64,000 bases of DNA from a bacterium (GTDB lineage: Bacteria; UBA8248): positions 2,080,001-2,144,000 of the forward strand of contig OZ242260.1 in NCBI GenBank assembly GCA_965207065.1, read 5' to 3'. The position numbers and the translations under genes are program-made. The first letter of the stretch is position 1. Every line of letters starts with the position of its first letter. Below the pieces are notes generated by a model. It did no database searches. It had not been told where the DNA came from and worked only from the letters and a program-made list of their open reading frames with translations. Positions 1 to 64,000 of this stretch are shown piece by piece.

Positions 1-899
1 CGAAGCAGATTGATGAAACAGGCCCCGCCGTGCAGGCTGCTCAGAGCGCCTCCGATTGGATTTTCAGCATTCGTAATGCCTTGAGGGTAGGAGGCAGGCA
101 AGGCGCTGAGTTCGCCGTGACGCTGGCCACCATTGAAGTCGTCGTTCAGGTTCTGTCCATCACGGGCGTGGGTAACAAATTCGCCTATATGATTGAAACT
201 CTCGCCCAGGATATATGTCTGTTCGGCCCTGCGGCGGGCGGCGGGTGCGCGTACTATATCGGTCTCGATGGTTTCTTCGTCGCGTTGCTTCTCACGGCGG
301 TTTGTTGTGCGATATTGGGAATGGGCATGCCGACGACGGCGGCATACGTTCTGCTCGCCATTCTGGGCGGCCCCGTACTGATTAAACTCGTAGGTCCTGA
401 ACTTACGCATGTTTACGGAGCCGAATGGGTGAAGGAGTTCGTGGCCGCCAAAGGAGACCGTGTCGCCGCCCATATGTTCATCTTCTATTTCGCGATTCTC
501 TCCGCCATTACGCCGCCCGTGGCGATAGCTTCGCTCGTGGGAGCCAAACTGGCGGGCGCGTCCTATTTCCAGACGTCCATGATGTCTCTTCGCTTCGCCA
601 TCGTCGGCTTTATCGTGCCGTTTTTGTTCATGTTCGACCCGGCCCTGCTCACGTTCGGGCATCCGTTGCGCGTCGCTCTCTCCGCATCCATGACGCTCCT
701 GGGGTTCATCGCTTTTTCGGCGGGCACACAAGGCTGGCTTCTGGGGAGGCTTTATAAATACGAGCGAATTCTCTTGTTCGTCTGTTTCATCACGTTCATC
801 TTGTTCGTCATTTTCTTCAGTATCACCATGCTGGTAGCGGGCCTGGTTTGCGGCGGGATTCCGCTCATCCGGCAGATCAAGGATTACAAGCGAAACTAG
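1..899 (+). CDS. TRAP transporter fused permease (4TM/12TM, DctM-like), 5'-truncated by the window
   Basis: Polytopic membrane ORF with LGMGMPTTAAY and AHMFIFYFAILSAITPPVA motifs typical of TAXI-type TRAP fused permeases. Confidence 0.88.
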   Translation, partial: KQIDETGPAVQAAQSASDWIFSIRNALRVGGRQGAEFAVTLATIEVVVQVLSITGVGNKFAYMIETLAQDICLFGPAAGGGCAYYIGLDGFFVALLLTAVCCAILGMGMPTTAAYVLLAILGGPVLIKLVGPELTHVYGAEWVKEFVAAKGDRVAAHMFIFYFAILSAITPPVAIASLVGAKLAGASYFQTSMMSLRFAIVGFIVPFLFMFDPALLTFGHPLRVALSASMTLLGFIAFSAGTQGWLLGRLYKYERILLFVCFITFILFVIFFSITMLVAGLVCGGIPLIRQIKDYKRN

Positions 900-938
900 T
901 CCCAACAATAATTCGCTCTTCTTCCTGAGAGGGTATCA

Positions 939-2180
939 ATGCTTTTTCATAAACAACGCGCGCTCGAGTTCATGGAAAGGTTCGATCTCGACGCGCTGAT
1001 AGCGACCACACGTCACAACGTCTTGTATCTTTCGGGTTTTCAGGGGTGGGCGCAATACACATACGGCGACGCCACGACGGAGACTTTCGCGCTGTTTTTC
1101 CGCGATCAGGCCTCCCCGCCCGGGCTGATACTCTCCCGTCAGGATGAGACCTACTATGCCGCGACGGGATCGTGGATCGAGGACGTGAGGGGCTATGGCC
1201 CCCGTTCGGCGCTCGATATGGCGCCCGGCGAAGCGGGAGCTACCGAAGAAGAGAGGAATTACATATCTCTCATCGCCGAAGACGCCCCGCGGGAGGCGAA
1301 TTCTGTGGACGCTCTGCTCAGGATATTGAGTGAGCGGGGTTTGTCGAGCGGGAAAGTGGCGCTCGATAACGAAGGTATTCGCCCGGCTACGCGCGGTGCC
1401 CTGGAAGCGGCTCTGCCGGGTGTATCTTTTATGGATGCCTCGAGCCTGTTTCGCCTGATTCGCCTTCAAAAGACGGAAGAAGAGATCGAGCGCATGCGCG
1501 CCGCGGCGCTCTTGAACGAACAAGCCGTCATCGCGTTTCACGAGGAGATGGCCGTGGGGCGAACCGAGCGAGAAGTGGCGAGCCACTACTACCGCACCGT
1601 GGCCGCAGGAGGCGGGAAATGGAGTTGGTTCCATTTAGGGGGCGGGAGGCGTTCGGCGTCCATTTTCCCGCCGTCTGAGCGGAAATTCGAGCCTGGAGAC
1701 GGCTTTTTCTTCGATGCCGGGATGCGGCTGAACCACTACTGCGGGGATGTGGGTTGTTGCGGCTCGTTCGGGGAGCCGAACGCGGAGCGCAAGGCGCAGT
1801 GGAGCGCCATCCAGGCGGGGCTCGAGACCGCCTTTGGGGTGATCAAGGCGGGGGTGAAGCCGTCCGGGATTTTTCGCGCGGCGGTGGCGGCGGCGAAGAA
1901 ATCGGGCCTGCCGCGCTACAACGGCGCCTTCTGCGGGCACACGATAGGCATCGAGGCGCGCGAACTCCCCTATACGCTGAGCGAGCCCGTGAAGCTCGAC
2001 GATCCGTTTTTGCCTGCAAATTCAGACATTTCCCTGCCCGCGGGCGCGGTGCTCTCGGTGGAATTGCCCTCAGGCAAATTCGGGGAGGGCGGCGTGCACG
2101 CGGAATATACCGTGCTTGTCACCGAGACGGGAATGGAGCATCTGGGAGAACCTCACCGCGAACACGTCGTTATCGAGTGA
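939..2180 (+). CDS. Xaa-Pro peptidase family (M24) protein
   Basis: Creatinase-like N-terminal domain, R-x-x-KTEEEI, and D..D, GHTIG, E, E ligands of the pita-bread fold. Confidence 0.85.
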   Translation: MLFHKQRALEFMERFDLDALIATTRHNVLYLSGFQGWAQYTYGDATTETFALFFRDQASPPGLILSRQDETYYAATGSWIEDVRGYGPRSALDMAPGEAGATEEERNYISLIAEDAPREANSVDALLRILSERGLSSGKVALDNEGIRPATRGALEAALPGVSFMDASSLFRLIRLQKTEEEIERMRAAALLNEQAVIAFHEEMAVGRTEREVASHYYRTVAAGGGKWSWFHLGGGRRSASIFPPSERKFEPGDGFFFDAGMRLNHYCGDVGCCGSFGEPNAERKAQWSAIQAGLETAFGVIKAGVKPSGIFRAAVAAAKKSGLPRYNGAFCGHTIGIEARELPYTLSEPVKLDDPFLPANSDISLPAGAVLSVELPSGKFGEGGVHAEYTVLVTETGMEHLGEPHREHVVIE

Positions 2181-2307
2181 TCTGGTAAGTCGCCTGAATT
2201 CAATTATTTACGACAGACCCACCGAACCGTGTCGGTGCGCAAAACGCCCTGCATTCCACGATAGAACCGCCGATTCGCGAAATTACCGCCCATCACCCCC
2301 GCACCCG

Positions 2308-2386
2308 CCCGCAAATCCGCGCATTTGCCGTCATCGCGTGAATAGCTGTCCATGACAGAATTCTCCTGCGCCCGGATTACGCGGCG
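2308..2386. repeat. Dispersed 79-bp non-coding repeat, copy 1 (copy 2 at 63705-63783)
   Basis: Ungapped manual alignment, 10 mismatches in 79 nt. Confidence 0.85.
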
Positions 2387-2694
2387 GGACCCGGCCGCCG
2401 GAACCGGTTTTCGCATGCGCATCTGCCTGCATCCGGGCTCCGCAATTCCCCGCATTTCCCCTCGATAATTTATCGAAAAACCCGGTGAATTTATCTATAT
2501 TTATCTAATTTTTCAGAAATAAAACCCGACCGGGGAGGGTTTCCATATCCGGGAGCAAAGCGGCCGGCTCCGCCATGATACCGGAATCTCCTGAATCCGC
2601 GCGAAAGTGAAATGCGGGCAATTGCGCGCGGGTTCTTCTCGCGGGCCGGGTCGTTCGGCCTCCCGGTTCAGCCGCCCGCGTCCCTCCCCCCCTT

Positions 2695-3480
2695 CTAGAA
2701 GGCGTAGCGCAGGGAAATCCATACGCCGTGGCCGGTGAGGCGCGCGCGCGTTTCGCCGATGAGGATCGAGAGGTCGCGGTCCGGCCGCAGGACGCGGATG
2801 TTCCCCTGGGCGGTCTCCACGGCGCCCGAGTCCGTGTAGCGCCAGGCGACGTCGAGGGTGAGCCGCTCGGTGAGCGGTTTCGCGACGCCCGCCGATGCGG
2901 TCCAGGCGAGGTTGAGGCTTCGCCCGCCCGGGACGGTGGTCGTCTGCGAGAGGCCCGGAAAACGCATGAGCGTCCGGTCGATGCGCACGTACGACAGGCC
3001 CCCGCCCAGCCCGACGAACGGGCGCAGGCCGCCGAATCGCGGGAGGTCCAGGTAAGCCGTCAGGATGAGCGAGGTTGCCGAGAGGTCGGCGGTGACGGAC
3101 TGGCTGCCCGGGGTCCCGCGGTAGTTGGCGTCGCCCTCGAAGGCGAGCTCGGGGTGGTGCGCGAGGGCGGCCTCGAGACGCAGGGTGGGCGTGAGGACGC
3201 GGCCCAGGCCGAGGGAGAAGCCCGCCCCGGCGCCGAAGTCGCCCACCGTCTGCGTCGGTTTTCCGTCGATCCCGGTTACGTCGCCGTAGAGGGCGGCGAC
3301 GTCCTCGCGCGTGGGGTCGGCGTCGCGAAAGCGCGTTTCCAGCGTCCGGTCGACGCCCAGGGCGGCGCGGACGTAGAACCCTTCCGCCCCGGCGGAGACG
3401 CAGGAAAACAGAAGCGCCGCCATGAGGAGCGGGAGAATCAACCACCGCCTCGGAGCGGCGGCGGGGGTGCGGTTTGGCAT
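2695..3480 (-). CDS. Outer-membrane beta-barrel protein (OmpA-like TM / opacity-porin type)
   Basis: Signal peptide, GFYVRAALG, RPFVGLGGG, LDVAWRY, C-terminal LRYAF Bam signal; start placed at ATG 3480. Confidence 0.8.
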   Translation of the reverse strand: MPNRTPAAAPRRWLILPLLMAALLFSCVSAGAEGFYVRAALGVDRTLETRFRDADPTREDVAALYGDVTGIDGKPTQTVGDFGAGAGFSLGLGRVLTPTLRLEAALAHHPELAFEGDANYRGTPGSQSVTADLSATSLILTAYLDLPRFGGLRPFVGLGGGLSYVRIDRTLMRFPGLSQTTTVPGGRSLNLAWTASAGVAKPLTERLTLDVAWRYTDSGAVETAQGNIRVLRPDRDLSILIGETRARLTGHGVWISLRYAF

Positions 3481-3623
3481 GGGAGTTCCCCTCGGGCGCG
3501 AAGGGTTTGCGCGCGGCCCCGGGGGGCCGCCCTCTTTCGGAAACCTATTACGGACTCCGCCGCCCGTCAATCCGGAGAGGAGCCGCGCGGGGATGCGTGG
3601 TTCTTGAGAAAGCCCCCCTTGTC

Positions 3624-5143
3624 GGGTCTGTTGAAAAACCCCCGGCATTGTGATTGGGTGTAAGGACACTATCTCGCCCGAGATGGGAGTTCCCTCGATG
3701 ATAGGCAGCAAGAGGCGCGAGCAGATGGATTTGTTCGTGGCGGGCTCGCTGGATCGGCTGATCCCCGAGGATCACGTTCTGTACCGCGTGCATCAGGTGC
3801 TGGATTTGAGTTGGCTTCGGGAGGAGGTGGCGGATTGCTATTGCGCGGACAACGGTCGTCCGGGGATCGACCCGGAGGTGGCGGTTCGCCTGATGCTGGC
3901 GGGTCTTCTGCTGGGCTACGTTCACGACCGCCGTCTGCTTCGCGAGGCGCGGGCGCACCTGGCGATCCGGTGGTTCATCGGGTACGGGCTGCACGAGGAG
4001 TTGCCGGACCATTCGAGCCTGACGCGGATTCGTCAGCGCTGGGGGGAGGCGCGCTTCCGGGCGATATTCCGCCGGACGGTGCAGGCGTGCCTGGAGGCGA
4101 AGGTGGCGAAGGGGGAGGTGGTTCACGTGGACGCTTCCCTGATCCGTGCGGACGTGAGCTGGGAGAGTCTGGCGGCGCACCACGCGGACGAGGTGATTCG
4201 GGAGAATCCCGTGGAGGATAAGCCTGAGAAGAAGGGGCGTGGCCGCGGCGGCGGGGGACCGGTGAGCCGGACGGACCCCGACGCGCGGCTTGCGCGCAAG
4301 AGCGCGCGGGCGAGGTTCGAGCCGAGCTACAAGCACCACGCGGTGGTGGACGATGAGGGGGGTGTGGTTCTCGACGTGTCGGTGACGGAGGGGACGCTGA
4401 ACGAGCGGGAGATGATGGCGTCCCATATAGAGGCGGTAAGCGAGTTGTCGGGCCGCGCGCCGGAGATGGTGACGGCGGATTCGGGGTATGCGTATTCGAA
4501 GGTGTACGCGGCATTGGAGGGTCGGGGCGTGTCCGCGCTCATCCCGGCGAAGAAAGAACCCTCGCAGAGCCGGGTTCCGTTGCGGCTGTTCCGCTACGAT
4601 GCGCGCCACGGGATCGTGAAGTGTCCGGGTGGCAAGACGCTGCGTCCCCGGCGGAGCGAGGAGCGGGGGCGCTACTATGGTTCGAGGACGCGGGATTGCG
4701 CGGGCTGCGCGCTCAGGTCCGATTGTCTGCCGAAGTCGCAAACGAGCAAGGAGGTTTTGATTCCCAACGAGTACCCGGCGCTGTTGCGCGCGCGCCGGCG
4801 CCATGCGCGGTGGGGAGGGGACGAGCGCCGGCTGTGGCGTCGGCACATGGGGCGCTCGGAGGGTTATCACGGGGAAGCGAAGAGTTGGCACGGACTGGGG
4901 CGGGCGATGCGCCGCGGTCTGGAGAACGTGCGGATCCAGTCCTACCTGACGGCGATGGCGGTGAACCTCAAGCGGCTGGCCGCCGCCCTTGCGGCGCGTA
5001 TATTCGCCCTGTGGAGGGCCTGTGCCGCCCGGAAACGCCGTCTGCGCGCACATGGCGCCCTCACGCGCCGATGGGGCTCCCTCTCCGCCGCCGCGTGAAC
5101 CGCCATACCGCCCGCTTCAAAAACGGAGTTTTTCAACAGGCCC
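3624..5143 (+). mobile_element. IS1182-family insertion sequence
   Basis: TIRs GGGTCTGTTGAAAAACCCC / GGAGTTTTTCAACAGGCCC; flanking direct repeat TTGTC at 3619-3623 and 5144-5148; encloses a transposase. Confidence 0.92.
3698..5098 (+). CDS. IS1182-family DDE transposase
   Basis: DUF772-like GRPGIDP segment, VHVDAS, TADSGY, Cys ribbon (CPGG..CAGC..C), RSEGYHGEAK..HGL. Confidence 0.92.
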   Translation: MIGSKRREQMDLFVAGSLDRLIPEDHVLYRVHQVLDLSWLREEVADCYCADNGRPGIDPEVAVRLMLAGLLLGYVHDRRLLREARAHLAIRWFIGYGLHEELPDHSSLTRIRQRWGEARFRAIFRRTVQACLEAKVAKGEVVHVDASLIRADVSWESLAAHHADEVIRENPVEDKPEKKGRGRGGGGPVSRTDPDARLARKSARARFEPSYKHHAVVDDEGGVVLDVSVTEGTLNEREMMASHIEAVSELSGRAPEMVTADSGYAYSKVYAALEGRGVSALIPAKKEPSQSRVPLRLFRYDARHGIVKCPGGKTLRPRRSEERGRYYGSRTRDCAGCALRSDCLPKSQTSKEVLIPNEYPALLRARRRHARWGGDERRLWRRHMGRSEGYHGEAKSWHGLGRAMRRGLENVRIQSYLTAMAVNLKRLAAALAARIFALWRACAARKRRLRAHGALTRRWGSLSAAA

Positions 5144-5252
5144 TTGTCGGGGGGGCTTTCTCAACAATCCTTCAAGAACGACTCTGCTTGCCCGCTCCGC
5201 GCGGATGGGCGATAGTCGACCTCTCTTTGCTCCACGAGGCGAAAAATAATAA

Positions 5253-5286
5253 AGCAATATGCTTGTATAAATATAAGCATATTGCT
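5253..5286. promoter_or_regulatory. Palindromic operator of the toxin-antitoxin operon
   Basis: Perfect 12-bp arms AGCAATATGCTT / AAGCATATTGCT, 10-nt spacer, in AT-rich DNA just upstream of the toxin ATG. Confidence 0.65.
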
Positions 5287-5310
5287 ATATTTTATGGGGC
5301 GGAGAGCGTA

Positions 5311-5571
5311 ATGTACAAGTTGACGTTCAAGCGGCAGGCCATCAAGGCCCTGCGCAAAATGTCTGCTCGGGAGGCCTTGCATATTCGCCGCGAGTTGGAC
5401 GAGTTGGCGGAAAGCCCCGACAGGCGGGACTCGGATGTCAGACCTTTAAGAGGACGCTCCGGTTTCAGATTGCGCGTTGGTGAGATGCGAATCATTTTCG
5501 AGCGAGACGACGATGCCCGCATCATCGACGTGTTGCGCATCGCTCCGCGTGGTCAGGCTTACAAGCGATAG
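5311..5571 (+). CDS. Type II toxin, RelE/ParE family
   Basis: 86 aa; MYKLTF..A.KAL, PLRG..GFRLRVGEMRIIF, IAPRG.AY. Confidence 0.88.
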   Translation: MYKLTFKRQAIKALRKMSAREALHIRRELDELAESPDRRDSDVRPLRGRSGFRLRVGEMRIIFERDDDARIIDVLRIAPRGQAYKR

Positions 5572-5579
5572 GAGAAGTC

Positions 5580-5951
5580 ATGAGCAAGACGCAAGTCATT
5601 CTGGACGAGGGTGGCCGGCCCGCATTCGCCGTCATCCCGTGGCGTGATTATGAGCGTCTCTCGGGCGAAGACGCCGAGGCGCCCCTGAGCGATGAGGCGC
5701 TTTATGATCAGGCCAAAGCGGAGGGAGGCGAGTCCTTTCCAGCTGGGGTCGCGGACCGCCTTCTGGCCGGTGAAAACCCGATCCGCGTGTACCGGGATCA
5801 TCGCGGCATGACGCAGGGTGATCTGGCCGCCGCAGCCGGCATCCACCCGGTCTACATCTCCCAAATCGAGACGGGCAGGCGCACGGGCTCGACGAGAACG
5901 CTGGCCGCCATCGCCGAAGCGCTCGGCGTAACCGTGGACGACCTGATCTAG
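5580..5951 (+). CDS. XRE-family HTH antitoxin
   Basis: PAFAVIPWRDYE N-terminus plus Cro/C1 HTH (RGMTQGDLA...YISQIETG); directly follows the toxin. Confidence 0.85.
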   Translation: MSKTQVILDEGGRPAFAVIPWRDYERLSGEDAEAPLSDEALYDQAKAEGGESFPAGVADRLLAGENPIRVYRDHRGMTQGDLAAAAGIHPVYISQIETGRRTGSTRTLAAIAEALGVTVDDLI

Positions 5952-5985
5952 GGGTAGGGGGGGTTGGTTCTTACGAGGGAGGTCG
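5951..5985. repeat. Fragment of the G/C-run repeat found in the MITE-like elements
   Basis: GGGGTAGGGGGGGTTGGTT matches the reverse complement of 10582-10600. Confidence 0.5.
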
Positions 5986-6348
5986 GGGATTCGCGCGAAA
6001 GCGGTCTTCCCGCTAAAGGCAATGTCCCCTGAGGAGGTGTTTTCCAAAAACGCCTCGCGAACGACCCATATTCACGAACATTTCTGCATAATGTTTGGTG
6101 AACAAAATCACAATAAGCGACCTCCCCGACTACTCCGTCTTCTTTAGGGAAGGCTGGAGAGGACCCCTTGGGTCCTTGTCATCGGGGAGGAACCTTTAGA
6201 CCATTGAGCGACAATATACTTCACCCGGCTGACGAGTTCTAAAATAGGGGCGTTCGTGAACGCCACTGCTTGCCCGGCGCGCGCCGATGGGCGATATTCA
6301 CCGCTTTGTGCGGTGCGGATAATTTTTTAAGAGAAAGGACCAAAGACG

Positions 6349-7065
6349 ATGACGTATTTCTACAAGACGGACGAGATGGAAAAGAACCTCGCGGGCGCGG
6401 CATACAGCTCGGCGGCGGGCGCATGGGTCACGGGCGAGCGGCTCATCTTCGGGAAGATGCGCATGCCCGCCGGCACGCGCTCGAGCGCGCACGCCCACGC
6501 GAACGAGCAGTTCGGCTATTGCCTGGCGGGCAGCACCCGCCTGAACATCGAGGGCGACGAGCGGGTCCTGACGCCCGGCCACATCGCCTACCGGCCCGCG
6601 AACGCCGTGCACGCGGCCGAGGTGCTGGGCGAGGTGGACTACGAGTTCATCGTGGCGAAAGACACCGCCACCACCATCGAGGGCACGCCTACGGAGATGA
6701 AAAAAACCGAAGAGCACGTCCCTTATTTCTACGACACCGAGGCGATGGAAAAAGGCCTGGCGGGCGAGGCCTACAGCCCGACCGAGGGCGCCTGGGTGAC
6801 GGGCGAGCGAATCATTTTCGGGAAAATGCGCATCCCGCCGGGCGGTATTGCCGAGCCGCATTCACACCCCAACGAGCAGTTCGCCATCGTCCTGTCGGGC
6901 GCCGCGCGCGCGACCATCGGCGGCGAGACCGAAACCGTCACCGCGGGCGACATCGTCCACATGCCGGCCGACGTCGTCCACTCTGTCGCAATCCTGGGCG
7001 ATGAGGACTACGTCTTCGTGACGGCCAAGGACACCTCCTGGGGCATTCAGGGGATCAAGGCGTAG
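6349..7065 (+). CDS. Bicupin (two tandem cupin domains)
   Basis: Two repeats with HxHxNEQ and H motifs. Confidence 0.85.
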   Translation: MTYFYKTDEMEKNLAGAAYSSAAGAWVTGERLIFGKMRMPAGTRSSAHAHANEQFGYCLAGSTRLNIEGDERVLTPGHIAYRPANAVHAAEVLGEVDYEFIVAKDTATTIEGTPTEMKKTEEHVPYFYDTEAMEKGLAGEAYSPTEGAWVTGERIIFGKMRIPPGGIAEPHSHPNEQFAIVLSGAARATIGGETETVTAGDIVHMPADVVHSVAILGDEDYVFVTAKDTSWGIQGIKA

Positions 7066-7075
7066 GGGGAAGAAC

Positions 7076-8671
7076 ATGAAGTTCAAGAGCGCCACAATCA
7101 AGCACTTTAAACGTTTCACGAATTTGACCGTTCAGGGCATCCCTAAAACAGCTCGGCTGATCATGCTCGCAGGCCCGAACGGATGTGGTAAGTCGTCTTT
7201 TTTTGATGCGCTTCATACTTGGTATAACTGGGATGCCGGAAAGAATCCATCTTGGGAAATGGATTACCACGGTAAGGCTGGTTCACCTCATCGAAATCAA
7301 CTAACGGACGATGTCCAATCTGATTTTCACGATCCTTTACCTGAAGAACATAAAAAAATTCTCTATGTTAGATCAGCATATAGAAACGATCCTGAATTTC
7401 AAATTCAACAATTCAGACGAACTGGAAATTTGCTTGACGAGAATCGTATCTCACGCATGATCGATAATGATGCGACCGTTGCCCGGAATTTTGAAAGGTT
7501 AATTAGCCAAACGCTTGAAGACCTCTTTGAGCCTGAAGACGGATCAAAGACATTGGATAAATTTAAAGAGGAGATCATAGGAGATATCAGAACTGCGTTC
7601 TCTAAGCTGTTTCCTGATTTAGAACTCAATAGTCTTGGAAACCCTTTGGAGGATGGAACCTTTCGATTCACAAAGGGGACGAGCAAGGGTTTTTCATTCA
7701 AAAACCTCTCAGGCGGTGAAAAAGCCGTATTCGATCTGATACTCGATCTTGTAGTCGCCAAACGCGCTTACGACGATACTCTATTCTGTATCGACGAGCC
7801 TGAGTCACACATGAACGCTCGCCTTCAAGCTAAACTTCTGTCCGTGATCTACGACCTCATACCGGAAAACTGTCAATTGATGTTGGCGACCCACTCCATA
7901 GGAATGATGCGCCGAGCGCAAGAAATAGATAGGGAAAATCCGGGGAGTGTGGTGTTTTTGGATTTCGGCGATCATGACTTCGACAAATCACAAGTTATCG
8001 AGCCGACAATACCAAATCGTAAATTCTGGAAAAATGCCTATGATGTTGCACTTGATGATTTGGCTGCTTTGGTAGCCCCGAGTCGCGTCGTTATCTGCGA
8101 AGGTCAACCGCAGACACAGAACCCTGTTAATAATCATTCTCATGACGCACGATGCTATGAACGTATTTTCGAAAGTGAGTTTCCTGAAACACGATTTGTT
8201 TCGATGGGAAATGATAGAGAAGTTTCAGGAGATAGACACGGTTTAATGCAAGCACTTCATTCTTTAGTCGATGGTATGAGAGTGCTTCGTCTTATTGATC
8301 GAGATGATCGGACTCCCACGACAATCACTGAATTAAGAAAAGAAGGAGTCCGAGTTTTGTCGAAGCGCAATCTGGAAACCTATCTTTTCGACGATGAAGT
8401 TTTGCGGATGCTCACCGAGTCAGTAGGGCAGGGGCACAAAGCTGAAGAACTTATCGAGAAGAAACGGGTCATTCAAGCTGCTATTACCAATGGCGCGTCT
8501 GACGACCTTAAACCGGCGAGTGGGCAAATTTACAATACCTGCAAACGTGTTTTGGCTCTTACCCAATGCGGAAATAATACAAAAGAATTTATTCGAGACA
8601 CTCTTGCCCCGCTCATCAATCCAGGGATGACTGTATATGATGAATTGAAGCGGGATATTTTCGGTTCTTAG
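7076..8671 (+). CDS. ABC/AAA ATPase-TOPRIM fusion, OLD-family-like ATP-dependent nuclease
   Basis: Walker [15 protein letters not shown] signature, IDEPESH, ATHS; C-terminal ICEG...LIDRD...NLETYL TOPRIM motifs; visibly AT-richer than flanks. Confidence 0.75.
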
Positions 8672-8979
8672 TCGGATTTTGGATAGCCGAAAATGTTTCT
8701 TCCCACTCGCTCGACTTTTACCTCACCAGCGCGTTTCATCGCCTGCGCGAAGTCATAATCTGCCTGGAGGCCGTACCACACCTCGGCTCCACCGCCGAAG
8801 GCTTTATCGAGGCGTATCGCCATTTCGGGCGCGATGCGGGAACGCCCGTTGATGAGGCGGGATAATCCTTTACGGCTCACGCCGAGCTTCCGCGCAGCTT
8901 CGGTTACGCTCAGGCCCAGCGGCTTCAGGCAGTCATGGCGAATGGAAGGCCCCGGATGGGGCGGGTTCTTCATAGGCAT
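8668..8979 (-). CDS. higA: HigA-family antitoxin (addiction module antidote), orphan
   Basis: [26 protein letters not shown]...PEMAIRL.KAFG...W..LQ..YD. Confidence 0.85.
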
Positions 8980-9013
8980 GTCTTGTATTCCTTTCATGAT
9001 GATCTGTCAGGTG

Positions 9014-9673
9014 CTACGGCCCGAGCCTCTCGACCCGCCACCCGCCATCTTCTTCCAGCATATAGCGCACACGGTCGTGGAGGCGGCTGTCGCGGTGCTG
9101 CCAGAATTCAATGCAGTGCGGTTTCAGGACGTAGCCGCCCCAGTGGGGGGGACGCGGCACGTCTCGGCCTGCGTATTTCGTTTCCAGGGCGCGCTCTTGT
9201 TCTTCGAGATATTCGCGGGAGGGAACCACGCAGCTCTGGGGTGAGGCCCACGCGCCTATCTGGCTGCCGCGCGGGCGGGAGGCGAAATAGGCGTCTGAAA
9301 TCCCGGCGGGCAGTAATTCCACGGCGCCTTCTACGCGCACCTGCCGGGCGGGGGGCTTCCAGTGGAAAACGAGGGCGGCTCTGGTGTCGCGCGCGAGCTG
9401 CTCGGCCTTGTCGCTCTCGTAGTTCGTGAAGAAGGGAAAGTCCGCCTCCGCGTAGCCCAGGTCCGCGAGGTCCTTGTAGAGGACGATGCGGGCTGCGGGC
9501 GCGCCGCCCGGCCCCAGCGTGGCGAGCGTCATCGCGTCCTCGCGGGGGATGCCTGCGTTTCGGGCCTGCGCATACCAGCGGCGGAATTGCGCGATGGGGT
9601 CGCCGTCGACACTCGCGACGTCAAGCGCTTCCGCCGCCATCTCCCGGATTAGATTTTCATCCATTTCATTCAT
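9014..9673 (-). CDS. pdxH: Pyridoxamine 5'-phosphate oxidase
   Basis: RIVLYK, FFTNYES.K, RQVRVEG, YFASRPRGSQIGAWAS.QS, EFWQ.R.SRLHDR. Confidence 0.95.
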   Translation of the reverse strand: MNEMDENLIREMAAEALDVASVDGDPIAQFRRWYAQARNAGIPREDAMTLATLGPGGAPAARIVLYKDLADLGYAEADFPFFTNYESDKAEQLARDTRAALVFHWKPPARQVRVEGAVELLPAGISDAYFASRPRGSQIGAWASPQSCVVPSREYLEEQERALETKYAGRDVPRPPHWGGYVLKPHCIEFWQHRDSRLHDRVRYMLEEDGGWRVERLGP

Positions 9674-9702
9674 CTTTCATTGCTCAATCAGGCGGCGGAT
9701 TC

Positions 9703-9940
9703 GGGGTTAATCGCGTTTAACCCCCCAAACCCCCATTGTCAGGGGGGCTTTTTTTCTTACCCCCCTGTCAAGGGGGGGTAGGGGGGGGTGTTTTTCCGGT
9801 CGAGAGAGGTGCCCCTCTACTCCCTGAAAAGGAGGTTTTTTCAACAACCCCTCATCACTCGGAATGACGAAGAAAATCTCGCCGCCTCTGGGACAGGTCA
9901 CGACCTGTCCCTACGAAACCGGCACTTTATCAACACCCCC
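9703..9940. mobile_element. MITE-like composite element with IS1182-type right ends and REP-like cargo
   Basis: Right-end motifs TTTTTCAACAACCCC (9836-9850) and TTTATCAACACCCCC (9926-9940); ATTC on both flanks; C-run/TGTCA/G-run hairpins; GTAG-type palindrome 9890-9914; left end degenerate. Confidence 0.6.
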
Positions 9941-9951
9941 ATTCAGCGCCC

Positions 9952-10422
9952 TTATTTCTTCCCCGTCACGCCGACTTGCACGATGCGGGTCTTGTCCACG
10001 CCCGCGACGCCCACGTATTTGAAGGACTTGCCGTCGAGTACGCGCGCCTGAAAGCCCTGGACGACCACCTTCTTCGCGCCGCTCAGGATCGCGGCGAACG
10101 GCGCCGCCTGCGACTTGGCGTTCACGTCGGTGGGGAACTTGAAACTCGTCCCCGGTATGTTGGTGAACTCGATCCGGCCCTTCTCGTCGCTGATCCAGAA
10201 TTCCGAGATCACAGAGTTTTTCGCCACCTCGGCGAGAGCGGCGTTAATCTCTTTTTTGCTCATGCCCGCATTGAGGGCCGCGGCGATGAAGTGCGCCGTC
10301 AGCTTGGCTTGCGCAACCATGTGCTTCGAGACGGCGTCGTCCATCGCGCGGGCCTTCTCCGCACCGACGCCGAAGGCGAGGCAAAGGCTGAAAGCCAGTG
10401 TGGCTAGAATGGTTTTTCTCAT
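9952..10422 (-). CDS. Secreted hypothetical protein, stand-alone Cache/PDC-like domain
   Basis: Signal peptide MRKTILATL..; EFWISDEKGRIEFTN and FKYVGVAGVDK.RIVQVG resemble Cache-type sensor domains. Confidence 0.6.
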   Translation of the reverse strand: MRKTILATLAFSLCLAFGVGAEKARAMDDAVSKHMVAQAKLTAHFIAAALNAGMSKKEINAALAEVAKNSVISEFWISDEKGRIEFTNIPGTSFKFPTDVNAKSQAAPFAAILSGAKKVVVQGFQARVLDGKSFKYVGVAGVDKTRIVQVGVTGKK

Positions 10423-10521
10423 CTTCCTCTCCTCATGGTTTCGGCAAACGCGGAAAGTTTTCCACAAGATTCCGGCGGATGATACTAGGGCGCGAAACCA
10501 CCGCGCAAGGGGGCGGTTCTC

Positions 10522-10772
10522 GGGGTGGTTGAAAAAGTCCCCTTTTCAGGAGGTAGAGGGGACGTTCCTCTCGCCCTGAAAACCAACCCCCCCTACCCCC
10601 CCTTGTCAGGGGGGCAAGAAAAAACAAAAGCCCCTCATCTGGCGGTGGGCGTCGCTTTTTTTACCCCCCTGACAAGGGGGGGTAGGGGGGGTTGCTCCTT
10701 TGACAAAGGCTTTTTCAACAGTCCCGATGGGGGAGGAATCGACCGAGCGAGGAGAGGTTTTTCAACAACTCC
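10522..10772. mobile_element. MITE with IS1182-type ends
   Basis: GGGGTGGTTGAAAAA ... TTTTTCAACAACTCC flanked by TTCTC direct repeats (10517-10521, 10773-10777); internal extra right end at 10711-10725. Confidence 0.82.
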
Positions 10773-10790
10773 TTCTCCGCCCCTCCGCGC

Positions 10791-11498
10791 TCAGGAACCC
10801 TTATTCACCGCCTGGACGTCGTTCTGCGCCGGGTCGTTTGGGTGCACCCTGTCGGGCTGGATGTAGGGGGCCTGCATCTCGAAGATGTCCTGCGTGCGGC
10901 AGTACCGGGGACCGCCCAGCCTGCCCACGGGCTGGAGCTTCGCGGGGTCGATGTATACCTTCTCCTCATCGGTGAGTATCAGGTCCTCGCGCACGTGCCA
11001 GCGGAGCACCTCCCCGATGATCAGGTGCGTCACCCACTCATCGCCGAAGGGAATCATGCGCTCGAGGCGGCACTCCATCGCCACCGGGGCGTCCTTGATG
11101 CGGGGCGCGTCCACGAGGTCTGCGGGGACCATTTCGAGGCCCGCCGCCTCGAACTCGCTCTCATCGGGGGCGAAGTTGCCCGCGCACACGTTCATCGCCT
11201 CCTCCCAGCCGTTCACCACCGTGTGGATGACGTAGCCCTTGGTGTCGAGAATGTTGCGCGCGGTGTCCTTCGGCTTCATCACGCGCTCGCCGATGGAAAC
11301 CCGCTCGCCGACGGAGATCGACGCCATCGGCGGGTGGTGTGACACCATGGTGAAGAAGCTGAAGGGCGCCAGGTTCGCGACGCCGTCCGCGCTCATCGTG
11401 CTCACCCAGGCGATGGGCCGGGGGACGACCGAGCCGATGAGGAGGCGGTAGATCTGCTGGGGGTCTATGTCGGAGGCGTCGAAAATGCGGTAGTTCAT
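10791..11498 (-). CDS. Flavin reductase family protein
   Basis: VVPRPIAWVST...NLAPFSFF, KDTARNI, PVGRLGG..Y. Confidence 0.9.
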   Translation of the reverse strand: MNYRIFDASDIDPQQIYRLLIGSVVPRPIAWVSTMSADGVANLAPFSFFTMVSHHPPMASISVGERVSIGERVMKPKDTARNILDTKGYVIHTVVNGWEEAMNVCAGNFAPDESEFEAAGLEMVPADLVDAPRIKDAPVAMECRLERMIPFGDEWVTHLIIGEVLRWHVREDLILTDEEKVYIDPAKLQPVGRLGGPRYCRTQDIFEMQAPYIQPDRVHPNDPAQNDVQAVNKGS

Positions 11499-11507
11499 CT
11501 GTTGTCC

Positions 11508-12641
11508 TTATGTCGTGAGAGGGGAGGACGCGGGTTGGTTCTCCGGGTAATCGAGCCGCGCAGGGTTCGTGTCCGCTAGGAGCGGCATCACCTCGCGCCC
11601 GAAAATCTCGGCTTCCTCGAGATGCGGCCAGCCTGAGAGGATGAAGTTGCGGACGCCCAGATCGACGTATTCCCTGAGCGCCTCGGCCAGCATGTCCGGC
11701 GTGCCGACCAGCATGGCGGCCGCGCCCGAGCGCACCTTGTTCACGCCCATCCAGAGGGTATCGGTGAGCCAGGGGGAGCCGCCCTCATACAACTCGTTCA
11801 TGCGGCGCTGGCCCTCGCTCTCGGAGCGATTCCTCTGGTCGGCCCACATCCGCGTGTTCTCGAGCGCGCTGTCCTCTAAAAGCGCCTCCGCGGCGCGTCG
11901 GGCTTCTTTCTGGGTCTCGCGGCACATCACGTGGAGGCGCAAGCCGAAGCGAAGGTCGTCGCGCCCGACTTCCTCCGCGCGGCGTCGCATGTCCGCGGCG
12001 TCCTCGGCGACTTGCTCCGGCGCTACCGCCCACATCATGTGCACGTCGGCGTGCTTGGCGCCCACGCTGCGGCCGGCTTCCGAGCTTCCGCCCAGGAAAA
12101 TCGTGGGATGGGGCTTCGAGACGGGCTCGGCGTACAGCGTGGCGTTCTCGACCTGGTAATACTTTCCCGAATAGCTCACCGGCTCATCGCTCGTCCAGAG
12201 CGCTTTCACGACGTCCAGGAACTCCTCCGTCCGCGCGTAGCGCTCCGCGTGGTCGAGGTGGTCGCCGTAGCGTTTCTGGTCCACCGGCGTCGAACCCGTC
12301 ACCACGTTCACGGTGAGCCGCCCGCCCGTTACGGCGTCGTATGTGTTCGCCTGCTGGGCGGTGAGCACGGGACTCGAAAGCCCGGGCCTAAAGGCCACGC
12401 AGAACTTGATGCGCGCGGTGCGCTGCGCGACGGCCAGGGTGATCATCCAGGCGTCCAGGCAATGCGTGCCCGTCGGCACGAGGAGGTTCACGAAGCCCGC
12501 GTCTTCCGCTGCGCGCGCCACTTCCGAGATGTACTTCACCGTCGGGGGACGCTCGGGCGTCTTGGCGTTGATGGTGTGCCCGTCGCCGTATCTTCCCGTC
12601 GGCAGAAACCATGCGTATTCGGTGGAGGTCAAGTTTCTCAT
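11508..12641 (-). CDS. LLM-class flavin-dependent monooxygenase (SsuD/SfnG-like)
   Basis: WFLPT..GDG, LLVPTG..CLDAW, AFRPG, GRLTVNVVTG, FILSGWPHLEEA. Confidence 0.88.
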   Translation of the reverse strand: MRNLTSTEYAWFLPTGRYGDGHTINAKTPERPPTVKYISEVARAAEDAGFVNLLVPTGTHCLDAWMITLAVAQRTARIKFCVAFRPGLSSPVLTAQQANTYDAVTGGRLTVNVVTGSTPVDQKRYGDHLDHAERYARTEEFLDVVKALWTSDEPVSYSGKYYQVENATLYAEPVSKPHPTIFLGGSSEAGRSVGAKHADVHMMWAVAPEQVAEDAADMRRRAEEVGRDDLRFGLRLHVMCRETQKEARRAAEALLEDSALENTRMWADQRNRSESEGQRRMNELYEGGSPWLTDTLWMGVNKVRSGAAAMLVGTPDMLAEALREYVDLGVRNFILSGWPHLEEAEIFGREVMPLLADTNPARLDYPENQPASSPLTT

Positions 12642-12659
12642 CCTTCGCGATGCGTACGG

Positions 12660-12688
12660 AAAAGGGCGACCCGCCGCATGGGCCGCCC
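12660..12688 (-). terminator. Terminator-like hairpin just upstream of the LLM gene
   Basis: Minus strand GGGCGGCCC-ATGCGGC-GGGTCGCCC followed by TTTT. Confidence 0.45.
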
Positions 12689-12747
12689 GTATATCCTTGT
12701 ATCATACTGCTCGCCCCCGCTTGCGGGGCGAATCCTTCGACTCCTCG

Positions 12748-13392
12748 TCAGGCGGTCGCCGCCTCCGTCTGTTCGGCCAGCAGTTTGTCGAGCAACTCCT
12801 CGATGCGCTCCGATTCCATCCAGTCGGACTTGTAGGCGATCTTGCCTTCCTTATCCACGATGAACGTCATGTTCGGCATGCGCCCGAAGGCGTGCACGAC
12901 GCTCTCGTCCAGGTCGTCGATGAGCACGGGCACCTTCATCCCGAATTCCGACACCATCTCCTGCGCGTACTGTTTCTTGTGTTCATACGTCTCGTGCTGC
13001 GCGTATTTCTTGAAATGGCGCGTCTCCCCCGCGTGGGGTTCCTTGGAGTAGACGACGAAGAAGACCACGTCCTCATCCTTGTACTTTTCCTGCAAATCCT
13101 CGACGCCGGCTACCTGCCGGCGGTAGGGGGGTCACGTGATGGCCCCGAACTCGACCACGATGTTCTTCTTGCCCTTGAAATCGGAGAGGTCGAAAGCGGC
13201 GTCGTCCGAGGTCTTCAAGCGCACGTCCGGCATCGGGTCGCCCGGCTTCAGGGTGTCGCGGAACGCTTGCTTGCGCTCTTTTCGCGCTCCCATGAGGTTT
13301 CGCTTGATGAACTGCCATTTGTCGATATAAAACGCGCTCCAAAGCCCGAACAGCGGGCCCGGCGGCCTGTCGAATTCATCCGCTTCTCGCAT
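12748..13392 (-). CDS. Deiodinase-like thioredoxin-fold selenoprotein (in-frame UGA at 13132-13134)
   Basis: Two track ORFs joined in frame across TGA: VVEFGAIT-U-PPYRRQV...VVYSKEPH; GGAG RBS before ATG 13392; SECIS-like hairpin. Confidence 0.85.
13105..13121 (-). promoter_or_regulatory. Putative bacterial SECIS element
   Basis: GCCGGC-AGGUA-GCCGGC hairpin starting 10 nt after the UGA. Confidence 0.7.
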
Positions 13393-13678
13393 ACTCACTC
13401 CAGATATGGGTTGAAAAAGATGTCGCCCCATTAAAAACGAACGGGGCGAGAAGCGCAAGGGGAGGGGTGGGAGTTCTTGGTGACGAGTTCGAATTCTTGC
13501 AACATCAATTATCGCGGATTTACGTTTCCTTGACTCGTTTTCTCAATCAGTCTACTCTGCTGTCAGGCGCCTGAGGCATTTCGCAATACCCGTATGGCTT
13601 CTGCCACGCGAGGGGGTGGCGACCCTCCAGGCGCGACAATTAGTGGAATATCTGTAGTTCCCCCCGAAGGAAGTCCAC

Positions 13679-14215
13679 ATGACAATCCGCTTCGAGATGA
13701 ACGAAGACAAAGCCATCGAGGTATTGACCTGGCTTGCGAACGAACAGCCGGGGATCGGTGCGTTTCACGTCTCGAAGGTTCTTTATTATGCGGACAAGGA
13801 ACACCTGAACCGCTACGGCAGGCCCGTGGTAGGGGATACCTATATCCGAATGGAATTCGGCCCTGTGCCCTCGAAAACATACGATCTGATCAAGAAAGAA
13901 AACCTGGAGCTTGGTGTTCTCAAGAGATTCAGGGAAGCCGTCGATGTACGAGGCGGTTTTCGACACCTGCATCCCCTGAGAGCGCCGAACATGGATATGC
14001 TCTCAAAGACGGATGTCGCGTGCCTTTCGAATGCGCTCAAAAAATACGGAACCCGTGACTTCGGGGTCCTGAGCAGGATTTCACATCGTGAAACCGCTTG
14101 GACGGAGGCGCCGGAAAACGGGCCGATGGCCTATGAGCACATGATCGAGCAAGGCCCCGACCAGGCGGAGATCATACAAAACCTCAAAGAGCATTCGCAT
14201 CAAATCGCATTTTAG
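13679..14215 (+). CDS. Panacea-domain (DUF4065/SocA) antitoxin
   Basis: KVLYYADKEHL..YGRPV.GDTY..MEFGPVPS..YD, LSRISH.E.AW. Confidence 0.85.
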   Translation: MTIRFEMNEDKAIEVLTWLANEQPGIGAFHVSKVLYYADKEHLNRYGRPVVGDTYIRMEFGPVPSKTYDLIKKENLELGVLKRFREAVDVRGGFRHLHPLRAPNMDMLSKTDVACLSNALKKYGTRDFGVLSRISHRETAWTEAPENGPMAYEHMIEQGPDQAEIIQNLKEHSHQIAF

Positions 14216-14218
14216 GAG

Positions 14219-14584
14219 ATGCGCTCCGGCAATGTTTTTCATTACCACAGCCGTGTTACCAGACCACCCAAAGACAAGTTCATCATCTGTGTCTGTCCCG
14301 AAGAACTCCTGTTCTTTTTCATCAACTCCAACCCGCCCATCCCGGTAGGCGCGGGGGTCGAAATCACGCCTTCCGATCTTCCCTGTCTGAGCCATTTATC
14401 TTATGTTGATACGTCGATGATGATCATGGTTTACCCCGACGAACTCGATGAGACATCGGCGAGAGGGGAGATATCGTTGCCCACGCGTCGAAGGATTGCG
14501 GCATGCGCCCGAAGCCACGGGATTCTTCCGGAGAGATTCCTGGGGATACTGGAGAGGAATTTCCTTACATCGTTTTCCAATTGA
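14219..14584 (+). CDS. Hypothetical protein, candidate toxin partner of Panacea (possibly PemK/MazF-like fold)
   Basis: Starts 3 nt after the antitoxin stop, with GGAG; PPKDKFIICV..FFFINS...LSHLSYVD. Confidence 0.6.
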   Translation: MRSGNVFHYHSRVTRPPKDKFIICVCPEELLFFFINSNPPIPVGAGVEITPSDLPCLSHLSYVDTSMMIMVYPDELDETSARGEISLPTRRRIAACARSHGILPERFLGILERNFLTSFSN

Positions 14585-14739
14585 TCCCCTTAGGTCTGAT
14601 TGTATATATCCCCCTGCTCCCCCCCAAATTCACGCGGCCCCGCGAATCTGGTATGCTCGGGCCGTGGCGTCCCTTGTGTCTCGCGCGGCGCCCGCCAGAT
14701 GATCGAACCAGCCGCTTTCCTCCCCCAAGGAGGGGGACG

Positions 14740-16561
<1,822 letters not shown>

Positions 16562-16572
<11 letters not shown>

Positions 16573-16755
16573 AAAAAGCCCTAATCACTCAGTATTAACC
16601 ACCGACGTCATTCCGGGATCATTGCCGTTTTCGTGTAGGTCGGACATATATGTCCGACATACATGCGTCCCGCATGCCGGACGGGAAGGGCCGCATATAT
16701 GCTGCCCCTACAGGTGGAATCCCAACTCAACAGCAAGGGGATTTTCAACAACCCC
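16562..16755. mobile_element. MITE with IS1182-type ends carrying an inverted GTAG-REP pair
   Basis: Perfect TIRs GGGGTTGTTGAAAA / TTTTCAACAACCCC; near-duplication CGATG / CGAAG; GTAG palindromes at 16635-16658 and 16688-16711. Confidence 0.85.
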
Positions 16756-16771
16756 CGAAGGGTGAGACCCC

Positions 16772-17944
16772 CTAATCCTCGTCACTCAGCGTGAACGCGC
16801 CGTCGCTCGCTGGTATGTAGGTCTCGGGCAGGCCGAGTTCTTTCTTCACGATGTTCGTCCCGCGCGATAGCGCCACCATCTTGTAGAACGCGTGGCGGCG
16901 GCTCATGCCCTCGCGCCCGAAGCCGCAGTCGGTGGAGATGCAGAGCCGCTCGGCGGGAATCGTCTCGAGCGCCTTGCGGATGAGGGCGGCCACCTCTTCG
17001 GGGCGCTCCACCTGGAGTCCCCGGTGGTTGATGACGCCGATGGCCACCTTGGGCTTGGTGATTCGCTTTCCGATCTCGTCTAAGTCCATGCCGCCCGTGC
17101 TCGCGCACTCGAAGGTGAGCACGTCCACGTCCAGTTCGTTCATGTACTCCAGCGCGGGCGCATAGCTCTTGGACGCCTCATAGAAACGCTGCTGGGCCGG
17201 GTTCCCCCAGCAGGTGTGGCACCAGAGCTCGAGCTTGTCCCTCAGGCCCGCCACGCTCCTGTTGAACGCGTCCACGTAGAACTCCATCGACATCTCCGAA
17301 TCCTCGGCGTGAAAATCGAAGCGGTGCACCCAGGGTTCTTCCACCTGGAATACCTGGCAGCCCGCGTCCGCGAGGCGGTGAAATTCCGCGTGCATGATTT
17401 CGCACAGGTCCAGACATAGCTCGCGCCTGTCGTCATAGAACTCGTTCGAGATGATGGATTCCACGCAATCAGCGCTGATGGAGCCGAACTTGAGCGGCTT
17501 GTCCGTCATCGCCTGCGCGCAGCGCCACATCTGGGCGTATTCGAGGGGGCCCTCGCTCACCTTGCCGGTGACCCTGGGGAGCATCCTCGCTTCCAGCACC
17601 TCGTACATGATCTCGCCCGGCACGGAACCGCCCCAGGTCGCGTGGCTTCTCGATGTTTCATAGCCGGAGAAGCCGCCCAGCCTGTCTACGATGTAGCCCA
17701 CCCAGTCGCGCCCGCCCACGTTGGTGTCAAAGCGCGCGTCGCCGTCGGTCACGACGTCCAGCCCCGCGCGCTCCTGATCCCGGATCACGCAGGAGACGTT
17801 GTCGAGATACTGCTCGCGGAAGTCCGCGTCGATCATCGCCTGGCGGAACGTCCTGCGCCCGATGTTCTGGCGGAACCAGGCCGGCCGGGGCAGGGAGCCC
17901 GTGATGGTGGTGGGAAGTATGAGGTCACTCGTGGCGATGTACAT
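16772..17944 (-). CDS. Cobalamin-independent methionine synthase II family protein (catalytic domain only)
   Basis: TTITGSLPRP, DQERAGLDVVTDG, Zn ligands HTC, E, TDCG. Confidence 0.85.
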   Translation of the reverse strand: MYIATSDLILPTTITGSLPRPAWFRQNIGRRTFRQAMIDADFREQYLDNVSCVIRDQERAGLDVVTDGDARFDTNVGGRDWVGYIVDRLGGFSGYETSRSHATWGGSVPGEIMYEVLEARMLPRVTGKVSEGPLEYAQMWRCAQAMTDKPLKFGSISADCVESIISNEFYDDRRELCLDLCEIMHAEFHRLADAGCQVFQVEEPWVHRFDFHAEDSEMSMEFYVDAFNRSVAGLRDKLELWCHTCWGNPAQQRFYEASKSYAPALEYMNELDVDVLTFECASTGGMDLDEIGKRITKPKVAIGVINHRGLQVERPEEVAALIRKALETIPAERLCISTDCGFGREGMSRRHAFYKMVALSRGTNIVKKELGLPETYIPASDGAFTLSDED

Positions 17945-18037
17945 GTCGATTCCTCCGCTCGAAATGGTTTCGGCGAATCATCTTCCTCGGGTAGACGGAT
18001 AGCCGTTGCTGAATACCTCCTCATTTCCGCGCGCGTC

Positions 18038-19033
18038 TCAGAGCTTCATGAGCCTCGCCGGTGTCTCGCGCAGGATTTTCTCCTGGGCCGCTTCGGTGAG
18101 TCCCGCTCCCTCCACGTAATCCACGACGCGCTGCTGCATCATGTCGTAGGGGTAGTCCGTGCCGCACACGACGCGGTCGGCCCCCACCTCCTCGACCATC
18201 CACTTGAGCGCCGAGGGGTTGAAGGTGATGACGTCGAAATAGAGGTTCTTGAAATAGTGGCGGGGCGGATGCGGCGTGTGCACCTTGGTTTCCGGCCGCA
18301 CCTCCCAGCAGTGCTGGATGCGCCCGATCGACCAGGGGAGGTTTCCGCCCGCGTGGGCGAGAAGCAGCTGTAGGTTCGGGTAGCGCTCGAAGTGGCCCGA
18401 GAGAATGAGCCTTGTAATGGCGATAGTGGTGGACAGCGGGTTGCCGATGCAGTTCGCCATGTAGAAGGGGAACAGCGGCTTGTAGTCCGCGAAGTCGGGA
18501 TGGATGAACACCAGGGCGCCGAGCCGCTCCGCCGCCGCCCAGAACGCCTCGTACTGGGGTTCGTCCAGCGCGTGGGCGCCGATGCGGTCGGAGATGATGC
18601 AGCCGAGCAGGCCCTTGCCCATCGCGCGCTCGAGTTCGGCGGCTGCGGCTTCGCCACCGTTCTGCATGGGCAGGTTGCAAAGGCCCCGGAAGTACGCGGC
18701 GTTCTGGTTGCAGAAATCTACCACGCCGTCGTTCTGGATCTGGATGATCTCCTCGCCCGCTCGCCCGCCAATCCAGTAATAAAACGTGGGCGGTGGCGGT
18801 GAGGCCAGCGCCATGTCGAGCCTGTCCGCCTTCATGTCGCTCAGCTTGCGCTCGGCGTCGGCGAGCTGCACGGCCCAGTTCTCCTCCGTCATCTTCGCGT
18901 TGTAGCGCGAGGAGACGGGCGGGAAAAACCCTTCGAAGCTGTCGGCGTGCTGGGGGCGTCTTTCGCGTTCTTTGGCGGCGAGCGCTTCCGCCTCGGGGAT
19001 GTAGATGTGGTGATGAAGATCGATGTTGGGCAA
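18038..19033 (-). CDS. Amidohydrolase_2 family protein (ACMSD-like)
   Basis: IDLHHH, VFIHP, AHAGG, CGTDYP. Confidence 0.88.
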   Translation of the reverse strand: MPNIDLHHHIYIPEAEALAAKERERRPQHADSFEGFFPPVSSRYNAKMTEENWAVQLADAERKLSDMKADRLDMALASPPPPTFYYWIGGRAGEEIIQIQNDGVVDFCNQNAAYFRGLCNLPMQNGGEAAAAELERAMGKGLLGCIISDRIGAHALDEPQYEAFWAAAERLGALVFIHPDFADYKPLFPFYMANCIGNPLSTTIAITRLILSGHFERYPNLQLLLAHAGGNLPWSIGRIQHCWEVRPETKVHTPHPPRHYFKNLYFDVITFNPSALKWMVEEVGADRVVCGTDYPYDMMQQRVVDYVEGAGLTEAAQEKILRETPARLMKL

Positions 19034-19267
19034 GGGGACTTCCCTCCGTTTGAGTGCTTTCGGGGCGTCTTTGCGCCCGCTTGGCTGTAGAAATGATGTT
19101 TGCCTTTTGGGAGAGAGTAGAATCTGGCGAATCCTGCGTCAATCGAGATTCGCGCTTGTCGATTGACGCCCTTGATTCTGAGTGAGAAACTTGGACTCTG
19201 CGTGCTCGACCGGGTGCGCCGGAGGGAGTTTTCCGGTTCCGGGGCTTGCGTTGGGAGGATGATTCCG

Positions 19268-19603
19268 GTGAATGGAGAGGACGCTCCCAGGCTGCCGCGT
19301 TCCTACGAGGGGCTTCGCGCCCTGCAAGCCGAATTCGCGCGCTATCAGGAAGAGGCGTTTCCGGTTCGTGAACCCAGGTTTTTCGCCCTGGAGCTTGCTG
19401 GCGAGACGGGAGAACTCGCGAACCTGGAGAAAAAGGAATGGAAAGGCCGCGAGGTGGAGTCTGCGGACTATACGGATGAAGCGGCGGATGTCATGATCGC
19501 CGTGATGAACTACGCCAATGCGCGGGGGATCGATTTGGGCGCGGCCGTTTCCGATAAAATGGCCAAGATCGAGCGCATCAGAAAAGAGCAGCCCGAGAAA
19601 TAG
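19268..19603 (+). CDS. MazG-like nucleotide pyrophosphohydrolase
   Basis: LAGETGELANLEKK, DEAADV, IDL..AV..KM; start uncertain. Confidence 0.75.
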   Translation: MNGEDAPRLPRSYEGLRALQAEFARYQEEAFPVREPRFFALELAGETGELANLEKKEWKGREVESADYTDEAADVMIAVMNYANARGIDLGAAVSDKMAKIERIRKEQPEK

Positions 19604-19717
19604 ACCGCGAGACCCCGCTGGGTTCGGTTCGGCGCTGGGGGCGGCGCCGGTAAAAGTGAGAAGCTGAATAGTCGCTGAACCAATGTTCTGGAAACAGAGC
19701 GGAAAGGATGAGATTCG

Positions 19718-20527
19718 ATGTCAGGCCTCCCGACGGAGCCGGCCGACCTCGCCGACGTGCAGGCGAGTTCCGATGAGCGCAACGTCAAGATAGACAAGGT
19801 GGGTGTCAAGAACATCCGCTACCCCATCGTGGTGAAGGACAGGGCGAAGGACGCCCAGCACACCATCGGCAACGTCAACATGTATGTGGATCTGCCGCAC
19901 CACTTCAAGGGCACCCACATGAGCCGTTTCCTGGAAGTGTTGAACGAGCACACCGACGCCATCGGCGTGGACAGCGTGCCCTCGCTCCTGCAGACGATTC
20001 GCGAGCGCCTGGACGCCCAGACGGCGCATTTTTCCGTCACTTTTCCCTACTTCATGCAAAAGGCCGCCCCGGTGACGGGCGCCGAGGGCCTGATGGCCCT
20101 CGAGTGCGGTTTCGACGCTTCGGCGGGGGCCGTGGACGACTTCATCCTGAGCATCATGGTGCGCATTGCCACCCTGTGTCCGTGTTCCAAGGAGATCAGC
20201 CTGCGCGGCGCGCACAACCAGCGGGGGCACGTGCGCATCAAGGTGCGCTTCGACGGCGAGTTCTGGATAGAGGAGCTCGTCGAGGTTGCCGAGAGCGCGG
20301 GCAGTTGCGCACTCTATCCTATACTCAAGCGCGAAGATGAAAAATTCGTCACCGAGACGGCTTTCGACAACCCCCGCTTCGTGGAGGACGTGGTGCGCGA
20401 GGCGGCCCTTCTGCTCAGAAACGACAAGCGCATCCGGTGGTTCCAGGTGGAGGTCGAGAATTTCGAGTCCATCCACGACCACAACGCCTACGCCTTCATC
20501 GAGGAAGAGGTCAGCCACAAGGAGTAG
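19718..20527 (+). CDS. folE2: GTP cyclohydrolase IB
   Basis: KGTHMSRF, TLCPCSKEIS..GAHNQRG, NPRFVEDVVR, ESIH.HNA. Confidence 0.96.
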   Translation: MSGLPTEPADLADVQASSDERNVKIDKVGVKNIRYPIVVKDRAKDAQHTIGNVNMYVDLPHHFKGTHMSRFLEVLNEHTDAIGVDSVPSLLQTIRERLDAQTAHFSVTFPYFMQKAAPVTGAEGLMALECGFDASAGAVDDFILSIMVRIATLCPCSKEISLRGAHNQRGHVRIKVRFDGEFWIEELVEVAESAGSCALYPILKREDEKFVTETAFDNPRFVEDVVREAALLLRNDKRIRWFQVEVENFESIHDHNAYAFIEEEVSHKE

Positions 20528-20657
20528 TTCGTTTCTATATATTCACCTCTTTCTAATCTCACTATTAAAATCTCACGCTTTTCTCGCGCCGGAAAATCCC
20601 TTATAACCATCCTTTGGTTCGGGATTGAACCTTTAAGCATTTGATTCGGGGCGGCTT

Positions 20658-23600
20658 ATGGACGTACATACACGGAAAAAGCGGATAGACGCGCTCATGG
20701 AGCTTTTAGAGTCGCGCATCGTGATCATCGACGGTGCGATGGGCACCATGCTCCAGGACGAGAAATTGAGCGAGGCCGCCTACAGGGGCGAGCGCTTCGC
20801 AGATCACCCCTGCGACTTGAAGGGCAACCACGATCTGCTCAGCATCACGCAGCCCGACGTCGTCAGGCGTATTCACGACGATTTCCTCGAAGCGGGCGCG
20901 GACATCATCGAGACCAACTCGTTCAACTCCACGGCCATCTCCATGGCGGACTACCAGATGGAGGATATGGTTTATGAGATGAACGAGACTTCGGCGCGCC
21001 TGGCCCGTGAGGCCGCGGACGCCTTCGAGCGCGCGCATACAGGGGAGCCGCGCTTCGTGGCCGGCGTTTTGGGACCCACGAACCGCACCGCCTCCATCTC
21101 GCCGAGGGTGAACGAGCCGGGCTTCAGGAACATCAGCTTTGAAGACCTGGTGGCGGCCTACACCACCTCGATTCGCGGCCTCGTCACGGGCGGCGCCGAT
21201 CTGCTCCTGGTCGAGACCGTATTCGACACGCTGAATTGCAAGGCCGTCATGTTCGCGGCCGAGCAGTATTTCGAGGACGATGGCGTTCGCGTTCCCGTCA
21301 TGATTTCGGGGACCATCACCGACGCGAGCGGGCGCACCCTTTCGGGCCAGACGACCGAGGCGTTCTGGAACTCCGTCGTGGGCTACCGGCCCATCTGCGT
21401 GGGGCTCAACTGCGCCCTGGGAGCCGAGGATTTGCGTCCCTACATACGTGAGCTCTCCCGCGTGGCCGACGTTCCTGTGAGCATCTACCCCAACGCGGGT
21501 CTTCCCAACGAATTCGGCGAATACGACGACACGCCTGAATATATGGCCGAGGTGCTCGCTGAATTCGCCCGGAGCGGTTTTCTGAACCTGGTGGGCGGCT
21601 GCTGCGGCACCAGGCCCGAGCACATTCGCGCTCTCAAGGAAGCGGTGGAAGGCTTCGCCCCGCGCCGGATACCCGAAATTCCGCCGCGCTGCCGCCTGAG
21701 CGGTCTCGAGCCGCTGAACATCGGCCCCGAGACGGGGTTCGTGAACGTGGGCGAGCGCACCAACGTTGCGGGCTCGGCGCGCTTCGCAAAGCTCATCCGC
21801 GAGGGCGACTACGAGAAGGCGCTCGAAGTCGCCCGCCAGCAGGTGGAAAACGGCGCGCAGCTTATCGACGTGAACATGGACGAGGGGATGCTCGACTCAG
21901 AGGAGGCGATGGCCACCTTCCTGAAGCTCATCGCCGCGGAACCCGACATCAGCCGCGTGCCCGTGATGATCGATTCTTCCAAGTGGGAGGTCATCGAGGC
22001 GGGGCTCAAGTGCCTGCAGGGGAAGCCCATCGTCAACTCCATCAGCCTGAAAGAAGGCGAAGGGCCTTTTATCGAGCAGGCGCGGCTCGTGAAGCGCTAC
22101 GGCGCGGCCGTTTTGGTGATGGCCTTCGATGAGCAGGGTCAGGCGGAGAGCGCAGAGCGCAAGTTCGAGATTTGCGAGCGCGCGTATCGGATTCTCACGC
22201 GCGATGTGGGCTTCTCCCCAAACGACGTCATCTTCGACCCCAACATTTTCGCCGTCGCCACCGGCATCGAGGAACACAACGGATACGCCGCCGCCTACTT
22301 CGAGGCCGTCACGCGCATCAAGACCGAACTCCCCGGCGCGCTCGTGAGCGGGGGAGTGAGCAACGTCTCCTTCTCCTTCAGGGGGAACAACGGCGTGCGC
22401 GAGGCCATGCACTCGGCGTTTTTGTACCACGCCATCCAGAACGGAATGGACATGGGTATCGTGAACGCGGGCCAGCTCGCGGTGTATCAGGAAGTCCCTG
22501 CAGATCTGCTCGAAAGAATCGAGGACGTGCTCTTGAACCGCCGCGCGGACGCCACCGAACGCCTCCTTGAGGTGGCCGAGGGCGTGAAGGGCAAGGCGAA
22601 ATCACGGGCCGAGAACCTCGCCTGGCGCGAACGGCCGGTGAACGAACGCCTGTCCCACGCGCTGGTGGAGGGAATTACGCAGTACATCGTGGAGGATACC
22701 GAAGAAGCCCGTCTCGCGGCGGCGCACCCCATCGAGGTCATTGAGGGCCCGCTCATGGACGGCATGAACGTTGTGGGCGAGTTGTTCGGTTCGGGCAAGA
22801 TGTTCCTTCCCCAGGTGGTCAAGAGCGCCCGGGTGATGAAGACCGCCGTCGCCCATCTGGTCCCCTTCCTGGAGGCGGAAAAGGTCGAGGGTGAGGACCG
22901 CTCGAACGGAAAGGCGCTTCTCGCCACGGTGAAGGGCGACGTTCACGACATCGGCAAGAACATCGTGGGTGTCGTGCTGCAGTGCAACAACTACGATGTC
23001 ATCGACCTTGGCGTTATGACCCCTTGCGCGAAGATTCTCCAGACCGCGCGCGAGGAGGGCGTGGACGTCATCGGACTGAGCGGCCTCATCACCCCCTCGC
23101 TCGACGAGATGGTGACCGTGGCGGGCGAGATGGAGCGTCTGGGGTTCGAGGTTCCCCTGCTGATAGGCGGAGCGACGACCTCGCGGGTGCACACCGCCGT
23201 CAAGATTGCGCCGGGCTACAGCGGACCGACGGTCTACGTGGAGGACGCATCGAGGAGCGTGGGCGTAATGAGCAATATCATGAGTGGTACCCAGCGCGAG
23301 GCTTTTCTCGCCGCAAGGCGCGAGGAATACGAAGGCGTGCGCGAGCGCCACGAGGCGCGGCGCGCCCATGCGGAGTTCTGCTCTTTGGAGGAAGCCCGCG
23401 AGAATCGCCTGCAAATCGATTGGGCGGGGGCAACGCCTCCTGTTCCGGACGTTCAGGGAGTGCGCGTGTTCGAGGACTACCCGCTGGCTGATTTGAGGGA
23501 TCGTATCGACTGGACGCCTTTTTTCCAGACTTGGGAGTTGAGCGGCTCCTATCCCGCGATACTCAAAGACCCGGTGGTGGGCGAGGCGGCGCTCAGTCTT

Positions 23601-24431
23601 TATCAGGACGCGCAGGAGATGCTCGAGCGCATCATCGAGCGGCGCTCACTTGAGGCGAAGGCGGTCATGGGCCTGTTCCCGGCGAATTCGGTGGGCGACG
23701 ACGTGGAGATTTATGCGGATTCCGGGAGGAGCGAGGTGCTCGCCGTGGCCCGCTTCCTGCGCCAGCAGATGCGGAAATCAACGAGGAGCGCGAACATGTG
23801 CCTGGCGGATTTCGTGGCGCCCAGGGAGAGCGGGGTGGCGGATCACATCGGCGCCTTCGTTGTGACGGCGGGTCTGGGCGTGGATGAAGCGGCGGGCGCG
23901 TATGAGCGTGCGAACGACGATTACGGTGCCATCATGATAAAGGCCCTGGCCGACAGACTGGCCGAGGCGTTCGCCGAGCGCCTTCACGAGCGCGTGCGCA
24001 AGGAGTTCTGGGGGTACGCTCACGACGAGGGGTTGGGCAACGAGGCGTTCATCAAGGAGAGATACCAGGGCATCCGCCCCGCGCCGGGTTATCCGGCGTG
24101 TCCGGATCATACCGAAAAGCAGACCCTCTTCGACCTTGTCGACGCGGGGGGTAATGCGGGGGTGAAGCTCACCGAGAGCTTCGCCATGTGGCCCGCCGCC
24201 TCGGTGAGCGGGTGGTATTTCTCACATCCCGAGTCGAGGTATTTCGGCGTCGGCAAAATCGGCAGGGATCAGGTGCGCGACTACGCCTCGAGAAAGGGCA
24301 TGGAGCCCGCCTTCGCCGAGCGGTGGCTCGCCTCTTCTTTGAACTACGAGGTCTCCCGCCCGAAAAGGGATGCGGAGAATACCACCGGGAGCGAAACGCC
24401 CACAGAGCGCCGCTCACCCCTGACCCCTTGA
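20658..24431 (+). CDS. metH: Cobalamin-dependent methionine synthase
   Basis: [39 protein letters not shown]. Confidence 0.98.
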
Positions 24432-24609
24432 CTTTCGTTTCCACATCGCGCATCACGCCCGTGCGGATGGCCGCGTTGGGGTTTCCCCGTTGACGGCCCG
24501 TCCCTGTGCGACTAGATTGAGAGGCGCGTAATCCCGGCCCGGGGGACTCTCTGCGGGCGGTGGATTCAAGAGTGATTTTCGAGTATAAGCCTTTGCTCGC
24601 CAAATGGAT

Positions 24610-24694
24610 GCGAGGGTGGCGGAACTGGTAGACGCGCTGGATTTAGGATCCAGTGCCTTCGGGCGTGGGGGTTCGAGTCCCCCCCTTCGCACCA
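24610..24694 (+). tRNA. tRNA-Leu(TAG)
   Basis: Cloverleaf with long variable arm, CTGGA-TTTAGGA-TCCAG anticodon arm, GTTCGAGT, CCA end. Confidence 0.96.
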
Positions 24695-24755
24695 AATGCC
24701 TTGATTTTTTCATGTTGAACGATTTTGATTGCATTTTGATTCTGGAGAGTGAGGA

Positions 24756-26132
24756 ATGACCGGGACAGTGAGCGACATCGACGCCTGCACGAAGCGTCTC
24801 GAAGTCGCCGTTCCACGCGCCGAAGTCGCCGACGAGATAGAGCGCGCCTACAGGCGGCTCTCGGGGCGCGTGAAGATGAAGGGTTTCCGGAAGGGGAAAA
24901 TCCCTCGCCGCGTGCTCGAGCGCTACTACGGCGAGGAGGTGCAGGCGGAGGTTCTGAACCACGTGATTTCGACTTCCTACCGCAGCCTGCTGGAGGACAG
25001 GGGCATGCGTCCGGTGGGCGAGCCGAACGTGACCGACATCAATATGGACGACGACGCGCCCGAGTTGACGTACAAGGCGACGGTGGAGGTCATCCCCCCC
25101 TTCGAACTCGGCGAGTACAAGGGCCTTAAACTTAAGGTCCACCGCCAAACGGTGACGGACGAGAATGTCGATCAGCAGATCGAGGCGCTCCGGCAGCGGG
25201 CCGCCACCTTCGAGGACGTGGACAGGGAGGCCCGGTCGGGAGACTACGTTCTCTTCGACATCGAGGGCTTCGAGGACGACAAGGCCGTGCCCGGCACCCG
25301 GGGGGAGAACCAGGCCCTCATGATCGGCGGCGATGAGAGCGAAAAGGAGTTGAGCGACGCGCTCACCGGCATGCGGATCGGCGAGGAGGCGGACGTCGAG
25401 GTCGACGTTCCCGAGGGCGCCTCGCCCAACATTGCGGGCAAGAGCTTGCGGTTCCACCTGCATCTGAAGGAGATCAAGGAAGCGCATCCGCCCGAGTTGG
25501 ACGAGGAATTCGTAAAATCCTTGGGCAGAGGCTATACGAGCACGGAGGATCTACGGGCGGACGTCGTCAAAGAGATGGAATCCATGGAGGATTCCAATGC
25601 GCGCGGACACGGAATCTCGGAGCTTCTGGCCGCTCTCCTGGAGGCGCATCCTTTCGAGGTGCCTCCCACGCTGGTCAAGGGGGAGGCGGATGAGCAGATA
25701 CGCGAATACGAGCGCAGGATGCGCCAGGAAAACCCCGACGTTCAGCTTTCCGAAGCCAGGATTGAGGAGTTGCGCGAGGAGGTAAGACCCCAGGCCGAGG
25801 AGCAAGTGCGCCGGCTCATCCTCGTGGAGCGCATCCGCGAGGCCGAGGAAATCGAGGCGAGCGCCGAGGAGGTCGAAGCGCAGCTCAGAGTCTCGGCCGC
25901 GCGCTACGGCATGACGCCCGAGAAACTTCGCGAGAGAATGATGACGACCGGGGCGATGGCCTCGCTCGTCTCGAACATCAACTACAACAAGACGGTGAGT
26001 TGGCTGTATGATCAGGCCGACGTGGAATTCGACGTTCACGATGCCGCCGAACATGAAGCGCATTCCCACGACTCCGAGGAGGGGTCGGGGGAGGATCAAG
26101 CGCCGGACGGCGATTCGAAAGAGGATGGATAA
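24756..26132 (+). CDS. tig: Trigger factor
   Basis: GFRKGKIP motif; tig-clpP-clpX synteny. Confidence 0.94.
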   Translation: MTGTVSDIDACTKRLEVAVPRAEVADEIERAYRRLSGRVKMKGFRKGKIPRRVLERYYGEEVQAEVLNHVISTSYRSLLEDRGMRPVGEPNVTDINMDDDAPELTYKATVEVIPPFELGEYKGLKLKVHRQTVTDENVDQQIEALRQRAATFEDVDREARSGDYVLFDIEGFEDDKAVPGTRGENQALMIGGDESEKELSDALTGMRIGEEADVEVDVPEGASPNIAGKSLRFHLHLKEIKEAHPPELDEEFVKSLGRGYTSTEDLRADVVKEMESMEDSNARGHGISELLAALLEAHPFEVPPTLVKGEADEQIREYERRMRQENPDVQLSEARIEELREEVRPQAEEQVRRLILVERIREAEEIEASAEEVEAQLRVSAARYGMTPEKLRERMMTTGAMASLVSNINYNKTVSWLYDQADVEFDVHDAAEHEAHSHDSEEGSGEDQAPDGDSKEDG

Positions 26133-26135
26133 ACA

Positions 26136-26786
26136 GTGGCACTCGTACCCATGGTGGTGGAGCAGACGAACAGAGGCGAGCGGGCGTATGACATCTACAG
26201 CCGCCTGCTCAAGGAGAGAATCATCTTTCTGGGCACGGCGATAGACGACACCATCGCGAATCTGGTGACGGCCCAGCTTCTTTTCCTGGAGGCGGAGGAA
26301 CCCGATAGGGATATCGCCATGTACGTGAACAGTCCGGGCGGGGCCGTCACGGCGGGTCTCGCGATTTACGACACGATGCAGTACATCAAGCCTGACGTGT
26401 CGACCATCTGCATCGGCCAGGCGGCGAGCATGGGCGCGCTCCTGCTGACGGCGGGCGCCAAGGGCAAGCGCTACGCCCTGCCCAACTCGCGCATTCTGAT
26501 CCATCAGCCCCTGGGCGGCGTTCAGGGACAGGCGAGCGACATCGACATCCAGGCGCGCGAGATTCTCCGCATGCGCGAAGAACTGAACGACATTCTCGCG
26601 AGACACTCCGGTCAGTCGATCAAGAAGATTGAAAAAGACACCGATCGTGATAATTTTATGACGGCCGAGCAGGCGAAGGACTACGGCCTGCTCGACGACG
26701 TGATCATCGCGCGCTCGGATTCAAAGGGCGGCATACCGGACGTCGGCGGCGATGACGGCACGAATGAGGAGAACAACGGCTCCTAG
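26136..26786 (+). CDS. clpP: ATP-dependent Clp protease proteolytic subunit
   Basis: [26 protein letters not shown]. Confidence 0.98.
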
Positions 26787-26838
26787 CCGGAAGCCGGTTT
26801 TGTTTCGGGAAGCGTTCTTCACCGAGGGGGAATGATCG

Positions 26839-28080
<1,242 letters not shown>

Positions 28081-28239
28081 GCCATCTTCCGCATCATTCC
28101 TCCTTCAGTAGAGCGTTTCATGAGCCTCAGGCCGCATATTCCATCTTGCGCGCCTCCAGGGGGTGTCTGCCCCTCGGCGAGGGCTCGTTGGTTTTTTCAT
28201 GAGGGGCGTTATTTTTCATCATCGAGGGGAAAGCGCGCG

Positions 28240-28269
28240 TTGACAATGCGCGGGCCGCTTTCCTATCAT
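28240..28269 (+). promoter_or_regulatory. Sigma70-type promoter for tRNA-Val/thrS
   Basis: TTGACA-18 nt-TATCAT. Confidence 0.65.
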
Positions 28270-28295
28270 TTCGATATACCGGATATGCCGGACAA

Positions 28296-28370
28296 AGGCG
28301 CGTAGCTCAGGGGGAGAGCGCTTGCTTGACACGCAAGAGGTCGGCGGTTCAAAACCGCCCGCGCCTACCA
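28296..28370 (+). tRNA. tRNA-Val(GAC)
   Basis: AGGCGCG/CGCGCCT acceptor stem, CTTGC-TTGACAC-GCAAG anticodon arm, CCA end. Confidence 0.96.
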
Positions 28371-28464
28371 ATTTGGAATTGACGATGAGGCGAATCGCCG
28401 CCGCATCGCGGGGATAATTCGAGGAACTTCAAGAGGAGATTGCGGCGCCAGCCAACGCCCGTTT

Positions 28465-30342
28465 ATGTCTCAGCAAACCAAGCAAAAAGACTTGCCCAAA
28501 AATGCCATCGCACTCAAGATTGACGGCGCGCCCGTTGATTTGAATCGCGGCCTTCCCGACGATGCCGATCCGGAGTTCATCCTCCTCGATTCCGAGGAGG
28601 GCCTGGAGATTCTGCGCCACAGTACGGCGCACCTCATGGCCCAGGCCGTGCAGGAACTCTACCCGGGCGCGCAGCTCACCATCGGCCCCCCGATCGAAAA
28701 CGGGTTTTATTACGACATCGACGTCGACGTCACTTTCACGCCCGAGGATCTGAAGTCGATCGAGGCGAGAATGAAAAAACTCGCCAAAAAGAAATACGCC
28801 ATCGAGCGCGAGGACATCTCCCGCGCGGACGCATTGTCCCTTTTCGGGGAAAGGGGCGAGAACTACAAGATAGAGATGATCCACGACCTGCCCGAAGACG
28901 AGGCGCTTTCCATCTACCGACAGGGCGAATTCGTGGATCTCTGCCGGGGGCCGCACGTGCCCGGCACGGGCTGGCTGCGCAACTTCAAGCTCCTGAGCGT
29001 GGCGGGCGCCTACTGGCGAGGCGACGAGAAGAACAAGATGCTGCAGCGCATCTATGGCACCGCCTTTGCGACGAAAGAAAGCCTGGCCGATCATCTGCAA
29101 ATGCTTCAGGACGCGAAAAAAAGAGACCACCGCGTCATCGGCAAGCAACTCGGCATCTTTCTGGTCGATGAGGATGCGGGCGGCGGCCTCATCTATTGGC
29201 AGCCCCGTGGTACGACGGTCAAGAAGGTGATCGAGCGATTCTGGGAGGATGAGCACGTCAAGCGCGGCTACCAGCTCGTCTCCATCCCTCACATCACGCG
29301 CGACGTGCTCTTCAAGACTTCGGGCCATTATGATTTCTATCGGGAAAACATGTATGTCCTGAACATCGACGAGGATGAATACGTCCTGAAACCCATGAAC
29401 TGCCCGGGCCACATCCTCATCTATCAGCAGAAGATACACAGTTACCGCGACCTGCCCTACCGCCTGGCGGAGCTGGGCACGGTCTACCGCTACGAGCGAA
29501 GCGGCGCGCTGCACGGGATGCTCCGGGTGCGGGGATTCACCCAGGATGACGCGCACATCTTCTGCACGCCGGAACAGGCCGAAGACGAGGTGCTGGGCGT
29601 CATCGATCTGGCGCACTACATGCTGAAGACATTCGGGTATGTGGATTTCGAGACCGAACTCTCGGTGCACGATTCTTCCGATTTCAGCAAGTACGCCGGG
29701 GTGATCGAGGACTGGGAGGCGTCGGAGGCGGCGCTCACCCGCGCGCTCGAGAAGCGAGGCATCTCTTATAAGCGCATCGAGGGCGAGGCGGCGTTCTACG
29801 GCCCGAAAATCGACATCAAGATGCGCGACGCCCTGGGCCGCGGCTGGCAGGGACCCACCATCCAGTTCGACTTCAACCTGCCCAAGCGCTTTGATCTCAA
29901 CTACGTCGGCGCGGACGGTGCGCGTCATAAGGTCATCATGATCCACAGAACCGTCATGGGTTCGATGGAGCGCTTCGTGGGCGGGCTGATCGAACACTAC
30001 GCGGGCGCGTTTCCCACGTGGCTTGCCCCCGAGCAGGCGCGCATCATGACGATCACCGACGATCACATTCCCTACGGCCGCGAGGTGGAGAGCAAGTTGC
30101 TCGCCGCCGGCTTCCGCGCTGAGGGGGATTTCCGAAATGAGAAGATTGGGTATAAAATAAGGGAAGCCCAGAGAGACAAGATACCGTACATGCTCATCCT
30201 TGGCGCGCGCGAAGCGGAAACGGGAGAAGTTTCCTTGAGGCTTCGCGAACAAGGCGACTTAGGGTCCATCTCATTGGAGGAACTTATGCAGAGAATGCGA
30301 AGCGACATCGAGAACAAATCACTCACCGCGGGAGCGGTCTGA
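28465..30342 (+). CDS. thrS: Threonine--tRNA ligase
   Basis: HSTAHLMA, DLCRGPH, KPMNCPGH, RVRGFTQDDAH. Confidence 0.98.
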   Translation: MSQQTKQKDLPKNAIALKIDGAPVDLNRGLPDDADPEFILLDSEEGLEILRHSTAHLMAQAVQELYPGAQLTIGPPIENGFYYDIDVDVTFTPEDLKSIEARMKKLAKKKYAIEREDISRADALSLFGERGENYKIEMIHDLPEDEALSIYRQGEFVDLCRGPHVPGTGWLRNFKLLSVAGAYWRGDEKNKMLQRIYGTAFATKESLADHLQMLQDAKKRDHRVIGKQLGIFLVDEDAGGGLIYWQPRGTTVKKVIERFWEDEHVKRGYQLVSIPHITRDVLFKTSGHYDFYRENMYVLNIDEDEYVLKPMNCPGHILIYQQKIHSYRDLPYRLAELGTVYRYERSGALHGMLRVRGFTQDDAHIFCTPEQAEDEVLGVIDLAHYMLKTFGYVDFETELSVHDSSDFSKYAGVIEDWEASEAALTRALEKRGISYKRIEGEAAFYGPKIDIKMRDALGRGWQGPTIQFDFNLPKRFDLNYVGADGARHKVIMIHRTVMGSMERFVGGLIEHYAGAFPTWLAPEQARIMTITDDHIPYGREVESKLLAAGFRAEGDFRNEKIGYKIREAQRDKIPYMLILGAREAETGEVSLRLREQGDLGSISLEELMQRMRSDIENKSLTAGAV

Positions 30343-30343
30343 T

Positions 30344-31075
30344 ATGGCGTCACGTTTTAGAGGACGGGATATTCACCCGACGGCCACAGGCCCCAGAGCC
30401 AACCGGGACATACGCGTTCCGATGGTGCGGGTCATCGACGAGGACGGTCAGCAGCTCGGCGTACTCCCCGTGGAGGAGGCGGTGGAGGCCGCAGAGGACA
30501 GGGATCTGGACCTCGTCGAGGTATCTCCCAACGCGGACCCGCCCGTATGCAAGATCATGGACCTCGGCCGCTACAAGTACACGCAGCAGAAGAAGGCGCA
30601 GGAAGCCAAGAAGAAACAGCGCGTGGTGGAGGTGAAAGAGGTCAAGCTTCGCATCAAGATCGAAGAGCATGACTACGCGATCAAGAGAAAACACGCGGAG
30701 CGGTTTTTGAACGACGGGAACAAGGCGAAGGTCACCATCATGTTCCGCGGACGCGAGGTAACTCACCCCGACCTGGGGCGAAAACTCTTGGAGAGAATGG
30801 CGAACGAACTCATCGAAATCGGTACGGTGGAGCAGTTCCCCAACCTTGAGGGCCGGAACATGACGATGGTTCTCGCGCCGAAATCGACAAAACCGCCCAA
30901 AAAGGATACAACGCCGCGCAAGAAATCGGGCAGGAAAGCGGAAGACGTCTCGGTGGACGATGGAAAACTGACGGCTCCTCTGGCCGAAGCGCTTAAGGGA
31001 GCGGATATTGAAATCAGCCCGGCTGACGGGGCGGATGACGGGAAATCCGAAGGAGAAGTGAAAGAAGATGCCTAA
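30344..31075 (+). CDS. infC: Translation initiation factor IF-3 with C-terminal extension
   Basis: [28 protein letters not shown]. Confidence 0.96.
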
Positions 31076-31265
31076 GATGAAGACGAACCGCGGAGCGGCC
31101 AAGCGTTTCAAGATAACGGCCACGGGTAAGGTGAAGCGGAACCGCTCCCATCACCGTCATATACTGACGAAGAAGACGACGAAAAGAAAAAGAGAACTCC
31201 GCCACAGCATCATCGCGAATTCCACGGATGCGAAGATGATCAAGCGGCTGATACCTTACATGTAG
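31068..31265 (+). CDS. rpmI: 50S ribosomal protein L35
   Basis: [15 protein letters not shown]. Confidence 0.97.
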
Positions 31266-31349
31266 CCTTTTGCAGAAATGGTGATGGCTTCGATCCGGGC
31301 GCACGGGTGACGCTGCGCCTTCATTTCGCCGGAATGGAGTAGCGAAGAG

Positions 31350-31499
31350 ATGAGTAATCCGGTGGGCGCCCTGAATGACTTTATCAAGTCGATCCTGGGC
31401 GGCATCGGGTCAATGGTGGGTGAATATCCTTATGCTGCAGGGGCAGTCCTTATCTTTGCCATAATTCTCAGGCGTACCATCAGGCGCGCCCGAAAGTAG
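31350..31499 (+). CDS. Small putative membrane protein (49 aa), below the ORF-track cutoff
   Basis: GGAG upstream; MSNPVGALNDFIKSILGGIGSMVGEYPYAAGAVLIFAIILRRTIRRARK. Confidence 0.6.
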   Translation: MSNPVGALNDFIKSILGGIGSMVGEYPYAAGAVLIFAIILRRTIRRARK

Positions 31500-31531
31500 C
31501 ACCCCCCTTTCCCTCATTTATCATTTCGGGC

Positions 31532-31560
31532 TTGCGGTCATTCGCGCGTGCGGGTATATT
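31532..31560 (+). promoter_or_regulatory. Putative rplT promoter
   Basis: TTGCGG-17 nt-TATATT. Confidence 0.45.
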
Positions 31561-31649
31561 CCCCTCGGTCGGTCGCCGGAATCGCTTGGGAATACGAGGC
31601 GGCCTCCGTGGGAATGGGAAAAATCAACGATTGAGGGAGTAACCGAATC

Positions 31650-32006
31650 ATGCCGCGTTCGACAGGAAAACCGGCGAGTAGGGAACGACATCGCAGGCTT
31701 CTCAAGGAAGCGAAGGGCTACCGGGGCGCTCGCTCGAAGCGGTTCCGCTCCGCGCGCGAGTCCGTGCATCGCGCCCGCGCCTACGCCTATCGCGACCGCC
31801 GTGTGCGCAAGCGCGAGTTCAGGCGTCTTTGGAATGTTCGCATCAATGCGGCGGCCCGGCTGCATGGTCTCAATTACAGCCGTTTCATCTGGGGGCTGGG
31901 CCAGGCGGGCGTGGAGGTGAACCGCAAGATTCTGGCCGAATTGGCGATAGAGGATCCTCAGGCTTTCGGTAAACTCGTGGAAATCGCCAAGGCGCAGGCC
32001 GCTTAG
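31650..32006 (+). CDS. rplT: 50S ribosomal protein L20
   Basis: [29 protein letters not shown]. Confidence 0.98.
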
Positions 32007-32029
32007 AGCCGGGCGAGAAAAGATGCTTC

Positions 32030-32060
32030 AGGCTCCACCCTGGCGGGTGGGGCCTTTTTT
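32030..32060 (+). terminator. Rho-independent terminator after rplT
   Basis: AGGCTCCACCC-TGGC-GGGTGGGGCCT followed by a T run. Confidence 0.8.
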
Positions 32061-32095
32061 GTGTGACCCCCGTAAATTGGAATTGAGGAACGAGC

Positions 32096-33208
32096 ATGAG
32101 CGAAGACCTGCTTGTCAGCATTATCCGTGAATCCTCAAGCGTGTTGTCAGACGCCTGGGCCGCTCGCGACGCGGGCGCGGCCGAGGGAGTGCGCATTCGC
32201 TACCTGGGCCGCAAGGGTGGTGAGCTCAATGAGGTGATGCGGGGCCTCAAGGATTTGTCCTCCGATGAGAAGCGCATCGTGGGTCCGCTGGCCAACTCGG
32301 TTCGCGCCTACATCGAGGCGAGCGTTTCGGCCATAAAAGAAGATGACAAGGACAAGATAATCGAAGCGCACCGTACCCTCGGCGAGGGCCTGAGAGGCAG
32401 GGAAGAGGGTGGCGCATTGGGCGAGATGATCGAGCAAAGGACGAGCGAGTTTCTCGCCGCAGGGGAAGCCGCCGGCACTTCACGCTCGCGGCTCGACCTC
32501 ACGATTCCCGGGCGCGCGCCGCTCATCGGTCACGAGCACCCACTCGTGCAGACAATGGAGGATTTGATCGAGGTGCTCACGCGCCTGGGCTATTCCGTGG
32601 CCGAAGGCCCCGAGGCGGAACTCGATTACTACAACTTTGAAGCCCTGAACATCCCCAAGGACCACCCCGCGCGCGACATGCAGGATACGTTTTATCTCGC
32701 CGGCGACGCTCTTTTGCGCACGCACACCTCGCCTGTGCAGATCCGGGTGATGGAGAACCAGCCGCCGCCTGTGAAGGTCATCGCCCCCGGCAAGGTATTC
32801 CGCTGTGACGCGGACGTAACCCATTCTCCCATGTTCCATCAGATCGAAGGCCTCTATGTGGATGAGGGCGTGACGTTCGCCGACTTGAAAGGAACGCTCG
32901 AAGCCTTCGTACGCGAAATCTTTGGGCCTGAGTACCGCGTGCGGCTGAGGCCCAGTTTCTTCCCGTTCACCGAGCCGAGCGTCGAGGTGGACATCGCCAG
33001 TGAGTATGTGGCTGGCGGGGAGTGGATGGAGGTTTTGGGCGCAGGCATGGTGGACCCGGCGGTCTTCGAGGCGGTGGGGTATGACCCCGAACGATGGACC
33101 GGATTCGCCTGGGGGCTGGGCGTGGAGCGCATCACCATGCTGCGCTACGGCATCAGCGATATCCGACTTTTCTTTGAAAACGATTTGAGAATGCTGCGGC
33201 AATTCTGA
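32096..33208 (+). CDS. pheS: Phenylalanine--tRNA ligase alpha subunit
   Basis: HPARDMQDTF, LRTHTSPVQ, FFPFTEPS. Confidence 0.98.
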   Translation: MSEDLLVSIIRESSSVLSDAWAARDAGAAEGVRIRYLGRKGGELNEVMRGLKDLSSDEKRIVGPLANSVRAYIEASVSAIKEDDKDKIIEAHRTLGEGLRGREEGGALGEMIEQRTSEFLAAGEAAGTSRSRLDLTIPGRAPLIGHEHPLVQTMEDLIEVLTRLGYSVAEGPEAELDYYNFEALNIPKDHPARDMQDTFYLAGDALLRTHTSPVQIRVMENQPPPVKVIAPGKVFRCDADVTHSPMFHQIEGLYVDEGVTFADLKGTLEAFVREIFGPEYRVRLRPSFFPFTEPSVEVDIASEYVAGGEWMEVLGAGMVDPAVFEAVGYDPERWTGFAWGLGVERITMLRYGISDIRLFFENDLRMLRQF

Positions 33209-33241
33209 TTATCCTGATTGAACGCGCGATGAGGAACCCCG

Positions 33242-35653
33242 ATGCGGATTAGCCTGGAATGGCTCGCTGATTATATCGACCTGGACCTGGAGGACGCCAA
33301 TCTGCCCGAACGCCTCGCGAACGGGCTTCTGCTCGCGGGTCTGGAAGTCGAGGCGCTCGAGCGGCCCGAGGCGTCGTTCGACGGGCTGGTGGTGGCCGAA
33401 GTCTTGTCCGTGGACCCCCATCCCAACGCGGACAGGCTCAAACTCTGCCGCGTGGCCGATGGCGCGGGAGAGCGCTCCGTGGTTTGTGGCGCGCCCAACG
33501 TCGAGGAGGGACGGCGTGTCGTTTTGGCAAAACCCGGGGTGCGGATGCCGGGGGGGATAAAGGTCGAAGTCGCACGAATTCGCGGCGAGCAGAGTGAGGG
33601 GATGATCTGCTCGGAGCGCGAACTCGGCCTGGGCACGGATCATAGCGGCATCATGGTGCTGAACGAAGAACAGGAAATCGGCGCAGACGCTGCGGAGCTA
33701 CTGGGGCTGAACGATGTGATTTTCGACATCTCGATTACGCCGAACCGCGCGGATTGCCTCTCCGTCCTGGGCGTGGCGCGAGAGGCGGCGGCCCTTCTGG
33801 GAACCTCGCTCAGAGCGCCCGGGATAACAGTTAAAGAGGACGAGAGCACACCCGCGGCTTCTGTCTGCGCAGTGGAGATATGGGACCCGGACAAATGCCC
33901 GCGTTACGCCGCCCGCATCATCCAGGGGGTGGAGATCGGCTCCTCTCCCGGCTGGATGGCGCGGCGTTTGAGGGCGGCAGGAATGCGGCCGATCAACAAT
34001 GTGGTAGACGTGACGAACTATGTAATGCTCTCTCTGGGGCAGCCGCTACACGCGTTCGACTTGCACCGCCTGGCCGAGCACAAAATCATCGTGAGAAGGT
34101 GGGCCGGGAGCGACGGCCCGTTCACAACGCTCGACGGCCAGAAGCGAGAAATGGACGATGAGGACCTCATGATCTGCGACGGTGAAAAGCCCGTCGCTAT
34201 TGGCGGGGTGATGGGGGGGCTCTTCTCCGAGGTGAGCGACGACACCCGCGACATCCTTCTCGAGAGCGCCTATTTCGCGCCCCAGACCATCCGTCGCACC
34301 CGCAGGCGTCTGGGCATGTCTACGGAGGCGTCGTATCGCTTCGAGCGCGGGGTGGACCCCTCGGGCACGGTGCGCGCGGCGGATCTGGCCGCCGAACTCA
34401 TCCGCCAGACGGCGGGAGGCGTCATCGCCCGCGGGGTCGTGGACGCGCATCCGGCGCCGGTTGCGCCAAAGCAGGTGCCGATTCGGGTTTCGCGCGCATC
34501 GAGCCTGCTCGGCGTATCCCTGGACGGCCCCCGGGTAAAGGAAAGCCTTGAATCCTTGGGACTCCTTGTGAGTGATAAAGATGACGGCGTTTTCAGCGTC
34601 GAAGTCCCCACCTTCAGGCCCGACATCGAACGCGAGATCGACCTCATCGAAGAAGTGGCCAGAAGGGTGGGCTACGAGAACATTCCCGCCACCCTGCCGG
34701 CATCGGGAAGCCCTGCCGCAAGACCGACGCGCACCCGCACTCTGGAGCTTCAGGCGCGCCGTATCATGGTGGCAGGCGGGTTCAGCGAGGCGCTCAACTA
34801 CAGCTTTATCAGCAGAGAGTCCCTGCAGAGCATGGGGTGGCGCGATGAGCAGATGGTGGCGCTGCGCAATCCGCTGAGCGGCGAGATGGACGTGCTCAGA
34901 ACAACGCTGGTTGCCGGTTTGCTGGCGAACGTGGCGCACAACCTGAGCCGGGGAGTAGGGGAGATTCGCCTGTTCGAGTTGGGACGCTCGTTTCATCCCG
35001 CGAATGGAGAAGCCTTGCCGGATCAGATGTTGCGGGTGGCCGGCGTCGTAGTGGGGAGCGCGGCCTCTCGGGATGGCGTCTCGCTTCCGGAGGCTTTGTC
35101 TGAAGTCAAAGGGGTGCTCGAACGATTCCTGGAATCCCTGGGGCTGGAGAACCTCCTGTTCGAATCGGTCGACGCCGCTCCGGGCTGGGAACCGTCGGCG
35201 GTTTCGAAGGTTCTGGCCGGTGAGGTGGCGCTCGGCCACGTTGGCTTGGTGGCGCCCGAGGCGCTGGTCACCCGGGATATCGAAACGGGTGTAGCCGCTT
35301 TCGAGATAAATCTCGCCGCTTTGGCCGACATCGACCCCGCCCCTCGTCGCCTGACGCCCTTGCCGAGGTACCCGGCTTCGCTGCGCGATCTGGCGGTCGT
35401 AGTGGATGCCGTGCGGACCAATGGGGAGATCGAGGATGTCATCCACCAGGCGGGTGGAGACTGGCTCGAGTCGGTACATCTGTTCGACGTCTACCAGGAT
35501 GCCGCGCTCAAGGACTCCGGGGAGAAGAGCCTGGCGTATTCGCTTGTTTTCCGTCACCCCGAGGCGACGCTCACCGACGAGCAGGTCAGCGCGGCCTTCG
35601 ATGGAATCGTAGGGGCCTTGAGCGCGCGACTGGGTGCGCGACTTCGCTCGTGA
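33242..35653 (+). CDS. pheT: Phenylalanine--tRNA ligase beta subunit
   Basis: HPNADRL, ITPNRADCLS, RFERGVD, FDX-ACB C-terminus. Confidence 0.98.
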   Translation: MRISLEWLADYIDLDLEDANLPERLANGLLLAGLEVEALERPEASFDGLVVAEVLSVDPHPNADRLKLCRVADGAGERSVVCGAPNVEEGRRVVLAKPGVRMPGGIKVEVARIRGEQSEGMICSERELGLGTDHSGIMVLNEEQEIGADAAELLGLNDVIFDISITPNRADCLSVLGVAREAAALLGTSLRAPGITVKEDESTPAASVCAVEIWDPDKCPRYAARIIQGVEIGSSPGWMARRLRAAGMRPINNVVDVTNYVMLSLGQPLHAFDLHRLAEHKIIVRRWAGSDGPFTTLDGQKREMDDEDLMICDGEKPVAIGGVMGGLFSEVSDDTRDILLESAYFAPQTIRRTRRRLGMSTEASYRFERGVDPSGTVRAADLAAELIRQTAGGVIARGVVDAHPAPVAPKQVPIRVSRASSLLGVSLDGPRVKESLESLGLLVSDKDDGVFSVEVPTFRPDIEREIDLIEEVARRVGYENIPATLPASGSPAARPTRTRTLELQARRIMVAGGFSEALNYSFISRESLQSMGWRDEQMVALRNPLSGEMDVLRTTLVAGLLANVAHNLSRGVGEIRLFELGRSFHPANGEALPDQMLRVAGVVVGSAASRDGVSLPEALSEVKGVLERFLESLGLENLLFESVDAAPGWEPSAVSKVLAGEVALGHVGLVAPEALVTRDIETGVAAFEINLAALADIDPAPRRLTPLPRYPASLRDLAVVVDAVRTNGEIEDVIHQAGGDWLESVHLFDVYQDAALKDSGEKSLAYSLVFRHPEATLTDEQVSAAFDGIVGALSARLGARLRS

Positions 35654-35661
35654 TAGTTTCC

Positions 35662-35690
35662 TTGACACCGCATTTTTCCGAACCTAGAAT
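35662..35690 (+). promoter_or_regulatory. Sigma70-type promoter for zapB-zapA
   Basis: TTGACA-17 nt-TAGAAT. Confidence 0.7.
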
Positions 35691-35749
35691 TATTTCCACG
35701 CATCATCGAAACTCATTTCTTGTCTTGCGCCCGTGGAAAGAGTGTCCGA

Positions 35750-36004
35750 ATGGTCATTGATAAATTAAACGCGCTCGAAACAGCGCTCTCGAATCTTTTG
35801 GAGGAACGCGACTCTCTCAGGCGCTCCCGGGCGGAATTGGAGTCGCAACTGCAGAGACTGAGAGAAGAGGCCCGCTCCGATACGGAGTCCGTGCGCGCTC
35901 AGGCCGACGAATTGGCTAAATGCCAGGCGGAAAACGCGCGGCTTCAAAAAGAGCAGGAAGAGGTTCGAGAGCGCGTGGAGAAGATTTTGACGCACATCGA
36001 GTAG
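35750..36004 (+). CDS. zapB: Cell division protein ZapB-like coiled coil
   Basis: All coiled-coil, ends VRERVEKIL; pheT-zapB-zapA synteny. Confidence 0.7.
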   Translation: MVIDKLNALETALSNLLEERDSLRRSRAELESQLQRLREEARSDTESVRAQADELAKCQAENARLQKEQEEVRERVEKILTHIE

Positions 36005-36046
36005 TTTGACGCAGGTATGCAGGATAGCGGCATAAGGAGACAGCTT

Positions 36047-36325
36047 ATGGCCGGGGAGAATAAATTCGTGGTGGAGATATTTGGTCATTCCCTGAACCTG
36101 AGAAGTTCGGCCAATTCGGAATACACGTTGCAACTCGCCGAATATGTTGATTCTCAAATTCACAAGGTCTCACGCCAGTCGAATGATCCGATAAAGGTCG
36201 TTCTGCTGGCATCGATGAACATCGCCAATGAGTTGTTCGAGCAGAGAAAAGCAAATGAACAAAGCGAGGAAGCCCTCTCGCAGCGCGCTGATTCTCTGTT
36301 GGAGATGGTGAGAAAAGCGGGCTGA
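36047..36325 (+). CDS. zapA: Cell division protein ZapA
   Basis: VEIFG..L.L, LAEYVD..I, LLASMNIANEL; AAGGAG RBS. Confidence 0.88.
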   Translation: MAGENKFVVEIFGHSLNLRSSANSEYTLQLAEYVDSQIHKVSRQSNDPIKVVLLASMNIANELFEQRKANEQSEEALSQRADSLLEMVRKAG

Positions 36326-36401
36326 ACAGAAGTTTCTTCCCACGCAATTGCTTTTCCCTGTATTCATCCCCAGGTTTTAGTGTCATAATGCTCTTTTGCT
36401 T

Positions 36402-36581
36402 TGACCCTGCCGTGTTCGTGATGGGGGAAAGCATTTTGACCCAGTACTAATGTACCGGGAGTCCTGCCCCACGGTGGTGAGCTATTCCTCTCGGGGAGTT
36501 CGGCCTAAAGCCATGGACGTGGACGCCCACCTGGCGAAAGCTGGGTTCAAAGCGAACCTCACACGGCACAAGGCGGGGTCA
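36402..36581 (+). ncRNA. ssrS: 6S RNA
   Basis: About 180 nt with complementary ends (TGACCCTGCC..GTG / CAC..GGCGGGGTCA), between zapA and the 5-FCL gene, the conserved 6S position. Confidence 0.85.
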
Positions 36582-36663
36582 TTATAGATATGGACCTCGA
36601 GTCTGAAGAAGGAATTTCCGCTCCTGCTCATGAAGACTCGGATGTGGCGTTGAAAGAGGATTC

Positions 36664-37281
36664 ATGGCCGAATCATACATGGAGAAACGCGACGTTCGGC
36701 TGAAAATGAAGGAGATGAGAGAACAATTTCCCCCTGCCGAGGCCGGCGTGTTGAGCCGCTTGGCGGGACGGCGCCTGGATGCTTTTCTGGTTTTCATGGG
36801 CGCGCGCAGGGTGGGGATATATGCGGCGGTTCGCGGTGAGATGGATTTCTCGTCGCTCTGGAGTGAAGGCAGCGATGCGAAAAGGACATATTGCTTCCCC
36901 CGGGTAGGGAAAGGTGTTTTGCACTTCTGTCCGGTGAGTCATCCCGAAGCGGAGCTTCAGCCGGGCACGCTTCAAATTCCAGAACCTGTTCGCGATATTT
37001 CTCCCCTGGATGTGAACGAACTTGATGTGGTCGTAATCCCCGGCCTTGCGTTCGATCTGTACGGCGGTCGCCTGGGAACTGGCGGCGGATACTACGATCG
37101 CACTTTTCAGGGGCGCCGAGCCGGCCTGGGAGGGTCCGTCCCTCTTCTGGTGGGCGCTTGTTATGCGTTTCAGTTGCTCGTCGGTAAATCCTGGAAGCAC
37201 GAATCTTGGGATGTCGACGTTGACTGGGTGATAACCGATCGGGGGGCGCTGCGTTGCCTCCCACGTGAATATATGCCCTAG
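36664..37281 (+). CDS. 5-formyltetrahydrofolate cyclo-ligase
   Basis: IPEP, VIPGLAFD..G.RLG.GGGYYDR. Confidence 0.93.
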   Translation: MAESYMEKRDVRLKMKEMREQFPPAEAGVLSRLAGRRLDAFLVFMGARRVGIYAAVRGEMDFSSLWSEGSDAKRTYCFPRVGKGVLHFCPVSHPEAELQPGTLQIPEPVRDISPLDVNELDVVVIPGLAFDLYGGRLGTGGGYYDRTFQGRRAGLGGSVPLLVGACYAFQLLVGKSWKHESWDVDVDWVITDRGALRCLPREYMP

Positions 37282-37290
37282 GAGGCGGAT

Positions 37291-38874
37291 ATGGATAACG
37301 TGGTTTTGTTGCAGATAGCCGTTGTTGCAGTTGCTGTCGTGTGTGTGGCGGTGTTGTTCAACATGCGGGCGATGAAGCGTCGGCATGAAGAGACGGTGGC
37401 CCGCATGGAGGCGGACGCCGACAAGCGGGTTCAGCAGATCAACGAAAACGCGGCCAAGGAACTCGCGCAGAAAGTTCAGGAGTCACAGGTCGCGCACAAG
37501 GCGGAGTTGCTGCAGGAAAGGGAGCGCATCGAGAGGGAGAACAAATCCCGCGTGGATGAGCTTCAGAAGCTCGAACAAAGGATAAACCAGCGCGATGAAA
37601 CACTCGACAGGCGCCGCGAGAGCCTCGACGGCAAAGAGGCGGCGGTCGAGCGTCGCGAGGCGGATTTGAGCGTAAAGGAACAGGATCTGAAGCGTGAGGA
37701 GGCGCGCTACAAGCAACTCCAGGAAGAAGAAATCAGAAAACTTGAGGAAATTTCCGGCTTAAGCGTCGAGAACGCGAAGAAAGAGCTCATGGAACGATTT
37801 CTGGAGGAGGCGAAACAGGACATCGCCGTCGAGGTGCAGCGCCTCGAGCGCCGGGCGAGGAATACTGTGGAAGCCGATGCGAAACAGGCGCTCGCCCTGG
37901 CTGTGGAGCGCTTCTCCTCAGAGCACGTGGCGGAAAACCTGGTGAGCGTGGTGGATTTACCGACCGATGAGATGAAAGGCCGCATCATCGGCCGCGAGGG
38001 GCGCAACATACGTGCTCTTGAAATGGCGACCGGCGTGGACGTAATCATCGACGATACGCCCGAGGCCGTCGTCGTCTCGGGTTTCGACAAGGTTCGCCGC
38101 GAGACGGCGCGCCTTGCGCTCGAAGCGCTCGTGCAGGACGGGAGAATCCATCCGGGCCGAATCGAGGACATCGTCAACAAGACGAAAAGAGACATCGACT
38201 CCCAGATACGTCGTGCAGGCGAGGAGGCCATCATGGAGCTCGGGGTCGGCGATGTGCATCCCGAACTCGTGAACATGCTGGGTCGGCTCAAATACCGTAC
38301 GAGTTATAGCCAGAACGCGCTCATGCACTCGAAGGAAGTGGCCTATCTGTCCGGAATGCTGGCGGATGAGTTGCGCATCGACCCCACGATGGCGAAACGC
38401 GCCGGTTTGTTTCATGACATCGGGAAGGCGGCGACGCACGAGGTCGAGGGTTCCCACGTCCAGATAGGCTACGACATCGCCAAGCGCTACAACGAACCGC
38501 CCGAGGTATTGAACGCCATTGTTTCCCACCATGAGGACGAGGAGGCGAATTGCATCGAATCCGTCCTGGTGAAGGCGGCCGATACGCTTTCCGCCGCCCG
38601 TCCGGGGGCGAGGCGCGAGATGGTGGAGAGCTACATCAAGCGCCTGGAGGCGCTCGAGAAGATCGCCGAATCGTTCAAGGGCGTGGAGAAGTGCTTCGCC
38701 ATCCAGGCAGGCCGGGAGATCCGCGTGTCGGTCCAGCCCGATGAGATCACCGATTCGCAGGCGACCTTCCTGGCGCGGGACATCGCCAAGAGAATCGAGA
38801 GCGAACGCACGTATCCGGGCGAGATACTCGTGACCGTCATTCGCGAAACCCGCCACATGGCCACTGCGCGTTGA
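37291..38874 (+). CDS. rny: Ribonuclease Y
   Basis: N-terminal TM, coiled coil, KH (MKGRIIGREGRNIR), HD (HDIGKA). Confidence 0.97.
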   Translation: MDNVVLLQIAVVAVAVVCVAVLFNMRAMKRRHEETVARMEADADKRVQQINENAAKELAQKVQESQVAHKAELLQERERIERENKSRVDELQKLEQRINQRDETLDRRRESLDGKEAAVERREADLSVKEQDLKREEARYKQLQEEEIRKLEEISGLSVENAKKELMERFLEEAKQDIAVEVQRLERRARNTVEADAKQALALAVERFSSEHVAENLVSVVDLPTDEMKGRIIGREGRNIRALEMATGVDVIIDDTPEAVVVSGFDKVRRETARLALEALVQDGRIHPGRIEDIVNKTKRDIDSQIRRAGEEAIMELGVGDVHPELVNMLGRLKYRTSYSQNALMHSKEVAYLSGMLADELRIDPTMAKRAGLFHDIGKAATHEVEGSHVQIGYDIAKRYNEPPEVLNAIVSHHEDEEANCIESVLVKAADTLSAARPGARREMVESYIKRLEALEKIAESFKGVEKCFAIQAGREIRVSVQPDEITDSQATFLARDIAKRIESERTYPGEILVTVIRETRHMATAR

Positions 38875-38881
38875 GGTAGTC

Positions 38882-39667
38882 TTGAGGCTTCTGTTCGTCG
38901 GAGACGTCACGGGAAAGGTGGGCCGCCGCATGGCCTGCGCCCACCTGGGAGAACTCAGGGAAAAACACGAGGTGGACGTGTGCGTCATCAACGGGGAGAA
39001 CGCGGCCGGTGGCTTCGGGATCAACAACGCGCACGTCGATGAATTGCTCGATGCGGGAGCGGACGTCATCACCTCGGGGAACCACATCTGGAACCGCAAG
39101 GAGACGGCCGATTTCATCTTGCGCGAACCCCGCCTGCTCAGACCCGGGAACTACCCTCCCCGAACGCCGGGCAAGGGTGTCTTCGTCCTTGAATCCGCAA
39201 AAGGAAGCTTCGCCGTCTTGAATCTCATGGGCCGTGTTTTCATGCCGCCCATCGAATGCCCATTCAGAGAAGCCGATGATCTCATCAGGCGGGTGAGCCC
39301 GGAGACGAAAATGATCATGCTCGATTTTCACGCGGAGGCCACGAGCGAGAAGGTGGCCATGGGTTGGCATCTCGACGGCCGCGTGAGCGCTGTCTTCGGC
39401 ACGCATACCCACATTCAGACGGCGGATGAGCGGGTGCTGCCCAAGGGCACGGCCTTCATCACGGACGTCGGTATGACGGGGCCGCGCAACTCCATCATCG
39501 GTATGAAAACGGAGATTGTTCTGGACAAGTTCATATCCGGGATTCCGCGCCGCTTCGAAGTGGCCGGAGGGGAAGGACAGCTCAACGGCGCGCTCGTCGA
39601 GATAGACCCGGATACCGGAAAGGCGCTTTCCATCGAGCGCGTCAAGGTCTTGGAGGGAGAGCGCTAG
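38882..39667 (+). CDS. ymdB: YmdB/TIGR00282 metallophosphoesterase
   Basis: GDV.G, NGENAA, SGNH, DFHAEATSEK, GTHTH, TDVGMTG. Confidence 0.93.
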   Translation: MRLLFVGDVTGKVGRRMACAHLGELREKHEVDVCVINGENAAGGFGINNAHVDELLDAGADVITSGNHIWNRKETADFILREPRLLRPGNYPPRTPGKGVFVLESAKGSFAVLNLMGRVFMPPIECPFREADDLIRRVSPETKMIMLDFHAEATSEKVAMGWHLDGRVSAVFGTHTHIQTADERVLPKGTAFITDVGMTGPRNSIIGMKTEIVLDKFISGIPRRFEVAGGEGQLNGALVEIDPDTGKALSIERVKVLEGER

Positions 39668-39704
39668 CGGTTGCGCCCGTTATCCCTTCATCCCGATGAG
39701 GGTT

Positions 39705-40311
39705 TCAGTGTCCGTTTCTGTGAGCGGATTTTTCGTAGTCGGTGATGGCGAATCTGGAAGGATTCTCTTTGTTGAGAAATCCGAGCAATCGCTTCAGGCG
39801 CCATTCGAGAGATCGCGACCCCAAGGAAGGACTGTTTTTCACGAAGCGGCAGCCTGAGAACCTCGGCAACGGCGAAAGAGAGCCGGAACGGGTCTTCCAG
39901 CAACTCCTCGGGCAAATTCCGGGGCGCCGAGCCGCTTTTTTCGAGAGCTTTCCACACCATTCGGCATAATTCCGTGGGGTCGTCACCTTCCTCGTCATGA
40001 AAATCGCTCACCTCCCCCTCGAAATAGGGCCGGGTGTCATAGACGCGAAAAACCTCGAACCGCTGTTCACCTAGGGTGAGGATGTTCATCCTCCCGTCGG
40101 GAAATTTTTCGAGCACCTGTGTGATGCGGGCCGCGCATCCAATCTTGTGGATACCGCCTTCACCCACCAGAACGACGCCGAAGAGGGCATCAACTTCAAT
40201 GCACTCGCCGATCATGATCTTGTAGCGTTCCTCGAAAATATGCAGGGGCAGTCGCTGTCCCGGCAAGAGTACGACTTGTAGCGGGAACAGGGGCAGGCGA
40301 TAGGTAGTCAT
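39705..40311 (-). pseudogene. LON peptidase substrate-binding domain protein with an apparent frameshift near 39819-39822
   Basis: LPLFPL..VLLPG..LPLHIFEERY N-terminus; the family-like C-terminus (..RLKRLL..RNGH) lies in a different frame after a G4 run. Confidence 0.65.
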
Positions 40312-40505
40312 GAGAAAATTGTAGCTTGAATCGCTTGTTTTTGGAATTCGCGAAGAATGAGAGGAGGCGTAACACCCCGCGCAATCGCTCCCTGCAAAGG
40401 TCTTGCAAGCCGCCTCAAGCTGGCCTGATTGCGCGGGAATATGGTAGTTTATTTTCCCTTGAGACCAAGGTGTCATTCGGGTTCTCGCAATTAGGGGGCT
40501 CCACG

Positions 40506-42134
40506 ATGAGTGAGCCGAGCATCGCCATGGCCCAAAGGGCTTGGGGTGAGCGTGCTGAAGAAGAGGGTCGAGCCACACTCTCGGGCATCACGCTACCGGC
40601 GTTTTACGGACCGGAAAAGGTGGATTCGGAAAACCTCGACGAGGAGCCGGGCGCGCATCCCTACACGCGGGGCATCTACGCGAACATGTACCGGGGCAGG
40701 CTCTGGACGATGCGCCAATACGCCGGTTTCGGCAGTGCGCGGGAGAGCAACCACCGCTACCGCTATCTGCTCGATCACGGGCAGATGGGCATTTCCGTGG
40801 CGTTCGATCTGCCCACCCAGATCGGCTACGACCCGGATCATCCCCTGGTATACGGGGAAGTGGGCCGCGTGGGGGTGTCCATCGCCTCCATCGAGGACAT
40901 GGAGGTTCTTTTAGAAGACATCCCTCTGGGCAAGATTTCCACCTCCATGACCATCAACGCCACCGCGCCCATTTTGCTGGCCCTCTACGTCGCGGTGGCG
41001 GAGAAGCGCGGCATTCCCTCCGAGGCGCTCCGGGGAACCGTTCAGAACGACATTTTGAAAGAATACATCTCGCGCGGAACCTACATTTATCCGCCCGAGG
41101 CGAGCCTTCGCCTCATCACCGATACGATATCGTTTTGCAGGGAAAAAGTGCCGAAATGGAACGCTATATCGATCAGCGGCTACCACATCCGCGAGGCGGG
41201 CTCGACCGCGGTTCAGGAAGTCGCCTTTACGCTCGCGAATGCCATTACCTATGTCGAAGCTGCGGTGGAGGCGGGCTTGCACGTAGATGAAATTGGTTCG
41301 CAAATCTCGTTTTTCTTCAACGTTCAAAATCACTTTCTGGAGGAAATCGCAAAGTTCCGCGCCGCGCGCAGGCTTTGGGCGCGGATCATGCGTGAGCGCT
41401 TTGGGGCGCGATCGGAGAAAGCATGCATGCTGCGGTTTCACTCACAGACCGCCGGCAGCGCGCTGACGGCCCAGCAGCCGAAAAACAACGTCGTGCGCGT
41501 CGCTCTTCAGGCGATGGCCGCCGTGCTGGGGGGCACGCAGTCGCTTCACACGAATTCGATGGACGAGGCTCTTTCCCTGCCCACGGAGGATGCAGCGAGG
41601 CTTGCGCTCAGAACCCAGCAGATAATCGCCGAGGAATCGAATGTGCCGAACGTAGCGGACCCGTGCGGGGGGGCGTACGCTATAGAGGCGCTGACGTCCG
41701 ATATTGTCTCCCGGGCGGAAGAGCTGATCCGGCAAATCGACGATACCGGCGGCATGCTCCACGCCATAGAGACAGGGTGGATACAGCACCAGATACAGGA
41801 GAGCGCCTACACCTACCAGCGACTCGTCGATGAGGGAGAAATGGTTGTCGTCGGCGTGAACCGGTTTCAACAGGAAGAAGAATCTCGCATCTCGACGCTC
41901 CAGATTCGCCCGGAGGTCGAGGGAGAGCAAAAAGAGCGCGTCGCCTCGCTGAGGATACGGCGTCACGCCGATCGTACGAGCGAGGCGCTCGACGCCTTGA
42001 GTCACGCGGCCAGGGATGATGACAATCTACTGCCCTACATCCTGAGGGCGGTGAAGGCCGAGGCCACGGTCGGAGAAATCGCGGACACCATGCGCGAGGT
42101 TTTCGGCCTTTATCAACAAGACGTCGCCATCTAA
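40506..42134 (+). CDS. Methylmalonyl-CoA mutase, substrate-binding (large) subunit
   Basis: [43 protein letters not shown]; no B12-binding domain. Confidence 0.92.
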
Positions 42135-42200
42135 AGCGGAACAGGACGTATCTTGCCGCTGTAATTTTGACATCGGTGCGTCATTTGGAGAAATCTACAT

Positions 42201-44846
42201 ATGAAGGGCAATGAAGTCCGCCAAAAATTTCTTGAATTCTTCGCCGACGAGGCGCACAGGATCGTCCGCAGCTCCAGTCTGGTACCCATGAACGACCCCA
42301 CCTTGCTGTTCACCAACGCCGGCATGGTCCAGTTCAAGGACGTGTTCACGGGTCTGGAGAAGCGCGACTACTCCCGGGCGGTGACTTCCCAGAAATGTCT
42401 GCGGGTGAGCGGCAAGCACAACGACCTCGAAAACGTCGGCCGGACTGCCCGGCATCACACGTTTTTCGAGATGCTGGGCAACTTCTCCTTTGGTCAGTAT
42501 TTCAAGGAAAAGGCAATTGAGTTCGGCTGGGAGTTTTTGCTGAACCGTGTGGGTCTCGACGGGGATCGCATGTGGATCACCGTCTTCAGGGAGGACGACG
42601 AGGCGGCGGAGCTTTGGGAGCGGCTCGTTGGCGTTCCGCCCGAGCGCATCGTCCGCATGGACGAAAAGGACAACTTCTGGGCGATGGGGGATACCGGACC
42701 CTGCGGCCCCTGCTCGGAGCTTATTTATGATCAGGGAGATCACATCGTCGGCGCGCCGCCGGGCAGTGGACACGAGGATGAGGACGGTGATCGTTACTTG
42801 GAGCTCTGGAACCTGGTGTTCATGCAATTCAACCGGGAGGCTTCCGGCAAGATGGTTCCGCTTCCCAAGCCCTCCGTCGATACCGGAATGGGGCTGGAGC
42901 GCCTCACGGCGGTGGTGCAGAAAGAGGACAGCAATTATCACACCGACCTCTTGATGCCGCTCATTCATTCGGTCGAGGAGCGTAGCGGCAAGGAATACAC
43001 CGGCAGTGACGCGCCGAACGACGTTTCTTTCCGCGTCATCGCGGATCACGTTCGCTCGGTCAGCTTTCTGGTCGCGGACGGCGTTTTACCGAGCAACGAG
43101 GGCCGGGGCTACGTGTTGAGGCGCGTGGCGAGGCGGGCCTTGCGCCACGGCCGAATGCTGGGCATTGAGGGGCCGTTCCTGCATGAGACGGCAGGCGTCG
43201 TGGCCGACATGATGGGCGATGCGTTCCCCGAACTGAGAGAAGGCCTGAGCTACATCTCCCGCGTCACGCTGGCCGAAGAAGAGAGGTTCGCCAACACCCT
43301 CGCGCAGGGCCAGCCGCGCATGGATGCGCTGGCGGATGAAGTGAAGTCTTCGGGCAGCGCCACCATCCCGGGCAGGGAAGTGTTCACCCTCCTTGATACT
43401 TATGGCTATCCGTGGGATTTGGCGGTGGAAACAGCAGCGTTTCATGGCCTAGATATAGACCAGGGCGGTTTCGATGAGGCGATGGAGCAGCAGCGTGAGC
43501 GCGCCCGCGCCCACTGGAAGGGTTCGGGTGAGGCCGCAGTCGATGAAGTCTGGCACCAGGTGCGCGATAAGGCCGGCGATTGCGAATTCACCGGTTATGA
43601 TCACGATGAGGAAGAAGCCCGCGCCTGCGCCCTCATCGTGAATGGCGCGATTTGCGATGAAGCCGGCGCGGGAACCGAGGCGCGCGTCATTCTCGACAAG
43701 ACACCATTCTACGGCGAATCGGGCGGGCAGGAAGGTGACCAGGGCGGGTTCTCCTGGCCCGATGGCGCCGCGCTCGTCCTTGATACGCAGAAACCGCTCC
43801 CCGACGTGTATGTCCATCAAGTCAAGGTGACGGAAGGAACCTTGCAGAAGGGGCAAAGTCTTGTCGCACGAATCGACACGGATAGGCGCGATTTTTTGAG
43901 ACGCAACCACTCGGCCACCCACCTGCTTCAATACGCGCTGCGCCAGGTTTTGGGAGATCACGTCAAGCAGGCAGGTTCCCACCTCTCGCCCGAAAGGCTG
44001 CGGTTCGATTACACCCACTTTACAGCGATGACGGCCCGCGAACGCGAAAGGGTGGAGGACATCGTGAACGAGCGCATTCGCGAGAACGCGAACGTGGAAA
44101 CGCAACATATGTCGATAGACGATGCGCTGGCCGCAGGAGCGACGGCGCTCTTCGGAGAGCGCTACGGTGAGGACGTGCGTGTCGTCTCCGTGGGAGATTT
44201 CAGTATGGAGCTTTGCGGGGGCACGCACGCGCGCGCCGCTGGGGACATCGGGTTATTCCGCATCCTGCACGAGGGTAGCGTGGCTGCCGGCGTGAGGCGC
44301 ATCGAGGCATTAACGGGCGAGGACGCGCTTCTCCAGGCGCGTAAGGAACAACATGCCCTCTCCGAGATCGGGGAGATGACCAGGGCGGCGCCACTGGAAG
44401 AAGCCGAACGTGTGAGGCGTCTGCTCGATCGCGTGAAGACGCTCGAACGTGAACTCAAGGATTCGCGCGATAGGCAATCGCGCGACGAGATGGGCGATCT
44501 GGCTTCTGACGCCCAGGAAATTTCTGGCATCAAGCTCATCGCCGTGAGGCGCGACGGACTTCAGGCGGGAGATTTGCGCGGAATCATCGATGCGGCGAAG
44601 GGCAAGCTCCAAAGCGGCGTCGCCGTGGTCGCCGCCGTGACGGACGGGAAGGTCGCCATCGCCGCGGGCGTCACGAAAGACCTCACCTCTCGCATTCATG
44701 CCGGGAATCTGGTGAAAGAGGTGGCCTCGCTCGTCGGCGGTAGAGGCGGAGGAAGGCAGGACTTCGCGCAAGCGGGCGGCAAGGATGTCGAAAAGGTGAA
44801 CGACGCCCTCGCCGCCGTTCCCGGACTCATCGAAAAAATGACATAA
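42201..44846 (+). CDS. alaS: Alanine--tRNA ligase
   Basis: FTNAGM.QFK, HHTFFEMLGNFSFG, HSATHL, ELCGGTH, DHHA1. Confidence 0.98.
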   Translation: MKGNEVRQKFLEFFADEAHRIVRSSSLVPMNDPTLLFTNAGMVQFKDVFTGLEKRDYSRAVTSQKCLRVSGKHNDLENVGRTARHHTFFEMLGNFSFGQYFKEKAIEFGWEFLLNRVGLDGDRMWITVFREDDEAAELWERLVGVPPERIVRMDEKDNFWAMGDTGPCGPCSELIYDQGDHIVGAPPGSGHEDEDGDRYLELWNLVFMQFNREASGKMVPLPKPSVDTGMGLERLTAVVQKEDSNYHTDLLMPLIHSVEERSGKEYTGSDAPNDVSFRVIADHVRSVSFLVADGVLPSNEGRGYVLRRVARRALRHGRMLGIEGPFLHETAGVVADMMGDAFPELREGLSYISRVTLAEEERFANTLAQGQPRMDALADEVKSSGSATIPGREVFTLLDTYGYPWDLAVETAAFHGLDIDQGGFDEAMEQQRERARAHWKGSGEAAVDEVWHQVRDKAGDCEFTGYDHDEEEARACALIVNGAICDEAGAGTEARVILDKTPFYGESGGQEGDQGGFSWPDGAALVLDTQKPLPDVYVHQVKVTEGTLQKGQSLVARIDTDRRDFLRRNHSATHLLQYALRQVLGDHVKQAGSHLSPERLRFDYTHFTAMTARERERVEDIVNERIRENANVETQHMSIDDALAAGATALFGERYGEDVRVVSVGDFSMELCGGTHARAAGDIGLFRILHEGSVAAGVRRIEALTGEDALLQARKEQHALSEIGEMTRAAPLEEAERVRRLLDRVKTLERELKDSRDRQSRDEMGDLASDAQEISGIKLIAVRRDGLQAGDLRGIIDAAKGKLQSGVAVVAAVTDGKVAIAAGVTKDLTSRIHAGNLVKEVASLVGGRGGGRQDFAQAGGKDVEKVNDALAAVPGLIEKMT

Positions 44847-44910
44847 TCGCCTCACATCCGCGCCCGGTTCAGGCGGGTTCATCGCAGCAATTTTGTTTCG
44901 GAGAACATCT

Positions 44911-46092
44911 TTGAGTGATACGGCCGTGGCGGGCGCGGTTCCAGAGCGCCTCAAGAAAAGAAGAATCTCCCTGCTTATCGTCGCCCACGTCGCGAACGAC
45001 AGCTATTTCGGTTTTCTCCCGCCGCTGCTACCTCTCATCGTGGAACGTCTGGACCTGCCATTGAGCCTGGCGGGTCTTCTGGCCACCACGCTTTCCATCA
45101 CCGGTGCCGTGGGCCAGCCTCTTTTCGGTTATTTCGCCGACAGAATCAGGAAAGGGTGGCTCCTGGCGCTCGGGCCGCTGGGCGGTGCGCTTTTGGCGTT
45201 CATGCTCTACATGCCGAATTTCTGGATTCTCATGCTGCTCATGCTGATCGCGGGTTCGGGTTCGGCCTGTTTTCATCCCGTGGCCTCGGTCATTGCCGGT
45301 CAGTCCGCAGGCGCGAGAAAAGGGTTCGGGATGTCGCTTTACGTCGCCGGTGGGCGCCTGGGCGTGGGGATAGGCTCCGGGATGGCAACGTTCATCGTCA
45401 TCCGGTGGGGAATCGACGCAATACCCTACGCGAGCCTCTTCGGAATCATCATCGGGGTACCCTTGCTTTTCTTCTCTCCGCCCATCCGGGAGGTGGGAAG
45501 CGGCGCGTCGCAGAGTTTCACGCAGACGATGCGCATGCTCAGGCTCGTGTTCCGTCCGCTTTTTCTGTTATGGGTCGTGAATCTGTGCCGCACCACGGTG
45601 ACAATGACGGTGCAGGTGTTCTTGCCGATATACATCATCGCCAAGGGTGGTTCGCTGGCCGCAGGCGGAACGGCCATTACCCTGTTTCTGGTCGCCGCGG
45701 CGGTGGGCGGCATCTACGGCGGGCATCTCTCCGACATCTTCGGCAGGCGGATCGTGACGATCATGGCCATCTGCGTGGGCACGCCCGCGTTGGGGATGGC
45801 CTTTCTGTTTGACGAGCCTTTGCGGACCGTCTTCGTCATACTCTCGGGCGCTGCTTTCTACGCGCAAATGGGTGTTTCGGTTACATACGCGCAGGAGATT
45901 GCCCCCGAACACGCTGCCTTGGTGAGTAGTTTCATGCTCGGCGTGGTCTGGTTCGTAGCGAGCATCGGGATGATCGCCGTGGGCGGTCTGGCCGACTACA
46001 TCGGCGTGGAAACGGCCCTGCCGCTGGTCTGCATGGCGTTCGGCGTCGTGGGCTCGTTCCTCTCTCTCGGACTGCCCAAGGAGACGGCGTAG
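44911..46092 (+). CDS. MFS transporter (Fsr-like)
   Basis: About 12 TMs, AH..ND.Y, QPLFG.FADR, FHP, GG.LSD.FGRR. Confidence 0.88.
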   Translation: MSDTAVAGAVPERLKKRRISLLIVAHVANDSYFGFLPPLLPLIVERLDLPLSLAGLLATTLSITGAVGQPLFGYFADRIRKGWLLALGPLGGALLAFMLYMPNFWILMLLMLIAGSGSACFHPVASVIAGQSAGARKGFGMSLYVAGGRLGVGIGSGMATFIVIRWGIDAIPYASLFGIIIGVPLLFFSPPIREVGSGASQSFTQTMRMLRLVFRPLFLLWVVNLCRTTVTMTVQVFLPIYIIAKGGSLAAGGTAITLFLVAAAVGGIYGGHLSDIFGRRIVTIMAICVGTPALGMAFLFDEPLRTVFVILSGAAFYAQMGVSVTYAQEIAPEHAALVSSFMLGVVWFVASIGMIAVGGLADYIGVETALPLVCMAFGVVGSFLSLGLPKETA

Positions 46093-46096
46093 AGGC

Positions 46097-46489
46097 ATGA
46101 GCGGAAAATTCAAACCTCTGGCCGTGGAGCGCGAGATAGCCGAGGAGATGGCCACCTCGCTCGGGCGCATCGGCAGCGAGTTCTCGAAACGTCATCAAAG
46201 GGCGTGGGCCGCCTGGCGCGCCTGGGAGAAGGGGCAGGAGTTCAGCGATAAAATCAGGGATAGGCTTGAGCGTACGCTCCATCAAGCGATGGACGAGGCG
46301 GAGCGCTACCGTTATTTCCTCATCGTGCAAAGAGAGGCGATGGGACTTCGAAACCATGCGGAGGTCAACCGCAAATACCCGCTTCCCCGCGTGCAGGGCA
46401 GACCGCCTGCCGCGGGCGACCCCACTAGCCCTCGTCTCGCTTGGCCCGGAGGATTTTCACGAGGTTGGCGTAGGAAGTTCTCCGGATGA
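46097..46489 (+). CDS. Hypothetical protein (DUF6665-like)
   Basis: EI.EE.A.SLGR and YFLIVQREAMGLR.H..V...Y. Confidence 0.6.
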   Translation: MSGKFKPLAVEREIAEEMATSLGRIGSEFSKRHQRAWAAWRAWEKGQEFSDKIRDRLERTLHQAMDEAERYRYFLIVQREAMGLRNHAEVNRKYPLPRVQGRPPAAGDPTSPRLAWPGGFSRGWRRKFSG

Positions 46490-47030
46490 TGGAGCGAAAC
46501 TGGTCGCGGTAGTTTTTCACCAGGCTCACGCCCTCCACCACAACGTCGTAGACGCGCCATTCCCCACCCACTTTGTGCAGGCGGTAGAATATCTCGACCT
46601 CTTTCTTGTCCGTTGTGATGATGACGGTGTTGACCTTGGCGAATTCCGTGTCGATGGTTTCTTTGCCGAGAACGACTTTCTCATTAGTGTAGCTTTCCAG
46701 CGTGCTGGCGTAGTTGCGTTCCATGAAATAGCTGAATAGCTCGATGAATTCGGACTTCTCATTGGGCGTGCGTTTTCTCCACGCCCTCGCAAGGCTTCGC
46801 CTGGACATTTCTTCGAAATCGAAATAACGGTGAATGACTTTGCGCATCCGGTTTCTGCGTTCCGCTTTTTTCTCGGGAGCTTTCAAATCGGGTTGGTCCA
46901 AGATCTCCAAAACCCCGTGTATCCCCTTGCGCACCACTTCTGACGGTTCTCCAGCTTGTGTTGGAGGCGCGAGAAGAGCACAGGCGAGAAGTGCGGCGAT
47001 GAGCAGCGGTAAACGCTTTTTCAAAAACAT
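46425..47030 (-). CDS. mlaC: Phospholipid-binding periplasmic protein MlaC/Ttg2D
   Basis: FDF..MSR.SL..W, W.VYDVVVEGVSLV.NYR.QF. Confidence 0.92.
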   Translation of the reverse strand: MFLKKRLPLLIAALLACALLAPPTQAGEPSEVVRKGIHGVLEILDQPDLKAPEKKAERRNRMRKVIHRYFDFEEMSRRSLARAWRKRTPNEKSEFIELFSYFMERNYASTLESYTNEKVVLGKETIDTEFAKVNTVIITTDKKEVEIFYRLHKVGGEWRVYDVVVEGVSLVKNYRDQFRSIIRRTSYANLVKILRAKRDEG

Positions 47031-47201
47031 GGGCTCTCCTCGTGCGGCATGGCCTGAATCCGGGAGTGGTGAAACCGGGATGATGACAAGATATTTATGT
47101 TTGAGCCGGTCCTCTCGTTGCTGACTCCAACAGGGCGAATCCCTCGCTGGAGAGGGAGGTTAAAGGCCATTGTCTGGCGTTGTTTCAGGCGGCGATGGCC
47201 C

Positions 47202-47648
47202 TTATTTCTTAACCTTGCCGAAAACAAAGTCGCCGATGAGTTTCTCGATGTCAACCGGGGGTTCTGTCTCGCGGATCCGTCCGCCCGGTGGGATGATTTT
47301 TTCTGCCCCCCCTTGGCTTAAGCTCACGTATTTGTCGCCGAGAACACCTTTCGTGCGGATGGAGGCGATGGAATCCCGCGATAGTTTGAGGTTTTCATTG
47401 ATGCGGAGCGTGATTATTGCATCCTCCCCGTCGAGGGAAATTCCGCTCACACGCCCGACGCGTACGCCCGCCATTTCCACCGACGCGCCTTTCCTCAAAC
47501 CCGTGGCGGTCGTGAAATTCGCTGAGACTTCATAGGTGCCGTCATCGAAAATTTCCAGACCGCCGAGATTAATCGAGAGATAGGCGAGCGCGAGGATTCC
47601 CGCCAGAACGAATATCCCGACGCCGAATTCCACGTTTTTCCGGTACAA
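47202..47648 (-). CDS. mlaD: Outer-membrane lipid asymmetry protein MlaD
   Basis: MCE domain (GL..GA.V..AGV.VG.V; GVLGDKYV.L..GG); TTG start inferred from GAAGGA. Confidence 0.9.
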   Translation of the reverse strand: MYRKNVEFGVGIFVLAGILALAYLSINLGGLEIFDDGTYEVSANFTTATGLRKGASVEMAGVRVGRVSGISLDGEDAIITLRINENLKLSRDSIASIRTKGVLGDKYVSLSQGGAEKIIPPGGRIRETEPPVDIEKLIGDFVFGKVKK

Positions 47649-47662
47649 GGCTCGTTCCTTCT

Positions 47663-48451
47663 TCAAATGAGAATCGAGGTGAGGAAATAATCGCCCACCA
47701 GTATCAGGACGGAAGAGAGCACCACGGCTGAGGTGGTCGCCTTGCCCACTCCCTCGGCACCGTGACCGCAATGATACCCCTTATAGCAGCAGACCCATGT
47801 GACGATCAGGCCGAAAACAATGGACTTCCATAAGCCAACGTTGATGTCGACCATCTCGATCTTGTCCTGCATCTCCCCGAAAAAGGTTCCGGAACTCAAT
47901 CCCATCAACTCTACGCCCACGAGATATGCCCCGAATATGCCGATGAGATCGCAAAGCGCCGTCAGCAGGGGGAATACTATCACACCCGCGAGAAGCCGAG
48001 GAGAAACAAGGCGCTGCAAGGGGTTCACGGCCATGCTTTTTAAGGCGTCCACCTGTTCGGTGATTTGCATGATGCCGATTTCGGCCGTCATGGCCGATCC
48101 TGCCCTTCCGGTTACGACGAGCGCAGTGAGCACTGGCCCGAGCTCACGAATGAGGCTGAAGGCGACGGCGGGGCCGAGAAAGGCTTCGGAGCCGAATTTT
48201 CTGAAAGCGTATATTCCCTGAAGCGCCAGCACCATTCCGGTGAACAGGCCGCTCAGCAAGACGATGGAGAGTGAACCCGTACCGATGATGTAAATCTGGC
48301 GCATCAGGAGAGAGGGCCGCCAGGGCGGTGCGAAAATCCACCGCACGGATTCGAGCAGGAAGATTGCGGCGCTTCCCATGCCGGCGATGATCTCCATCGC
48401 GCGCCGGCCAAGCGTCCGGATGCCTTGTGTCACCATTGTCGCGGTACTCAT
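47663..48451 (-). CDS. mlaE: MlaE-family ABC permease
   Basis: RELGPVLTAL...GRAGSAMTAEIG.M..TEQVDAL, GAEGVG.ATT.AVV. Confidence 0.95.
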   Translation of the reverse strand: MSTATMVTQGIRTLGRRAMEIIAGMGSAAIFLLESVRWIFAPPWRPSLLMRQIYIIGTGSLSIVLLSGLFTGMVLALQGIYAFRKFGSEAFLGPAVAFSLIRELGPVLTALVVTGRAGSAMTAEIGIMQITEQVDALKSMAVNPLQRLVSPRLLAGVIVFPLLTALCDLIGIFGAYLVGVELMGLSSGTFFGEMQDKIEMVDINVGLWKSIVFGLIVTWVCCYKGYHCGHGAEGVGKATTSAVVLSSVLILVGDYFLTSILI

Positions 48452-48634
48452 GGGGTTTGCCTTCTATTCCTCATCATGAGCGAGTATAGTGTCGTCATCA
48501 GTTGCTTGTCGGTTTCCACGAGCGGTCTCGCGATTTGCAGGGCGGCGGATACAGGTTCCTAGTGTATCGTTCCTGAAGGATGGAGATCAACGCTGGCGCG
48601 AATGGCCATATTCTTCTAAGGGTTTGTTTTTTAT

Positions 48635-49459
48635 ATGAAAAATACAGCGCTCGGACCCCTTTCCAGATATATCGAGTATGGTGTGCGCAACCATGCGTCG
48701 GATTTTGCGCAGATCACCCGCCTTTTCGTCGCGATTTACGTGCCCGTGTCCATGATTGCGCTCTCCTTGCATCCTTCCATCAAATCGCTGATGGAACCCG
48801 AAGCGAACCTCATGCTGCTGTTCCCGCTCATGATCGCCTCCCAGCTTCTCTTGCGCATTTTGCAGGTGTTCTTGTTCATACTCCTGATTTTGCGGGTCGA
48901 ATCCGAACGCACGGGCGATGGGGCCGTTTGGGACATCGCCGAGGCCGTGAATCGTCTGAAAGGTGTCGCCAAAGTGGACCTGGCGTATACCTTTGGTTTG
49001 CAGTTGCTGGGAGTCATCGGATTTGCGGCGGCGTTGTTCATCTTCAGTTTCCTGTTCGGAGACTCGCCCATCGGGCTCCCGTTTTCGTTCGCCGTCACGA
49101 TTTTTCTCGTTCTCACGCCTGCGGTTCGGTATTATTTTTGCACCTTGACCGCATTGTTGTATGGGGACGACTTCGCTCAGGCCTTCCGCCGCGCCGGGAT
49201 GATATCGAGCGGTGGCGAGAGAACCATCGTCGTTCTGGCGATGACCTATCTACTGGTCTGGTTCATACTCTGGCAGGTGATACAGGGGATTTTCGGAGGT
49301 GGCCTCCTGGGGCAGGTACTGTTGCAGACGGGCGTGATGGTGACCTCTATCTCTTATTACTTGGCGGGGTTTCTCCTGTTCTCGGACCTTTGCGAGGTTG
49401 CGAGCGCAAGGCGGACGGATAATGCGGAGCAAATCCCAGAAGACATGGGCGACGCCTAG
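48635..49459 (+). CDS. Hypothetical polytopic membrane protein
   Basis: About 6 hydrophobic segments; fills the intergenic space. Confidence 0.65.
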   Translation: MKNTALGPLSRYIEYGVRNHASDFAQITRLFVAIYVPVSMIALSLHPSIKSLMEPEANLMLLFPLMIASQLLLRILQVFLFILLILRVESERTGDGAVWDIAEAVNRLKGVAKVDLAYTFGLQLLGVIGFAAALFIFSFLFGDSPIGLPFSFAVTIFLVLTPAVRYYFCTLTALLYGDDFAQAFRRAGMISSGGERTIVVLAMTYLLVWFILWQVIQGIFGGGLLGQVLLQTGVMVTSISYYLAGFLLFSDLCEVASARRTDNAEQIPEDMGDA

Positions 49460-49468
49460 CGCAAGTTC

Positions 49469-50251
49469 CTACAAGAAGACGTCGAAATTCAACCCGTCAT
49501 ATGCCAGCTCGACGCCACTGGGCAGGCTCCGGTTCGTTTCGTAGTATTCCAACTCGAAATTGGTGTGAGTGAAATACGTCTGCTCGGGTTTGAGCTCCTC
49601 GACGATTTCCAGCGCCTCGGCGACCGTGAAGTGTGAGGGGTGCTCCCGGTGGCGCAGGGCGTCCAGGATGAGGACGCGGACTCCTTTCAGGATTTCCATG
49701 GATTTTTCCGGAATGGCGTTGCAGTCCGTGGCATAAGCAAAGTCCCCCACCCGCAGGCCCATCACCTTCATGCCGGCGTGTTCGAGTTCGAAGGGGATGA
49801 CGTTCATGCCGGCCACCTCGAAAGGGGAATTTCCAATCTCCGCCAGCGTGAGTTGCGGCTTGAATCCGCTGTATTCCCGAGCGTGATTGAAAATGTAGCT
49901 GAAATTCTGACAGAGAATCTTCACCGTATTGGGATAGGCATAACAGGGAATCGGTTTTCCCATCAGGAAATTAAAGGCGCGCAAATCGTCGATGCCGTGC
50001 GTATGGTCCGCGTGATAGTGTGTATAGACCACGGCGTCAACGCGGGTGATCTGGTGTCTAAGGGCCTGCTCGCGCAGATCGGGACCCGTATCCACCAGCA
50101 GGTTTCGCCCGCCATGCTCGATGATGATGCTCGGACGCAGCCGCTTGTTCCTGGGGTCATCCGAGAGACAAGCGGCGGTTTTGCACCCAATGGAAGGAAC
50201 GCCGGTGGAAGTGCCGCAGCCCAGAACGGTGACCCGAGCGCTTGCGTTCAT
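49469..50251 (-). CDS. MBL-fold metallo-hydrolase (PhnP-like)
   Basis: LGCGTSTGVP.IGC, THYHADHTHGIDDLR. Confidence 0.92.
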   Translation of the reverse strand: MNASARVTVLGCGTSTGVPSIGCKTAACLSDDPRNKRLRPSIIIEHGGRNLLVDTGPDLREQALRHQITRVDAVVYTHYHADHTHGIDDLRAFNFLMGKPIPCYAYPNTVKILCQNFSYIFNHAREYSGFKPQLTLAEIGNSPFEVAGMNVIPFELEHAGMKVMGLRVGDFAYATDCNAIPEKSMEILKGVRVLILDALRHREHPSHFTVAEALEIVEELKPEQTYFTHTNFELEYYETNRSLPSGVELAYDGLNFDVFL

Positions 50252-51282
50252 CTCACCGAATCCGCCAGAACCTGAGCGGCGGTTTGTACGTCTTCCCTCG
50301 AGACGTCCAGATGAGTGACGGCGCGAAGCATCTTCGCGTTCGGTATGGAGAAGGCGACGCCTTTTTCCATCATCGTCTCGCTGATCTGGTGTGCCGTCTT
50401 GCCACTTTCCGAGATGTCGAGGAACACGAGGTTGGTGGGTGTCGTGTCATGGACGGGTCGAACGCCCGGTACACCCGCTGTGAGTTCAGAGAATAGCTGT
50501 GCGTTTGCGTGATCATCCGCCAGGCGCTCCACGTGATGCTCGAGGGCGTAGAGCCCCGAGGCGGCGAGAACTCCTGCCTGGCGCCAGCCGCCACCAAACA
50601 TTTTCCAGTATCGGCGCGCCCCTTGTATAAACTCTTTCTCTCCGAGCAGGATGGAGCCCACCGGGCAGCCCAATCCCTTGGAGAAGCAAAAGCACATCGA
50701 ATCGCAGCGCTTCGACCATTCCTTTGGAGGGATTCCGGAAGCGACGATGGCGTTGAAGATTCGGGCGCCGTCGATGTGAAGAGGGATGTTTTGCTCTTTC
50801 GAAAAAGCGCGCAACTCGTCGAGTTTGTCGAGGGGGAACACGTGGCCACCACCCTGATTGTGCGTGTTCTCCACCCATAGCAGGGCGCTTTTCGGGTACC
50901 CTCCCGTGGGCCGGAGCCATTTCTCGGCATCTTCACGAGCGTATGTCCCACGGTTCGCCGAGATCAGGGCGAATTGAACTCCCGATAAGAGCGGGCCTGC
51001 GCCCAGTTCATTTCGAAAGGGGTGACAATGGGAATCGGCGATGATCTCATCGCCCGGGTTCGTGTGGACTTTGATGGCCAGTTGATTGGCCAGCGTGCCC
51101 GATGACACGAACAGGCCGTCTTCCTTGCCGAAGAGGGAAGTCGCCTTTTCGATGAGTTCGTTGACGCTCGGGTCCTCTCTAAGGGTGTCGTCGCCCACCT
51201 GCGCCTCGACGATGGCTTGGCGCATCGCCTTCGTGGGGCGCGTTGCGGTGTCGCTTCTCATGTCGATGAAATCACTGGACAA
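50248..51282 (-). CDS. ltaE: Low-specificity L-threonine aldolase
   Basis: DMRSDT.T.PT, SGT.AN, ENTHN, HIDGAR.FNA, SKGLG.PVGS. Confidence 0.92.
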   Translation of the reverse strand: MSSDFIDMRSDTATRPTKAMRQAIVEAQVGDDTLREDPSVNELIEKATSLFGKEDGLFVSSGTLANQLAIKVHTNPGDEIIADSHCHPFRNELGAGPLLSGVQFALISANRGTYAREDAEKWLRPTGGYPKSALLWVENTHNQGGGHVFPLDKLDELRAFSKEQNIPLHIDGARIFNAIVASGIPPKEWSKRCDSMCFCFSKGLGCPVGSILLGEKEFIQGARRYWKMFGGGWRQAGVLAASGLYALEHHVERLADDHANAQLFSELTAGVPGVRPVHDTTPTNLVFLDISESGKTAHQISETMMEKGVAFSIPNAKMLRAVTHLDVSREDVQTAAQVLADSVR

Positions 51283-51439
51283 AGAATAGACTCCCCGGCT
51301 TCCGGCCCCCGTCTCCGGGAGTCGGGTTTTAAACACTCGGTTATTTGTAATCCACTTGGTGGAGGATATATTTGCATATTCGTAAGTGATTTGCCAAATT
51401 ACCGCTCTGTCATTTATTTGGCTTTTACAATCCTTACAC

Positions 51440-52594
51440 ATGCCCAGAGACTATAACGATATGCACAATACCAAGGGGTTGCCTGTTTTCGAGGATGATT
51501 TCCTCAGGCGCGCGAGATCGTATCAGATGCGGCGCCTGTATGTGGGGTTGACGTCCTCCGCCCTGGAATTCGGCGTCGTGCTCGCGTTTTTGTTCTGGTA
51601 TCTGGGAGCGGAGGCCGCAAAGCCGGCGGGCGGTGCGTTCGTAAGCGGATTTGCTGCTTTCTCCTTCATTGCCCTCTCGAAAACGCTGGTTTCCTTGCCC
51701 TTTGACTTCTACGGTGGCTACACGCTCGCTCACCGGGAAAATTTATCGAACCAATCACTTCTGGGCTGGCTTTGGGACAGATGCAAAGGGATTTTGCTTT
51801 TGCTGCTGTTTGGTGGCTCGGCCAGCGGTGTTTTTTTGATGATCATGACTGTGTGGCCGGCTGATTGGTGGTGGATAGCCGCGCTGGCTTCGGTTTTACT
51901 GGTGGTTTTTATCTCCCTCATCGCTCCGGTACTGCTCGCGCCTATCTTCTTCCGCTTCAAGCCCCTGGCGGATGAGGGCCTGAAGAAGCGACTCCTCAAA
52001 CTGTTAAAAAGAACAAGAGCGAATGTGTACGGCGGTGTTTGGGAGATGGATATGAGTTCCAAGAGCAAGACGGCGAACGCCGCCCTTGTCGGTTGGGGAC
52101 CATCCCGGCGTGTGGTTCTCTCCGATACCCTGCTTGATTTCACGCCTGATGAAATCGAGGCAATTCTCGCCCATGAAATCGCGCATCACGCGGGTCGTCA
52201 CATCCCGGCTCTTATAGCGATGAAAAGCACGCTGCTGGTTTTCGGGGTGTATTTATCCGGCCACGTGCTGGAATGGCTGGGGGAGTGGATAAACCCTGCT
52301 CTGGTGCAGCCCGGCGAGCCCGCTTGCGTCGTGGTTTTATGGGTTGTCCTGAGTCTCCTGGGAGTGGTCATGTCTCCTTTCATTCTCGTAATTTCGCGCG
52401 CTTTCGAGTACCGCTGCGATCACTATTCCACCAAATACGCCGAGGTGAGGGGTGGATTGTCTTCCGCCCTTATCAAGTTGTGCAAACTAAACCTAACGGA
52501 CCCCGACTCGCCCGGCTGGGTAGTTTCGCTATTTCATTCGCACCCCTCGGTTTACGATCGGCTGGCGAGAATCGAGTCATGGGAGAAAGCCTAG
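51440..52594 (+). CDS. M48 (Ste24-like) membrane metallopeptidase
   Basis: TMs, ANAA..G.G...RVVL.DTL, HEIAH, SHP...R; start uncertain. Confidence 0.9.
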   Translation: MPRDYNDMHNTKGLPVFEDDFLRRARSYQMRRLYVGLTSSALEFGVVLAFLFWYLGAEAAKPAGGAFVSGFAAFSFIALSKTLVSLPFDFYGGYTLAHRENLSNQSLLGWLWDRCKGILLLLLFGGSASGVFLMIMTVWPADWWWIAALASVLLVVFISLIAPVLLAPIFFRFKPLADEGLKKRLLKLLKRTRANVYGGVWEMDMSSKSKTANAALVGWGPSRRVVLSDTLLDFTPDEIEAILAHEIAHHAGRHIPALIAMKSTLLVFGVYLSGHVLEWLGEWINPALVQPGEPACVVVLWVVLSLLGVVMSPFILVISRAFEYRCDHYSTKYAEVRGGLSSALIKLCKLNLTDPDSPGWVVSLFHSHPSVYDRLARIESWEKA

Positions 52595-52607
52595 ACGATA
52601 TTTCGGT

Positions 52608-53525
52608 TTAGCGGGTTTTGAGTATTTTCTTGATGAAGGGGATGACCCACTTCGCGATGTTAGGGTGTGTAAGTGATTCGAATGGGCCCTGATTTTTAAT
52701 CTTCTGCAGTTCCGCACTCCCGCCATTTTCCACGATTGCTTTCAGGAAATCCTCGGCCCCGCCGATCTTGTAGGGCCCTCCTTTGCTGTGGAGAAGCAAT
52801 ACCGCGGCCTTAACCTTATCCGCCATCCGGATGGGGGAGCGCTCTCGGTAGGCATCCTCTTTTTGAGCGGGCGTACCGCCGAGCAGCGCGCGTATTCTGC
52901 TCTTTTGTTTTTGGGATAAGAAAGCGTAGGTTTTTCCCAGGTCGTAAAATCCGTTTTCAAGAATGAGACCCGAAATCTTCGCTCTCCTCGTCGCCGCTAG
53001 GGCGGCGGTCGAAGCGCCTTGTCCGATCCCGTAGACGTAAATACCGTCTTTTCTGACACCCTCAATTGAGGTTAGATAACGGACTGCGCCCAGCGTGGCC
53101 TGCACGCTTTTGGGTCCTGCGAAATCTTCCGGCCCGGTAGATGCGCCGAAACCGGGCAGCGAGATGCTCATCAGGATGAAACCGTCATGTACGTGATCCA
53201 GCATGGCGCGTCTGAATCTTTGGGCCCGGGCGTCCGCTCCGTGGAGGAGGAGAATCGCCGGGTAGCGTTTTTCGGGAGAATGCGCTCTGTCAGGTGGCCA
53301 GACGGCATATGCCTCCACGCGGCCCCAGGAAAATTCCGTGAACCATTCGCGGATTATCTCGCCACGAGGGGTTTTCGTCTCATGGTCTGTGGCGCATCCT
53401 GCGAGCAGAAACGTTGAAACGAGGAGAAAAAAAACGCTGGGAAGGAAATTTTTCGAGATATTTTTTAAGCTCACAACCAGTCCTTTTCGCCTTGGCGCAA
53501 GTGGAGGGCCAAGGCATTCGGCCAT
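52608..53525 (-). CDS. Alpha/beta-hydrolase-fold (S9-like) lipoprotein
   Basis: Lipobox LAGC, ILLLHG, PGFG.S.G, ERSP; nucleophile elbow reads GIGQG; start uncertain. Confidence 0.75.
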   Translation of the reverse strand: MAECLGPPLAPRRKGLVVSLKNISKNFLPSVFFLLVSTFLLAGCATDHETKTPRGEIIREWFTEFSWGRVEAYAVWPPDRAHSPEKRYPAILLLHGADARAQRFRRAMLDHVHDGFILMSISLPGFGASTGPEDFAGPKSVQATLGAVRYLTSIEGVRKDGIYVYGIGQGASTAALAATRRAKISGLILENGFYDLGKTYAFLSQKQKSRIRALLGGTPAQKEDAYRERSPIRMADKVKAAVLLLHSKGGPYKIGGAEDFLKAIVENGGSAELQKIKNQGPFESLTHPNIAKWVIPFIKKILKTR

Positions 53526-53791
53526 CAGGAATGAATGAAAAACATAAATAATGGCATCTTAACACACTGAAAAAATGGAACTAGACATATCACAGTGGAA
53601 AATGGTTGCAATTTTTTTATTTTCGTATTATATTCGTCTTATTGGAGGATATAAAAATTCTCCAGACTGCAACATTTTTTTAACATAATTTTAACACAAA
53701 ATGTAGTGCGAAAATGTATGAGAGGTACTATATATAGACTAAAGAACCATTCTCCTCTAAGTAGGAGGAGAAGCTTTAAAGGAGGCCCGTC

Positions 53792-54013
53792 ATGGCGATA
53801 GAAACTCAAAGACCCGGATATAAGACACATGGGACGAGCCAGACCTCGAAGCGCATTCACCAAGCCTGCATGCGGAATCTCGCCCTCTATTTGCAAGGTC
53901 AAATCTCTTATGAGGATTGGCGAAGCCGACAAGAGGAACTCGAATCGAGACTTACGCCCGCGCCCGAACTTCCCTTCGAAACATGGGAGCCCAAAACCCC
54001 CGAGGCCGCCTGA
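53792..54013 (+). CDS. Small hypothetical protein (73 aa)
   Basis: Strong AGGAGG RBS; AT-rich promoter region upstream. Confidence 0.6.
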   Translation: MAIETQRPGYKTHGTSQTSKRIHQACMRNLALYLQGQISYEDWRSRQEELESRLTPAPELPFETWEPKTPEAA

Positions 54014-54418
54014 TTCCCACCCTCGCCTGAGCACAACGGTCCAGGCAAGCGCATAACTTCTCCCTGATGCGCTTACGCCGCTTTCTCCGCTCGGTCCTGC
54101 TGTCAGCGGGGCATCGCCCGTAGGCGGCATGAGGGATGGGGAGAATCAGGAAAACAATCTTTTACTCCCAATTGGCTTATACTTTCACGATGCCATGGAG
54201 AGAAATCCCATTTTCGTCATGCGGGTGGAATGGCGTAAATCTTTGTTTTGACAACTTGCACTTAGCCACAGCAGGTGATAGGGTTTGGTGTCTTTTCCTG
54301 CAACAGGTGTGGGAAAAAGATTTGTGGGTATGCAAGACGAATGAAGAATCCCTTCCAAGAGACGCTCCATTCATCATTACATCCCCTCAACTTAGTCTCT
54401 TTTCTTTAGAGGAAACGT

Positions 54419-54622
54419 ATGTCAACAGGTACAGTGAAGTGGTTCAACGATGCAAAAGGGTATGGTTTCATCACACCCGAAGATGGTGGTGAGGATCTGT
54501 TTGTTCATCACACGGCTATCCAGGCGGAGGGATTCAAATCCTTGAGCGAGGACGATAAGGTTACCTACGAAGTGGCCCAGGGTCCCAAAGGGCTCCAGGC
54601 GCAAAACGTCGTCAAGCTCTAA
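54419..54622 (+). CDS. Cold-shock protein (CspA family)
   Basis: GTVKWFN.AKGYGFI, LFVH..AI. Confidence 0.97.
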
Positions 54623-54642
54623 CGCATTACCCGGCGTTTAAG

Positions 54643-54678
54643 AAAAGTGGTGGCCGGTTTCCGGCCACCACTTTTTTT
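54643..54678 (+). terminator. Rho-independent terminator after the csp gene
   Basis: AAAAGTGGTGGCCGG-TTT-CCGGCCACCAC-T7. Confidence 0.9.
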
Positions 54679-54751
54679 CGCCTCGGACTTTCCCATCTTC
54701 TCCCTCCCAATGTAATCTGCGCCTCAGTTTTCACAAAATGAGGATTTTCCG

Positions 54752-56791
54752 ATGAAGCGTCCCGCGCTCGAGATGAGAAGAAACATCGGCATCATCTCCC
54801 ACATCGACGCAGGAAAAACAACGACCACCGAGCGCATGCTGTTCTACTCCGGAGCCGTGCACCGGATTGGGGAGGTGGATGAGGGTTCGGCCACCATGGA
54901 CTGGATGAGCCAGGAGCGCGAACGCGGCATCACCATCACCTCAGCGGCCATCACCACAACCTGGGCGGAACATGAGATCACCATCATCGATACTCCAGGC
55001 CACGTGGATTTCACGATCGAAGTAGAAAGAAGCCTGCGCGTGCTTGATGGCGCAATCGCAATCTTCAGTGCGGTGGAAGGCGTAGAGCCGCAGAGCGAGA
55101 CCGTATGGCGGCAAGCGGATAAGTTCGGCGTGCCCAGGCTCGCCTTCATCAACAAGCTGGATCGCATGGGTGCGGATTTCGAGAGAACCGTCGAAATGAT
55201 GGTCGAAAAATTAGGCGCGCGGCCTGTGCTCATGCACTGGCCCGACGGGGAGGGTGAGGATTATACGGGCCAGGTGGAGGCGCTGAGTGGTGATTTCCTC
55301 ACCTGGGAGGGAAGAGAACTCCGTCGAAATGAACTCCCAGATACGCTCCAGGAGAAAGCACAGGAGTTGAAAGAAGCCCTTATCGAGGCGGTGGCGGATC
55401 ATGACGAGTCCGTGATGGAGGCGTATCTCGAAGGGCGCGCCGTCGACGCAGAAACGCTCAAGGCGGGCTTGCGGAGCGCCGTGCTCTCGGGCGAACTCGT
55501 GCCTGTTTTTTGCGGGTCATCCCTGAAGAACAAAGGGGTGCAGCCACTGCTGGATGCTGTGGTGGATTATTTGCCCTCCCCGGTGGATGCGCCGCCCGCG
55601 ATCGGTTTTGCTCCGGGTGAAAATGAGCCAATCACCCGTCCGCCCGCCCAAGATGCGCCTTTCTCCGCTCTGGTCTTCAAGGTTCAAATCGATGGGGGCA
55701 GGCGACTCACTTATCTGCGGGTGTACAGCGGCAGTGCCAAGGTGGGCGAGAGCCTCTGGAACCCCGCAAGGGGAGACAGCGAACGTTTCGCCCGGTTGTT
55801 CAGGATGTATTCTCACAAGCGCGAGCGTCTCGACGCCGTGGGGCCGGGAGACATCGTCGCGGCGGCGGGCATGAAGGAAGCAGCTACGGGCGATACCCTT
55901 TGTGACCGCAAAGAGCCGATTGCCTACGAGTCGATTCTCGCGCCTCAGCCCGTCATCTCGGTTGCGATCGAACCCAGGGACGCCACGGGGACCAAGAAGC
56001 TGGGCGAGACTCTGGCGAAACTCCAGGCGGAAGACCCGACGTTTCAGGTGAGAGTGGATTCCGAATCCGGCCAGACGGTGATGAGCGGCATGGGTGAGCT
56101 TCATCTGGAGGTGCTCACACGTCGGATAGACGAGGACTTCGGCGTGAACGTGCGGGTCGGCGCGCCTCGCGTAGTCTACCGCGAGACGTTAGCAAAAAAA
56201 GCCGAGGCGGACGCCACCTTCGACAGGGAATTGGCCGGCGAGCCTCAGTTCGCAAGGGTGCGCGTGGGTGTAGCCCCCAGACCCGGCGGAGGCGTCTCGT
56301 GCAAGAGTGCGGTGGACGACACGGCTGTTCCTGAAAATCTGATTGCGGCTGCGTTGGATTCGCTCCGGGCGTCTACTTCGAGCGGCGCCATGGCGGGCTA
56401 TGAGATGACCGACGTGAGCGTCACCTTGCTCGAGGCGGACTATGACGCGGAGTGCGCCACGGAGGCCGCCTTCTCCATCGCGGCGGCGAACGCATTCACC
56501 GAAGCCTGCCGCGCCGCTGGCGGAAAGCTTTTAGAACCCGTCATGTCGGTGGAAGTCGTGGCGACCGGTGAGTTTCTGGGCGGAATCATCGGCGACATCA
56601 ACGCGCGTGACGGAAAAGTCTCCGGCGTGGAAGAGCGCGGCGGTGCGTCACCTGTGAGCGTGGTGCGCGCATCCGTGCCGCTCGCCAAAGTGTTCGGTTA
56701 CGCCACCTCCCTGCGTTCCGCCACCCAGGGCCGCGCCACCTATACCATGCGCTTTTCCCACTACGCCCCCTGTGAGATGGCCGGGGTGTAG
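54752..56791 (+). CDS. fusA: Elongation factor G paralog (outside the str operon)
   Basis: HIDAGKTTTTER, RGITI, DTPGH, NKLD, GMGELHL; divergent domain IV. Confidence 0.9.
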   Translation: MKRPALEMRRNIGIISHIDAGKTTTTERMLFYSGAVHRIGEVDEGSATMDWMSQERERGITITSAAITTTWAEHEITIIDTPGHVDFTIEVERSLRVLDGAIAIFSAVEGVEPQSETVWRQADKFGVPRLAFINKLDRMGADFERTVEMMVEKLGARPVLMHWPDGEGEDYTGQVEALSGDFLTWEGRELRRNELPDTLQEKAQELKEALIEAVADHDESVMEAYLEGRAVDAETLKAGLRSAVLSGELVPVFCGSSLKNKGVQPLLDAVVDYLPSPVDAPPAIGFAPGENEPITRPPAQDAPFSALVFKVQIDGGRRLTYLRVYSGSAKVGESLWNPARGDSERFARLFRMYSHKRERLDAVGPGDIVAAAGMKEAATGDTLCDRKEPIAYESILAPQPVISVAIEPRDATGTKKLGETLAKLQAEDPTFQVRVDSESGQTVMSGMGELHLEVLTRRIDEDFGVNVRVGAPRVVYRETLAKKAEADATFDRELAGEPQFARVRVGVAPRPGGGVSCKSAVDDTAVPENLIAAALDSLRASTSSGAMAGYEMTDVSVTLLEADYDAECATEAAFSIAAANAFTEACRAAGGKLLEPVMSVEVVATGEFLGGIIGDINARDGKVSGVEERGGASPVSVVRASVPLAKVFGYATSLRSATQGRATYTMRFSHYAPCEMAGV

Positions 56792-56838
56792 ATTTTTCCT
56801 TCTGAAAGCTTCGTTTCAGGTGTAAAGGCGCATTCTGG

Positions 56839-57720
56839 ATGACCACCATCACCCTCTCGGTTCTCTTCTCGCTCTCCACGGCGCTCGTGGTCGGCTCCTT
56901 CACCCTGTTCGTGAGAAGCGGGCAGCGGCACGCGAACGCGGTGTCGGGCGTTCTCATCGGGCTTATCGTATCCATGCCGCCGCTGCTCGTTGGCGCGGTC
57001 TGGATGTGGGAGCCCGCCCACTACCAACCTTTGGGCTGGCTCTTCTTCGCACTGGCCGGTATCGCGGGGCCCGCCGTGGGCAGGGTGTGTTTCTTTCATT
57101 CGATTCATCTGATGGGCGTGGCGCGCGCGGTGCCGCTCAATTCCACCATGCCGCTTTTCTCTGCGATAGCCGGCATATATGTCCTGGGCGAGAAACCGGG
57201 GCTGTATATTCTGGCGGGTACGGTGCTCATTGTCTTGGGGTGTATGGGGATCACCGCGAGAAGAGGGGAGTCCCAGCCCATTCGGGGAGAATACCTGCTC
57301 ATCGCGCTCGGGAGCGCGGTTTTCTTCTCCATCTCGCACATGTTGCGAAAACTCGGCGTGGGCGCGTCGCCCAACCCGTTTCTGGGCATATCGATCATGA
57401 GCATCGCGGGTGGGGTGTTCCTCTATATCTCCGGGCAGTATCTGCCGCGTGGATTGAGGCCTTCTCTGATGGTGAAAAAAGCGTGGGTGACCTACAGCAT
57501 CGGCGGCTTGCTGAACACCCTTTCTGTTCTCCTGCATCTTTACGGCCTTCACTACGGAGACCTCACCATCGTGATCCCTCTCGCCGCCACCGCACCCTTG
57601 TGGGCGCTGCTGCTCACGGCCATTTTCTTGCGCAAACTCGAGCGCATCACCTGGCCGATCCTTCTGGGCACGGTAGCGGTAGTCGTAGGAGGCGCGCTCG
57701 TGGCCGGCCGTGCGCTGTAA
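56839..57720 (+). CDS. DMT/EamA-family transporter
   Basis: About 10 TMs, GVARA.PL, LGE, E.IT...LG. Confidence 0.88.
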   Translation: MTTITLSVLFSLSTALVVGSFTLFVRSGQRHANAVSGVLIGLIVSMPPLLVGAVWMWEPAHYQPLGWLFFALAGIAGPAVGRVCFFHSIHLMGVARAVPLNSTMPLFSAIAGIYVLGEKPGLYILAGTVLIVLGCMGITARRGESQPIRGEYLLIALGSAVFFSISHMLRKLGVGASPNPFLGISIMSIAGGVFLYISGQYLPRGLRPSLMVKKAWVTYSIGGLLNTLSVLLHLYGLHYGDLTIVIPLAATAPLWALLLTAIFLRKLERITWPILLGTVAVVVGGALVAGRAL

Positions 57721-57806
57721 CGAAGCAGGGTCCGCTTCTTTCTGTTATATTGGTAACGGTTCCAGATTATTCCGGAGCGTCGCCTAGCCAACTCTTGAGT
57801 GTCCAC

Positions 57807-58202
57807 ATGGGCGTTTCGCAAAAGTTTATATCGTTAGGTTTGGCATCCCTTTTTCTCCTTGTTCTGGCCGCATCCGGCAACCATCGGGTGCACCACCTGG
57901 AGCAGGAGGTTCAGACCCTCCTGGGGCATTCCGCGAATGCACATCACGCGCATGAAAATCACGAGGGGCATCATCACGGGGATCACCCAGATGATGCCGG
58001 ACAGGTACATAGCACCTGCGTACTGGCGACAGCGGGACAATGGGCGCAAGACAATAAGGCGGATGACCTGGTCCTTATCCATGCAGCGAATGAGGCGAAC
58101 CCACTGTTTCTTCAGGAAATTTTTCTTGTGCGCGATTCCTTGTTTTTCAACCTCTCTCCGCGCGCCCCGCCTATTCCTCTCCTCTCGTTCGCCAGTCTGT
58201 AA
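57807..58202 (+). CDS. His-rich exported leader protein with C-terminal RAPP motif (DUF2946/CruR/CutF-like)
   Basis: N-terminal hydrophobic signal, HSANAHHAHENHEGHHHGDH, single Cys, SPRAPP 9 residues before the stop. Confidence 0.75.
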   Translation: MGVSQKFISLGLASLFLLVLAASGNHRVHHLEQEVQTLLGHSANAHHAHENHEGHHHGDHPDDAGQVHSTCVLATAGQWAQDNKADDLVLIHAANEANPLFLQEIFLVRDSLFFNLSPRAPPIPLLSFASL

Positions 58203-58261
58203 TTTTTCGCTACAGGAAAAGAATCTGCGCCCTGCGAGGCTCCTTTTGAGGGAGGGTGGAT

Positions 58262-58687
58262 ATGAAATCCATTTTCAAGGTTTTTTGTGCTTTCGCGCTG
58301 ATCTTTATTTTTCAGGCAATGCCCGCCCAGAGTGCGGGTAAAGATGGTACTCATCAAGGGGGGAAATCCCCGGTAAAAAGCAAGGAGATGAGCGGCATCA
58401 CGCTCCAGATCGCCGGTGGGAAGATCAAAGGCAACAAAAAAGTGGTTCGCGTGAAGCAAGGCGATGAAGTCAAGCTGAATCTGATGGCCGATAAAACAAC
58501 GGAAGTCCATCTCCACGGTTACGACATCGAAAAAACCGTCTCCCCGGGCCGGGTGAACGTGATGGCGTTTCGGGCCAGAGTGGCGGGCCGGTTTCCCGTA
58601 ACGGAACACGGATCTCACTCCCACGGGAAGAAAAAAAGCGGGGGCCATGGTGAGAAGGTGCTCTTCTACCTGGAGGTGCACCCATGA
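58262..58687 (+). CDS. Periplasmic cupredoxin-like, His-rich protein
   Basis: Signal peptide, V.QGD.V.L, EVHLHGYD, GRFPV.EHGSHSH, LEV.P; no Cys in the mature part. Confidence 0.75.
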   Translation: MKSIFKVFCAFALIFIFQAMPAQSAGKDGTHQGGKSPVKSKEMSGITLQIAGGKIKGNKKVVRVKQGDEVKLNLMADKTTEVHLHGYDIEKTVSPGRVNVMAFRARVAGRFPVTEHGSHSHGKKKSGGHGEKVLFYLEVHP

Positions 58688-58700
58688 CGAGGATGATCCC

Positions 58701-60152
58701 ATGAGCTTTTTTATCCGGGGACTTTGGCTCGCAGCCGCTGTTGTTTTTCTCCCAACCATCGCGTCGGCGCATGGGTTCGGACAAAGGTATGACCTGCCCG
58801 TGCCGCTGGGTTTGTTCATGCTCGGGGCGGGTGCATCCGTGGTCCTTTCGTTTCTGGGCATGGGGCTTTTCGTGCGCAAAAAACATGATAGTGTGGACTA
58901 TCCGAGTTGTGACCTTCTCACCTCCCCCCTTTTCGCGTGGATGGGAAATCGAGTATTTCTCTCGGTCATAAGAGTGCTTTCAGTTGTTATGTTCTGCGTG
59001 ACACTGGTGGCGGGCTTCTGGGGGAGTGAAAACCCGGATAAGAATATCGTGCCGACCATGGTCTGGATCATCTGGTGGGTGGGACTGGCATATGTGTGCG
59101 CGCTGGCGGGGAATCTGTGGTCGCTGGTAAATCCATGGAGCGTCATATTTTCCTGGGCGGAGGCGCTGTACAAGAAAATCAAGCCCGGCGCTTCCCTATC
59201 GCCCGCGCAACCGTTCTCCGAACGCCCGGGCGTGTGGCCGGCTGTGGGTTTGTTCCTGTGGTTCGCTTGGGCTGAGATTGTCTGGCCGCACAACGACCTC
59301 CCCCGCAACCTCGCAGTCGCCACCCTTGGGTATTCCATCATCACATGGGCGGGTATGTACCTGTACGGTAAAGATGCGTGGCTCGAGCGCGGGGAGGCGT
59401 TTTCCATCTTATTCGGCGTGATGGGCCGATTCTCGATCACCGAGGCTCGCACGAGTGGAACCGGAAGAAGTGAATGGCGAATGAGGCCGCCGGCAGTGGG
59501 CCTTCTGAACACAGACGGCATGAGCAACTCCATGGTGGTGTTCGTGGTGTTGATGCTGGCGACGGTGAGTTTCGACGGTTTTACCGAAACGCCGCTTTGG
59601 CACCAAATTCGCGCAGGGTTATACGAGGTGGTCATCTGGATTGGGCGCGACGCTCTGCTGGTGGCGGATACCATCGCGCTCATCGCAGCTCCGGGGCTGT
59701 TCCTGGGCGTATATTACCTGTTCTGCATTCTGATGCGCGCCATGAGCGGGAGCACGCTCTCCACGGGGGAATTCGCGCGCCTGTTCGTGCTCTCGCTGGT
59801 TCCCATCGCGATTGGATACCACGTGGCGCATTATTTCTCCTTTCTCTTCATTCAGGGACAACGCATCATCCCGCTGTTGTCGGATCCCTTCGGAGTGGGC
59901 TGGAACCTGTGGGGAACCGCCTCTTATAAGATCGACATCGGGATCATCGGCGCGAAGGCGACCTGGTATGCTTCGATCGCCGCAATCGTCATCGGCCATA
60001 TATGCGCGGTTTACCTGGCGCATGTGACGGCGCTGCGCGCACTCGAGAACCGTTTCGCCGCCGTGCGCAGCCAATATCCGATGCTCGTTCTCATGGTGGG
60101 CTACACCATGGTGAGCTTGTGGATCATCGCACAACCTATTACAGGGGGCTGA
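58701..60152 (+). CDS. Polytopic membrane protein ('fenitrothion hydrolase'-annotated family), candidate metal transporter
   Basis: ASA|HGFGQRYDLPVP, WVGL, NPW, FDG, LVPIA.GY..AHY, SDPFG.GW, GH..AV..AH, MVGYT..SLW. Confidence 0.7.
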   Translation: MSFFIRGLWLAAAVVFLPTIASAHGFGQRYDLPVPLGLFMLGAGASVVLSFLGMGLFVRKKHDSVDYPSCDLLTSPLFAWMGNRVFLSVIRVLSVVMFCVTLVAGFWGSENPDKNIVPTMVWIIWWVGLAYVCALAGNLWSLVNPWSVIFSWAEALYKKIKPGASLSPAQPFSERPGVWPAVGLFLWFAWAEIVWPHNDLPRNLAVATLGYSIITWAGMYLYGKDAWLERGEAFSILFGVMGRFSITEARTSGTGRSEWRMRPPAVGLLNTDGMSNSMVVFVVLMLATVSFDGFTETPLWHQIRAGLYEVVIWIGRDALLVADTIALIAAPGLFLGVYYLFCILMRAMSGSTLSTGEFARLFVLSLVPIAIGYHVAHYFSFLFIQGQRIIPLLSDPFGVGWNLWGTASYKIDIGIIGAKATWYASIAAIVIGHICAVYLAHVTALRALENRFAAVRSQYPMLVLMVGYTMVSLWIIAQPITGG

Positions 60153-60306
60153 CGACCTGCGGGCGAACTGGCAGTAAATTTCAGAGCTCTTGCGCTGCAG
60201 TCACTCGCCTCAACATGGCTTTGTCCCCGCTCCTCTGATATGACATCACCCTTGCGCCATTTTTTATTCATAAATTCTTTCCTTTTTTTAGGCCGGGGGA
60301 TGCTCC

Positions 60307-61188
60307 ATGAACGATGCGCTGCTGGCGGCGGGGTTCGCCCTGGGTACCGCATCGATGTCCTCGGCCTTCAGCCTCATCGCCAGACGCGGGCAGCAGCATG
60401 GCACAGCCATAACGGGTGTCGTAATCGGCCTGATTGTGAATGTCCCCTGGCTGGTGGCGCTGACCATCCTCACCTGGGAGCCCGCCTATTGGAGTTCGGA
60501 GGCCTGGTTCTGGTTCTTCTTGTCGGGCATCACGGGGCCCTCGCTCGGCCGCGTGTTCATGTTCCGGGCGATACATCGACTGGGCGTCTCACGTGCGGTT
60601 CCCCTCCTGGCGGCCAATCCGCTTTTTTCAGCCGGTTTCGCCTATATCTTTCTGGGTGAGCGGCCGGGGCCTTACGTGTGGGCGGGAATTTTCCTGGTTG
60701 TTTTAGGCTGTGTGGGAATTACCTATCAGCGCAAAAGCGACGCTCCCTGGGACAGGCGCGCCATCTGGCTGCCGCTATTGTCCGTTTTGGGGTTTTCCAC
60801 GTCGAACATTTTCAGAAAAATCGGGATCGAGGTTGTTCCTTCCGCACTGCTCGGCATCACGCTCACCAGTTTTTTCGGTTTGGTGGCGCTGGTCGCGGTT
60901 TTGTGGTTTCTGCCCAAACCCCAGCGTCCCTCTCTGAAATGGGGAAAAGCCTGGCATTTCTATGGACCCTGCGGACTCATTAACACGCTGGCGTTTTTGA
61001 GTCATTTCGCTGCTTTGAAGTATGGGGATATTTCGGTCGTGTCACCGCTTTCTTCCACGGCGCCGCTTTTCGCGCTCTTTTACTCCTGGATATTTCTGCG
61101 CGATATGGAGCGTATCACGCTTCCCATATTGCTGGGGACGGTCTGCGTCGTCGCGGGAGGAGTGATCATCGCCTTGAAAGCGATGTAG
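60307..61188 (+). CDS. DMT/EamA-family transporter (paralog of 56839-57720)
   Basis: Same motif layout: RRGQQH, GI.GP.LGRV, GVSRAVPL, YGD..VV.PL..TAPL. Confidence 0.88.
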   Translation: MNDALLAAGFALGTASMSSAFSLIARRGQQHGTAITGVVIGLIVNVPWLVALTILTWEPAYWSSEAWFWFFLSGITGPSLGRVFMFRAIHRLGVSRAVPLLAANPLFSAGFAYIFLGERPGPYVWAGIFLVVLGCVGITYQRKSDAPWDRRAIWLPLLSVLGFSTSNIFRKIGIEVVPSALLGITLTSFFGLVALVAVLWFLPKPQRPSLKWGKAWHFYGPCGLINTLAFLSHFAALKYGDISVVSPLSSTAPLFALFYSWIFLRDMERITLPILLGTVCVVAGGVIIALKAM

Positions 61189-61208
61189 CGCGTCGTCTTG
61201 CTTAAGGC

Positions 61209-61754
61209 TCAACCCGTAAGAAGCGTCCTGATCGTGGGAGCTATCTCCTTCGCGCGCCCGCGGAGTTGTTCATCCGTGAGGCTGCCCACCGGATGGGGGA
61301 TATAGGCCACCGGATAGTCCGGCATGCCGCGCACCTTGGAGACCATCTCGACTGTGGGACGAAAGGGCTCGGTGCAGATGACGGCCGTGGGAACGCCTTT
61401 TTTCTCCAGCTCGATTCCATCGTGCACACTGCACGAAGAGCAGGAGCCTCAGTCACCTACTGCAGTGATGGCGAGGTCGCATTTCTCGGCCATCTCCGCG
61501 TACACCTCGGGCTTCGCAGGTCTGGTATCGTATTCTTTCGATAACTCAACAGCGATGTCGGGATCCGCGCCGTCCGCCCGCAATTCATCCAGAATGTAGC
61601 GCATGAGCTTGTCCGCGCCCACTTTAGAGTTCCAGAGCAGGCCGATGCGTTTGCCGGAGAGTGCGCCGTCGCGGCTTGTGCGGTCTTCGGTTTCGATTTC
61701 CGGTTCCACTGTCGGATCGTAAATCGGTATCGCAGTATCTATCACGGGGTTCAT
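61209..61754 (-). CDS. UGSC-family selenoprotein (in-frame UGA at 61449-61451)
   Basis: Two track ORFs joined in frame: AITAVGD-U-GSCSSCSVHDGIELEKKGVPT; SECIS-like hairpin. Confidence 0.9.
61420..61436 (-). promoter_or_regulatory. Putative bacterial SECIS element
   Basis: UCGUGCA-GUG-UGCACGA hairpin starting 12 nt after the UGA. Confidence 0.72.
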
Positions 61755-61844
61755 CGAACGCTTCCTCCTGTATGTGCATCAACGCCAGGATGTTCACTCG
61801 TTTTGTAGTCCATCAACCGATCTTCTCTTTTGATGCTTTTTTCT

Positions 61845-62885
61845 TCAACCATGAGATTCCCGCCGCTCTGCCGCGCTCAGCACCGGGCAGGTGACAACCT
61901 CGCCGTTTCGTCTTCTGCTCCACGAGGGCACCCATGAGGAGTGCCCGCCAGCCTCGCCTCCCGCGACGACGATGTAGATGTCGTCCGGCTTGAGCGCGTG
62001 GCGCACGTTGCCGTTGTCATCGGCGTCGATGGGCTTATCGAGCTTGCCGGAGCGCAGGAGTTGGCTCAAGGGAAGCGTCGCATTTTCAAAGAGATAGTCT
62101 TTTAATTCTTTTTTCGTGGGAAATTCTTCTGCCAGAAGATGCGCGTGCTCGGGAGCGAATACGAAAAAGGATTGCCCCTCGCTCATGCTGCCCAGACCCG
62201 CCATGGTGGCGGCGGCGGTTTCCGCGATTCCGCCGCCTTTTCCGTAGTGGTTCTGTATGTTGTGCGGACCTTCGGCCGCGAGAAGCGTCACCGTGCTCGT
62301 ATCGGCGGGATAACCGAGTTCGACGTTAAGGGGCTCCCAGGGGCTCGTTTCCTCCCATTCGGCGAAGGTAAAGCTGTATTTGCCCGGATTCCCCTGCGTG
62401 GAGCGATCCAGAAGACCCGGCTTCGAGCCCAGGCAGTTGATGATGATGAGCCTGAGCGCGCGGCCTATCGTCGCGTTCGCGCGGTTGCCCGGCCCGTAGA
62501 TGTTCCCCTGCATATTGAGGCCTATCTCATGGCGGACCGGGCCGTTTACGACCATGAAGGGCGCCGCTCCACCTGTACTCGTGGCGCTGGAGTGTATGTT
62601 GTAGGCCGGATCGGCCATGGCTTCGAGCGCGGCGATGATGACGGGCATGTAGGAAGGCTGACAGCCCGCCATGATGGCGTTCAAGGCCACTTTTACGGCC
62701 TGGACGGTTCTTTTCCGCTCCGCCAGGTGAAAGACGACGTCATCGGCGCCCAGGCCAGCGGCCTCCAGGAAGCGCTCAATGAGTTCGGGCGTGGGGGGAA
62801 CCACGGGCAGACCGTCCGTCCAGCCTTTCTCGTGATACATCTCAATCGCTTCATAGACGTCCGTCGCTTCGCTCACCGCTTCCAT
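61845..62885 (-). CDS. Conserved hypothetical protein, partner of UGSC proteins
   Basis: GWTDGLPVVPPT, A.NA.MAGC.P.Y.PV, VVNGP, RANATIGRA, G.PG.Y...FAE. Confidence 0.8.
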   Translation of the reverse strand: MEAVSEATDVYEAIEMYHEKGWTDGLPVVPPTPELIERFLEAAGLGADDVVFHLAERKRTVQAVKVALNAIMAGCQPSYMPVIIAALEAMADPAYNIHSSATSTGGAAPFMVVNGPVRHEIGLNMQGNIYGPGNRANATIGRALRLIIINCLGSKPGLLDRSTQGNPGKYSFTFAEWEETSPWEPLNVELGYPADTSTVTLLAAEGPHNIQNHYGKGGGIAETAAATMAGLGSMSEGQSFFVFAPEHAHLLAEEFPTKKELKDYLFENATLPLSQLLRSGKLDKPIDADDNGNVRHALKPDDIYIVVAGGEAGGHSSWVPSWSRRRNGEVVTCPVLSAAERRESHG

Positions 62886-63081
62886 GTGGTCTCCTGTCTT
62901 GTCGGTTTTTCTTCATGGAGCCGCAGGATATCGCAGGGAGCCGGATTTGAAAATACGGGATTGCATCCCTGGCTCCCGGTTTCATTAACGCTTCGGGGTT
63001 GGTATATCATCCCTTCGATATATCGAATCCAGCCGTAGCCTTCAGGAGCGGCGCTTTCAAACGAAGAAGGAATATCCAGAC

Positions 63082-63684
63082 ATGGATTTTGACTTAATTC
63101 GCGCCGTAAACGATTGTTTTCAGCCATTTTATCCTTACGCGGCGGCGGAGATTCACGCGGAATACGGGCGCGATGCGGGCGACGTCCTGGAAATCGGCCC
63201 CTACGGCCCCGGCGTGGCGCTCGCCCTGGCGGAGCGCTGTCCCGGGATGCGCCTCACATGCGGGGATGACGCCAAAGTCCTGAACGACTACCTCGCCGAG
63301 ACGATTTCGGAGGCGGGCATGTCCGCGCGTATTCGCGTGGAACCCCTTGATAAATATAACCTTCCGTTCGAGGCGGCTTCTTTCGATCTCGTCGTTTTCC
63401 GGGGCGGGCTTTTCTTCTGGGACGAGCAGGAGCGCATCGTCGCCGAGATGGACCGCGTCCTGAAGCCCGGCGGAATGGGCGCGCACGGCGGGGGATTCGG
63501 TGCGGGGGCGTTGGATGAACTCATCGAATCGCTCCTTCCCGAGGCGCGCGATTTGAACAACCGCCTCGGCAAGAAGCGCCTCTCTCGCGCCGATGTTCGT
63601 CAAATCGCTGAAAACGCAGGACTTGCGTCCTGGCGAATCGCCGCGGAACACGGCCTATGGCTCTTCTGGGAGAAGGCGGATTAG
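63082..63684 (+). CDS. Class I SAM-dependent methyltransferase
   Basis: VLEIGP.G, LPF..ASFDLVV.RG, E..RVLKPGG. Confidence 0.88.
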   Translation: MDFDLIRAVNDCFQPFYPYAAAEIHAEYGRDAGDVLEIGPYGPGVALALAERCPGMRLTCGDDAKVLNDYLAETISEAGMSARIRVEPLDKYNLPFEAASFDLVVFRGGLFFWDEQERIVAEMDRVLKPGGMGAHGGGFGAGALDELIESLLPEARDLNNRLGKKRLSRADVRQIAENAGLASWRIAAEHGLWLFWEKAD

Positions 63685-63704
63685 CGTTTGCCGCGCATTT
63701 CACA

Positions 63705-63783
63705 CCCGCAATTTCCCGCATTTGCCGTCATCGAGGGAGTCGCTGTCCATGGCAGAATTCCCCTGCGCCCGGATTCCGCGGCG
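63705..63783. repeat. Dispersed 79-bp non-coding repeat, copy 2
   Basis: Matches 2308-2386 in the same orientation. Confidence 0.85.
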
Positions 63784-64000
63784 CGGGGGCGGCAATCACG
63801 CTGTTGAAAGAATTCGTCGGCGTGCTGCGACTAGCCGCATTGCAGGACCCAATAAATTGATGTGCTTGACTTGTCCGGCCCTATGGCTCATATTCTCGCC
63901 GCAGATTGTCTCGCGATTGCGCGAAGCGCCGCCCATGGGCGGCACCATGTCCCGGGAACAATAATCCAAAAATCTTCTCCTGCTGGCCGCGCCCGGTAAG

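Follow-up and report, generated by a model that had tools for sequence, protein, structure and literature searches.

The cupredoxin and membrane-protein genes near the end of the window (the whole stretch of 64,000 nucleotides analysed here) are headed by a 131-aa leader which, judged from its sequence, looks like a one-Cys, His-rich variant of the copper switch CruR. In its genus of sponge symbionts, the leader is either present or absent, and comparison of the sequences suggests two old regulatory alleles that were swapped between species by recombination. We give about an even chance to the reading that the leader is an attenuator of the CruR type, altered in its metal site and controlling a copper-acquisition module.

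The leader is a gene

The original prediction placed, inside a longer spurious frame, an ORF with a transmembrane segment, a His cluster, a single Cys and a RAPP motif. Translation confirmed it: the leader is nested in a frame of 398 aa (57006-58202), which has a GTG start and an overlap with the EamA gene. Its features are as follows.

57807..58202, + strand: leader ORF, 131 aa, DUF2946/CruR-like candidate arrest peptide (ORF translation, Pfam score, dN/dS 0.42)
57825..57875, + strand: hydrophobic signal-peptide or transmembrane segment (hydropathy only)
57882..57896, + strand: H26-x-x-H29-H30, invariant across the leader family (alignment)
57927..57986, + strand: His-rich linker H41-H60, variable (alignment)
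58017..58019, + strand: Cys71, 47 residues N-terminal to the Arg of RAPP (alignment, spacing counted by hand)
58161..58172, + strand: RAPP codons, with only synonymous changes among 8 orthologues

The leader contains 14 His and one Cys (C71), and its RAPP lies nine residues ahead of the stop. A spurious ORF could be ruled out by the dN/dS of 0.42, the frame being open in 8/8 orthologues, and the conservation of the motif. RAPP is kept in all eight orthologues and in all five distant homologues, which come from four other genera; a 136-aa marine family has RGPP instead. With a DUF2946 score close to the threshold in addition, the leader is, on this comparative evidence, a real gene. An assembly artefact was likewise ruled out, because a single contig from a sponge metagenome covers the stretch in full and the leader occurs in 3/3 DNA runs; the one RNA run yielded three short contigs, too sparse to be informative. 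Among 25,778 stop-to-stop frames of the genome (at least 80 aa), 88 end in R[AG]PP/RAGP and three of these add a hydrophobic segment and His or CxxC, the leader having by far the densest His cluster of the three. The motif appears to be avoided elsewhere: in 2,224 long coding-like ORFs RAPP and RGPP occur once, versus 17 occurrences of AAPP and AGPP.

Relation to CruR and other arrest peptides

CruR of Bordetella pertussis (Bp2923, DUF2946/PF11162) has 45 residues between its CxxC and RAPP, a distance that is conserved within 1-2 residues and required for regulation (PMC9426467). The first CxxC Cys of CruR (Cys90) lies 48 residues before RAPP, and Cys71 of the leader lies 47 before it. Counted by hand from the alignments, the Cys-to-Arg spacing is 47 in five leaders that are only 20-30% alike (P0001, L121, L123, L124 and L125) and 48 in L044; L122 breaks the rule. 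The linker between HxxHH and Cys varies from 37 to 47 residues while the Cys-RAPP spacing is fixed. One Cys is invariant among nine aligned leaders, and the position of a second Cys is taken by Ala, Gly, Glu, Gln or Leu. Hence, the earlier notion of a site based on His rather than on CxxC was right about the absence of CxxC but too simple, because the invariant Cys stands at CruR's spacing from RAPP.

The DUF2946 score of the leader (21.7-22.2 bits) and those of its orthologue L006 (23.1 bits) and of L121 (17.5 bits) fall below the Pfam PF11162 cut-off of 23.7 bits, and L011, L044, L123, L124 and L125 gave no DUF2946 match at E 0.1. As in CruR, the leader is shorter than 150 aa, has an export signal (by hydropathy) and a C-terminal RAPP, comes first in a putative metal operon on the same strand, and has a C-rich stretch at the predicted stall site in a genome that encodes Rho, the factor on which CruR's metal-dependent, cis-acting control of downstream genes depends. 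In contrast to the CxxC of CruR, it has one Cys, the invariant HxxHH and the His-rich linker; the intergenic region is 59 nt long versus 162 nt for CruR, the target is a cupredoxin and an unnamed inner-membrane protein instead of a TonB receptor, and the leader is present or absent as alleles.

Arrest was seen in 7/7 proteins with a C-terminal RAPP or RGPP tested in S. lividans, and in CruR (PMC12992588). Like ApdA, ApdP and the S. lividans set, the leader is a small secretory protein that carries RAPP close to its C-terminus and precedes a putative metal-homeostasis gene, with the motif scarce in the rest of the proteome. Neither the leader family nor its target is among the arrest peptides in sections 8, 13 and 14 of that source.

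The leader also shares an exported product, a putative metal site and a Pro-rich tail with CutF of Rhodobacter capsulatus (10.1101/2022.11.11.516240, PMC9973294, 10.1101/2025.02.05.636593), as well as a short intergenic region and a predicted RBS hairpin; His-rich versions of CutF have been predicted (PMC9973294). Among these, the His-only clusters 14 and 17 precede HupE/UreJ nickel/cobalt genes (10.1101/2022.11.11.516240, PMC9973294), whereas the present leader precedes a cupredoxin pair. The words 'cupredoxin', 'Nitrospin' and 'Tectomicrobia' are absent from the main text of the cluster paper. The leader family may overlap cluster 14 or 17.

The downstream pair

58262..58687, + strand: exported single-domain cupredoxin with invariant H83-x-H85-G-Y and H116 and no type-1 Cys (sequence and fold)
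58701..60152, + strand: 483-aa polytopic membrane protein of an unnamed family (homologue alignment, profile and fold searches)

The cupredoxin, with 8 His, had been described as Cys-less, which holds for its mature part but not for its signal peptide, where one Cys is found. It has the cupredoxin fold but lacks the type-1 His-Cys-His-Met site, as there is no Cys in the domain; its HxH motif resembles that of multicopper oxidases. FtrB, the non-canonical cupredoxin of FtrABCD, was its rank 7 structural match (TM 0.75 of the target), and in that system too the cupredoxin adjoins a membrane protein, although the present operon contains neither FtrA nor FtrC (PMC11966278).

The mature N-terminal His proposed for the membrane protein proved to be conserved: His24, directly after A-S-A at the predicted cleavage site, is invariant in 125/125 aligned homologues. 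His377, His433 and His441 are invariant too. Residues 121-289, in the N-terminal half, align with Fer4_5 (NapH/YccM) with a probability of 86% and a pairwise E of 5e-6 (controls 0.1 and 0.7%), in a remote alignment in which both Cys motifs (CxxxCP) are replaced. FtrD is a polyferredoxin of the NapH/YccM type. In contrast to such polyferredoxins, the membrane protein has lost all Fe-S cysteines; it is extended by a C-terminal half in which three His are conserved, and it bears the N-terminal His. Pfam gave no match in 59 family members, and Pfam, NCBIfam and PDB searches by sequence or fold gave none for the protein itself. With the whole 483-aa model, Foldseek found nothing at E 0.001 and the best VIA match had a Z of 6.7 over 98 residues. 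The label 'fenitrothion hydrolase' was rejected for the family, source names and papers having given it no confirmation. The family comprises 4,566 clusters at 50% identity, and the cupredoxin-membrane protein pair spans many phyla.

Gene context and the metal

Whereas nickel, zinc, cobalt and copper had all been proposed originally, gene context makes copper likelier than the other three, because the metal-related neighbours of the pair are copper genes. CopC-CopD lies directly upstream of the pair in L078, PCuAC is near it in L019 and L086, a Cu-ATPase near L059, SodC near L035, SigC and copper monooxygenase genes near L085, and galactose oxidase near L088; P0061 is a Sod_Cu fusion, and a YtkA-like gene is also among the neighbours. 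Such neighbours are few: in the two sets scanned, of 52 and 40 neighbour proteins, housekeeping genes are in the majority and no nickel, cobalt or zinc uptake gene occurs. CopC/CopD and YcnJ/YcnI are copper acquisition systems. The present pair resembles them in the N-terminal His after a signal peptide, in the membrane protein with His, and in the YtkA-like and CopCD neighbours, though neither protein matched CopC or CopD in sequence or fold. The genome (96% complete) encodes a haem-copper oxidase; CopD and PCuAC were not found in it.

The same stalling switch could instead sense nickel, cobalt or zinc, with the pair transporting that metal. The 14 His beside a single Cys in the leader would suit this, as would the published His-only clusters ahead of HupE/UreJ, a genome with urease and no HupE/UreJ match, and two membrane-protein homologues with a long additional domain at the C-terminus that belongs to no Pfam family. 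We nevertheless regard it as unlikely in view of the scanned neighbours, the copper-gene fusions and the multicopper-oxidase-like HxH on a cupredoxin fold; the sole nickel hint comes from one Pseudonocardia locus, where the opposite strand carries a HypC-type gene at a distance of about 3.7 kb.

Leaders at the same pair in other phyla

An unrelated His-rich leader heads the same pair in 20/33 Chloroflexota loci, with a Pro-rich tail that lacks RAPP. A common family with the present leaders was rejected, as the Chloroflexota profile matched no outside leader (E 0.01). A filter for His, a hydrophobic segment and PP was passed by 33/593 upstream same-strand ORFs versus 3/2,410 others, and 30 of the 33 were leaders on inspection; in metagenome loci it was passed by 15/224 upstream ORFs versus 3/756 others. 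No leader was present at 40/63 distant loci.

These tails bear on a CutF-like logic, in which periplasmic copper would strengthen stalling during export and turn on the pair, then a detoxification or metal-delivery device. The position of HxxHH immediately behind the signal-like N-terminus, the short intergenic region with its potential for RBS masking, and the Cu-ATPase and heavy-metal ATPase near two loci also fit such a logic. It seems improbable, since RAPP and the Cys spacing agree with CruR, and CopC-CopD, YtkA-like, PCuAC and SigC (copper starvation) indicate acquisition.

RNA around the predicted stall site

58151..58159, + strand: pyrimidine tract 1, possible anti-RBS, within the footprint that a stalled ribosome would have (RNA folding)
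58176..58186, + strand: pyrimidine tract 2, possible anti-RBS (RNA folding)
58239..58256, + strand: local hairpin over the cupredoxin RBS, including the RBS (58248-58256) (RNA folding)

A pyrimidine tract had been proposed to pair with the cupredoxin RBS. Such pairing does appear in the ensemble, split between the two tracts (0.29 and 0.43), but the RNA folds no better than shuffles (z -0.69), and with the stall footprint masked the local hairpin, which lies outside the footprint in the consensus fold, re-covers the RBS. Masking raises RBS accessibility in the window allele from 0.12-0.19 to 0.22-0.31, and the complementarity of its stall site to the RBS does not beat the synonymous null (p 0.37), while that in L121 (p 0.009), L122 (0.014), L124 (0.005) and L074 (0.012) does. 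Masking did not open the RBS in L125 or L123, the RBSs of leaderless alleles are also predicted to be closed (0.10-0.53), and Chloroflexota leaders, whose start codons are uncertain, gave no anti-RBS signal. Tract 2 belongs to a C-rich stretch (58130-58215 has 33 C versus 14 G), which is a possible Rho loading site as well. The terminator scan found no intrinsic terminator between leader and cupredoxin, and Rfam no riboswitch in either allele (L001, L004, L009, L013).

Two alleles within the genus

57721..58400, + strand: exchangeable regulatory cassette, approximate, with promoter region, leader, intergenic DNA and cupredoxin signal peptide (sliding identity, sister pairs)
57743..57751, + strand: extended -10-like promoter element TG-n-TATAnT, kept in both alleles (inferred from the alignment of 18 regions)
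57779..57792, + strand: upstream copy of the short direct repeat bounding the leader, degenerate here (alignment)
58189..58198, + strand: downstream copy; the two copies are joined in leaderless alleles (alignment)

We aligned the intergenic regions of the 18 genus members that have the pair; a sigma-70 scan did not find the -10-like element. The leader is present in 8 and absent from 10, scattered over the species tree, so that its conservation in homologous operons, which supports the predicted CruR/CutF-like RAPP leader at the head of an uncharacterised metal-handling pair, does not extend to the whole genus. Because 10 of 18 lack it, the leader is dispensable. No relocated copy was found in the 10 leaderless genomes, several of them near-complete, with P0001 or profile A4, and no excision joints were seen in the contigs of three DNA runs, in which rare variants are invisible.

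This absence from over half of the genus, with the weak RNA switch of the window allele and the use of RAPP peptides as Sec/YidC monitors, would suit a secretion monitor, or a small metal-binding protein that is rich in His and exported, with a RAPP uncoupled from metal control downstream. We consider this very improbable, given the fixed Cys-RAPP spacing, the unrelated leaders that occupy this position in other phyla, and the fact that in 13/13 genomes the leader comes first, before exported His-rich or metal proteins.

The DNA between the junction and the cupredoxin start codon is 51-60% identical in four of five sister-species pairs with different alleles (the fifth is a mosaic, 83%) and about 80% identical within one allele class. 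In L005 and L009, whose core genes are 93.6% alike, it is 100% identical. Two old, exchanged alleles are proposed because this adjoining DNA sorts by allele and not by species. The leaderless allele, presumably unregulated, probably arose once by deletion between the 7-bp repeats, and the older cases may be ancestral polymorphism retained without later exchange. Repeated independent deletion, or drift of a decaying leader, would be mechanically easy with such flanking repeats; L012 has a different leaderless junction, that is, an independent loss, and the L011 and L016 leaders carry fewer His. The identities of the flanking DNA make this account of the patchy distribution a poor prospect compared with two maintained alleles.

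Proposed mechanism and implications

By analogy with CruR and its family, ribosomes translating the leader would stall at RAPP, with Pro-Pro in the P and A sites, and cover the C/U-rich 58150-58190, keeping the cupredoxin RBS accessible and/or blocking Rho, so that the cupredoxin and membrane protein would be made when copper is scarce. Copper, when present, would find its ligands in Cys71, positioned just beyond the exit tunnel, and in H26/H29/H30 and the linker His; folding would pull the chain free, the ribosome would terminate and the downstream genes would be turned off. On the outer side of the membrane, the pair may capture copper, perhaps through a redox step. This attenuator is supported by the selection on the leader's coding sequence, by the conserved HxxHH, Cys and RAPP, and by the fixed spacing, the recurrent position and the copper-type neighbours.

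A broader reading, possible but doubtful, is that regulated and unregulated alleles of a copper-sensing arrest-peptide cassette are ancient, under balancing selection and traded across the sponge-symbiont genus, that the pair represents a novel type of copper importer with redox coupling (a Cys-free polyferredoxin scaffold with an HxH cupredoxin), and that unrelated stalling leaders joined it independently in three or more phyla.

With the CruR-type attenuator, metal sensing through ribosome stalling would come to include a one-Cys/His site and lineages other than Proteobacteria, and the constant distance between Cys and RAPP would put the 'fold and pull' model to a stringent test. The leaders provide a functional label for the unnamed membrane-protein family, which can thus be argued to be metal-regulated, and alleles with and without the leader in near-identical backgrounds would be a natural experiment on the value of the switch in the host.

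A conserved leader gene precedes the pair

The leader, the cupredoxin and the membrane protein lie on the forward strand between two EamA genes.

Layout of the locus (window coordinates)
56839-57720, + strand: EamA, first gene of the region
57807-58202, + strand: leader, with hydrophobic N-terminus, 14 His, Cys71 and RAPP
58161-58172, + strand: RAPP motif of the leader
58262-58687, + strand: cupredoxin
58701-60152, + strand: membrane protein
60307-61188, + strand: second EamA

The 131-aa ORF with a His cluster, one Cys and RAPP, which the original prediction had proposed as a leader, proved to be a real gene. A RAPP-like C-terminal motif ends 88 of the 25,778 stop-to-stop frames of at least 80 aa in the 4.48-Mb genome; three of these remained after filtering for hydrophobicity plus His/CxxC, and the leader is the sole convincing frame of its kind. 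It is also the top DUF2946 match of the genome, in whose long ORFs RAPP and RGPP are avoided (together one occurrence, vs 17 of AAPP/AGPP). We found it in three sponge-related DNA runs, in one of which a single contig spans the whole stretch. In seven orthologues (57-85% identical), the frame is open throughout, dN/dS is 0.42, variable sites are most frequent at the third codon position (40/42/60), and the RAPP codons show synonymous changes only. These are the marks of a gene on which selection acts. Among the 44 and 51 related genomes searched, there were 13 carriers; five of them, in four other genera, hold distant homologues, and each of these has RAPP at its end; the motif is thus kept in both orthologues and distant homologues, as a proposed check of homologous operons had asked.

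In 16 of 17 close relatives, the EamA paralogues (~47% identical) stand on both sides of the module, but nothing indicates that they are part of it. The first carries a frameshift in loci L011 and L016, which is either real or an assembly error. Two genes upstream of the leader (54752-56791), a 679-aa EF-G-like GTPase was recognized by eye from its motifs. On the minus strand, two consecutive short ORFs (61241-61754) seem to be one frame split by an in-frame TGA near 61449, which has a C-x-x-C context. A 346-aa ORF follows, and selenocysteine read-through is a possibility.

Probable kinship with CruR

The copper leaders CruR of Bordetella pertussis and CutF of Rhodobacter capsulatus are established systems. 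In a nine-row alignment of our leader, H26, H29, H30, C71, R119, P121 and P122 are invariant, and the His-rich linker varies; by hand count, 37 residues separate HxxHH from Cys in L124, 40 in the window's leader (P0001) and 47 in L125. A marine family of 136-aa proteins that end in RGPP has H-x-x-H-H and Cys as in the leader, and one member, L044, precedes the same pair. The Cys-to-Arg distance, also counted by hand, is 47 residues in P0001, L121, L123, L124 and L125, and 48 in L044. Spacing is off this pattern in L122 (genome G032), a longer homologue ahead of a His/Met-rich multi-haem c protein.

According to PMC9426467, the CxxC of CruR occupies residues 90-93 and is followed by 45 residues before RAPP; this distance varies by only one or two residues and is required for regulation. 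Cys90 is thereby placed at 48, and therefore the lone Cys of the leader occupies the place of CruR's first Cys. Against Pfam DUF2946, the leader scored 22.2 bits and its orthologue L006 23.1, both just below the cut-off of 23.7. We read the leader as a probable relative of CruR in which one Cys was lost and His ligands were gained, and do not count it as a formal DUF2946 member. The idea of a His-based rather than CxxC-based sensor thus holds for the missing CxxC, and must be amended for the invariant Cys. His-only CutF-like clusters (14 and 17) preceding HupE/UreJ were already reported by Oztuerk et al. (PMC9973294).

The cupredoxin and the membrane protein

The cupredoxin model is confident (pLDDT 89.6), with CuA domains, FtrB and nitrosocyanin as nearest folds. 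As predicted, it has no Cys, at least in its mature part. H83-x-H85-G-Y and H116 are invariant in 35/35 aligned sequences, three loci without the motif having been excluded. A cupredoxin match lies upstream of the membrane protein gene in 65 of 80 loci, and 3 of the other 15 have no upstream DNA. In four family members (L123:1946-2885, L107, L109 and L111), the HxH cupredoxin is joined behind a c-type haem (CxxCH) domain, which hints that the module may accept or donate electrons. In G041 and G029, the leader homologues (L121, L124) precede an exported protein that is rich in His/Met and has a weak DUF4399-like domain; a similar HxHIYxDG domain is apparently inserted in Chloroflexota cupredoxins (L037, L039, L071, L072).

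Clustering at 50% gives 4,566 relatives of the membrane protein, which has no family in Pfam or NCBIfam. Its model is confident (pLDDT 95) and, searched as a whole, gave no Foldseek hit among solved structures at E 0.001. His24 and His377 are invariant in 125/125 sequences, and His433, His441 and Asp292 in 59/59. Over residues 121-289, the protein can be aligned with 22 Fer4_5 proteins (probability 86%; EamA controls, 0.1 and 0.7%); unlike in those proteins, both CxxxCP motifs are replaced. Some members carry a 400-aa C-terminal domain without Pfam match (P0004, P0009, P0099), and others are fused to Cu/Zn superoxide dismutase (P0061), YtkA-like (P0048) or TPR (P0007, P0084) domains.

Neighbouring genes tentatively favour copper

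Of 311 neighbour ORFs, 52 were run against NCBIfam, and 35, plus five from plasmid loci, against Pfam. The scanned proteins were mostly housekeeping; the metal-related ones were CopC-CopD, PCuAC, Cu-ATPase, SodC and YtkA-like, and genes for uptake of Ni, Co or Zn were absent from the set. Of the six plasmid loci opened among 66 matches, two had no metal genes; the others offered PCuAC, SigC with copper monooxygenase genes, galactose oxidase, and a heavy-metal ATPase with iron transporters. In Mycobacterium dioxanotrophicus (L085:5983-11563), the membrane protein has sigC on one side and the operon of a copper membrane monooxygenase on the other. On rhizobial and Sulfitobacter plasmids (L084, L086), it occurs without cupredoxin within nicotinate-degradation clusters (molybdoenzyme, 6-hydroxynicotinate reductase), once divergent from PCuAC. 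The genome encodes urease, so nickel is needed as well. The few copper-type neighbours and the lack of Ni, Co or Zn uptake genes in the scanned set tentatively narrow the predicted Ni/Zn/Co/Cu range towards copper, which, if control of the pair is metal-dependent, is the better candidate.

Other leaders ahead of the pair

Of 593 upstream same-strand ORFs, 33 passed a filter for hydrophobicity, His-richness and a PP tail, vs 3 of 2,410 others; 30 are leaders. An abundant, unannotated Chloroflexota (SAR202-type) leader occurs in 20 of 33 Chloroflexota loci (L029-L075) and 13 times in 66 metagenome loci (L182-L212). It is Cys-free, with DHH/NHH after the hydrophobic segment, HxH and a Pro-rich PxxPP or PPP tail without RAPP, and a YtkA-like gene often stands between it and the pair. 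Its profile does not detect the window's leader, and these proteins are a candidate arrest-peptide family of their own. Rubrobacter (L074) has a third type. That stalling-type leaders were recruited repeatedly supports control of the pair by metal at the post-transcriptional level. However, 40 of 63 distant loci show no leader, and the pair can work without one.

Proposed mechanism of control

Fujiwara et al. (PMC12992588) report that 7/7 S. lividans proteins with RAPP/RGPP at the C-terminus arrest ribosomes, as does CruR, and that such ORFs are enriched before metal genes. Our leader very probably arrests ribosomes as well, and it probably controls the pair in a metal-dependent manner.

Pairing of the stalled-ribosome footprint with the next RBS exceeded synonymous nulls in L121 (p 0.009), L122 (0.014) and L124 (0.005), was marginal in L123 (0.051), and showed no excess in the window (0.37) or L125 (0.64); L044, for which no start was found, was left out. 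The combined p, calculated by hand, is ~2e-4, to be read in view of the post hoc choice and the kinship of the sequences. In free window RNA, the RBS is paired with the footprint (0.60-0.85), in line with the suggested pyrimidine-tract pairing, but with the footprint masked a local hairpin takes the RBS, whose unpaired fraction rises only from 0.12 to 0.22-0.25. The consensus fold of eight alleles favours this hairpin, and leaderless-allele RBSs are not predicted to be more open than leader-allele ones. Since C is abundant at the stall site (33 C against 14 G over 86 nt) and Rho is present in the genome, CruR-like Rho control is a possible alternative route. Under RBS unmasking or the Rho route, stalling would switch the pair on; if the pair serves uptake, metal would be expected to release the stall, and we consider release likely, rather than induction.

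Leader-plus and leaderless alleles

Among 23 genomes of the genus, 18 have the pair, eight with the leader and ten lacking ~400 bp at the same place but keeping the promoter-like element. One junction sequence, a fusion of the two 7-bp repeats on either side of the leader, recurs in seven of the ten. L015 and L017 have variants of this junction; in L012, the leader was lost in a different way. Because the leader precedes the pair in outgroups G003 and G039, its presence is ancestral. On the unlinked rpoB+gyrA tree, its state changes ~7 times, and a single carrier clade is rejected (delta logL 1593; AU 7.6e-5, from only 5,000 replicates); five linked gene trees likewise scatter the states. Opposite states occur in sister pairs L013/L004, L008/L009, L011/L010, window/L001 and L002/L003+L005.

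Repeated fresh deletion of the leader fits these data less well than two old alleles that homologous recombination has transferred, as junction-to-start-codon DNA sorts by allele class despite near-identical flanks. In L013/L004 and L008/L009, the flanks are mostly 94-100% identical and this DNA 60 and 54%. Within this stretch, carriers match one another at 0.80 identity and non-carriers at 0.78, against 0.60 for comparisons across the two classes; L005 and L009, 93.6% alike in core genes, do not differ in it at all. L010, L011 and L016 are mosaics. Selection may be keeping both alleles.

The operon appeared in no title among the literature matches listed, and the leader family may stand nameless in the supplementary tables of PMC9973294 and PMC12992588. 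What is new here is a regulator variant linked to a large, unnamed metal-handling module; unusually, the leader shows a presence/absence polymorphism across species.
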